From Ruditapes philippinarum (Eukaryota), in assembly GCF_026571515.1 (NCBI RefSeq), contig NW_026852935.1, positions 62,001-126,000 of the forward strand: a stretch of DNA of 64,000 nucleotides, given 5' to 3'. The position numbers and the translations under genes are program-made. Under the pieces are notes generated by a model. That model did not search any database. It was not told the DNA's origin and saw only the letters and a program-made list of their open reading frames with translations. How positions within the stretch are numbered: the first letter of the stretch is position 1; each line of letters opens with the position of its first letter. Below, in pieces: positions 1 to 64,000 of this stretch.

Positions 1-1243
1 CAAATATTTTGCAACGAATTTATAAGGTTATTTATTTTAAGCAAATGAATACAAACAAGCATAATGTATAATCGTGGTATCAATTGAAATATAAATGTTA
101 AATATTGTGTGACCGACGTCAACGATAAATGTATTTGAATGGGACTGGTACTTGTAATTTAATATAAGAATGAATTAATGAAATAAAATGGGACAATCAT
201 GAATAATAAAGTGTGATATATTGATACATTGTATTTGTATAAATAATTATAAAGTTTTTGCATACTCAAATATTATTTATGTATCATATACAACACATGA
301 ACAATGTACACGTTACCAAGTCGATGTAATATATTATACATGAACATACATGTATTAGTCTAATTAGAGAATAGCATTTTAATATAAACTCAAAAGTGCT
401 TTATACATTACCTTGTAAACAGAAATACATAATAGTAAGTTAGAAGATTTTCAGAATATACTTTAGGTATTACAATGAAGCCTTTTTATATAATTCTATA
501 AGATGTATCCACACCATTTTATTGTTCCAAGTTTTATATTGCACATAAATTATTTATCTGTATACTCTTTTTATAAATTATTGATTCTTATTCAAATACA
601 TGTTAAGTTTTTTTCGGAATTCATTAATGTTGTTTAGGCTTTTACTTTAATGTCATTTTGTCAAATACAATATGCGTTTTTTCATTTACGAGAACGTTAA
701 TTATCTCTCCCAAACAATTCAATCTAAGTCAAGCAATTTTTACTTAATATTTACCTCCGTTTTTTAAAAAACGTTGCTTAAACACTGTATCTTTATATAA
801 ATACACATTGCTTTTTGAATTCAGAAATGTTGCTTTAGCTTTGTAGCATGTATCTATATCAATATGACATTGTGAGGTTTCAGTTGCAAATGATATATGA
901 AAAACAAGACCAAAGTCACAGAATTAATGATAAATTCATAATGGTCATTGGATACTTGTAAAAATATTATAGTTCATATTCTTAACATAAGACGTAAATT
1001 TGTTTCTATATACATACGGTATTTGTACTAGAGATATCATCTCTTACGAAAACTCTGTGCTTCTATTTCCTGCAAAATGCTTTGCATGTTTTATTTTACG
1101 CTTTACAACAAATACATCTATAGATTTAGAAACATGCAAGGCATCACACTCAGAAACTGACTTTGGATAGAGTCTCGAGGCTGGATACACTTTTATTGCC
1201 ATTCTAATGACTTATGAAATTATCTTGACGTTGTAAAATCTGA

Positions 1244-2140
1244 AGATAACTCGTGAACAGGTGATGATTTGAATTTTCAAAACGTTGTCTCTCTTTGTAT
1301 ATATATATATTCAGCTGTAGTGCTGATTGTTTTTGTAACCATCTTTGTATTTTTAAAGATCAACCCATGTTGTAGATATAGCAGAAAAGTCATTTTTAGT
1401 TCTACATTTTTGAAGAGATCAGATCTAATGCTACAGACAAAGTGTCATGGACTTTGATGTTGCCTAAAATCTTTAACTTTAATTGTTGTAATACTTCTCA
1501 ATGGATTGCCTGCATACTTGGAAACAACAATCCTTTGGACAAGACCACCAAGTTGAAAAGACTTAACTTGACCTTGACCAGACTTAATATGAACTTTACT
1601 CTAAAATAATCTTGATCTTGAAGTTCAAATTTTGATATTTGGCTTATCTAAGCTATAATAATATACACATTTTAAAGAACACTTGACAAAACCAAAATGT
1701 TGAATTATTCTGAGATGATAAATTGCTATAACATTATTGTTATTAATTTGTTGATTTGATTAATTCTTGAACAAAAGAATTCTTATGACAATACTGACAT
1801 GATGATTAATTCAGATGTGAATTTGACTTTTTAATGACATTGACCGTCAATGTCAAGTATAATATATGAATGATATTTTGTTCAAGACAGTTATGTATTC
1901 TAGGAGTTTTCTCTACTTCAATATTCTTCCTCGAATGTATTTGACTTAAGAAATAAGGAAAAGTCGAGCATGGTCCCGCTTAGTGACATAAGATAACTCG
2001 TGACCAGTTGAGAATTTGAATTTCCAAAACGTTATCTCTCTTTGTCTGTAAACCTGCGGTGCTGATTATCTCATGTAATCATTTTTTAATTTTAATTCAA
2101 AAGATGGACCCATGTTGGTAATGCGACAGAAAGGCATTTT
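1244..2140. repeat. Two diverged copies of a ~160-bp segment (about 1244-1400 and 1990-2140) in an old degenerate repeat region
   Basis: agataactcgtgaacaggtgatgatttgaattttcaaaacgttgtctctctttg at 1244 vs agataactcgtgaccagttgagaatttgaatttccaaaacgttatctctctttg at 1991. TGACCTTGACC motifs typical of HINE interiors lie between them. Confidence 0.6.
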
Positions 2141-3429
2141 GATCATATAAATCTGATTTCCAGCAGCTTTAAGCCGTATTTTTTAATGAGAAATAGCTTT
2201 TCCGTCATAAAAACACTAAACATGTCAATTTGTGATAATTGTACATTTCCCTTTTTTTATAAATATAATAAGTAATTTAGGCACCAATATTTTTGTTTAT
2301 CAATCGAGCTTATTTCATGTACGTTATATACGTATTGTTGATAATCGCAACACAGTTCTTTGTAAATATAAGATAAACATGTTTTAACACAAAGAAGATG
2401 CGTTATGTTTAAAATTCTACATACTATAGGTGGTCAAAAAATAAATATATATAGTGTCATTTAAACAAACTGGCAGCTTCTTTTAAGAAAAGACCAACTT
2501 TACTTGAAATGAAATAAGGGACATAGCTTCTCATGCATAATTTAGTCATTCTTTAATTCAAATTAAAGATACTCAGTAAGAATTCCATAGATTTCCATAA
2601 ATTTCTGTGATTTGAATATTTTACTCAAAAATGAGCATGGTATATCTTTGATTAGTTTCTTTTTCGAGGACGTCTACGTACAAATGATATATTTGTATTT
2701 TTCATGTAAATAAAAAAAAGATAATGCTGAATTTACTAAAATGTTCTTTCATTCTTGATTTATTTCCCCTTTTGATAAAGTTTACCAACGACTTTCATAC
2801 TTTAGCTCCTTAGTTGTCAATGCAAGCTCAAATGAAAATTTCGTGCAAATCGATTTATTAATTTGTGCGTTGTAAGTTAAGCAGTTAACAACAACAACAA
2901 CAAAATAATAATAAAAAAACTACAACAAACAAACAATAAATAAATATAAAAAACAGAATGAGCGACAAAACAATAGCAGCTGTTCATTTTCAGAAGAACA
3001 CTTTCTTGTGTCTCTGACCAAAACTAGTACAATTAACATTACTGCATGTATTTGGATGCAATACTTTTGGCGTGAAACCATTAATCTGTACTCCATAGAT
3101 ACTCGAGAATATATTATATGATTAAAAGATTTGTATGAATACAGTATATGTGCTGAGTCTACGAATAACGGTTATAGATACATGTACATGCTTAAAATAA
3201 CATGCAATACTTTTCCCATTTGCCATTCAATTCCAAACATTATTGTCTGGAAGAAAAGTTTATTAAGAATCCAACTGTCTAGATTATAGTTCATAAGTTA
3301 ATTATAATATGCAAAATAGAAAGATAGAAATATGTAATGCCTGGTGAATTAGATAGAACATTTGTATTATATCGTCATTTCACTTTCTTATTACTATACA
3401 CGTTATAAATTTAGATACATATATAAAGC

Positions 3430-4293
3430 TTTTTATGCCCCCACAATGTGGGAGCATATAGCGTTGCACTTGTCCGTCCGTCCGTCCGTCCGTCCGTCAG
3501 TCCGTCAGTCAGTCCGTCCGTACGTCCCGAAATCTTGTGAACGCAACTCCTCTTAAACCGGATGGCAGATTTTGCTTAAACTTACAGGGATGAACAACCT
3601 TAATGTGTAGATGGTAGTAAAGGAAGGAATTTTTGCTGCGACCAAATTTAACAGAATTATGGCCCTTTGTTGATTTTTTCACTAGATACTATGTAGAAAT
3701 TTTGTGAACGCAACTCCTCTTAAACCGGATGGCAGATTTTGCTTAAACTTACAGGGATGAACAACCTTTATGTGTAGATGGCAGTAAAGGAAGGAATTTT
3801 CGCTGCGACCAAATTTTACAGAATTATGGCCCTTTGTTGATTTTTTCACTATATACTATGTAGAAATTTTGTGAACGCAACTCCTCTTAAACTGGATGGC
3901 AGATTTTGCTTAAACTTACAGGGATGAACAACCATAAGGTGTAGATGGTAGTAAAGGAAGGAATTTTCGCTGCGACCAAATTTTACAGAATTATGGCCCT
4001 TTGTTGATTTTTTCACTTTATACTATGTAGAAATTTTGTGAACACAACTCCTCTTAAACCGGATGGCAGATTTTGCTTAAACTTACAGGGATTAACAACC
4101 TTAATGTGTAGATCATAGTATAAAAGGAAGGATATTTTGCTGCGACCAAATTTAACAGAATTATGGCCGTTTGTTGATTTTTAGTTTTCAACTTGTGGCA
4201 CATGTAGTCCAAAAAATATTTGACCTAGAGTCATAAGATTGACAGAACAGTGGCGTGTGGGGGCATCAGTGTCCTATGGACACATTTCTAGTT
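3430..4293 (+). mobile_element. Non-autonomous Helentron-associated element (HINE/DINE-1-like) with internal satellite array
   Basis: Inserted in a T run. 5' subTIR/stem-loop atgcccccacaatgtgggagcat, then (GTCC/GTCA)n microsatellite 3472-3526, then a tandem array, 3' subTIR tgggggcat, hairpin gtgtcc-tat-ggacac and terminal ctagtt. Confidence 0.9.
3533..4185 (+). repeat. 167-bp tandem repeat, ~3.9 copies, inside the HINE
   Basis: gtgaac(g/a)caactcctcttaaac recurs at 3537, 3704, 3871 and 4038 (period 167). Confidence 0.95.
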
Positions 4294-5144
4294 TTTTGAA
4301 TTTCAATAATGTTGTTAAGGCTTTTATTTTAATGTCATTTTATTTAAAACATATAATGTATAATGTGATGTGTGGTTTCAATTATTAGAAGGTTATTTTC
4401 TCACCGGAGCAATCTAATCTAAGCCAAGTACTTTACGCTTAATATTCAGCTCCATTATTTTGAAATAGTCAAACGGTGCGTTGCATGTCGTCATGCAATA
4501 ATGATCAATCGTTAGTTCAAAATCGAATTCGAGGTTAACGAAAATGTATATCCTACACGCGATTTTGTATAAATTACGAACCCATTATTTACATTAAGTG
4601 AATATAGCGTTTAGGAATTGTGAGAAAAAACAACTCTAGAGAATTAGATATAACTTTATTTGCAACAAGCACTTTTTGTCAATTATGACGTATTGTCACG
4701 CGGTATAAAGTACATTTGGTGACCGACCATCATTTTAGACCGAAATGATTTGTTACTTGAACTATAAGATTAGCACTTGTATGATTGATTTTGTCTGAGT
4801 GCAAGTTTCTTATATCAGTATAAACACTGCAATGAATATAATAAGATACCGGAGCATAATGTGTGATACAGATAAATATAGAATGATATTTCAAGGTAGA
4901 AAGTGACGTGAACGGGAAGTACCTTTTGTGACATAGAAGCATTGACTATTTAAAATATTGTATTATATTATATAATATGTGTCGAATGATTGATTTTGTT
5001 CTTGACTGACTGACGTTAAGTCAGTATAATATGCAGATGAATTTTTTAAAACTACATTGTACATATACATGCATTTAAAGTAAATATACATGCATATAAC
5101 CAAACCCTCCTCTTGTAGCTGAGGGGTTGCCTCAAAGGGTCAAG

Positions 5145-5335
5145 ACATCATAATTGCCGCTACCGTTTTTCCCTGCTTAATCGTTAGAGGCGGATAAATG
5201 GGTTTGTGTTATTGGAGTCTATGTACCTTTTTGCTTCAACAGGCTTTTCCAAACGAGGTTACCCAAAATCATCTTTTATGCTTCGGCGCCATATGGTCTT
5301 TGTGTTGGTGCGCCGTAAATAGAAATTAAACAACC
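5145..5335 (+). mobile_element. Degenerate SINE 3' portion with LINE-type 3' stem-loop
   Basis: aggttacccaaaatcatc...ttcggcgccatatggtctttgtgttggtgcgccgtaaa; the same tail is on the - strand at 54730-54800. Confidence 0.6.
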
Positions 5336-7129
5336 TAATTTGCCTACATATCAAGGGCTTTAATAGCGCTAATTTTCATTAAGTGTCACGTACAACGTTT
5401 AAATAATCATAAACAAACATTTCAATTTATTTGACTGTTTATTTATATGTTTTCCAATCGGTGTATTAAAACTTTCTTTACATTGCATAATCTATGTGTT
5501 ATACAACAGTTGTACAATATTTTCTATGAAGGTGTTTTGATAGCTGTCTGTAATGTTTTTACAATTTCCTTTTTAGTTTGATTTGTTTTAAGCAGCATAT
5601 TTATTATCAAATGACAAACACGCGCCACTTTTAGTTAACAATAATACTATTTGTAGCCTGTTTGAACGACATGATCGAATTATCCAGAATTGACCAATCA
5701 TAATTAATCGATGAAATCTGCTTAGTTGTTGCAAAGGGTATGCAGGAAGATGGCCTGCTATTTAACACAAATATAACTGCTATAATAGAGAAGATCAACC
5801 TACAACATCACCATTTATAACATAATACAAAAGTATGTAAACATCCCAAATAAATCAAGCATTATATTTTGTAAAACTGTAATGCTGAATGAACCATAAC
5901 AGAATGCCAAGCTTGCAAATTTCATTTAATTTATTTTCTGATGATCGAAACATCTTAAAGATAATTGATATAATAAAAGTGTCCGACTAGACAGTAATAT
6001 ATATTTATTGTAGGTTTGTTGCACTCAGGACATCACTCATTTTGTCTACAACAAATATCTTCAGACCATATGTACTTATACATTTGCCCAGAAGTCACAC
6101 AAAGTAAAGCCATAAATTAAAATTACAAGGAACGAGATATAAAAATATATTCTTGCTGCACAAATTGTTACTTCCTGGGTGAATATCCTCCTGGGTGAAT
6201 ATCCACAAATATGCTCTCGGACAGTGCAGCAGAGAGGTGTTTTCTGCAAGGTTTACGCTTTCATTATTATGATTATCAACAAGAACTATGATCAATTTTG
6301 TGTGAGAGATACATGTATTTATTGATGTCTTTATCAAGCCATTTAGTACAAATTTGTAAAAGTCTCTTGATGGCAAATTTCGAGTGACAGCTTCCCCCAA
6401 AATCTGGAAAAGGTATGTTTCCTCAACACTCAACACTTAAAAGTACCGAAATCAATGATTCCCATCTGAGTACCGTTATTAATAATTTAAACTACCGATA
6501 AAACAGTGCATTTTTATACACTATGGATACCAAAGGGGCACTAACTTCATTTTTGCTCATATTAATTTTGAAACGATGCAGCACATAACCTCTTATTTCT
6601 AGTTTTTTTTGGTACTTTTGACAAAAATTCCCGGCGTTTATGACTACATCTGATATAGTTGGTAACGCATGATTATTTGATTAATTATAAGTTAAAAAAG
6701 TAACATCGTGGTCAATGAAAACCTGATATTATCTTGAATTTCTTGCAAATCAAATTATGAATTTCTACGTAAGCACGTTAATGAACAAATCGTATTTCTG
6801 AAGTCAATATCGTCACTGCTATAGGTCAGTTGTAACATATTTCATATTTATATTGAATGAGATAATAACATGATTGATTTAACACATGTCTAAAATAACA
6901 TATGATACTTTTCCTATTAATTTTGTTATTCAATTCCAGACGTTATTGTCTTAAAGAAAAGATAATATAGAACCAAACTGTATAGATTATAGTTCAAAAG
7001 TGAATTATACATTGTAATGTTGAAAAATAGAAATATATGATTTAATTATTGATGTAAATTTTATGTTTGATTGATTACACACTATAATGCTGCGATTTTA
7101 CCTTCTTATCACTATACACGCCATTTTTA

Positions 7130-7530
7130 AAAAAAATAAAGACATCTTGCTGTTTTTTAATTCAATAATGTTGCTGAAACACGCCATGTTTATATATTAA
7201 ATACACATTGCTTTTTAAAGTCAATTATGTTGCTTAACCACACTATTTTTATATAAATACAAAAAGCATTTTTTGAATTCAATAATGTTGCTTGTACATG
7301 CTGTTTTTTATAAATAATTACACATTGCTGTTCTTTTCAAATTCAATAATGTTGCTTAAACACGATATTTTTATATAAAACAAACTGCCTTTTGAAGTCA
7401 ATAATGTTGCTTGTACACGCTATTTTCATATAATTACACATTGCTTTTCTTTTCAAATTTAATAATGTTGCTTAAACAAGCTATTTTTATATAAATACAC
7501 ATTGCTTTTTAATTCAATAATATTGCTTTA
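7130..7530. repeat. ~58-60-bp minisatellite, ~7 copies
   Basis: a(t/g)tcaataatgttgctt...cacgctattttttatataaatacacattgcttttt recurs at about 7159, 7219, 7276, 7339, 7395, 7456 and 7511. Confidence 0.9.
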
Positions 7531-10500
7531 GTCACCTTGTGCATGAGGAGTGCATGCTTTCCGTGACCACGTAAAAAGTCCTATCCGATAAATAACTTGC
7601 TTATAGGAGGTATGTGATCTCAAAACATTGCTGAATCAGCGTATACAAACTAACTAATCGAGTCCTTTTTATACTTCTCATAATATATTAAGAAACTTAT
7701 AGTGCTTGAGAGGTATATACTAATTATATGTTATCGTCTACAAAGTGAAGTTTTACCAACTGTCTGTAATATATTGAAACAATTGTTTTATTATAAGCAG
7801 CATATTTGGTTCGTTATCTTACAAACACATGTCACTTTTAATTAACCATAATAACGTCCTCTAATTAGAACACAATGATCACGAAAACCTGCAGACACAC
7901 GCCACTTTTAATTAACAATAACAACGTCCTCTAGTTATAACAAAATGATAAAGACTTTCTGCAAACATTTTCGAATGATCTATAAAAAAGATAAAAAAAA
8001 ACAAACAAACAAAAAACAACAAAAAAAAAAAACAATCGTAATTGAGCGATGAAATCTGTTTAGTTGTTGCAAAGGGCATAGGAAAGGGAAGGTGGAATGC
8101 GGTTTCACACAATTATAACCTTTATTGAAAGTTGATATCAACTCCTAACATTATCAATTGTAACTTAAATCATAATTATGTCTTATATAGGTACATAAAC
8201 ATCCTAAATATATCAAAAGCCATAACGTGTAAAACTGTTAAGCAGTACAGCCTGTTAACCGAATGTCCTGCTTGTAATTTTGCTTCATTTATATTCTGAT
8301 CTCGAAAGTACTTAACGAAAATTGGTATAAAAGTGTCCGACCAGACAGTAATATATATTTATTGTAGATTTGTTTGACCCAGGGTATCACTTATAAAGTC
8401 TTTGACAAATATCTTCAGAACGTATGCACTTATATGTTTGCCCTGAAGTAAACAAGAAAGCTATAAACAAAACTTTCAACCATCGAGACAATAAGTAGTT
8501 TCTTGTTTCACAAATCGTAAAATCCTGGACTATTGAATTGCCACAAATATGCACTCTGACACTGCCGTCTTATTTTATTGTTCTGAAACAAAAATGAATT
8601 TGTCTGAGAAATCTACAGAATTCTACTGACTTAGAAGTGGCTTGTTAAATGAGCAGTAACCGACCAGTCTTGGTAAATTGAATATGACTGGATTGACAAA
8701 TCTCAAATTTATAACCGATACAAATTTTAACAAACACCGTTTTATTATTTCTTATACCTTATTGTGTTGAAAATTGTGTATAACTTAAACCGATGCATGC
8801 AGGCGTCGAACTTTTAAGTATTTCTCAATCAAACCGAGTCTGCAATTTTCCATTATTATTGAACTTTGTTTTATTTCTCTCAAAATGTCTCCCCTTCTTT
8901 CCAGATAATTAAAAAACCTTAATGGACCATTTAAATGTTGTTTTTTTAATCAGAAATAAGCACTTCATATAGTTTTGTATTCCGGAAAGATTGAGCTGGC
9001 AAACATTCAAAGAAGAAATACTTGTTTCCAAGACGATCAAGCAATGAGAAATATATAAATAAAAAGATATATAGCAAAGCTTCTAATTCAATAGGATTCA
9101 CATACATTAAAATAAGTGTGTTTGAATAAATACATAATATTGAAATATATAAGAATATAAGAATGCCCAAATCAACAAGTTTATTAGCAATTGTTACAAA
9201 AATGTAATCTAAATGAACACAAATAGTCCAACAACAACACGTGATTTTAATATTTCCCTTAAGTTTTCAATTCCATATGGAAATAGGAAGATGTAATATG
9301 CGTATTTGACAATTTGTTTGGAATTTAATTCAAGTCTCAACGTTTGCTCATTTCTTGTTATTTACGATATGCTTGAACGACATCTGCTATGCGATCAGGT
9401 TATATTAATTCTTTCTCTTTTTTTTGCGCAGGATGTTTTGAGTGAATTTAACGTATTTTCTTTTCATTCTTGGCTTTTTGAATGCAACAATACTTTTATG
9501 TCAATAATACTACAAATGCCTTTCAGTTGAGAGAATCAAGGATATCAGCATTCAACAATGAAACCGCGCTTATTTTATAGATATGCGATGCATATTTGAT
9601 GGAAGTTTTGATTATTTCTATTATCAACAAACTGACTGCAAGATTGTCAACACACATCTTGATCAAATTGCCTTGTTATACAGCGACATATATTATTTTG
9701 TCATATGTGCAAATTATTCAGACATTTTGATCTTAAAGAAGTGTGATAAAGAATGATTTCAATAAACTAAAAACAATTCTAAAGTATTTCACAAAATATC
9801 TTATTTGCAGCCCTGATTCTTTACATTTATTTTTCGTAAATGGAAAATAAATGTAAACCCACCCTTCAATTCAATTCCAAAATGAAACTAATTAGTGTAA
9901 CTGGCATTCTTTCATTCCTCAGTACTTTATCAACATTTCAATACTTTCCTTGATTTTAAATCATTCTGATGTGTGACTGTTTCAAGTATTAACTGGGGAA
10001 TATATTTTTATGATACAATTAATATATCATCAAAGCAAAAGTATTCAAAATATTCAACCTGTCCATACTTGTAAAAGGCAATACCAAAGCTCACTGATAA
10101 AGTAAAAAAAATGCTTATTTACTTATTGTTTGTTAAAAATTTCTCGGATATTAAATACTTTTTGAATGTAATTAAATAGTCAATTGTAACCACGATCACA
10201 TCTCAGGCACTGTAGGGAATCAGGGAAAATGAGTCGGATGTTTTAGTTGTTCCAACACTACCAGGTCAATGATTTTGGTTGCGCACCAAAATTATGGGGG
10301 CTATTGAATTTCACAACTTTCTCAGACATAACAAAAACTTTAAATGAATTTTTTTATGGCTACATTTTAAAGATAATATATCTTTTCATTTATGACATGT
10401 ATGAGAAAGAGTTGGATTCCTATTGGATTTACTAAACAGATGATCTACATCCGAGTGAAAACAGCTGTCACCATTTCTTAAAGACCCGATCAATCGCGCC

Positions 10501-10738
10501 ATCTGGGACAAGCTGGAATGTAATACTCAATTGAACAGTGTGTTCCGTTTATAGGAATAGTTTTGAAGGTTTACACATAAATTCAATTAAAAATAAACTA
10601 TGGAATGGATAAGGTTTGTTTTTAATAATACTTTTAGTTTTTTACCTTCTTTTTTGTATACATTTTTTTCTTTGGTGATCACAATTGAGTATGGAGAAAT
10701 ACTCGGCTTTTGATAAATATCAGTAAGTGGACAGCAAG

Positions 10739-10745
10739 ATGGATG
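10739..10745 (+). CDS. Possible first coding mini-exon (ATG GAT G) or end of a 5' UTR exon of the coiled-coil/TM gene
   Basis: aagATGGATG|gtaagg has a good start context and a strong donor. It splices in frame only to the weaker AG at 11228-11229, giving MDALLQPIIMSLFLVIF... Splicing to the AG at 11220-11221 makes it a UTR/uORF exon. Confidence 0.25.
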
Positions 10746-11249
10746 GTAAGGCATTTTAGTTATATTTTGCATTTTTCGTTGCATATTCACTGAATATTCT
10801 TATATTTATTTGGGATATTTTCTTTCGGTAAATGTTTCCTGTTACCTCCCCTAAGTGTAATTATATATTTCTTGACATTTGGAGTCATTGTTTCCAATAT
10901 ATTAGTGTTAAAGATTAAATACCTCTTCACATTGTGCTAAGGAATGGGGGAGATGTTGTGCACTGATAATTATCTTTCGTGTACAGTGTATATTTAAATG
11001 TTCATTTCTGTGTTTTATTGCCCTTGACGGACCCCGGTTCCCTTTTCCATTGCTATTGAAATGGACCGGACCCGTTGTGGTTTGGTTTGAATAATTACTA
11101 TACTAAGTATTAAAATATACCAATTGCTTAATTGAAGTGCTTACAGATGTACACTTGCATTTGAATAATCACAATAACAAAATGTTTTAATCAAATGAAA
11201 ATATTGCTCATTTAATTTTAGCTGGATAGCGTTGCTGCAACCTATCATA

Positions 11250-11505
11250 ATGTCCTTGTTCCTAGTGATATTTCGGCAGCATTGGCTCGGTCAACAGTTT
11301 GCAAATAAGGACTCTTATGCCGTTCCAAGTGCCGATATAGATGAGATAAAAGATAGACTAAAGACTGTTGAAGAAACTTCTTTATCAAGTAAAGATATAA
11401 ACGGCATAGAAGAATCTATATCGGACTTGTATAAATCAATTGGAATGTTGCAAGATCAGGCTGGGAAATACTCACAAGTTAATGAACCGTGCAGCAGCTG
11501 TGACG
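11250..11505 (+). CDS. Coding exon of an unrecognised membrane protein: hydrophobic N-terminus, coiled coil, CxxC
   Basis: Acceptor tttaattttag ends at 11221; ATG at 11250. Heptad pattern IDEIKDRLKTV...INGIEESISDLYKSIGML. Ends PCSSCD-G|gtttgt (phase-1 donor at 11506). Confidence 0.75.
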
Positions 11506-11904
11506 GTTTGTATTGACAATGGTTTACACATAAACCAGATATTCATGTAAATGCGACTCATATAATATTAGAATCATATCTCTGGGATCAATAATAATGT
11601 TGAAATGTATACAGAAAACAGCTTCCCATGTCAAAATAGATAATATTCATTTTTTATTTACAAATTGTCATAGAACTTTGTTGTATATAAAACAAATTTC
11701 ATTTTGTTGTTTATAATTTAATGATGTTTTTGTATGAACTAAACTGACATGCATAATTAAGTGGAATAATATAAAATCTTATCTGCATACTTCATTTACC
11801 TTATCAGTCAGGTCTTGGATTTTTCTGAAAATATTACTTTTACTCATATTTAACTATAAAACGTATAAAGTTTTATGCTTTCTTCGTCCGTCTAGTTTGT
11901 TTAG

Positions 11905-12099
11905 GGGCTTTAAATGGTACAGACGCAATAATGTATCATAAAGAATCACAAAAAAGAGCCCCTGTTACTTCATACGTTAATATGAAGAAGAGTATACCTG
12001 ATACCCGTCTAATTGTGCTACTGTCAACAGAAGTAATGGATAAACCGCTGTTATGACATATATTTATGACCGAATCAGTATCAGCTATGAAGATTGATA
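11905..12099 (+). other. Candidate symmetric (phase 1-1) 195-nt cassette exon with one in-frame TGA at 12054-12056
   Basis: tttgtttag|GG GCT TTA AAT GGT ACA...ATT GAT A|gtaagt. Length is a multiple of 3 and in frame with both flanking exons. Translation: GALNGTDAIMYHKESQKRAPVTSYVNMKKSIPDTRLIVLLSTEVMDKPLL*HIFMTESVSAMKID. Confidence 0.4.
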
Positions 12100-12498
12100 G
12101 TAAGTTAGAAACTGGCAATTTTAGCGATCAACAGAAATGCAGTTGCTTATAGCATTAATAGTGGTAATACTTGATCTCGCACGCTGTGTGCTAATATGTC
12201 ATCTCTCACCGCTAATTCAGAAATCATGTGAGAAAAATAATAAGTGACTTACGGAGAAATGAGCAATATCTAAGAAAGCCGATTAAGTGGTATCATTGTC
12301 GAGATATGACCAAAATTTGTGAAAATCAGTGAACAACCAGAAAAAACACATTCAAACAAAAATCAACAATAATCTTCTAACATATTCTTTGTTATGTCAT
12401 GACATGCAATTTGAAGTATTGAATATATACATGTATATTTCTAAGATAGTTATATTTCTATATAGAAGAATGCCTCACATTTTGATACTATCTTTCAG

Positions 12499-12662
12499 GA
12501 CACTCTGCTAATATAGGTATTGCTGTGCTTGCACTGATTCAGCTGGTGACAGTCATCTGTTTGGCAGTTCTGTGGAGAAAAATGATAAAAGTTCAAGTTC
12601 CAAACGAAAATATTCAAGCACCAACAAAAACAAACAATAACTTACAAACAACCGCAAAATAA
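12499..12662 (+). CDS. Terminal coding exon: transmembrane helix and cytoplasmic tail
   Basis: atctttcag|GA CAC... in phase 1 gives GHSANIGIAVLALIQLVTVICLAVLWRKMIKVQVPNENIQAPTKTNNNLQTTAK*. A ~21-aa hydrophobic stretch is followed by a WRK basic stop-transfer. The phase matches the donor at 11505/11506. Confidence 0.75.
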
Positions 12663-13043
12663 AAATGACAGATGTTCTGCATTGATGGATGTATGCGGCA
12701 ACAGTGTTAGTTTAAGATTTTGTGGCTTTTACTGTCTTTGAATTAGTGTGACACATTGACGCGTTCGAGATTTCTATGTTATAATCTAATAGTTTCTGCT
12801 ATGCACTTATGCCATTAAGCAATTTTATACAATACAAACCATTTTATTTTTTGTACTTTCTTTATGATTTATACGAAGTTTAGTTAAGTCATTGTAATAC
12901 ATTACGCTTTCTTTTCTCATACATATTTCACTTTTGGTATGAAGTATTTTTAATTGACATTATCACATCTTCATTTTTGTTTAATTCCATGTATGGATTG
13001 ATATGATTGATAGATCCCTTCTCTGACCTTTTATTTGAATAAC

Positions 13044-13049
13044 AATAAA
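13044..13049 (+). promoter_or_regulatory. Candidate polyadenylation signal for the coiled-coil/TM gene
   Basis: AATAAA about 380 nt after the stop codon, at the end of a U-rich 3' UTR-like tract. Confidence 0.4.
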
Positions 13050-15037
13050 TTTAACCATAGACATTGACATGTGCTCTTATGTTAACAAATATGTTGTGGT
13101 ATCCACTAATCTGACAATTATAATTAAACAGGTCAGGGATCTAAGTAAATAGTAATTTTAAAATGCTAGAAATGAACAATAACAAAACAATAAGGGTTTC
13201 GTAATTATATTTGCTGAAACAAATGTTATAACATCATTCGTGCTTACTAAATATTATTTGATTATTCTTAAAATCACAATACTATTTTTGAAGTACACTA
13301 TGTTAAAAACCATTAGTATTTGTTTTTGAATTATTTAAACCCTAATTTGCAATTAATAAGCATTTTATATTTTGTTCTCGGAGCAGGATAAAGTAAAATT
13401 CATTTAAACGTTAAGCCTTTGACTTTTCATGTACAAAGTGTACCCTTCAATGCATGCTTGTAAAAATATAAGTAAACACGACACAGTTTATTTAAGCATA
13501 AGGTATGACAGTATGATGGTGACAACAGGTGCCATACACGAATTCATTTTGTAGTATTTAGTTTTGAATCCTCATATTCTATGATAAAACAGAAAAAAGA
13601 CGTTGCACTAATCATCACCGGGTTCATGTTATAAACGGTTTAAATTCATCGATCGTAAAAGAATTTTGCTGCCAGTACGGACCAAAAAATCTAGCTTGAG
13701 AGTAACAGTTAACGGCAGTAACAAGGCTCAATCGAGTTTCCGCAAAACAGTTTCAAACAGTAAGTTATCCATCCGCGGTAAGATTCATTTCCTCGCCAAG
13801 AATTTTCGGTTAAAAATAAATAAAATTAATATTTCTATTTAGCATTTATTATTGATGCAGTGTATGAATTTAAAACTTCATTTATAAAAGCGAAAAAACG
13901 CCATCCTAACATAAATAGCACGCGCCAATAGAATAGTAGCATTCAAAACACAAATGTTGTCTTACAAGGGGATGGAGCATTGTTTGCCAGGTTTTTCTAA
14001 CACTGGTGTAAACAGCTGAAATTCCTGTCTGATATGTAATAAATATAAACCGTATACAATAGCTTAAAAATAAAACACACATACATGACATAGAAATGAA
14101 CAATATTGATTGACAAACAAACACAAATGAATTTTATATAATATCTGTTTAACACGCAATATTAATTAATGAAAAGGGAACTAATTCATGGTGCTCCTGC
14201 TGAAACGAAATGCTGTAAGCCCAGTTTAATTATTAGTCAACACCAAGGTGGTTGTTTCATTTAGACATGAAGCAATTTTGAATGAATCCCAAATGATATT
14301 TAGTCATAGGAGAAACGCTATTAATATAGAAATACCGTCTTGACAGTCTGTAGAAACGTGTTACGAAACAGATTTGTTATTCCAAACACCTATAGTTGGC
14401 TGTCACACGCTTTCTGTTACTTGCGGACATTACGCAGCTTTTCATAGCATGGCACGAAAGTGTCACATTGAAAGTTCTATAATAACCGCAGTATGTATAC
14501 ATCTGCGGATGTTTCTAAATTCAAAATTCCACCATTTTCATGCTTAAATGTTGAATTCTGCTTAAGCCAGTGTCAGGGGCGTGGACGGTAGTTTGCACTT
14601 GACAGTACCGTCTATGAACAGGCTCAATCAAACCAAGCCTTCAACAGTTTCAATTTTGCCTTTTGCACTTTCTTTAAGGTTTCCTTTTTTTCTCTATTTC
14701 TGAGTAATAACATGCCTAGGCAATACCATGTTTCCTTAAAATATGAGATGGCAATGAATTAATCATTGTTTCTTTACAGTTTTAAGTCACAGAAACAAGT
14801 AGTTTGTAGTTTGTTAAGTAGTTTGTTGACTTCAAGCTTTAATGCTGGATGAAAACCTCGTAGTAAAACATATTACAACAGGCCGATATATTTTTACAGA
14901 TGCCAAATCATTGACCAACATTGGAAATTTAATATTGTCTGAGTCGAGATCTGCTTACGAATTGTTGACCATTGCCTTTGATGTAATGTTTATGTTATAA
15001 AATTTTATTTTTAAACTAATATTTACTTCGAAAAATG

Positions 15038-15290
15038 TGGGCGTCCGTGGCCGATGCTTAAGGTCGTTGATATCAAACCACTTGCACTGTTGGATCGAAT
15101 CCTGCATGGGACTTTGGATTCGTTTATGTGTGGAAGCTATCCATCTAGCTTATGGACCGTCGATGGTTCGTTCTACTCAGACACCCGCTCGTGCCTAAAT
15201 ACTGCACACAAGGACACCGAGGTATTCCTCCACTAGAACAGCTGGGAAGTCATCATTTTACTTATATTGTGTTGGTACGAACTGTGAGTA
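15038..15290 (+). mobile_element. tRNA-derived SINE with Nin/Deu-type central domain (degenerate)
   Basis: A-box-like gtggccgatgcttaagg and B-box-like ggatcgaatcc. Core gaagctatccatctagcttatggaccgtcgatggtt...cccgctcgtgcc...ttcctccac. Tail gtcatcattttacttatattgtgttggtacga. Confidence 0.85.
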
Positions 15291-15885
15291 GAGCCGGTCA
15301 TGTATTATTTAACACTGGACTATATAATGGCTGAAATATCTGATAACTATAGTGAAATCCATGGTTTCCGTCAGATATATTGCTTTTTAAATTAACAAAG
15401 ATGACGGTGTCAGTTCATAGCAATGTTCACTTATTTCAGCTTTGAAGTAAGTATTGCACTGAAATATAGATGATTTAGTAAGATTAGCGTAAAGACATAT
15501 TAATGATTAATTAATTATACTGAAATCAGACTTGTCAATCGTAAAACCTTTTGTGTAAGTGCTTAATTCCTAGTAAAGAAGCAATTAAATAACAAAATAA
15601 CTAACTAATTACACAAATTTACAGGGTACACTGTAGACTTTTTTATTCTTCTTTCAGAAATAGCTGAAACTATTTTTATCATATCAAGCATTTATAGCGA
15701 TACCAGAAAATTGCTGTCTGTCTCAGACATTTGATTCCGTTATAAGTAGTCTTATCAGACTAATGTTGCTGTTATCTTACGTAATACTTTATCAATTTAT
15801 ATTTTTAGGTTAGAGAAACATCTTAACGGTATGTAATTGTCCCACTTGAAGCATGTAATAGGATAAAAAGGACGATGATACTGCG

Positions 15886-16232
15886 CAGCTGACACTATCA
15901 AATGTGTCAAGTAGCATAAATAATTCAGTTGAGGCCATAAAATGCTCAAGTAGCAAGATTTTCACGTCTGACATCGTATAATATGTCAAGTAGCAAGAAT
16001 CACTCAGTTGACACCATAAAATGCGTCATGTAGCATGAAGTACTCATTGTAAACCATAAAATGTGTCAAGTAGCCTGATTTACTCGGTTGACACCATAAA
16101 TGTGTCAAGTAGTAAGATTTACGCAGTTGAGACCATAAAATGTGTCAAGTAGCATGATTTATTCTTTTGACACCATAAAATATATCAAGTAGAACGACTA
16201 ACTCTTTTTGACACTATAAAATGTGTCATGTA
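15886..16232. repeat. 40-bp minisatellite, 9 copies, each with palindrome TTGACAC-N8-GTGTCAA
   Basis: Consensus ttgacaccataaaatgtgtcaagtagcatgatttactcag at about 15889, 15929, 15968, 16008, 16048, 16088, 16127, 16168 and 16208. Confidence 0.9.
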
Positions 16233-19200
16233 ATATTTAAATAGAAAATGATACATGTACAGCACAAACTCTCTCAAAGTTGAACAATTCCGTTGAAAGT
16301 AATATGACTTCTTAAGTAGTGATTCTAGATATAACAAAACGCTTTGAATATTTTGAAAAGAGTGAACTTTAATGAGACATTGAAATGCTACATGTATGTC
16401 AAATTAATGTAAAATGAAAGAATAATAGGAAATTAAGAATACATCGTTGACTTCAAAGAAAATAAATCAAATTTATGCAAATTTAAGACGCTGAATTTAT
16501 AATACCTGACATGTTTGAACTCATATTATATAAGTTTTCCTTTCACATTAGAATACAAAGTAGTAATATATTATAATGTTTCGTCGGATAAAAGGAGTGA
16601 AGTCAACAGCAAATGTTAGTATAAAATATGCTTTATTTTACAAAAGCAAAAAGTTATGGACCCAAACTGAACAAGTAAAGTCAATATGAATTTCATCGTC
16701 AATAATCATTATGGTAACATTTGTAAGACACTCACATTCTTGAACTTTCCTAAATTTAGACATTTTACTAACAGCCGACTGCCATAATGTACTAAGATGG
16801 TTTACAGGATTGATTTAAGTACAAAACAGCATATATTCTTCAATACGTTAAATTTCTTTACAAACAGAAACAAATATTTCTTGTTATATCGATAAAAAAT
16901 ATTTCCTGACAAAGTGTTTTCTGTAATGGTGGTTTCAAAATAAAAATAACCGTATTTCAAACGTTTGACATGTAAACGAAAGATAAAAACATAGTAACTT
17001 ATTGTCATAAGACTTTTCTTTGATAAGATTATGAAAAATAAGATATAAATCGCATGGAAATTGGATGAAAATAAGTACACGGTATTAAAAAATTACATGG
17101 ATACCAATGGCTGTCAAAGACAGAAGGTATATTTGATAACCTTGGCTGACGAAAGAAATTTTTTTTTAACCCAGTCAGGCGGAGGGAAACAAAAATTCAT
17201 TGCTTGTTACAATCACATTTGTATACATTTTCATTAAAGTTTCTAAGAGTGAAAATCGATTGGAAATTGAATATACTGAACTTATTATCATTTATGTATA
17301 CCTAGGGATTATCTCCATTTAGACAAAAGATAATTGTAATAATTTCAACATTTATGAAGAGTTCTGAGCAAATCACCCTGTAAAAAGAAAAGATAATGTA
17401 CTTATATATACAAACTGTTCAGTTTTTCCTGAAACAACAAAATGTATACGGGCGTTTTAATTAATACATGAGGTTTAAAATATAAAAAGTAAAACGCAAA
17501 GCATCAATATTTAGAATGTCATAAATACATCTCAACCTTAATATCAAAGAAACGTGTGAAAATACACTCAAAAGCACATATTGCACCGGGACAACTGCCG
17601 ACAAAACTTTAGGAGCTCATAAAATTAATAAGTGTATCTAATTTTATCTGTTACGAACATCAAGGCATTTAATTAGCTTTCATCAATCTTAACACCATAT
17701 CTGATTGGATGCCATGCGGGTGGTGTCTACGCGTAATTAATGATTTGAGACGCAGTCAAAACATCATACTTGATGATCCTGTAACACAATTTTTTATGGT
17801 TTTATATCATAAAGCTGATGCTCAAATCAAGATTTATCAATTTTGTAAGTTCCAAAAAGCGTTATTTATAAAGATATTACCGAATTTAACATTTTATGTA
17901 AATAAAGAGAGGTAATAAAAAAAATTTCTATAAAGTCTAAGTCAAATTTTTCAATAAAAATTAAATGAATAAATTTTAATGATTACATATAATATGTACA
18001 AATATTTGCAGTGCTTTAGTTGAATAGTACTAAGTCACGGATTTCTCTCAATAAACCCTTCAGTGCTACTTAACTTGACAGTTCTGTACACAAAGAAATA
18101 AAAGCAAAAAAACATTCAATGTTTTTAAGCCGAGGTTAAATAAAATTTTAGATTTCGTAAACTGTCTCCTATAAAATTCAATTTTTCAAGAACAAAAAAG
18201 ATGATGATAAAGTGGACCATTTCCCTCAGCTGTTTATTTTCAAATAAGATAAACAAAATCATAAAATTAATATGATATTTCGGGGGTAAAATAATTCTAT
18301 ATATAAAAAAAAATAACTTTAAAGTTCGAAATTTATGTTTAATTTAATTCAATCAATGATAAAATGTAAAATTTCAATGAACAATAGGAGAGGGGAACTT
18401 GCAAGCAACACATCTATGAACGTATTAAAAATCTTCAACACATTGATACAAGTCACAATCATGAACACACCCACACAACTCGTATTTGGAAACAATAATG
18501 TCAAATATATGAGTATATTTGTCATATAAATAAAACATAACCCCAATTTTTGCCAGACTGAAATCTATTGAAAACCAAATGGAAAAAATACATTAACTAA
18601 CAGCAATCTTGAAATGAATCTACAGAGATAAACATCCCTTCCCCTCACCATTACTCTACAAAAATATGATATTTCAAAGGAAAGGCACTTGACCGTTATC
18701 CTTTCACAATCGAACTTATGCAATGGAAATTAAAGCATGACAAGCCTACAAAAGTAAGTTTTATACGATTTAAATGGTATTTTAAAAGAAAATAAGAAAA
18801 TGCACTAAAGGACACTAAAACGCGTAATGTTCTAGACAATTATCTTCCCTACCACAGCATTAGCAATAACAATAAATCATTTAAATACAAAGCATACATT
18901 TTATTGCTTACAAGATTTATTGCTTTTTATTGTCAACTTAATGAAAATTCTTCTAGCGTGTTCGGGATATTGTCTGTTCTTTGTCACAAGACATTGATGG
19001 ATGATAACATATAGAATTTTATATCCACATTGACATTGTTGAAAGAATGAGTTCAGCTTAAGTAGTTTAACATACTCAACTATGATTTACTTACGGTCTT
19101 TAAAGTGCTAATGTGTTAGTAAATATGGTGTTCCGATCTATAGACAGATCCCTGTACACTTCACTTGTATATATACAAGATATGATAAAATAAAAAATAA

Positions 19201-21796
19201 TCAAATACTCAAACTATCCGATATGTACAGTATTTTGGGAAAGTAATAATGTAAGGAATTGGTTTGCATTGTTTGGCCTTAAATGAATGTATTAGTTTAT
19301 TTATTTGTGGCTATTGTAAACGTCAATGATTAATATAGGAACAACCAGTTTAATGTACATGTACATTTATCTTAGATGGAGACCGATGTTGGAAAATATT
19401 TTATAATATAATGAATTTTCACATGCAAAATACGTAAATTTTAATTTACACAGGAAATAATAAGTAAAAATTACCACTTGAAAACCATAAGGCAGAATGG
19501 ATTCTCTCGAAAAAAAGACAACATAAAGTAAATCGAACATGAGTAAAATCTTTGTTGGCCTTCCATAATAAACATTTCATTTTGTTTCAGTCTAATTCAA
19601 TATCTGACTATCACATGTTTTCATCGCTCATTATGGATATTCCCCTCTTGAAATACTCATATGTGTATGCACAACTCCAAAGATAAACTTGCAAAAAACT
19701 TATCTGATTATGTCTCTATGTGTCTTTAAAATTTCATTAGTCGATTTCCGGCGCAAAAAGACAAATCAACAACTTAATGCCACGTGCCGAGACAAATAAA
19801 GTAGCTTTTTATCATTGCTGTTGAACAAAAATGTGGAGCAGATTTTATCTAAACTTGGCATACAAACATGACCGATGCCTAAATAGACGAGTAAATTCGT
19901 CTCATTTGTTATAAACTGGTATTATTCACGAACGATCCCATATGTACAATTTGTGAGGAAACAAATGATTCTAGGTATTAAAGTTTACATTCTCCTGCCT
20001 AAAATAAATGTATTTGTGTATTTATCTATTGCTATTGTAAACAATGATTTATATGAGATCAACCAGTTTAATGACAAGTAGAAAAAAGAAGTTTATTAAA
20101 GTTTTAGTTGTTAATGAAAAAAAATATTGCAAAGAGAGAGAGGGCAATCTTATTGGATTCAGCTATTTTGTATCTCATACACTTAGTAAAATTAAAGGCA
20201 TTTATATTCTAATATGATAAATAATATCACCGAATACATAAAGACAAAGGAAGAGGGTAAATTTTAGGTAACTTATTTGGCATTGATAACACAAAAATTT
20301 TTTTTTTATGTATCGAATTGATGGAGAACGTTCGAGAGCAAACGATTAACAAGTTACTGTGATAATGTTCCATTCTTATGTGTGAAACAATTGCAGCTAT
20401 TCCCATATATTTGGGATTTTGTTAAATCAAGAAAGGAATTATCATATACTTTTAGACATGTGAAGTTCTATATTAAATGCAGGTGTGTCGTGTAATTGAT
20501 TTGACACTAACGCTGAACTAGGTTATGCAATTTTAATGAAAATGGAAACCTTAAAGATAAAAGTCACATAACACGGTACTTCACTACATCTAGAAAATGT
20601 CTAAGTGCCAAGTGCCGAGACAAAATAAAGTAGATTTTGGCGTTGCTGGAGAATAAAACTCACGGGAGCAGATTTCCTTGAACGTTGCCAAACAAACAAG
20701 ACTAATGTCTTAATATACGAGTTAATTATCTGTTTTGTCATCTCGTTAGTTCTGAACGGCTATTATTTACGGGAAATCCCAAATGTACAATTTGCCTAGA
20801 AACTAATGATGTAGGGAATTAAAATGCACATTGTTGTAAAAATTTCATGTCTTACTGTGTTTATTTGTTAAGTGATCTGAAGATTTATAAAAGATGAAAC
20901 GGATTTCATTAAAGTAATTGAAAAAAAGTAAGATATATTACAGCTTCAGTTTAAAACACTCAAATTCAAAAGAGCATCCGATTTCCATCACTAGTTACAA
21001 TCATTTTGGATACGCATCTTTTCCATTAAAATAGATTGCATCGAAACCACTAGATAATGGATAATAAAAATATTCTCCAAAGAAAAATAATTTTTCAGAA
21101 TTATTATTCTTCATTACAGACAAATGAATAGTTTGAATTCATACCATATTTAGCATTAAAAACACATACGATATATTTTATGTAAATTGTTGGAGCTACA
21201 CTTTTGAATGTTTAAAACCCCTTCAAAAGTAATATAATTATTAACAAGTGTTTCGGATGTTAAATAATTACAACTTATCCCATATATTTCACAATTGTGA
21301 GTGTGTGTGCTTTGTTTTTTTAAATAATTAAAGAAAGATCTTTGTTAACTTGTGAAGTTCTTATTAAAAGCAGGTGTATTGTACTATTTATGTGACACAA
21401 ACGCTGAACTAGGTTTGCATTTTTAATGAAAACGTAAACGTGAAAGATCGCCCAACACGAGTAACTAACTGATAATGTTGAAAATTTTCGGTCATCATGT
21501 ACAGTAACATTACACTGGATTTCCATTCATCTTCAAAGTTACAGTTTTATGATCCAGCCAGTGAACATTATTATGGTTAATTTTAGGAAAATGAAAACCT
21601 AAACGCAGTTTTATCTGACTTGCAATATGCTATTTGATAAATGACATTGTCTTATTTATTAGACAGAAATTGTATCGATAGCTTTAACATTATGTGAAAA
21701 GTAGGCCATGCTAGCGTGAAAATTAAGAAATTATTGGAACACGTGCGTTACCAGCGAGTGAAATCTCATAGATTTTTCGAAGTCCATAGCATGAAT

Positions 21797-21878
21797 CATC
21801 GTCGGATACCCACGATTGATAAACATGTTACATAACATGCAATCATGTTAATGGTTCGGCCGTGGGTATCCGACGATG
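21797..21878. mobile_element. 82-bp miniature inverted-repeat element with 9-bp TSD
   Basis: Perfect 18-bp TIR CATCGTCGGATACCCACG / CGTGGGTATCCGACGATG. TSD AGCATGAAT at 21788-21796 and 21879-21887. Paralogous sites (31501, 53339) have a single agcatgagt. Confidence 0.9.
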
Positions 21879-22239
21879 AGCATGAATCGGAAGTATCAAA
21901 ACGTTCTGAGACATTACTATATTAGCGAGTAAATCTTTAATATCAATTACCAGTGTTGCACTATCCATTTATGAACACTTTGCGTTACATTTGAAGCCTC
22001 TGTAGCCATTGTGTACAGACATACTTACTTGATGAAAAATTGATAGTAAATGTGATACAGACTACTAGTATCAAACACATATTTAAGGGAACATAACCTT
22101 ATTTGCAAGGTAGTTAATATAACTTGATAAAACATATTTTCAAATGCAATGTTTTTGTTGATTTTAAATGGAAAAAATGGCAATATACAATTATTCTACA
22201 CCATTAAAATAAAGCAATACTATTACGCACACGTAATAA

Positions 22240-22520
22240 AGACATTGAAGGACCACATAAAGGGCTACTATTTTACGAGGGTTATATATTATTAAAACGG
22301 AGGACAAAATATAGGTTAACTATTCTACGAAGGTAATATTAAGATGAAAGGACAGCATAAAGTACTCCTTTTACGCAGGTATACACGGAAAAGACAAAAT
22401 ATAGGAAAACTATTTTACAAAGGTAATATAAGGATGAAAGGACAACCTAAATGACTCATTTTTACGCAGGTATACATGAAAAAGACATGAAAAAGACATA
22501 ATTTAGGAATACTATATACA
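22240..22520. repeat. Degenerate 40-50-bp minisatellite with dimeric (~90-bp) organisation; homolog at 47090-47270
   Basis: Alternating gacaaaatatagg..actatt.tac.aaggtaatat and aaggaca...actc.ttttacgcaggtataca units. Confidence 0.7.
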
Positions 22521-23169
22521 AGAAATTGATAAACGAAAAGCATGTAAACAAAGTTACCATTTTCAACTGCAATGTGGTCAAAGAAAATACTACACAAAAT
22601 ACTGGTAAGTAGTAAAGGAGAATGCATACGATATTTGATTATAAAAAAAACAACAACAACAGAAGAAGGAAGAAGAAGAAAAAATAACAACAACAACAAC
22701 AAATAAACAAATAAAACTGCCACATAAGTTATATTCTTACATTTATAATTACATTTATAATATCTGCTCCTTCAGGACATACCTTTGAAGGGTACTGTAA
22801 AAGATTGAGATTAATCATAACTATAATAATCAAATAATTAAACGACATTTATATACTCGTACGTTAAAATTCATATATCAGATGGGATAATTTGTCACAT
22901 TTAAAATTTAATCTTTTTCTTTAATATGATAAATCCATTCTTTAGACAATAAGGCAAATATACACTTTAGATGAGAGCTGATGTACAGTCGTGATACATC
23001 TAGAATAACCAATATCACTATTTCTTAGAAAAGCGACTCAACATCCTTTCCTCTCACTTAAAATGCGACTAATCTTTTTCACATTTCATGACTTATTTCC
23101 TGCATTTCGAATATTATATCTTTTATCTTATGATAACAAACTTCATACTTTTTCCATGAAATATAACAA

Positions 23170-24658
23170 AAACAAGAGCCGGTTGAACCGGGTGATGCTC
23201 CCCGAATAGGTTTTGGACACAGGAAGGTATACCTCGTGTAATGTGAGAGTTATGTCACAGACAAAGTTCAAAGTGTAATTAAAAACAAATGTTGTGCACG
23301 ACACATTGTCTCAATATGGTGATCATTTCTGTGAAATAGTTGTAAAATCTGACTTCAAATAACAAAGTTATGAGCCAGACATGATTTTGCTGCAAGGTCA
23401 TGCTGTAATCTTAACCTTCAAGGTAGCGACCCAAATGTTTCACGCGACACGTCGATTCAATATGGTGATTATCTCTGAGAAATAGTTGTTAAATCCGACT
23501 TCAAGTAATGAAGTTATGGGCCCGAGACGATTTTGCTGCAAGGTCATGCTGAGACATTGACCTTCAAGGTAGCGACCCAAATGCTGCGCGCGTCACGTCA
23601 TCTCAATATGGTGATAATTTCTGTGAAATAGTTTTAAAATCTGACTACAAATAACGAAGTTATGGGCCGGACATGATTTTTCTGCAAGGTCATGCTGTGC
23701 CCTTGACATTCAAAGTAACGACCGAAATGTTGCGCGCAACACGTCGTCTCAATATGGTAGTCATTTCTGTGAAATAGTTTTAAAATCCGACTTCAAATAA
23801 TGAAGTTATGGACCGGACACTATTTTGCTTCAAGGACATGCTGTGACCTTGACCTTCAAAGTAGCGACCCAAATGTTGCGCGCGATACGTCGTCTAAATA
23901 TGGTGATCATTTCTGTGAAATAGTTTTAAAATCCGACTTCAAATAACAAAGTTATGGGCACGAATTCGGGACGTACGTACGGACGAACTGACGGACGAAG
24001 GACTGACTGACGGACGGACGAACAAACCGACGACTATATTCTCCAATGACCAATCACCATACCAAGTTTGAAGTTCCTAGGCCTAAGCGTTCTTTAGTTA
24101 TTGATCGGAAGCCGTTTTTACCTACAAGGTCAATATGACCTTGACCTTTGACCCCTTGACGTTAAAATCAACAGGGGTCATCTGCTGGTCATGTCCAATC
24201 ACCATACCAAGTTTGAAGTTCCTAGGCCTAAGCGTTCTTTAGTTATTGATCGGAAACCATTTTTCCCTACAAGGTCAATGTGACCTTGACCTTTGACCAC
24301 TTGACCCCAAAATCAATAGGGGTCATCTGCTGGTCATGACCAATCACCATACCAAGTTTGAATGTCCTAGGCCTAAGCGTTCTTTAGTTATTGATCGGAA
24401 ACCGTTTTTACCTACAAGGTCAATGTGACCTTGACCCCTTGACCCCAAAATCAATAGGGGTCATCTGCTGGTCATGACCAATTACCATACCAAGTTTGAA
24501 GTTCCTAGGCCTAAGCGTTCTTTAGTTATTGATCGGAAACCGAATTCGGGACGTACGTACGGACGGACTGACGGACGGACGGACAACCCGGACGGACTGA
24601 CGGACGGACGGACAACCCAGCGACTATATGCCCCCCCGAAATTTTTCGGGGAGCATAA
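23170..24658 (-). mobile_element. Composite HINE/Helentron non-autonomous element with two head modules and two different satellite arrays
   Basis: Left end aacaagagccggttgaaccgggtgatgctcccc (hairpin plus subTIR). 146-bp array at 23287, 23433, 23579, 23725, 23871. GGAC microsatellite head 23962-24044. 145-bp array at 24046, 24191, 24336, 24474. Second head 24541-24658 ends atgcccccccgaaatttttcggggagcataa. Confidence 0.9.
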
Positions 24659-24660
24659 TA

Positions 24661-25274
24661 CTGTATGTGTAGAAATATTCGCGGGCTTCAAATTTTCGCA
24701 ATTTTCACAGTGACATTCGATTCGCAAATTCATGTTATTAGCGTGAATATTTCTACATCAATAATTTCTTAATAGTCATATTTTCGCGCTTCTATAAAAC
24801 AATGTATATCAGCGTGTGATATGCTTTTAGACTTTTTATTTAAATATTAACAGAGTAATTGTGATTTGTTTTCAAAGTTATTCATCATTTAAAATCGTTT
24901 ATGTATGTGTTGTTTTTAATAGTTTGTTCAGAAAAACCAAAACATGATCTGTTCAGATGTCAAGACGTTTATGATGACGCAAACTGTGAAAAATTATGTA
25001 CGTTAACGGGCATTCTTTTGTTTGCTATAATCTGTCCGCTAGACAATATATTTTTTCTGTACAATAACGTATTGTTTGAAACCTGGTATTGAAAATAACT
25101 GTGAACTCCCACGATGATTACAGTAATTTTGCCTTTTTTAATCTGTGTGATCTACGCGAATTTATGATTCGTCAGTCACATCCGCGAATTCAAAATAGCG
25201 CGAATATTTGTATAGACCCCCAAAGTGGACCTTTCCGCGAAAATTTGCTTCCGCGAATTTAAATACACATACAG
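24661..25274. mobile_element. MITE with TA target duplication (Tc1/mariner-superfamily type)
   Basis: TA|ctgtatgtgtagaaatattcgcgg ... ccgcgaatttaaatacacatacag|TA, with many internal tcgcg/cgcga subterminal motifs. Confidence 0.85.
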
Positions 25275-28200
25275 TAATTGATTAATGATCCTATGATCAA
25301 CGCATTTAACCCATTTGCGAATGTTTGAATAATATCTATAACTTTATACAATACTCAACTTTGTTTGTCCTAAAAGCTAGTCACAAACATTTTTAAATTT
25401 TAATGTGTATTGCGATCTTCATATGTCCTTTTAAAAACTATTCTCAATGTTTTGTAAAACACTGTATACACTATAATAAACTGTGTTGATTTCAATGTTA
25501 AACATTGTGCGATGTGTTATTTATCTCTGCATATGTATATATGAACGGCAACAAATACTGACGCTTCTAGCAAGAAAACGTTTGTAAATAGCGTCAGCAC
25601 GATTACAATTGAAGAATTTTTAATTTTAATTTTTCTTTTAGATATTTACGTGAACTTTGAATTGATTATAAACATCATAATTGTGTATAAAATTGCCAGT
25701 ATCTCTAAAAATGTTTATGTCAATAAAGATGACAATTTCCCTTAAATTCAAGCTTTTTTTATTTTGCAAATGCTATATTTTCAATAAATCAATAAAACTA
25801 GTGAAGCTAATCACTACAAGAACATTGCATTATTCACTATGGTTTAATATTGCTTATTAAATATGTTATCATTCAGTAATATACATTATGTACTATATCA
25901 TTTTAGCGAAGATCATGTTTTTCTTTATCACAATTGAAAGCCTTGGTGGTATGTGTTATTCTTATGTAAAAGAACATTATAAACATGTTTGTTAGTCTAC
26001 AACAGCTTGCTATACTATTGACAGTTTTCAAATTAAACTACATTTAGCCTTTATTGTTCATTTATTTCATTGTTTCATCATAGAAAATTCTCAGTTGGTA
26101 AAACTTTACAACCCACAAAGATATAATTTAGAACAAAAAAATCATAGTTTTACTCTTTGGATCATTTATTTTCAGATAAAACGTCACATTTTTGAACTCT
26201 TATGAAAACAGTTTTCTTTGGAGAAGGAAGGGTTTTTTAGAATCATAATGCTAACAAATGAATTGCAGCCAACTGGGTAAAAACGAAACAACTTTGGGAC
26301 ATGTCTGGGACTTTTTTCAAATAAGATTACAGACGAGTAGACTTAAAATTTAGAAGTTGAAATAAGAAAACGCATGCTATCGTAACTTCTGTTGCATTTA
26401 TTAATGATTTACAGTCTATAAAAACACATCTTTACTTAAAAGTGATAATAATACATGTACGTTGATTTGAACTTGTTTGTTTTTATTTGCTGTATTTGTA
26501 TTATATTTTTGTTTGTTTATTTTATGCACAATTCTCATTTTAACTGAGAGTGTGAACGCAAACTCTAAATGTAAACTATAGCTTTCGACATCTTATTAAT
26601 TAGCCAATATCTGATCTAATGCTTTGCAGATGTTGTTGTCATGAATGATTTTTACGAGACAACCAACCATATGAAATAAAATCAAAACATCATAATAGTG
26701 TCTGTTCAAGTTAAGTTGCAAGTAAGTCACTGATTCTAACAACTTGATATTTGATTGCTTTTTAACTTGCCAGTTCTGAACACAAAACAAACGACGTCAA
26801 AATATATTTTCATATTTTGTACGTCTAAATTACGGACAGCCTCAAATAGCAACCAGCTCTAGTAACACCCGCACGAGTCTGATATAGCAACGTCATGCCA
26901 ATTTGAATTATATTGCTTTAATACGATTCTGATAAAAGTATGGAGAAAATATAGATATTTGAGCAGTGTAGTGGATTCATGAAAAGCAGATCATAATTTG
27001 GACAATAGTAATTGAAAGTGATAAAATTGTCAAAGACGTTGGATTGAGGTATTTTACTTTGTCTGACTTTTTCATTCTATAAATTACATTACGCATCATA
27101 AGAATAACTTTGAAAAACTCTTTTTATTTACATGTATGAGAAATCAAACTTTCATAAAGCTGTCTTTATATTTTACAAACAAATAAGACAGATATCTCTA
27201 TAAACGAGTAAGTTGTCTGTTTTCATCTCTTTTGTTAAAAACGATTATTATGCACGAGAGAACCCATATGTAAGATTTGCCGGCCAACAAAAGATACTGG
27301 GAATTGAAAGTTACATGGTTAGCCAAAATTATTGTCTTAGTTGATTTATATGTTACATAAGCTGGATATTCAATAGGATAAAAAGATTTATTGTCAAGTA
27401 AAAAGCAAAACTGTAAATATTATCAAAGCTATAGCTTGAAACAACCAATACCTAGCAACAAGCAGTAGCATTAACTTTTGCATTCAGTTGTTTTTGCATT
27501 GATGCATTGAAGTCGGTGAATATCATATACACGCTGTATTCTCCGGAGATATATTATATTACCGAAAGTGTATCCCTCTTTACATTTAAACCATGTTTTT
27601 CGTTGATAACCCTCTCGAAATAATTATGTTCATTGATGAAGGCCTTGTAGAAAGCAAAAGTACCCTTCTAAAAGAAACACTTTTCAATCAAATTCATCGT
27701 CGGCAGTGGTATGACTAGCTGCCATACCGGTCGCTGGCACCCATGTCAGCAGAGCTCAATATTTAAATCTTATAATACTTTTTCCGTATATATAATATAT
27801 TTTATACATCAAAGTCCTCCAAAATAGGTATATTGGGATCATATTTAATTTTGGTATCAATCTTAGCTCAATGCTAATAACTTGAAAGTTTTGTCATAAT
27901 ATGTAGTCACATAGCATGGGTCTTCAATTAGTTAAGACAGAGTTTTAGATATATAATTTAGCCATTGTGTCTGATGAAGGTGACATTCAGGAAAAAGTAA
28001 ACCTTCACACAGTTATATCTGACTCTCAATATGATATTTGTTGCATGTCTGTTTCACATTTATCTATAAGAAAGACAAACTTTAAGTGAAAACAGTCTAA
28101 CAATTTAAAACGTCTCTCAAAAACTGCACTTAAAACTAGACAGGAACAAAGCTATAACAAATCTTATGTTTGTTATAATGTTAATTCTTTACTTTTCCCA

Positions 28201-28785
28201 TGCTATATAATCATCATTCTGTTATCAACATTTCAGCATAGGGTAATTGAAACAATAAATAAATGTATTAATATTGCATCAGGTATTATATTAGATATCA
28301 GTAGAATAAATCATATCATGGATTGCACTTTTCACTATCCTGTCAGTACACATTTTGACTTTTAAACGTAATGAAAGTTTTGTTTCATTTTAAAGATGGC
28401 CAAGTCCATTTGATATATCTATAATGGTAAAGGAAAATATATTGAGCTTTATTATTACGGAAAGATCTGTCTATGTTAAGGATCATACGTAGATGAGGCA
28501 AAATTCAAAGTTATCATTTTTTGAAGGCAGCAACAATTAACGAACAGTGTTATACAATATAATTTTGATAAGTACAGAAATGATAAAAGTCTATGGTAAT
28601 GATTATCTCTTTTGCATATCATACAAATTAGAACAAATGTTATCACCTGTCTAGTATACTTTATTCACCATTTACTTGTAAGCAACCTTTTGTTGCAAAT
28701 GGGACTTCATCTAATTACTGGAACTGCAAGAGGTTAAAATTTCAGCCAAATTCTCATTTTCTTACCAGTTTGGTATCCAACATGC

Positions 28786-28952
28786 GAAACAAGTTCGTGT
28801 AACTTATATTAATCACCTTCCTTCGAGTCCGCTTCCTTGAACCAACCAGTACTGGTATCAAATGACGAATCATGGTCATGAGCCGATTAGGGGCCGAACC
28901 TATGATTCTTAGGTTGAGAGGCAGACACCTTAACCACTAGACCTCCGCTCCC
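28786..28952 (-). mobile_element. tRNA-derived SINE (paralogous copy at 51252-51415)
   Basis: The - strand reads gggagcggaggtctagtggttaaggtgtctgcctctcaacc...ggttcggcccc (A and B boxes), then ccagtactggttggttcaaggaagcggactcga. Confidence 0.85.
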
Positions 28953-30094
28953 CTACATGACAAGACGCTGAATCGTAATAACCCTAGACAAAATGACATA
29001 ATAAATCATGGAAAACTTATAGGCTTGCGAGAAACGATATTTTTAGCAATATGTTATAAATATTTTCAACGACCTCCTGATTTGATGGTACCCCCCCCCC
29101 AAAAAAAAATAATAAATAAATGAAAAAAAAGCAAAAAAAAAAAGCAAACAAACAAAAAAACACACAACCCTTTTATTGGAAAACAATTATCGCTGTTAGA
29201 AACTATTTTGTCAAACAAGCAATAACAATAAACCATTTAAATATAAAGCATAAACTTCAACGTTTACATATATTGCGTTTATTGTCAAAGTATTGCAAAT
29301 TTTTCTGGCGTGTAAGGGATATTGTATGTCAGAGAACAAAGATAAATGGTAAACAAATAGAATTCTATATCAATCATCAATATCTATATCAAGTTTTCAA
29401 ACGTTGTTTGCACATTTAATACTGAGTTATTAGGCAAATTACTCAATACTTGACTTGTGTAATAAAATATGACAAAGAAAACAATTTAAAATAATCTGAT
29501 GAAATATTGTATATCACCTCTAGGAAACCGTTTACGACGGGAGGAATTAACTTGACAAATATATCACAAACGAAAGAAAACGTAAAGGTGAGTTAAACAT
29601 TGCATTCTCGCCTTTCAACCGTACCAATTAACATTTTATATATCTCAATCAAGATCTATCTCTATTTATTTTTGAAATGCTCATTAGAAATATCCTTCGC
29701 TTAGAATATGTACGTATATTCATTCACAACAGCAAGTAATTTTTAAACTTTTTGTTATGCATATTTTTTCATAACTCTAAGTTTTTAAATTTCAATCGTT
29801 ATAGTAAAAACATATTTCATTACGAACATTTTGCACAAACAAAATTTTCATACACCAATGAAATAAAACAATACAATTTGAAAAACAGGATCAGACGCAA
29901 AAAGACAAATCATCTGTCAATTGCCGGGGAAATAAAGTATTTGTTTGTCATTGCAGAAGTACAAAGCTGTGGAGAAGATCGAATTTTCATTTACTTTGGC
30001 ACACATATAAGAATGATGTTTGTTTGTACGAACAAATTATCCATTTTAATGTCATTTTCGATCAAATGAGCTATTATTTACGAGCGATCACATA

Positions 30095-30992
30095 CAGTCA
30101 ACTATCGTTATCTCGGCATCGCTTTTCTCGATATTTCGTTATCTCGATGAAATTTTGAATGTCCCGATTTTCTTCCCTCTTTATCTATATTGGAAATATG
30201 TGTTTATCTCGATATTTTTATTTCGATATTTTCAGTATCTCGATGTAAAATTTCAGCCCAAACAGTTATTTTCACATTATTATTCTTTGTTTATCTCGAC
30301 AAATAGTTTTCTTTCGTCTGTTCGATTTAGACGTGTGAAAAACACAAACTAGACGATAATTGCTCAATAGCGCGTGTCATAATGATGATTATGTTTGTAA
30401 CAAGTTTAGCTGTTTTTATAAAAGATAATCTATTTAGCGGTTGACTTATGTCCAAAATGAATGACTTTTACGTTCTTTATAAATATTCGAACACTGTATC
30501 AATTCATTATGACTGTAAATTTAAATGAAAAAGTGAAAGTCTTTAAATGTAAATGAAAAAGTGAAAGTATAGAAACGCTATCGTTGCAATATTGTTTGAC
30601 AACATCGCCACCAAATCACTCAGCGGTCGAACAATCCCGAGAAAGACCCGATTACTAACCCGGGTGCATATCCTGATTAACCACCCTGAAAACAATGTTT
30701 TCACTATATTGGTGTATTACTGAGTATAGCTCATAATGTGTTTTTATCACAGACACCCGTATTTCCGCTGGTAAACATCCGCTAATGTTACTTTGTCAAA
30801 TATTGACTAGGCCTATGAAAACAAGACATGGGATATCATAGAATCATAGTTTATTTGACATACGGTATGCACATGTCTTTTGTAAAAATCAGTTTCTGCC
30901 TTATTCAAACCCTAATATGTTTATCTCGACATTTCGTTATCTCGATATTTTTTGGACGGTCCCGATGACTTCGAGATAACGAGAGTCGACTG
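30095..30992. mobile_element. pogo/Tigger-like MITE, TA TSD
   Basis: TA|cagtcaactatcgttatctcg ... cgagataacgagagtcgactg|TA, with repeated ttatctcga motifs. Empty site gatcacaTAtgtacaattt at 40661-40679. Confidence 0.92.
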
Positions 30993-33784
30993 TATGTACA
31001 ATTTGCATTGAAACAAATGATGCTTGGAATTGAAGTTCACATTGATGAACACATTCCATGTCTAAGTTTCTTTCATTTATTTACCATTACATAGGCAAAA
31101 GATATAGTGTATGGATGAAACAGATTAATATCAAATAATATTAATAAAGAAAAATTGATCAAAGATAAAGTTGATAACAATCAAAAGGCAATCATTTGGA
31201 GACAGTTTTTTGCGTTGGATAATGCTTTATTTAATGAATTTGTATTCTCGGAAGATACTATATTATTGACTACATATTGTTCATTAAAAATAGACAAAAG
31301 CATTGTTTGACTTTGATAGGTTTTTAACTGCCGACCATTAGACATCTATATCAAACTGCTATTTTTCGAAGATGTAACATAAAAGCTTTGCAGATTCAAC
31401 TATGAGTGAACATAGGTTACACTAGCGTTTTAAACAAAGACATTTTTTCGGACATGTGCGATACCAGCGAGTTAAATCTCGAACATATTTCGTAGTCCGT
31501 AGCATGAGTTGAAATAAAATCCCATGCAGTATATTATTCACTAATAATTGTATATTACAAGTGTTGTCAAACATAGAGTGACATTAAAAACCTTTATAGC
31601 CTTTTTATGCAAAAGAAAAGTCTAGATATAGAATTTATTGCATACTCTATGTGACATATGCCGTCAAAGATATCTCATTTATAGTTTTATAGTATCTTGA
31701 TTGCAGCATAATACATTTTGTTGATGTAAATGTTAAGATACATTTATTAGGCGCATATGTAAATTTTGACACTTTCAGAATGTAATTTTTGAAATGAATT
31801 TTGCAAGTCGCACAAGTTTATCTTAACAGTGCACCATTTCAATGGAAATCATACAAGGTGACAATTCTTTTAAGCATCTCTATTGTATATGCGATTGTCA
31901 ATACCTTCCTAAAAGATTATTGCCAAATTTTACTTAATTCGCATTTGTATATACGTTTTTTTCTCTCGTTTCAATAAATAATTCCACAAATGACATATCC
32001 TTCTTTCATAAGGACAATGTAAGTTGTATCCCCTTTTGTATTTTTATTTCTTTTTGCTTATTTACATGTTTCCCACTACTGTAGGTTTTCATATAGTTTA
32101 TAATTTTAGCGAATACCAATGCCTTCATAAATCAGCTTTGATACTAGGAAATAAAGTTTGAATTGTTTGTCCTAAAATAAACATAACGTCTAGATATAGA
32201 ATTTATTGCATTTTATATGTGACATATGCTGTCAAAGATATCTCATTTATAGTTTTTTAGTACCTTGATTGCAGCATAATACATTGTGTTGATTCAAATG
32301 TCAAGATAAATATATTTATTAATATAAATTATATAAATTTATCTATCTATTGCTATTGTAAGAAAGATTTACCAAACAGTTTACTGTGCATGTACATTTA
32401 TCTTAGATTTAAACTCATGATAGAAAATAATGTATAACAGATTTATAAAGATGAATGTTCACATGCAAAAACGTATATATTTTTTTAAATTAACGCAGGA
32501 AAAAATAAGTAAATAATCAACACTGGAAAACCTTAACAGGCAGGATGAATTCTTTCGGAAAACAATCACAATTTAAAACGAGTAAAAGCGAAGTTGGCTT
32601 TCCATAATATACATTTAATTTTATTTTAGTCTCTGACTATCGCGTGTGTTATTTTTCATCGCTCATTAGGGATATTCTCCTCTTAGAAAATGTGTATGTG
32701 TATGCACAACAGCCAGACAGACTTTAAATAAATTTATTTGATAATGGTTCAAGGTTTCTGTAAACGTCCGTTACGCAAAAAGACAAAGCAACAATTAACT
32801 GCCACGTGCCGAGACAAAATAAAGTATTTTTGTATCGTAGCTGGTGCTCAAGTTACTGATATAACATGCCATTTTACGTGTTAAACTATTTCAGCTATTC
32901 CCATATATCAAACGAATGTGTATCTTGTTAAATAAAGAAATTAATCATTATAATTATATTTTAAGACTTGTGAAGTTCTATATTAAAAGCAGGTGTGTCG
33001 TGCACTTGATTTGATATTAACGCTGAACTAGGTTATGCAGTTTTAATGGAAATGGAAACCTTGAAATTTTGCCAAACACGGCGAAGTTAAAAGATCATAG
33101 TATGTTGTCACATAAGATACAAAATGAAGTAGTTGTTGTTTTTTTGTTTGAAAATAAAACACTTTGGAGTGATTTCCTTGAACGTTGGCATACAAACAAG
33201 ACTGATGTCTTATTATACGACTTAATTATCTGTTATGTGGTCTCTTTTGTTCTGAACGGCTATTATTTACGGGCGATCCCATATGTACAATTTGCCTAGA
33301 AACAAATGATGTTGGGAATTAAAATCGACATTGTTGTAAAAATTGTTTGTTTTATTTTGTTTGTTTCTTCAGTATTCCGAAGATTTATATACGATGAAAC
33401 AGATTTATGTAAAGTTATTAAAAAAGTAAATTATATTACATTTTCAATTTGAAACAAGAAATACAAAGAGCAGTCGCAACCATTTTAGATACATCTATTT
33501 TCCATTTATTTCATTGCATTGTAAATACGATATAATGGATTGGGTAAGATAGAATATACATAAGAGCCTATATATAAAAACCTTTTAAATATTTTATACT
33601 TATCACAATTTAATTTAAAACTCGGGGCGAATGACTTTCTATGGTTGACAAAAAGCATTTTACCGTTCGCAAATAATTTCTATTGATCCAGTTAAAAGAC
33701 ATGTGTCAAAATATTCTTGTATTATAGTTCGGGAACCTTTCTGTTGAAAACGTGTCATAGTTAAATCAAATACATATACATGCA

Positions 33785-34080
33785 CAGTGCGTAAACTGGA
33801 GTGCAGTTATTAGTTACCCGCAAACCCATTGATTGGCTCATTTTTGCTAGGGGTTAACTTATTACGACGACAAGGAAAGGGAAAGCGAAAGCGAAAAAAT
33901 ATCATATTCAGATGCTCGTTCATTGGCTACTTTCTTCTTGGGTATCATATTGTGACGACAGGGAACGCGTTTTTATGTTTTACTATGATACAAAAGAGAA
34001 AGAACATCAAACACTCGGCGATCAGATTCGTACTCGTGGGCTACGCCCCCATCGTACAAATCAGATAGATATGAATTTCG
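33785..34080 (+). mobile_element. Short Helitron/Helentron-like non-autonomous element (second copy at 43525-43815)
   Basis: 5' inverted pair ctggagt...actccag (complete in the 43532-43563 copy). gattggct motifs. 3' hairpin gattcgtac...gggc-tac-gccc...gtacaaatc. Confidence 0.55.
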
Positions 34081-37000
34081 ATGCTCTTTCTTTTACCTAA
34101 TCAATGAAAATAAATTCAAATGAAATTATTCACCAAGAAGCAATCTCATCATAATAAAAAACATCGATATAAAGGTGGAAAATGTCAAAATATTACAGTT
34201 AATGAAGTATTCAGTCCATACTTCAATGGTTGACAAAAAAACATTTTACCGTTTGCGCAGATTTTTCTGTTAATTTAGTTATTTCGACTAAAATATTAAT
34301 TGAAATAAGATTCGTCATCAAAAAAAGTATCATTATCATAACTAGTTGAATGTTTACAAGGCAATGTGTCACAATATTAGTGTTTACGAAGAATTTTGCG
34401 AAATTTAAGGCTTGCTATTTTGAGTAACAGATCGATAATGAAAAAGTCGGACCTAGGTAGAGTTAGACATTATTTTAATTCCATGGACAGTCTAGTAGAC
34501 TAGTTCTCATTTTTTAATACATTTAACCCTTATGAAACTTTATTCTTGTTAAAATAGCAGCGAATATCGCGTATTTGAGAAATACGTAAAGAAGTGTTGC
34601 ATGTGGATTATAATATAAGCCCTTATGAGATTATGAGATAAGATTTTCAAGCACCGATAGTTTTGAAATAAGTAATATTTACTTAGTCTAACTTTACTAT
34701 CCTGTTAGAGAGATAATTAGATCCAGTGATACTCTCCGAAGTAAGTTGTTATTCCCGAATTATTATTCTTCATTAAGACAAAGGAATAGTTTCAACACAT
34801 ATGATATATTTTCATTAAATTTAAAAGTTTAAACACCCTTCGAAAGTAATATATTACAAGTGTTTCGGGTATTGTGTCATTTGAACTGTTAAACAATTTC
34901 AACTATTCTCATATATTACACCAATGTGAATGTGTGTGCTTAGTCTTTTTACTTATTAAATAAAAGATCTTTTTAACTTGTGAAGTTCTTATTAAAAGCA
35001 GGTGTATTTTACTATTGATGTGACACAAACGCTGATTAGGTTTGCATTCTTAATGAAACGTAGACGTGAAAGATCGGCGAATAATGTTGAAACTGTCGGT
35101 CATCATTAAAAGTCACATTACACGGGATTTTCAATTTTCATCCTATAAAGTTTTTTTTTGTGGACCATTCCAGTAAGCTAAATGAGGGTACTTCAGGAAA
35201 AAAGAAATAGTCTTTAACGCAGTTTTATCTGACTTGCAATATGCTATGACAGCGTCTGCCTTTCATGAGATAAGACAGAAATTGTATATATACACCTAAA
35301 CCAACTAAACAACAGCAATTTATAAAAATTCCAGTCATAAAATATTATTTAAAGCTCATCGTAATTTATGTAATATTTACTTCATGCATATATACCCTAA
35401 TTCCACAGGCCTTATAAATACTATCAATTAGTTACTTATCACTTTTTTCAATCAACATGTGTTATGTTAAGACCGATTAAAAAAATCCTAGAATCCAAAT
35501 GAATTCTGAGAACATTTTTGAAACAGCCAGCACTGACAAATTAAAGCAACTCTTTCATTCGATCACAACAATGAGCTATTAAACTAGAAAAGTCTCTTTG
35601 TCATGTTTGATAGGTATTCACAGAAACTTATAAGTATTTAATACACAAGGCATTTTTTATATCAGAATTATATGTGGTGTAAATTATATCATGGTCTGCA
35701 CTGCAGTTTACTCAGTGCAATTTTTGGAATTGGTCCTAATAATAATGAATGCTTTTGTGCATTTTGAAAGAAACAAGCAAAAAATAAATAATAAAATATA
35801 GAACAAAACAATAATGCATAGGTAATTCTTATAACGAAAAAGTCCAACATTTATCTTAAAATTAATTATATCTACTCAATAAGGACACTTTTATTTGGAG
35901 GGTACTGTAAAAGACTGAGATAGATTAATAACATTTGTTATATAAATCAAATCATTAAACGACATTTATATACCTTAAAAGTCATGTATTGGATGTGATG
36001 ATTTGTCAAATTTTAGATCAATTCCCTGTTCAAATATGATAAATACATTTCTTAGAAAATGTGGCACATAAGCACGTTAGGTTATGCACAGTCCTAATAC
36101 TCGCACATCTAGAATAATCAATTTCACAATTTTTTAAAAAGGGACGACTCTACTTTTCCCCCACAGTGGATGTAAAACAACTTCATGTCTTATTTCATGC
36201 CTTTCGAAGTTATTTTTAACAGCTGTTTATGATAAACTGGCCTTGAAATGAAAGGAAACATTATTGATTCACTACTACTTAAAGCCGGCTCTTTCACATT
36301 TTGTTAATGGCAACCTAATCATTACAATCCTCGACCAGCCAAACAAATAAACATATCCGATTTAAACGAACATGGTTGTTTTTCAAAATCAAAGAATATA
36401 TGTCTGGAGGAGCATTTTTCTTTATTTATTTTGGATGCAATTCCGTTTAAAAATACCACATGACAACGCTGCTAGAAGGTTGGGACAATATGCTAGGCAT
36501 GATTAATTGGGTCACTATTAACTTCATAGAAGAGAAATCATTCAAGATGTGCAATTTCGTGGAAGAAAATACACGAATTGATGTTTGAATAAAGTTATAA
36601 AGTTGTAGCTACGTCATTATGGAGAATTCGTATCGAAATTGTATCCAAATGAAAATCTTAACGACAATAAATCTTGTCGCTAGATAGAAAATGTTTGAAA
36701 AATGTGTCAGTTAACCGCTCATCTCTGAACACAGCAGGATTACAATTGAAGAATTTTCCACGTAATTGTTTAAAGATATCTGCGAGAACCTAGAATTGCT
36801 TTAAAACACTATAATTGTGTATAAAATTGCTAATATCTCCAAAATGTTTATACATGTAGCAATAAGGATGACAATTTGCCCTACAAAACAAGTATTAATT
36901 CATTTTAATTTTTTTTATTTTGCAATGTAGGATTTTCATTAAATGAAGTGCAACTAATAACTTTAAGAACACCGCATTATTCACTATGGCTTAAAATTGC

Positions 37001-40000
37001 TTTTTAAAATGTCCCTTCCCAGTTAATATACATTACGTATATCATTTTAGCGAAGATCAAAGCCATCATGACTCACACTTGAAAGCCTCGGTATATGTTA
37101 TTCTGTTTCAAAAGAATATTATAAATATATTTTGATAGTCTGAAACAGCTTGTTATACAATTGGCAGTTCTCAAATGAAACTATTTTTAGCTTTTAATGT
37201 TCATTTATTTTATTGAAAAACTAATAACGTTTCATCATAGAAAATTGTCAGCTGGTAAAACTTTGCAACACACAAAGAAATAAATCAAAGCTACAAAATT
37301 TTCAGACAAAACGTCACATTTTGGAAGGAACGTCTTTTTAAAGTCAGAATGCCAACAAATGGAAAAAATGAATTGCAGCCATTGGCAAAAAACAAAAACA
37401 CAAACCAAAAACCAAAAACAAAAACAAAACAAAAAACAAATCAACTCTAGGAGAAGACAGGGCTTATTTTTCAAAATAGATTGCAGACGACTAGACTAAA
37501 TATATATAAGTTGAAATAAGTAAGCACATGCTAACGTTATGTCTTGCTGTTATTAATGATTAACTGTTTATAAATAAACACATTTTTACTTAAAAGAGAT
37601 AATAATACATTGATTTGAACTTCTTTATTTTTATTTGTTGTATTTGTATTATATTTTATGTTTGTTTATTTCATTTACAATTCTGATTTTAACTGATAGT
37701 GTAAACGTAAACTATCGCTTTTGGCATCTTAATAATAAGCCAATATCTGATCTGATGCTATGCAGATGTTGTTGCCATAAATAATTTCTACGATAACCAA
37801 CCATATGAGATGAAAACAAAACATCATAATTGTGTTTGTTTAAGTTAAGTTGCAAGTAAGCAAATGATTCTTTCCACTTTGATTACCTTTTAATTTTCCA
37901 GTTCTGAGCACAAAACTAACGACGTCAAAGATATTTTCATATTTTGTCCGTTTTTATCAAAGACAGCCGCAAATGGGAACCAGCTCTAGTAATAAACACC
38001 CACACAAGTCGGATATAGAAACAGCAATGCCAATTTGAAATATATTACTTGAATACGATTCTGATAAAAGTATGGATTGACCAACAAAAGATATAAAGAC
38101 ATTTTTCTAATACACTGGATACAGGAACAACCGAAAATAAAAAGGAAAAACATTTATTGAAAGCGATAAAAATATCGAAGCAGTTGGCATATTTTACTTT
38201 GTCTGATTTTTTTTATTGTAAAACTCTATTACGCATCATAAAAGAATACTTCGAAACAAATTTTATTTTAATAACAATTCCAACTTTCATTAAGCTGTTC
38301 TTTAAATTTGGCATTTATCCCCTTTGTTCAAAACAGCTATTATGTTTGGAGTTAACCCATATGCATGATTTGCAGGGAAACAAATGATGCTGGATTCAAA
38401 TTTACAGTGTTAGCCAAAATGTTTGTCATAGTTGATTAAGCTGTAATATAAGCATATGTAACATAAGCTGGCTATTTATAAAGTTAAACTTTGAAGTATC
38501 AAGTCAAAGGCAAACAAAATAAATTTTATCAAAACTTTAGCTTGAAACAATCAATATTATTGCAACGAGCTGTCGCAATAATTTTGCATTCAGCTCTTTT
38601 GCATTGACGTCGATACATATTCACTGTGTATTCTCTGAAAATATAATATTACCGAACATGTATTCTTCTTTACATACTGAATTTAAATTTAAACCATGTT
38701 TGGCGTTGATAACGCTCACGAAATATTTATGTTCATTGATGCAGGTCTTTTAAAAAGCAATCTTAACTTTCTAAACCTAACACTTTCAATTTAATTCATC
38801 GTCAGCAGTGATGCACAGTCCGGCTACCACCCGTGTCAGCAGAGCTCAATATTTAAACATTATTTACATTGGCATTTAGGGAAAAGTAAACCTTCACACA
38901 GTTATATCTGACTCTCAATATGATATTTGTTGCATGTCTGTTTCACATTTATCTATAAGAAAGACAAACTTTTAGTATTAACAGTCTAACAATTTAAAAC
39001 GTCTCTCAAAAACTGCACTTAAAACTAGACAGTAACAAAGCTATAACAAATCTTATGTTTGTTATAATGTTTATTCTTTACTTTTCCCATGCTGTATAAT
39101 CATCATTATGTTTTCAACATTTCAGCATAGTGTAATTGAAACAATAAATAAATGTATTAATGTTGCATCAGGTATTATATTAGATATCAGTAGAATAAAT
39201 CATAATATGGATTGCACATATCACTATTCTGTCAGTACAAATTTTGATTTTTAAATGTAAAAACCATTTTAAAGATGGACAAGTCCATTTGATATATCTA
39301 TAATGGTAAGGGAAAATATATGATGCTAAATTATTACGGAAATATCTGTCTATGTTTAGGTCATATGTACATTAGGCAAAGTTCAAAGTTATCATTTTTT
39401 GAAGGCAGGAGTAATTAAAGAACAGTGTTATACAATATAATTTTGATAACTACAGAAATGAAAAAAAGTCTATGAAAATGATTATCTTTTTTGCATATCA
39501 TACAAATGAAAAAAAAATGAAATCTCTCTAGTATACTGTTGCAAATGGGACTTTATCAAATTACTGGAACTGCAAAGGTTAAAATCTCAGCCAATTCTCT
39601 TTTTCGTACCAGTGTAACATCCCATGCTTTTTTGCATACAAGACAGAGTCGTCTTTTCCGCCGAAAATTGAAGAGTATCATCGGCCTGTTATCCTCTACC
39701 AACCATTGGTAAACCCGAACTTCATCGTTTCCCAAAACAACTATCAATATCAATAACTGGCACACAGTTTGATTAACAAAAACACTTTCAAGGGATTTCT
39801 TTCAATCGTCTGAATCGGTTATAATTCTAGACATAATAAATCATTAAAAAAATTGTAGACTTGTGCGGAACGATATTGTTTGCAATATGGTATTGATATG
39901 ACATAAATATTTCCAATGACATTCTGCATTGATGGTAAAATGTATTTCTCCAACATTATATAATAGTCCGTTACCATTTATGTTTGCACTTTGACTAAAA

Positions 40001-43000
40001 TGTACGACTGACCTGAAAGGTAAAGAAAGTATAAAGTCATATAAATAAATAAAATATAAATAAAGCATACGTTTTAACGTTTACATATATTGCGTTTTAT
40101 TGTGAAAGTAATGCAAATTCCTCTGGCGTGTAAGGAATATTGTATGTCAGATAACAAAGATAAGTGGTAAACAAATAGAATTCTATATCAATTTTGGTCT
40201 TATTGAAGGATTAAGTTCAGCTGAAGTAGTTTACCAAGACAAGTTATAATACCGTTTTTTAACTACTGCTGTTTCAGTTATTCATACGTTGTCGGCACAT
40301 TTAATACTGAGTTATTAGGCAAGTTACTCAATACTTGACTTGTGTAATAAATATGACAAAGAAAGCAATTAGAAATAATCTGATGCAATTTTGGACAAAC
40401 AAACTTTTCATACAATAATGAAATAAAACAATATAATTTTAAAAACAGGATCAGGTGGTGATTTCAGACGCAAAAAGACAAATCATCTGTCGATTGCCGG
40501 GATGAAATAAAGTATTCCTTTGTCATTGCAGAAGAACAAACCTGTAGGGAAGATCGCAATTTCTTTTACTTTGGCACAAATCTAAGGCTGATGTCTGTTT
40601 ATACGAGCAAATTATCCATTTTATTGCCTTTTTCGTTCAAAAGAGCTATTATTTACGAGCGATCACATATGTACAATTTTCCTCGAAACAAATGATGCTT
40701 GGAATTAAAGATAGCATTGTTGTACAAATTTCATGTCTAAGTTTACTTTCATATATTTACCGTTACATAGGCGGAAGCTATATTGTCTAGATAAAACATA
40801 TTAATATATAAAATAATATTAAGAAAGAAAAACTGACCAAAGTTATAGCTGTTAACAATCAAAGCAGTCAATTGGATACAGCTGTTTTGCGTTTAAGTCG
40901 GTTGAATCATAAACACTGGATATGCTTTAATAAATGAATTTGTATTCTCGAAAGGTACTATATTATCGACTGCTTATTCTTCATTAAAAACAGACAAAAG
41001 GAAATCCAACCATTGTTTGACATTGATGGGTTTTTAACTACCGACTATTGGACATTTATATCAAATTGCTCTTTTTCGAAGATGTAACATAAAAAACTTT
41101 GCAGATTTAACTATGAGAGAAAGTAGGTCACACTAGCGCTATAAACAGAGAAAATGTGCGGTACCAGCGAGTCAAATCTCGAACATATTTCGTAGTCCGT
41201 AGCACGAGTTGAAAAAAAAATCTCATGCAGTATATTATTCACTAATAATTATATATTACAAGTGTTGTCAAACATAGAGTGATATTAAAAGCCTTAATAG
41301 CCTTTTTATGCAAACGCAATGTCTAGATAAAGAATTAATTGCACAGTATATGTGACATAGGCCGTCAAAGAAATCTCATTTATAGTTTTATAGCATCTTG
41401 ATTGCAGCATAATAAATTGTGTTGATTTAAATGTCAAGATAAATTTATTAGGCGCATATGTAAATTTTGACACTTTCAGAGCGTAATCTTTGAAATGAAT
41501 TTTGCAGGTCGCACAAGTTTATCTTAATAGTGCGCCATTTCAATGCAAATCATACAAGGTGCCAATTCTTTTAAGCATCTTTATTGTATATGCGATTGTC
41601 AATATCTACAAATGGTACCTTCCTAAAATGTTATTGCCAAATTTTACTTAATTCGCATTTGTATATACGTTTTTTATCTGTCTTTTCAATAAATAATTCC
41701 ACAATTGACATATCCTTCTTTCATAAAGACAATGTAAGTTGTATCCCCTTTTGTATTTTTATTTCTTTTTGCTTATTTACATGTTTCCCATTACTGTAGG
41801 TTTTTATATAGTTTATAATTTTAGCGAATACCAATGCCTTCATAAATCAGCTTTGATACTAGGAAATAAAGTTTGAATTGTTTGTCCTAAAATAAACATA
41901 ACGTCTAGAGATAGAATTTATTGCATAGTATATGTGACGTAGGCTGTCAAAGATATCTCATTTATAGTTTTATAGTACCTTGATTACAGCATAATACATT
42001 GTGTTGATTCAAATGTCAAGTTTAATATAGTAAATAAATTATATAAATTTATTTATCTATTGCTATTGTAAGCAATGATTTACCAAACAGTTTACTGTGC
42101 ATGTACATTTATATTATTTTTAAACTCATGATAGAAAATAATTTATCACAGATTTATAAAGAAGAATGTTCACATGCAAAAACGTTTATATATTTTTTTA
42201 AATTAACGCAGGAAAAAATAAGTAAATAATCAACACTGGAAAACCGTAACAGACAGGATGAATTATTTCGGAAAACAATGACAATTTAAAACGAGTAAAA
42301 GCGAAGTTGGCTTTCCATAATATACATTTAATTTTATTTTAGTCTCTGACTATCGCGTGTGTTATTTTTCATCGCTCATTAGGGATATTCTCCTCTTAGA
42401 AAATTTGTATGTGTATGCACAACAGCCAGACAGACTTTAAATAAATTTATTTGATAATGGTTCAAGGTTTCTGTAAACGTCCGTTACGCAAAAAGACAAA
42501 GCAACAATTAACTGCCACGTGCCGAGACAAAATAAAGTATTTTTGTATCGTAGCTGGTGCTCAAGTTACTGATATAACATGCCATTTTGCTTATTAAACT
42601 ATTTCAGCTATTCCCATATATCAAACGAATGTGTATCTTGTTAAATAAAGAAATTAATTATTATAATTATCTTTTAAGACTTGTGAAGTTCTATATTAAA
42701 AGCAGGTGTGTCGTGCACTTGATTTGACATTAACGCTGAACTAGGTTATGCAGTTTTAATGGAAATGGAAACCTTGAAGATTGCCAAACACGGTGTAATC
42801 ATAAGGTCATAGTATGATGTCACATAAGACTTCAATCATCAGACGAAAGTTTAGTGCCAAGTGCCGATACAAAATGAAGTAGTTGTTGTTTTTTGTTTGA
42901 GAATAAAACTTGGGAGTGATTTCCTTGAACAAGACTAATGTCTTATTATACGACTTAATTATCTGTTTTGTGGTCTCTTTTGTTCTGAACGGTTTTTATT

Positions 43001-43524
43001 TACGGGCGATCCCATATGTACAATTTGCCTAGAAACAAATGATGTGGGGAATTAAAATCGACATTGTTGTAAAAATTGTATGTTTTATTTTGTTTATTTC
43101 TTCAGTTTTCCGAAGATTTATATATGATGAAACAGATTTATGTAAAGTTATTAAAAATTTAAATTATATTACATCTTCAATTTGAAACAAGCAATACAAA
43201 GAGCAGTCGCAACCATTTTAGATACATCTATTTTCCATTTATTCCATTGCATTGTAAACACGGTATAATGGATTTATAGAATCTATCATTGGGTTAGATA
43301 GAATATACATAGGAACCTATATATAAAAATCTTTTAAATATTTTATGTTTTAAAAACTCGGGGCGGTTGACTTTCTATGGTTGACAAAAAGCATTTTACC
43401 GTTCGCAAATAATTTCTATTGATCCAGTTAAAAGACATGTGTCAAAATATTCTTGTATTATAGTTTGGGGACCTTTCTGTTGAAAACGTGTCATAGTTAA
43501 ATCAAATATATATACAAGCACAGT

Positions 43525-43815
43525 AAGTTAACTGGAGTCAGTTATTAGTTACCCGCACTCCAGAGAATACCCATTGATTGGCTCATTTTTGCTAGGGGTT
43601 TACTTATTACGACGACAAGGAAAGGGAAAGCTAAAGCGAAAAAATATCATATTCAGATGCTCGTTCATTGGTTACTTTTTTCTGGGGTTTCATATTGTGA
43701 CAACAGGGGACGCGTTTTTATGTTTGACTATGAGAAAGAACATCAAAATACTCGGCGATCAGATTCGTACACGTGGGCTACGCCCCCTCGTACAAATCAG
43801 ATAGATATGGATTTC
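43525..43815 (+). mobile_element. Second copy of the short Helitron/Helentron-like element
   Basis: Near-identical to 33785-34080; gggctacgccc hairpin at 43775-43785. Confidence 0.55.
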
Positions 43816-44914
43816 GATGCTCTTTCTTTTACTTAATCAATGAAAATAAATTCAAATGAAATTATTCACCAAGAAGCAATATTATCATAATAAAAAAACA
43901 TCAATATTAAAGGTGGAAAATGTCATAATATTAGTGTTTATGAAGTATTCAGTCCAAACTTCAATGGATGACAAAAAACATTTTTTCGTTTGCGAAGATT
44001 TTTCTGCTTATTTAGTTATTTCGATTAAAATATTAATTGAAATAAGATTCGTCATCAAAAAAATATCGTTATCATAACTAGTTGAGTGTTTACAAGGCAA
44101 AGTGTCACAATAGTAGTGTTTACGAAGAGTTTTGCGAAATTCAAGGTGTTCTATTCGAAAAAGAAAGAGTCAGGCCTAAGTAGAGTTAGACTCTATTTCG
44201 ATTCCATGGACAGTCTAATAGACTAGTTCTCATTTTTAAAATACATATAGCCCTTATGAAGCTTTATTCTTGTTAAAATAGGAGTGACTATCACGTATTT
44301 GTAGGAATACGTAAAGAAATGTTGCACGTGGATTGTGTGATGAGCCCATATCAGATAAAATTTTCCAGCACCGATAGTTTTAGAAATATTTACTAGCTTT
44401 TCTATCCGGTTAGAGAGAAAATTAAATCCACTGATACTCTCCGGATAAAGTTGGTATTCCCGAATTATTATTCTGCATTAAGACAACGGAATAGTTTCAA
44501 TTTAAACTTGGTTAACCATTTATAACACATACGATATATTTTATGTAAAGTGTTAGTTTAAACACCCCTCGAAAGCAATATATTTACAAGTGTTTCGGGT
44601 TACATAACGTTAAGATGATTCTCTAGGCTAGTTAACCAACTTCAACCAATCCCATATATTTCACCAATGTGAGTGTGAGTGCTTTGTTTGTTTAAATAAT
44701 TAAAAAAAAAGATCTCTTTAACGTGTGAAGATTTTATTAAAAGCAGCTGTATCCTGCTATTGATTTGACAATAACTAGGTTTGCATTTTTAGTGAAAATG
44801 TTAACGTGAAAGATCGACGATCACGGTTAAATTAATAATGTTGAAATTTTAAAGTCACATTACACGGGTTTTCAATTCATCTTAAAAGTTTCAGTTTCAT
44901 GATCCAGCCAGTGA

Positions 44915-46450
44915 TTTTTGCGACGGACGCGCCCTCAGGCGCGTTCAGAGCCTTGTCATCTACACATGGGATTTCGTCGGCTACAGTCGCGCAATGTGTC
45001 CTCAACCGAATAACAGCCCACGAAATAGTACTTGAATTTGATCCTATGAAACTCCCATACTCCGTCGGGATATCTTAAAAAACTTCCATATTTAGCCTTT
45101 TCAATTTCAAATTAAGTTATCCAAGTTAAAATATAAACGTATTTGATTGATAAAAACGCTGTACACCCGTTGTATTATTGCGCAATTATGCAAATAACTG
45201 CTGAAACGATTTACCGCTGTCGAAAAAGTAGGACAGCAAATTATGCTATAATTAAGGAGTAAGCTCAATAATTCATAGAAATTATAAGCAGGAAATAAAT
45301 ATTTCCCCATTAAACAAAAAAAAATTATTAACATATGAAATCAAAAGTTTTTCGTGACTTTAGAATAACTCGCGCATTAATAAAAGAAGAGCTCTTTTCG
45401 TGACTCATACCGCGGGTTTAGCTGAATATCCAGCAGTTATTGATAAATTAGACTACAGTACAATAGTTAGTATTATAAATATCTATTTTTGAAAATGCAT
45501 GTAACAAGGGAGTTTTTCAACACTTTACCACCATGTAGTCTTTCATGGTAATCTTTATTAAAGGAAGTTATAATATCAGTTCTACTTCGATTCTTGTGTT
45601 TTGTTTACATAGTTTTCTAGGTCACGATACGAGTTAACCATGAGATAATAATAGCCTTCGACCAGAAGATAACACTATTCTAAAAATAGATTCTGCATCA
45701 TAGATCTGTGCTGACTTTCGGACGAGTACACATTATACATGTAATAAACTAGCGGATACTTACTTTGTTTACATGCAATACTTTAATAAATTCTATACAA
45801 TTGTAAGAAGCAAACAAGTTGAAAATGGAATTTAGTGTGAAATTGAAAGGGACAACTAAACACTGTAGTGCTTAAGTGACGTAAATGAAAAACATCTAAA
45901 ACAATACACCATTAATTGCTGATGATTTTAACCAAAAATAGTTTTAATGAGACATATCCAAGAGAAATAAAAGTACAAATGAGCCGCGTCATGACAAAAC
46001 CAACATAATGGGTTTGCGACAAGCATGGATCAAGACCAGCCTGCGCATCCGCGCAGTCTGATCAAGATCCATGCTGTTCGCTTACAAACCCTATAACAAA
46101 TAGAGAAACTGATAGTGAACAGCATGGATCCTGATCAGACTGCGCGGATGATATTTACATATCATTTCTTGGAATAAATCGATACGGACACTGATTTACA
46201 AGTTTGATCAGAGTTTTTAGGCATAAATTTCATTCTGTATTTAAAAATTTGGACTTGTTCTGCTTGAAAGTAGAAAATCTGAATTATATCAGATTGGGAC
46301 ACATAAAATATATTGCTCTACAAATCTCGAACTTGTATGGAACAAATTTTCTCTGTTATATCTTTTGTGTTTGTTTTTTTTTTCTATAAAAAAGCCTTAA
46401 TGTCTCTCCGGTTGCATGTCCGTCGCATTCAGTGCTGCAGCACTTTGATT
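44915..46450 (+). mobile_element. HINE-type element without a satellite array, private to unit copy 3
   Basis: ttttt-gcgacggac-gcgccctcaggcgcg (subTIR plus hairpin) ... gtccgtcgca-ttc-agtgctgcagcact (subTIR plus perfect palindrome at 46431-46444)-ttgatt. The flanks are contiguous at 21551-21610 in copy 1. Confidence 0.8.
45978..46150 (+). mobile_element. Truncated palindromic MITE nested in the HINE (related remnant at ~54436-54500)
   Basis: aatgagccgcgtcatgacaaaaccaacat... with long internal inverted repeat catccgcgcagtctgatcaagatccatgctgttc / gaacagcatggatcctgatcagactgcgcggatg. Confidence 0.8.
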
Positions 46451-47815
46451 ATAAGGGTTACTTTTAGGAAAAGAAAACCTAAACGCAGATTTATGTTACT
46501 TGAAATATGCTTTTTGATATATGACTGTTTCTAATTCATCATTTAGTTAGACTGTAGTACAGAAATGCTTATGAACAACATAAAAGCTTTATTTAAGCCC
46601 TCTGTAATTTTAAATAATATTTACTTTATGCATATACATGTCTAAACTAATTATAAAGGCCTTATTAAAAATAACCAATACTTACTTATCTCTCATTTCA
46701 ATTAAGATTTGTTATGTTAAGACCGGTTAAAAAGGTTTATCTAGAATAAAATTGAATATAATGATTCTGACAATATCTGTGAAACAGCCAAAATTGAAAA
46801 ATGACCCGAGTAATTATTTAATATCCATTACCAGTGTTGTAATATCTATTTATTAACACTTTGCGTGACGTTTGAAGCCTCTATAGCCATTGTATGCAGA
46901 CGTACTAATTTGATGTAAAATTTATAGCATATGTGACACAGACTATTAAACACATATATTTTGGGAAATTTATTTGCAAGGTAGTTAATATAACTTGATA
47001 AAATATATTTTGAATTGATATGTTTTTGTTGGTTAAAAAAAATAATGGCAATATATTTCTATACCATTAAAATATAGCACGTAATATAGACATTGAAGGA
47101 CAACATATAGGACTATTATTTGACGAAGGAAATATTGAAATAAAAGGACAAAATATAAGAATATTAATTTACGAAGGTAATATTAAGATGAAAGTACAAC
47201 TGTAACATAGGATTCCTTGCCTTACGCTAGTTAACCTTAAAAGACAAAATGTAGGAATACTTTTACAAGAAAGAGATACATGGAAAGCACGTAAATAGTA
47301 CGACTTTTAACTACAATGTGGTCAAAGAAAATACTACAGAAAATGATCAAGCTGAATTGTTTTCAATGATTTTTGTTAGAACAAAACAATAATGCATAGG
47401 TAATTCTTATAACGAAAAAGTCCAACATTTATCTTAAAATTAATCATATATACTCAATAATGACACTTTTTATTTGGAGAGTTCTGTAAAAGATTAAGAT
47501 AAAGTAATAACATTTATTATAATAATCAAATTATTAAACGACATTTATATACCTTAAAAGTCATGTATTGGATTTATCAAATTTTAGACCATTTCCCTGT
47601 TTAAATATGATAAATACATTTCTAAGAAAATGTAGCACATAAGCAGGTTAGATTATGTACAGTCCTAATACTCGCACATCTAGAATAACCAATTGCACTA
47701 TTTCTTAAAAAGCGACTCTACTTTTTTCCCCTCAGTGGATTTAAAACAACTTCATGTCTTATTTCGTGCCTTTTAAATCTATCTTATAACAGCTGCAGCT
47801 GTTTATGATAAACTG

Positions 47816-48410
47816 GAGGGATCACTTTGTTTCCAGATTTTTATACTTCACAACAGCAGGTGTCAAGTGCTGTGTGGCAGCTGTAAAAAGTTGACCAGTA
47901 CTTCAGGTGTTGTTATATTTTTCTGGTCCTTCGGGATCATTGATGCCAGCACTATTGAGTGTTGAGAATTGAGAACCGCTCAAGCCGGTGTTAGAGGGTG
48001 TGAGGGATGTTGCACATTTTCATTATCCCTCATGTACAGACTCAATCAAACCGAGTCTGCAATTCTTTTGTAATTTTGTTGTGATTAATGCTTCCGAGGG
48101 ATCACTTTGTTTCCAGATTTTTATACTTCACAACAGCAGGTGTCAAGTGCTGTGTGGCAGCTGTAAAACGTTGCCCCGTACTTCACTTCAGTGTTGTTAT
48201 ATTTTTCTGGTCCTTCGGGTTCATTGATGCCAGCACTATTGAGTGTTGAGAATTGAAAACCGCTCAAGCCGGTGCTTGTGGATGTGAGGGATGTTGCACA
48301 TTTTCATTATCCCTCATGTTATAGACTCAATGAAACCGAGTCTGCAATTCTCTTGTAATTTTGTTGTGATTAATGCTTCCGAGGGATCACTTTGTTTCCA
48401 GATTTTTATA
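47816..48410. repeat. ~280-285-bp tandem repeat, ~2.1 copies, inserted only in unit copy 3
   Basis: gagggatcactttgtttccagattttata at 47816, 48096 and 48381. Absent from the homologous site at ~36240. Confidence 0.9.
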
Positions 48411-51251
48411 TGTTCTCCATGAAATGTAAGGAAACATATTTGATTGACTTCTACTAAAAGCCGGCTCTTTCACATTTTGTTGATGGAAACCTTGGCACTT
48501 GCGTTGTTTGAGCCCTCTACCCACCAAACAAATAAACATATCCGATTTAAACCAACATGGTTGTTTTTCAAAATCAAGAAGGTTGCTAGAAGGTTGGCAA
48601 TATGATAGGCACGATTAATTGGGTCACCATTAACTTCATAGTAGAGCAATCATTCATGATGTGCCATTTCGTGGAAGAAAATACACGAATTGATGTTTGA
48701 ATAAAGTTATAAAGTTGTAGCTACGTCATTATGGTGTATTCGTATCGAGATAGTATCCAAATGAAAATCTTAACGGCAACAATTCCTGACGCTTCTATGT
48801 AGAAAAAGTTTAAAAACTGGGTCAGTTAAGCGCTTATCTCTGAACACATCAGGATAACAATTGAAGAATTTTCCACGTTATTGTTTAAAGATATCTACGA
48901 GAACCTAGAATTGCTTAAAAACACTATAATTGTGTATAAAATTGCCAATATCTCTAAAATATATGTTTACATATGTATCAATAAGGATGATAATTTGCCT
49001 TACAAAACTAGTATTAATTCATTTTATTTTGTTTAATTTGTAATGTTGGATTTTCATTAAATGAAGTGCAACTTATATCTTTAAGAACACCGTATTATTC
49101 ACTATGGCTTAAAATTTCTTATTAATATGTTCCTACTCAATTAATATTCATCAAGTATATCATTTTAACATTTTAGCGAAGATCAAAGCCATCATGATTC
49201 ACACTTAAAAGTGATAATAATACATTGATTTGAATTTCTTTATTTTCATTTGTTGTATTTGTATTACATTTTTGTTTGTTTATTTTATTAACAATTCTGA
49301 CTTTAACTGATAGTGTAATCGCAAACTCTAAATGTAAAGTATCGCTTTTGGCATCTTAATAATAAGCCAATATCTGATCTGATGCTATGCAGATGTTGTT
49401 GCTATAAATGATTTATACGAAACAACAAACCATATGAGATGAAAACAAAACATCATAATTGTGTCTGTTTAAGTTAAGTTGCAAGTAAGCAAATGATTCT
49501 TTCCACTTTGATTGCTTTTTTAATTTTCCAGTTCTGAGCACAAAACTAACGACGTAAAAGATATTTTCATATTTTGTCCGTCTTTATCAAAGACAGCCGC
49601 AAATAGTAACAAGCTCTAGTAATAAACATCCACACAAGTCGGATATAGAAACAGCAATGCCAATTTGAAATATATTACTTGAATACGATTCTGATAAAAG
49701 TATGGATTGACCCACAAAAGATATAAAGACATTTTTCAAACACACTGGATACAGGAACAACCGAAAATAAAAAGGACAACAATTTATTGAAAGCGATAAA
49801 AATATCGAAGCAGTTGGCATATTTTACTTTGTCTGATTTTTTTATTGTAAAACTCTATTACGCATCATAAAAGAATACTTCGAAACAAATTTTATTTTAA
49901 TAACAATTCCAACTTTCATTAAGCTGTTCTTTAAATTTGGCATTTTATCCCCTTTGTTCAAAACAGCTATTATTTTTGGAGTTAACCAATATGCATGATT
50001 TGCAGGGAAACATGCTGGATTCAAATTTACATTGTTAGCCAAAATGTTTGTCATAGTTGATTTAGCTGTAATATATGCTTATGTAACATAAGCTGGCTAT
50101 TTAATAAGATTAAACTTTGAAGTACCAAGTCAAAGGCAAACAAAATAAATTTTATCAAAACTTAAGCTTGAAACAATCACTATTATTGCAACGAGCTGTC
50201 GCAATAATTTTGCATTCAGCTCTTTTGCATTGAAGTCGATACATATACACTGTGTATTCTCTGAAAATATATAATATTACCGAACATGTATTCTTCTTTA
50301 CATACTGAATTTAAATTTAAACCATGTTTGGCGTTGATAACGCTTACGAAATATTTATGTTCATTGATGCAGGTCTTTTAAAAAGCAATCTTAACTTTCT
50401 AAACCTAACACTTTCAATTTAATTCATCGTCAGCAGTGATGCACAGTCAAGCTACCACCCGTGTCAGCAGAGCTCAATATTTAAACATTATTTACATTGG
50501 CATTCAGGAAAAAGTAAACCTTTACACAGTTTTTTCTGATGCTCAATATGATATTTGTTGCATGTCTGTTTCACATTAATCTATCAGAAATACAAGCTAT
50601 AAGTGAAAACAGTCTAACAATTAAAAACATCTCTCAAAAACTGCTCTTAAATCTAAACAGTAACACAGCTATAACAAATCTTATGTTAGTTATGATGTTT
50701 ATTCATTACCTTTCCCATGCTGTATAATATCAACATTTAAGCATAGGGTAAAGAGAAACAATAATTAAATTCATTAATGTTGCATCAGGTATTATATTAG
50801 ATATCAGTAAAATAAATCATATCATGGATTGCACATTTCACTATTCTGTCAGTACACATTTTGATTTTTAAATGTAATGAATAGTTTTGTTTCATTTTAG
50901 AGATGGACAAGTCCATTCTATATATCTATAATGGTAAAGGAAAATATATTGAGCTAAATTATTACGGAAAGATCTGTCTATGTTTAGGGTCATATGTACA
51001 TGAGGCAAAATTCAAAGTTATCATTTTTTGAAGGCAGGAGTTGATTAAAGAACAGTGTTATACAATATTATTTTACTGCAGAAACGAAAAGAGTCTATAC
51101 TGATGATTATCTCTTTTGAATATCATACAAGATACAAAAAATGTTATCATTCTCTAGTATACATTATTCACCATTTACTTGTAAGCCACCTTTTGTTGCA
51201 AATGGGACTTCATCAAATTACTGGAACTGCAAAGGGTTGAAATCTTGTTCG

Positions 51252-51415
51252 TGAAACAAGTTCGTGCAACTTTTATTAATCACCTTCGAGTCCACTTCCT
51301 TGAACCGACCAGTACTGGTGCCATATGACGAATCATGGTCATGAGTCGATTAGGGCTCGAACAAATGATTCTTGGGTTGAGAGGCAGACACCTTAACCAC
51401 TAGGCCACCGCTCCT
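51252..51415 (-). mobile_element. tRNA-derived SINE (same insertion as 28786-28952, duplicated with the unit)
   Basis: The - strand reads gagcggtggcctagtggttaaggtgtctgcctctcaaccc...tgttcgagccc. Confidence 0.85.
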
Positions 51416-51612
51416 CTACATGAAATTCAATTTTGTGGGATTTCTTTCAGTCCCCTGAATCATAATAATCCTAGACATAATAAATCATGGAAAACTTACA
51501 GGCTTGGCAAGATGCTATTTATAACTATATAGCCCGTTACCATTAATGTTTGAAATGTTGCAACTGAACGAAACATATAAACCAAAGAATAGCACCACGA
51601 ACTTTGACTAAA

Positions 51613-51833
51613 TTTGTATGTTTGTTTGTTTCATTTTACGCCTTTTTCCAACAGTATTTCAGTCATATAGGCGGGTAGTTTCCTTACCATCGTTCCTGGA
51701 GAGTTACACCAGTACTAGACTACCTTCCTCCGCGCTAAACTACCAAAGCATCTCCCGGGGATCGAACCCACGCCAGAGAGGTAACTGGATTAGAAGTCAT
51801 CGACTCTAACCCCTCGACCACGGAGGCGGCTAA
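51613..51833 (-). mobile_element. Full-length tRNA-derived SINE with 13-bp TSD
   Basis: The - strand reads gccgcctccgtggtcgaggggttagagtcg...gggttcgatcccc, ending cgcctatatgactgaaatactgttggaaaaaggcgtaaaatg(aaac)n. TSD AACTTTGACTAAA at 51600-51612 and 51834-51846. Empty site at ~39988. Confidence 0.92.
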
Positions 51834-51959
51834 AACTTTGACTAAAAATGTACGACTGACCTGAAAGGTATTTAAAAGAAAGTATAAAGTCATATAAATA
51901 AGGGAAAAAAGGAAAAGAAAAAATTAAGAAAAAAAAAACACCTTTTATTGGAAAACATT

Positions 51960-54080
51960 TAATGTTGTTAGAAACTTTTATATCCACCAATGTAAAAGCA
52001 ATAACAATAAACCATTTAAATACAAAACATACCTTTAACGTTAACAAGATATAGTGCGTTTTATTGTCAACGTAATGGATATTCGTGTAGCGTGTAAGGG
52101 ATATTGTATGTCAGAGAACAAAGATAAATGGTAAACAAATAGAATTCTAAATAAATTTTCGTCGTATTGAAGGATTGAGTTCAGCTGAAATAGATTACCT
52201 AGACAAGTTATAATAACGTATTTTAACTACTGCTGTTTCAGTAATTCAAACGTTGTCGGCACATTTAATACTTTGATATTAGGCTGATTACTCAATACTT
52301 ATAATAAAATATGACAAAGAAAACAATTAAAAATAATCTGATGCAATATTGTATATCATCTCAGAAACCACTAGGAAACCGTTAACAACAGAACGAATTA
52401 ACTTGACAAAAATGTCACAAACAAAAATGTGTAAACATGGCATTCTTGTCATTCAACCTAGCCTATAAACATTTCAATATCTCAATCAAAATCTATTTCT
52501 GTTCATTTTTGCAATGCTCATTAGAATATCCGTAGCTTAATATGTTTATTCACAGCAGCAAATAATCTTTAAACTTTTTTGTTAAGCATACTTTTTATGG
52601 CTGTAATTTTTTATTTACTTAAAGGTGATTTCAGACGCAAAAAAGACAAATCAACTGTCAAATGCCGGAACAAATAAAATATTTGCTTGTCATTGCAGAA
52701 GAACAAAGCTGTAAAGAAGATCGCATTTTCTTTAACTTTGACATACATCTAAGACTGATGTCTGTTTATACGAGCAAATTATCCATTTTATTGTCTTTTT
52801 CGTTCAAAAGAGCTATTATTTACAAGCGAACACATATGTACTATTTGCCTCTAAACAAATGATGCCTGGAATTGAAGTTAACATTGTTGATCGAATTCCA
52901 TGTCTAAGTTTACTTTAATTTACTTATCCTTGCGTAGGCGAGGTGAAACAGTTTAATATCAAGTACTATTTATGAAAAATGTTTGATCAAAGTTTTAGTT
53001 GTACGGCAGTCAATTGGATACAGCTATTTTACATTTCAGTCGATTGCATCATTAACACTGGATAATGCATAATTCAAGGAATATGTATTCTCAAAAGGTA
53101 CTTTACATTCGAATATTTATTCTTCATTCAGAACAGAAAAAGCTGATTTAACGATCGTTTGACATTTTATATCTTAACATTTCAACCATTAATCATTTGT
53201 ATCATATCATATTTAACTACTTTTTTTTCGATTAGATTAGGTTAAGAATCAACCATAAAAGTAGGTCACATAAGCGTGATAAACGATAGCATTATTTGTG
53301 TACCAGTTATCAAGTCTCAAATCTATTTCAAAGTCCGTAGCATGAGTCGGATGTTTCCGAATGTACTCGGGCAAGATAAATGTAGCTATGTAATATTCAC
53401 AAGTGTTGCTTTACTTTTAAATACTGAGTGATGTTAAAAGCCTTTATAGCCTTTTTATGCAACCTGAACGTCTAGGTATAGAATTCATAGTATATGTGAT
53501 ATTGGCTGTCAAAGATATCTCATTTATGGCTCCATAGTATCTTGTTTGCAGCAGAATAATTATTTCTTATTCAACTGTTAAGATGAATATAGAGGCTCCA
53601 TTTTTTTACATATAAAAGTTTGACACAAGTCTTGACACTTTCAGGGCGTATTTTTTTAAAATAAATTTTTAAAAGTCACATAATTTGAATAAACAGTGCG
53701 CAATTCTAATTGAAATCATACAACGTTGACAATTCGTTTTGAAAACAGATACCGAGAAATACTGACAAGCATTACTTTGTATATGTGAGTGTCAAAATAT
53801 CTGCAAAGGGCACCTGTACCTACTTACAAGAAATAAACATTACCTTTCAGAAAATTAAGTATTTGCCAAATTTTACTTAACTCTCATTTGTATATGTGTA
53901 TTTATTTTCTCTCCTTTCAATACGTCATCCCTCAATTGACATATCCTTCTGTCATAAATATAATGTAAATTTTATTACGTTTTGTATTTCTAATTGCTTG
54001 TTTACATGATTCCCACTACGGTAGGTTTTCATATAAGTTATCATCTAAGCGTATTCCAATGCCTCCATCAATCATTCTTG
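51960..54080. repeat. Large tandem segmental unit, partial copy 4 (more diverged)
   Basis: Matches 29190-32130 and 40050-41850 (e.g. gctgtcaaagatatctcattta, ttcccactac.gtaggttttcatata). Homology ends near 54075. Confidence 0.85.
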
Positions 54081-54729
54081 AAAGCTCTGGTATAGCTCTT
54101 TTATCTGAAAAAGAACACTTTGGCATAATTGTGATATTCTGCAACTCTATTGCTTTTGTAAAAAAAACCCAAAAAACCCTTAAAAATGATAAATATTTAG
54201 AGTGTCTTATTTTATTTCACTGACAGAGACTAAGAAATCAACTAAAAAAACGGCAGAAGCCATTATTCTTTGCGCCAGTAATTTTCAGAGAGAAACTTAT
54301 CATTCTGCGATCCTCGTAAAAATATCCATTTTGGAAGAGATATAATGAAGATAGACGATAGATAGTTTCATAGGCAATATAAATTCATTTGTTTGCCTTT
54401 GGGAAATGTCATACATTTAGGAGTCTTCTTTCAAAATGAACCATGAGAAGTGGTAAGCATGCGCATCCGTACTGTCTGACCTGGATCTATACTGTTATAG
54501 ATATATCACATAATATATTATCTACGACATACCTGGTTATTTTGTTAAGTTGAAAACATCTATTTAAAACTTATGGCACGTGGGAATTGTCAATTTTTCT
54601 TCCTTGACTTGCAAAGAGAATAACAATTTTCACGTACACCTTAAGGCTTGTCGGTGAAAGTATTCTGTCCTAAAACCTTGCTCTAATCACGTTCTTTTAC
54701 AGTTTTTTTTTTTTGGGGGGGGGGGAGGG

Positions 54730-54850
54730 GTTAAGTCGCACCATTGCAAGTAGGTCATATGGCGCCGAAATATGAATGATGATTTTGGCTAACCTTGGGT
54801 TAAACTTAAAGCAACACTAGGGTTTAAAACCACCTAACGTGCTGGAGCTT
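54730..54850 (-). mobile_element. SINE 3' fragment
   Basis: The - strand reads ccaaggttagccaaaatcatcattcatatttcggcgccatatgacctacttgcaatggtgcgacttaacc, the same tail as 5255-5330. Confidence 0.6.
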
Positions 54851-55052
54851 AGAGATGAATAGACTCCGATTATTCAAACCCCATTTTGAATGGTTTTTAT
54901 ACTGGTATTTCAAAATTTATTTAACAAAAGCTGCCAAGAACAAAAATTCTTTGTTTAAAAGAAAAACATTTACATCAATACGCCCAACAGAGCAAGTAGA
55001 AAACAAACTTATCGATATGTTATTTTCATTAAACTCGACCTCACGCAGTTAG

Positions 55053-57340
55053 TCGCCGGAGCAATACATTTTTTTTACCTAAATCTTTTTCAATTTAACA
55101 GTGCAATATCTGCAAATCAATTGGATTATTCTTAAATCGTAGTTTCAATCATTTTAAGCTGAATTATATATCATTTAATTTCGTATTTAATCGTCTGTAA
55201 TCGGACAATTACCTTTCAAATGAAAGTTGAACATTCGAGAGAACTTTGCATCTTGTTACTGGAGTTTCCTACCAAGAAAGGTTTTAGAAAAAAGAGTTGA
55301 TGATTATGAATCTGTTGGGTATATTAAAATCTATACCCACTGTATGTATTAAATTTCCCTTCACCTGCTGGCCGACCAATCAATTATCTTCAAAAGCTAA
55401 AAACGTGTAACACTTGGTTGGTAAAATATAAACTCTTTACTGATCTGTACTTCTTTAATTATTTTGTGAGTTAACCAGCTTTTTTGTAACTGGTTCTTCT
55501 GCCTTGAATTTGGAACGGTGGAAGGAATTTTAATATAAAAGCACAAAAAGGTTAGCTATCAACAGTATAAAGTATGGTCGGACTGAACGAATGCTTTATA
55601 TAGAATTTAGAAGGTTAAGGGTACAATTTACAATTTTGTTTTATTCTTTGAATATATATTTTTTTTTAATTCTACGCGCAAAATCCCAAACAGAGAATGT
55701 TCGTCTATCAAATTTAAATTGATCTTGAAATATTTTATAACAGAAGTTTATTGAATATTCAACACCTTTGCAACATAAGTCAAAAAGCAGCAAACTATGT
55801 ATTACGTTTAACGTATTTTTGATTCTAAAACTTATTGTCGGTTTGTCTACAAATCAAATTCAACTTGAAACAAAGGTGCAAAACTTATAACACTGTCTTT
55901 CCAATTGGCAAGCTAATAATCTATTTTCCATATATAAGTATCTTTATTTGCAATATATCTTTTCCAAAACTGCTATTTTTTAAAAATTTTCAGAAGAGTC
56001 TCAAAATGTTTTGCTTGAAAATAAATGATGAAAGAGTAACAGCATAAATTGATGTCTTTGTTGATTTGATAGTTATCACAGCTGATGAATTTCTATGATA
56101 AAACATTGTTAGCTTCACAATGACAGTGAAATGAATAATAGTTTTATTTGAACGCTGTTAATAGTATAACAAGGCAGTTGCAGAAAATCGCCGGAGCAAT
56201 ACATTTTTACATAAATCTTTTTCAATTAATGTTATATCTGCAAACCAATTGGATTATTCTGGAATCGTAGTCTCAATCATCCCAAGCTAAATTATATATC
56301 ATTCCATTCCGGATTTAATCGTCTGTAATCGGAAAATTACCTTTCAAATAAAAGTTTAACATAGGGACGATTTTCCCAAAGGTTTTTAAAAAAAAGATTT
56401 GGATAAATTTCGGGTTGGATACATTTAAGTCTTATACCTTTTTGTTAGTTACAACTTTTTATTTTAAAACCCTTTTCCCTTTTCCCCCGCTCGCCGCCCC
56501 CAATCAATTATTTTTAAAAAACAAAAAAATTTTTAAAACACTTAGGGTTTTGGAAAAATTAAACTATTTTCTTTATCTGTATGCTTTTATTGGTTTGGAG
56601 TTAACCCTTTAAAAGCAGTATTTTTGTTACTGGTTCACCTGCCTTGAATTAGGAACGTTTGAAAGGATTTCAATATCAAAATACAAAATGGTTAGCTACC
56701 AACAGTATATAGCATGGTCGAACTGAACGAATGTTCTGGCAAGCTTTTAGAAAGTTAAGAGTACAATTTAATTAAATAATTCAATTTTTCGCCTAAGTTA
56801 GGGTTTAATGAAATATTTTGGTAATATTGACTTCAATTTTGTTGTATTCTTTTAATATATTTTAAGGAAGTTCTACGACCAAAACCCCAAACAGAGAATG
56901 TTCTTCTATCAAATCTTAATTGATCTTCAAATATGTTATCACAGAAGTTTATTGAAAATTCAATACCATTGCAACATACGTCAAAAAACAACATAACTAT
57001 GTAATTATGAAACAAAGGTTCAAACCGTATTAAATTGGCTTTCCAATTGGCAAGCTAATACATTATTTTCTATATGTAAGTATTTTTATTTCAATATCTC
57101 TTCTTTAAAACGGTTATTTTCTATTTTTCACATGAGTCCCAAAATGTTTTACTTAAACATAAATCATTCAAACAGTAAATGTATAAATTTGTTAGCATAA
57201 ATTGATGTCTTTGCTAATTTGAAAGTTATCACAGCTTTTGAGGATTTTCTATGATGAAATATTGTTATCGTTACAATAACAGTATAGATAATAGTTTTAA
57301 TTGAACGCTGTCAATAGTATTATAAGGCAGTTGCAGAATA
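55053..57340. repeat. Direct tandem duplication of a ~1.14-kb segment (55053-56187 and 56188-57340)
   Basis: Both copies start tcgccggagcaatacatttt and end aaggcagttgcagaa, and are colinear throughout. Confidence 0.9.
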
Positions 57341-57615
57341 TCAAGTACATCTTTACTGATCTGTTATAACAAAATTAGATATACCAAAACTTCCAAAAAT
57401 GATGTTTGAAAGCATTGATTTCCGCTAAAATATCAAGTAAATGAAAACTAACGTTGATGAAATATATTCACACAATATCAAATAATGTGTGTGTTAAGGA
57501 AGGGTATGCCCTTTACAAACTCCTGCGTTGAAGAAGATAAAATAAATATTTGTTCTCGACATTTTTGTCCTTTTTGGTATATAAATTTTGGAAATATTTG
57601 CAATTTTTATATTGG

Positions 57616-58400
57616 TTTGTTTGTTTGTTTGTTTGGATTTTTACGGCACGTCAACACATAACTGGCCATATCGTGCCGAATGCTATAATAGGCTTAAAAT
57701 ATTATGTAAAACATTGTAAATGACAATAAAAATGAGTCAATTAGATCCTAGAATACAAGTTTATCTCTTTTAAATAATCAATTATGTTTTTTGATGGAAT
57801 TTTATTAAAAAGTTCTTTGAGTGAATTTACAGAATAAAATCTATTACGGGCCTGTGAAAAATCATGACATTCAAGAAGAAAATGCTTGACGGTAAAATTT
57901 TCATTACAACCTACACAGAAAGGGGCATTGTCATTTGTGAGGAGATAAGAGTGGGTAATTTTAGTGTGTCCAATTCGGCATCGAAGTAGAACTGTTTGAT
58001 CACGGCGGTTTGACAGAGATAGAGATGGTGACATATCAAGAGATGGGTTTATATCGTGAAGTTTATTAAAAAAGGCATTGTCCCAATTTGCTTTCCATTC
58101 AGATGATACGAGTTTATTTATAGCCGGTCTAAAATCACAAGCAGGTAACAATAAGTCAGTTTTTTGAAAATTTAATGATTGTTTAGCTAAAGCATCTACT
58201 TTTTCATTTCCTCGTATTCCTACATGGCTTGGAATCCAATATAATTTAACATATTTTGTTTTAAGTATATCATGAAATCGCAAAAGAAGTTTCTTTACCA
58301 TGATATTGTCAGATTTTTTATTTTTAATGGATATTAAAACAGAAAGCGAGTCAGAAAATATCACAAATTTATCGTGGGTATGCTGTGCTATGTATGACAA
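57616..58400 (-). mobile_element. 5'-truncated non-LTR retrotransposon, I superfamily (Nimb/I-like)
   Basis: Contains the ORF2 C-terminus, a 3' UTR with cggcacg...cgtgccg stem-loop and an (AAAC)n tail. 11-bp TSD TTTTATATTGG at 57605-57615 and 58401-58411. Confidence 0.93.
57741..58400 (-). pseudogene. LINE ORF2 fragment: RNase H C-terminal part and CCHC zinc knuckle
   Basis: FVIFSDSLSVL and WIPSHVGIRGNEKVDALAK (RNase H), RCRIGH, CVGC...TVKHFLLEC. The frame is stop-free but has no start, being truncated at the TSD. Confidence 0.93.
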
Positions 58401-61400
58401 TTTTATATTGGAAACAAATTATGACACTAGTAGAACAATGAACGTTGAAAGTTCTTCCATTGAAATCGTGTAAATTTTAGGCAAATATTAATCTTTCTTC
58501 ATAATTTATATAAGTAGAAACACAATACACAATTCACTTATACCTAGCCTAATGTTTGAACACACAAACATTATTATGCTTCAAACATCGTTTTACAAAA
58601 CTATGATTATAGTAAAATGAAGACTATTAAAGGTCGCAACATATGTTATAATTGAATACAAAATGTTTCAGACTTATTTTAATGACCTTTCCATAGACCC
58701 AAATTTTTAATTTCAAAGTTAAATTTTCTTAATGCTTTAGAAAAAAGTTGCAGTTTAAGTATTTTTTTTTCTTAACTTCTATCTTTATTTGTAATTGATC
58801 CCATATTTACATCAAAACACTTAAATATTTTTATGCAAACATAGTAATTGACAAAAAAGAGTAATAACAACGTCATATAAATATCAAGTATATAATGTAT
58901 GTATAAAGTCAATAAGGAAATGCAACGGGTTTTACTTTTTCTATGATCAATCTGCATTACATAATGCATATCATTTTATCCGATTTACTAGCATACTACA
59001 GAACGCAATTATTCAGTAGAATAGTGAATTATAATTCACGAATTCCGTTTAAATGCACGATCTACTGGTTTATAAACAATTTATAAGACTTCATACTTAA
59101 CCGAATTTACAATTCAAGTGCAGTGAACATGCAGAAATCATATTAGGTTATTGACATTTAGAAATTATTTTTACAGGAATGGATCACAAATAATTATCTT
59201 AAATTGTAATGGAAAATAATTCAAGAGAGAAAATCATGCACAATTCATTGTACACGCCTTTTCTGTCGGTTTAAACATCTATGATATGCCATCAACGTCT
59301 AGGGAAATTCTGATTCGTGTCATTTGTAGAACAATAATTAATACTCCGCTTACTTTAGAAATAAGCTTTTTACTGCATCATTAGAAAAAGTAATTATAAA
59401 GAAATCGACTTGACAAGAAGCTGCAATGCCAAATGTATAACCTATTTAGGTTTCGTCAAGTAAAAGAAATCTCACGAATGTGTTGTGCGAGTGGGCATTA
59501 TATTTGCCCATGATTTTAAAGCTACACGTCTGCAGAAAGGTTATCAATGATTTAAAAGAAAAAAATTAAGGCAATGACTTTTTTCCCATTATTATTTTGT
59601 TAATCCCTTTACAAATAGACTTACTCTGGATTTAAGAATAGTTTGGGTTTTTCCAGCTTATCCGTAGATACAAATGAATTTTTGCAGTTAAAGCTCCTGA
59701 ATATAAGCACTGCAGGTTGACGATTCTATTATGACGGGTAGTGCACCGTGAAGCTGTAACGGTAAAAAGTTTGTTTGTACCTACAGATTAGCTGGGGAAA
59801 CCCACATTTGCCGAGTTCCGACTAACATCTATTGAACAATACAGATTTATTTTGGAGATTTCGGCACTTTCGGGTACAAAAGTAGTAAGAGTCTTTTACA
59901 AACACAAATCATGTTATTAAGTTTAATGTAAAAGTTTGGAGAACCTTATATAATCATAATACACTTTATATAATTGTTCTAGTTATCTCGTGATTTTCCT
60001 AAAATTAGGTTGTTTCGAATGGGTTTACCTTAAACAAAGCGTGATGCAGTGGTATATATGATATGTTTCGAAATATTTTGTGAAGCCATACATTCTATAT
60101 AAACCCATTAACATATCTGGTTTCATTTGATTCACGAATATGATTTTCTAGGGGCAAAAAGTATTTTGTGAGTCTTTTAGTAGTGTATCGTTTAATATAC
60201 GAAGTGATAAACATCATTTTACACTAGCAATGAGTAATCGCACATGTTGCATGGTAAAAAGAAATGTTTTCCTAGGTCTGTGTTTAACATAGCGAACAAG
60301 TATATTAGTCATCAACAAACTTTGTTTCAGAAAGGCAAATTTACAAATATCCTAAAACCTGGTGATATTATACATGTATATAACCGAATATGCCTTGAAA
60401 ATACTAGTTATGATTCAATGTCGACAGTTAGGTTCCATGTCGACAGTTAAGTTCCATATCTCTGATATTAACACAATAATTATAGCAGAAATGCTTATCT
60501 ATAACCAAAATAACACATTTTATTACATTTAGAAAACATCAATAAAGAAACAATCTGTTATCAAATACATTAAAAACATAAAGATACAATTTTGTTTATT
60601 TATGTTGTAGTAAATAAGTAATAAATCCTCGCTCTCGAATCATGATACTATTACGTAAAATTACCATAATAATACGTCATTTCAAAACCCTGAATTTTGG
60701 AAAAAAACATATTTGTCACAAAAAGAAATGGTTTCCATATCGGTGCTCATACATTTCCCATGCCCTCAAATGTAGTGTTATGAAGCCTTAATGCATAATC
60801 GATAAGACATTGTCTCAATTATTTGACTACCTTTTGAAGTATCTAATTTCTGTCTGCAACTGGGAATGCAACTTTAACAATTACAGTCTACATCTTACTC
60901 AGCTGGTGATTTGCGCTAAATATACCATAAAACTGTCTCTGAAAAGGCGTTATTAGTCCAATATATTGCACACGTACCTATAAGTTTGAATTTTTCTTTG
61001 CACCAATTCTTTCAGGGGAAACAAGATAGATCGCCTTTTCGAAACGGTAAATTTCAAAACATCTGCGAAAGATCAGAAAGATAATGTATCACGTTTTAAT
61101 CATTTGTTTGTTATGCATTGTTTTATGTCAGCAGTCGTTTTTTAGGAGAGTTGTTTTTATTGTTGTTAAGTCTTCTTTTTGAATATTATAAGATACTTGT
61201 TTTTCATTTCTTTTGTTATTTGAATTTTTTTTAAATTATATATTAACGTGAAAATATTTTCGTAGGTTATTTTGACATAATAAATCATATGTACGGAACG
61301 TCACTTACACAAAACAATAAATTTCGTCACAGCATACCTGTTTTTGTTATCAGACAATGATTTTGTCCCAATACTATTCTTAATTGATATGTAATAATGA

Positions 61401-64000
61401 TTTGGAACTAAAATCTTTCCTTTGAGAATCTGATTTCGTTAGGCATACATTTTATTCATTTTCTTTTTATTACTTTACATACTTACATTAATAAGACTGA
61501 CTTTAATTACATTTATTTTTATTTTTGCGAAATACACTTCGATAGATAACCAATGGCGGGTCCATTCAAGCAGGTTGTTATGTTATACACCGGCCAAGAA
61601 CAAGTTTGCATACTATCATATCTTTACTTGCTATGCTGCACCCTTTTTTATGTCTTTGTAAAGATGTTTGCGTTATGCCTCGATGAAATTCATGCACCTA
61701 ACATACAAGAATGTCAAGAATTGTTTTTTATAGTAACAACTGTAAATAATAATTATTTTTATTTTTGAACAGTTTAGATAACCACCGTGTGTGGTAAAAT
61801 ATATTAAATATCTAAAAAAAAAAAGAGGCCAGACGATGAGACAATTACAAAATACCAAACGTATTTTATTACATTTATATTGTGATTGTTATTAAATATC
61901 ATAAAATAAATTTATACTTTAAAGTATTTTGCTATTACTGCAACTTATTTGCAAAAAATGTTTTGGAATAATCAAGAAAAAAATATCAAGAGGTTTTTTA
62001 AAAAGAAATATTGCAGCTTATTCGATAATGTTTGCTATAAGATAATATTTCAGTACACAGTCTCTATGTCAGCTACTTGAACAACTTTGCATAGATATTC
62101 AACATATTCCAACCTTTTTGCAAAAGAAATAAAATGTGTCTTTTATTTACTTGAGGACGTTCTACCGTTAAATTGATAATTGTGTTGTTAAACGATCACG
62201 TGCTATACATGTACATTTAGTTTTATAACTCCTGATTACCTGCAAATACAAGTATTGCTTTGATTAATTGTATTGTTTGAACATCAGAATCTGTTCAATA
62301 CGTGAGTTCAAGCAGATATCAATTTTCCTCTGTTAACATTCTATTGTATTTACTCCAAAGACATAAACCTTAACTCCTATCACCCTCGATGGATCTGGTA
62401 TTTGCCTTAAGTATTCCAATAGCAATAATAAAAAAGAATAGAATCATGCACTGAATTTGAAATCGAACAAAACATGCAGTTACGTTGCATTAATCGCCAT
62501 ATAAATTAGAGTTTCGTCTTAATTTGTATGGAAATAATTGTCATTCGTATGCAGCTGATACATAAAAAAAACATTCTATTTATCTAACCATGCATTAGAT
62601 TTATCCCACATTGAACGGATGCTATATCTCTTTCCTTAAAAATGAAGACTAGTCCGCTTAATTTTTAGGTTTCTCTTTGCATGAGGAAAACATTTAAAGA
62701 ATAAATTATGTGATGAAGCTAAATAAACCAATTGACCAAATTCCGTATATCAACGATCTTTGCCAAAGGCATTTTAAGTGTTTATCAAGTTTTTTTTAAA
62801 TAATCAAATAATAGTAAACAGGAAACAAGCTAATCATCCAAAATAAAGTGCAAAAAGCTTAAATAACAAATTTTGGTTTGCTAAGATATTTAAAAAGAAA
62901 CAAGCATATAGCGCTACGAATAGATAAACTTAAAGTACTAATGCTCTTAGCATATATAATATATCTTAAAATCTGAAAGCTATTTAAATCCCAAGCATAT
63001 AATGTTTTAATAATTATTATGCATTTATATGATATGTTGTCTCCAAATAGTTTAAGGAAAGAACTGTCGAATAATTTCCCCTTGGACATTCAAAGCAATT
63101 AACTTTTCAGTTCTATACAATTGAAGACAGACACTTAGTTCAACAAGTTTCGCGAGTGCACATCAGTCAGACCTAAACAGTATATTAATCTCAGATCGTT
63201 TCTATTTCTGTTTCTATGAAATTAAAACTATATGAGCGCCTGTCTCTTGATTTTTCTGTAACCAGACAACTATTAATCTGTTAGTGTGTCATCTGTAACT
63301 AAACGTTCTAGGTCTGCGAAATAGGACTGGCGATTTGTTCATAAAGTATATACATTCTTTCGGAGCTAAAGATTAAAACACTCATTGAGATTTCTCATGG
63401 TATGTATGTTTTTTTTGATCGCTGATTTCTTCTCTTTGTATATGAAGTGTATAAAATTTTATATAAAAACAAAGCATTTCATGGGGACAACTGTACAAAC
63501 ACCATTGTCTGATTCCGTTGCAGATAATCTGGAGGTTCTTCTTTACAGCAAAACAGCAATAAAGCTTTGACCCGAGGGAAAAGGAGATTGAGATTTCCAT
63601 GTGTCATGGTCTTTTAACTTCAAAACTTGGATTAGAAAGGGAGTAAATTTTTTAGTAATTTATTTAGACCTCTCTTTATTCTCCCAATTGATTTGTTATA
63701 TTCGTCAATAACATTGTTAATAAAACAGAAAACCATAAAATACCAGAAAGCAATGTTTGCAATATTGTTTTGATGACATTTCAATTGTAAACGTTTTGCT
63801 CTTTTTTCTCCTCTGATGTTCTTTCAACGTTGTCTTAGTTCTCTTTTTTTCAATACTGAATACACTCCAAAATGCACTTTTAAAGTTTGAGAAGATAGCA
63901 AGTTTAAGTCCGCGCTTAAGCTTGCACTGTGGTGACAGCAAACGTTTCTAACACGTTACAGATAGAAAAAAAATTCTAAAGGAATTAGGATTTTAGATAG

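Follow-up and report, generated by a model that had tools for sequence, protein, structure and literature searches.

The window that we analyzed, a stretch of 64,000 nt from the clam Ruditapes philippinarum, contains an expressed gene of three exons that encodes a protein of 153 residues. Both the structure of this gene and its splicing were established from RNA evidence. The product is 100% identical to XP_060570102.1, the "uncharacterized protein LOC132728487" of R. philippinarum in RefSeq. Thus, the gene was not "hidden", as the original prediction had it; it is real, already annotated, and uncharacterized, with no function assigned to it. By sequence comparison, the protein appears to belong to an undescribed family that, among named matches, is limited to the Venerida (two clam families). 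Our preferred explanation, which we hold tentatively, is that it is an oligomeric, non-enzymatic membrane scaffold or adaptor that makes two membrane passes and whose predicted two-helix coil faces outward or into the lumen.

To define the gene, we examined 4 of 24 listed runs over positions 7600 to 15850, namely the contig sets X1 and X3 and the raw RNA runs X21 and X23. The contig sets were picked for containing the stretch; none of the 20 runs that contain it is recorded as RNA, but both of those examined include spliced contigs. A GT..AG junction at 11505/12499 was present in contigs of X1 (depth 64) and X3 (depth 80) and in five X23 reads with five different starts, and there was none in X21, so that three of the four runs bear out the predicted splice. 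Joining 11250-11505 to 12499-12662, with GT/AG ends, reproduces the 139 amino acids of the original prediction letter for letter. The start that had been assigned to this product was wrong, however. Three X23 reads, which have 63 letters on the short side, and one X3 contig of depth 40 contain a second GT..AG junction, 10613/11222; no such joint was listed for X1 or X21. This junction leads back to an ATG at 10600 in exon 1, with in-frame TAA codons at 10588 and 10594 just 5' of it, and the product is therefore 14 residues longer at the N-terminus. The N-terminus contributed by exon 1 matches the RefSeq and Mercenaria models.

All features of the gene lie on the forward strand. Exon 1 (10550..10613) consists of 5' UTR plus 14 coding nt from the ATG and ends at a phase 2 donor at 10614; the transcription start is approximate and lies at least about 63 nt ahead of the donor. 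Exon 2 (11222..11505; 284 nt) encodes hydrophobic segment 1 with Gln11-Pro12, a linker, helix A, a hinge, helix B, and Cys95/Cys98. The coding part of exon 3 (12499..12662) encodes the transmembrane helix at residues 105-125 (including Gln114 and Cys120), a basic flank, and a polar tail of 28 residues and ends with TAA. The 3' UTR (12663..13068) carries AATAAA at 13044 and a cluster of read ends at 13068, where seven molecules end in X23, and one X1 contig continues to 13206. We regard the 3' end at 13068 as tentative, given that it overlaps a repeat-like stretch and that depth climbs sharply in the bin 12844-13119. No second copy of the gene was found by tblastn within the 64,000-nt window. 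At the hinge, an internal GT donor (A|GTAAAG; 11388..11394) is a candidate alternative splice site. Its use would keep the frame (345 nt) and yield a short form without helix B and the Cys. The annotated Mercenaria isoform X2 is spliced at the hinge in this way, lacking helix B and the Cys, and the same donor stands in frame in Ruditapes; a joint from 11388 was absent among the 15 joints listed, out of 29 in all, for this species.

The runs differed in expression and in sequence. Per letters read, exon 2 was about 50 times as deep in X23 as in X21, a gap that tissue, stage, or absence of the gene could each explain. In both X1 and X3, two similarly deep contigs covered 11220-11429 (210 nt), one with 1 or 4 differences and the other with 17 or 18 (about 8%). 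The two haplotype contigs merge into one over codons 65-143. Two of five listed differences in the coding region change a residue (S58A and I78V), and three are silent. The divergent haplotype is more likely an allele than a paralogue, because the RefSeq cluster has one member. From 12629 on, contigs of the 3' UTR drop to half depth, which suggests that the second haplotype diverges again there. Reads of X23 carry six to seven other differences.

Elsewhere in the window, neither an exon scan nor tblastx gave a clear neighboring gene; across the whole window, Rfam had 0 matches. Between about 19000 and 54100, a block of ~10-14 kb is present in three degenerate copies arranged in tandem, in pieces that are 67-90% identical. 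Within this region, a short sub-repeat recurs about ten times, and no conserved coding exon was found; as a guess, the sub-repeat could derive from the end of a decayed retroelement. On the reverse strand, an open stretch of 225 codons at 57741-58418 encodes an RNase H domain (Pfam E 9e-07) and probably marks where a non-LTR retroelement ends. High-copy transcribed repeats at 14430-14660, 15050-15160, 13006-13120, and 8820-8850 are very deep in all or most runs, the summed depth in X1 reaching 16,853. Self-BLAST also revealed tandem arrays with units of ~40-170 nt at 3529-4182, 7115-7528, 15884-16235, 23286-23963, and 24046-24542.

To find relatives, we combined word-index searches, which spanned 29-310 residues at most, with a HMMER pass of a three-sequence profile over 1.84 billion representatives, which also covered longer fused forms. 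The eight other sequences that we found comprise two Mercenaria isoforms, one Mactra protein, and five unnamed single-exon read-through fragments. Isoform X1 of Mercenaria LOC128550154 is 65% identical over both helices and the coil. Across the same elements, Mactra ACF0H5_016121 is 27% identical (38/141) and was matched with the profile at E = 2.4e-7. The three named species with the protein are all Venerida, and the unnamed fragments cannot be placed. The Mercenaria and Mactra relatives are likewise unnamed or hypothetical, no Pfam family is defined, and a full-text search of the papers themselves gave 0 papers for the LOC identifiers of the Ruditapes and Mercenaria genes, whereas such identifiers mostly appear in supplementary tables. 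Pfam returned weak generic coil matches, none at the cut-off, and a sequence search of PDB gave matches to the coil part alone. In the ESM Atlas, the Ruditapes protein had no feature match, the Mactra protein gave two unnamed leads under 0.9, and the structure matches were all under TM 0.5. None of Pfam, PDB, and the Atlas revealed a catalytic or binding domain. These results, with the fold searches described below, agree with the prediction of a lineage-restricted protein that has no globular head and falls in no recognized family.

The protein had been described as single-pass, but the true N-terminus carries a second, more conserved hydrophobic helix, which could be a cleaved signal peptide. 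Hydrophobic segments thus occur at residues 4-22 and 105-125, on either side of the coil, as in the two-anchor layout that the original prediction had raised in passing. Segment 1 has a Kyte-Doolittle value of 2.29, and the C-terminal helix one of 2.81. No part of the protein is better conserved than segment 1, in which 20/22 residues are identical to Mercenaria compared to 79/131 elsewhere (Fisher P = 0.007). Against Mactra, 8/10 of residues 5-14 are identical versus 13/82 in the loop. Gln11-Pro12 is kept in all seven sequences that cover it and Gln114, the Gln that had been noted in the C-terminal transmembrane helix, in all five that do so (the second Mercenaria isoform counted in both cases). 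The linker at 89-103 is least conserved (4/15). It holds the CxxC noted earlier (C95/C98 in the Ruditapes protein), which is peculiar to the species, being present in one of seven spanning sequences; as a redox or metal site, it was ruled out on that count. What persists is one Cys just ahead of helix 2 (7/7), located at column 98 in six of the seven sequences and two places earlier in Mactra. We also rejected an internal duplication relating helix 1 to helix 2, since the score was reached by 279, 337, and 4793 of 5000 shuffles. The tail is otherwise variable, but Ruditapes, Mercenaria, Mactra, and one unnamed fragment share a run of three Asn at residues 145-147.

The Ile-rich heptads of the predicted coiled coil are present, but they do not form one continuous run. 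A break in register near 59-63 separates helix A (residues 41-60) from helix B (64-89). The core stays hydrophobic down to 27% identity, and Leu51, Ile71, and Leu74 recur in all five aligned rows. The helix B core is conserved (20/23; P = 0.017), with Ile71 at a and Leu74 at d in 5/5 rows and positions 64 and 67 mixed. According to one source, Ile at a with Leu at d favors dimers and Ile at both favors trimers, and the pattern Arg-h-x-x-h-Glu specifies trimers, though it is found in some dimers too (PMC3653964). Helix A contains such a motif in register (R50-L-K-T-V-E55); it was sought after inspection of the sequence and was matched in 71 of 20000 shuffles. Its Arg occurs in one of eight homologous sequences, with Lys in six and Gln in one. 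The signals in the coil therefore appear mixed, with a trimer-type motif in helix A and a dimer-type Ile-a/Leu-d core in helix B. The clean trimer that had been proposed does not follow from them, although a trimer is possible. A three-copy complex prediction for residues 1-130, run without an alignment, reached 0.30 against a mark of 0.32.

Conservation on helix 1, on the core of helix B, and on the two Gln residues, together with the lack of a predicted catalytic or binding domain, suits a small oligomeric scaffold or adaptor. With respect to topology, the more positive flank of a membrane helix faces the cytosol (the positive-inside rule). The C-side flank of helix 2 is the more positive in 5/5 sequences, which would place the tail in the cytosol and the coil outside. 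With the coil outside, segment 1 would be a signal peptide or else an anchor that is retained. The sequence of an ordinary signal peptide usually changes rapidly, and segment 1 is the best-conserved part, so a retained helix that packs specifically fits better. At helix 1, the C-side flank is the more positive in 4/7 sequences, some with N-termini that are intron-derived or cut, and this conflicts with a two-pass hairpin. The three full-length genes have no glycosylation sequon and thus no such mark of a luminal loop. If the protein is a two-pass scaffold, both termini would face the cytosol. Gln within a membrane helix drives association, and copies of the protein may associate via the coil, the juxtamembrane Cys, and the membrane Gln residues. 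Helix 1 (WIALxQP) would provide a sequence-specific surface that packs on helix 2 or on a partner membrane protein, and alternative splicing at the hinge would shorten the stalk. Such a small scaffold would do its work through helices that pack specifically within the membrane, with the short coil and the Cys as a clamp.

Two other topologies have to be weighed against the two-pass scaffold. Cleavage of segment 1 after Ser16 as a signal peptide, which we consider rather unlikely, would leave a type I protein that passes the membrane once and has a mature N-terminus that is short and hydrophobic, a coiled stalk, the Cys, and one transmembrane helix, close to the topology first predicted and resembling a minimal fusion subunit. 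Cleavage is possible insofar as a (-3,-1) pattern after residue 16, with Pro at -5, occurs in 5/5 sequences tested, Mactra included, where there are further sites at 20 and 21. Segment 1 also begins at most three residues into the protein, and its hydrophobicity is below that of helix 2. But the site was called by a lenient rule rather than by SignalP, the cut would sit within a 19-residue hydrophobic run, and it would fall in the part of the protein that is best conserved. An unlikely arrangement, in our view, is the reverse topology, in which helix 1 would be an N-out signal anchor, the coil would be cytosolic, and helix 2 would be a tail-type anchor with a basic flank. The Cys would then be a palmitoylation site, and the rod would organize or link organelle membranes. 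Consistent with this, a basic residue follows both helices in the venerid proteins, the N-terminus is acidic or neutral, the loop lacks a sequon in 3/3 full-length genes, and the Cys residues beside the membrane vary in number and position. Yet helix 1 shows no charge bias in Mactra and the opposite one in two unnamed fragments, the bias of helix 2 holds in 5/5, and the length of the tail, 28 residues, lies near the upper end of the range for tail anchors.

Known systems with a similar build provide a further set of comparisons. ERGIC-53/LMAN1 has a luminal legume-type lectin domain, a coiled stalk, a membrane-proximal Cys, a transmembrane helix, and a short tail with a dilysine-diphenylalanine end. 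The clam protein resembles its stalk region from coil to short tail; it differs in having no lectin domain or dilysine-diphenylalanine end and in its extra N-terminal helix. For the legume-type lectin domain, Pfam gave no match, and a 153-residue product is too small to hold one. In class I viral fusion subunits, the core is a trimer and cleavage frees a hydrophobic peptide. Like them, the clam protein has a hydrophobic N-terminal segment, two heptad helices, a Cys, a transmembrane helix, and a tail; unlike them, it has no receptor-binding subunit or processing site upstream, and its Cys follows the second helix instead of lying between the two. Of the fusion-type features, the heptad signals are mixed and the possible cut after Ser16 comes from the lenient rule. 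It is highly improbable, in our judgment, that the protein belongs to a known family of small membrane proteins but has diverged very far, or that it is a fusion subunit captured from a virus, in either case beyond the reach of the searches. The hints in this direction are weak, coil-only matches in a profile search of PDB, including Rad50 (E = 0.0005), DotF, and CENP-K, along with non-significant matches to hemagglutinin HA2 chains at E = 0.09-0.36 among unrelated coils. However, the 60 profile matches listed were unrelated coils, none of which spanned both hydrophobic helices, and all seven HMMER matches at E up to 0.001 among the 1.84 billion representatives belong to the clam protein's own family. 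Foldseek gave no match at E = 0.001 in PDB or BFVD; the query was the second of two low-confidence AlphaFold models (pLDDT 44.6 and 49.4, of which helix boundaries alone are usable), and this result carries little weight. PHROGs gave weak coil matches (best E = 0.011). Viral contigs contained no relative, and the introns and conserved exon layout likewise count against this reading. On these grounds, homology, fold, and viral origin do not tie the protein to fusion cores, and the absent lectin domain sets it apart from LMAN1, so that it seems to be a member of neither group.

The comparison with tetherin/BST-2 and TMCC(aT) goes further. Those proteins have a membrane anchor, an extracellular coil with Cys, and a second anchor, an order that the clam protein would share if its predicted coil lies outside; none has a globular head, and splice variants change the coil, as in the Mercenaria isoform X2. 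For the clam protein, the heptads and the two hydrophobic segments are present, and its sidedness and the retention of segment 1 are predicted. Tetherin is described as having a short cytoplasmic tail at its N-terminus, ahead of the first transmembrane helix, with a tyrosine motif (PMC9599465, PMC10617486). The clam protein has three residues ahead of segment 1 and no Tyr; by inspection, helix 2 is followed not by a C-terminal GPI-type signal but by the 28-residue basic, polar tail, which is conserved in Mercenaria. The three full-length clam genes have no N-glycosylation sequon and one conserved Cys, compared to the glycosylation sites and several dimer-forming Cys of tetherin. The clam coil is also much shorter than that of tetherin, and hinged, and Pfam searches with E limits of 10 and 1 gave no tetherin family. 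Tetherin is further marked by inducible expression, by holding back budding particles, and by a gene placed between CILP2 and PLVAP; no gene next to the clam gene was identified in the window. Thus, for the tail, the GPI signal, and glycosylation with Cys, the sequence of the clam protein departs from what defines tetherin. Could it nonetheless be a tetherin-like tether that evolved independently in clams, a parallel, disulfide-linked coiled-coil dimer with an anchor pair in each of two membranes, such as those of a budding virion, a vesicle, or a gamete? We think this quite improbable. The order of anchor, coil, Cys, and anchor would suit a tether, and an artificial tetherin without sequence homology is reported to work, so that configuration suffices (PMC3715405), and tetherin stays active when its GPI signal is replaced by a transmembrane region (PMC9599465). 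The ~50-fold expression difference between the two raw-read runs and the haplotype that differs by about 8% across 210 nt of exon 2 in X1 and X3 also point this way. Against it, the rod would measure at most about 74 Å and has a break in register, and bat tetherins with a coil deletion of ~60 residues miss a part that is called critical for restriction (PMC9599465). In addition, tether anchors tolerate sequence change, but in the clam proteins strong conservation marks both helix 1 and helix B, and the long isoforms of bird TMCC(aT), hydrophobic at both ends, are described as intracellular and without significant antiviral activity (PMC10617486). When the scaffold and tether readings are taken together, a two-pass protein with its coil outside is about equally likely to be right or wrong. 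It is very unlikely, though conceivable, that a minimal membrane-bridging rod evolved independently in clams of the venerid order: an oligomeric coiled coil, anchored at both ends or with a freed hydrophobic N-terminus, that would tether two membranes or pull them together, with a length set by splicing at the hinge and with deeply diverged ectodomain haplotypes maintained in the population.

For the roles first suggested for this protein, in fusion, immunity, or gamete recognition, no direct support came from any analysis. What the gene represents is a conserved, undescribed family seen, among named matches, in one order of farmed clams; its exon structure now has RNA behind it, and the positions of its conserved residues are known. 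The architecture is of a known kind, and it is the family itself that is undescribed. If the protein does bridge membranes, the two-anchor coiled-coil design would have arisen outside the vertebrates, giving invertebrates a counterpart to tetherin or to a class I fusion subunit, and the protein would be a candidate for antiviral defense or gamete contact in clams.
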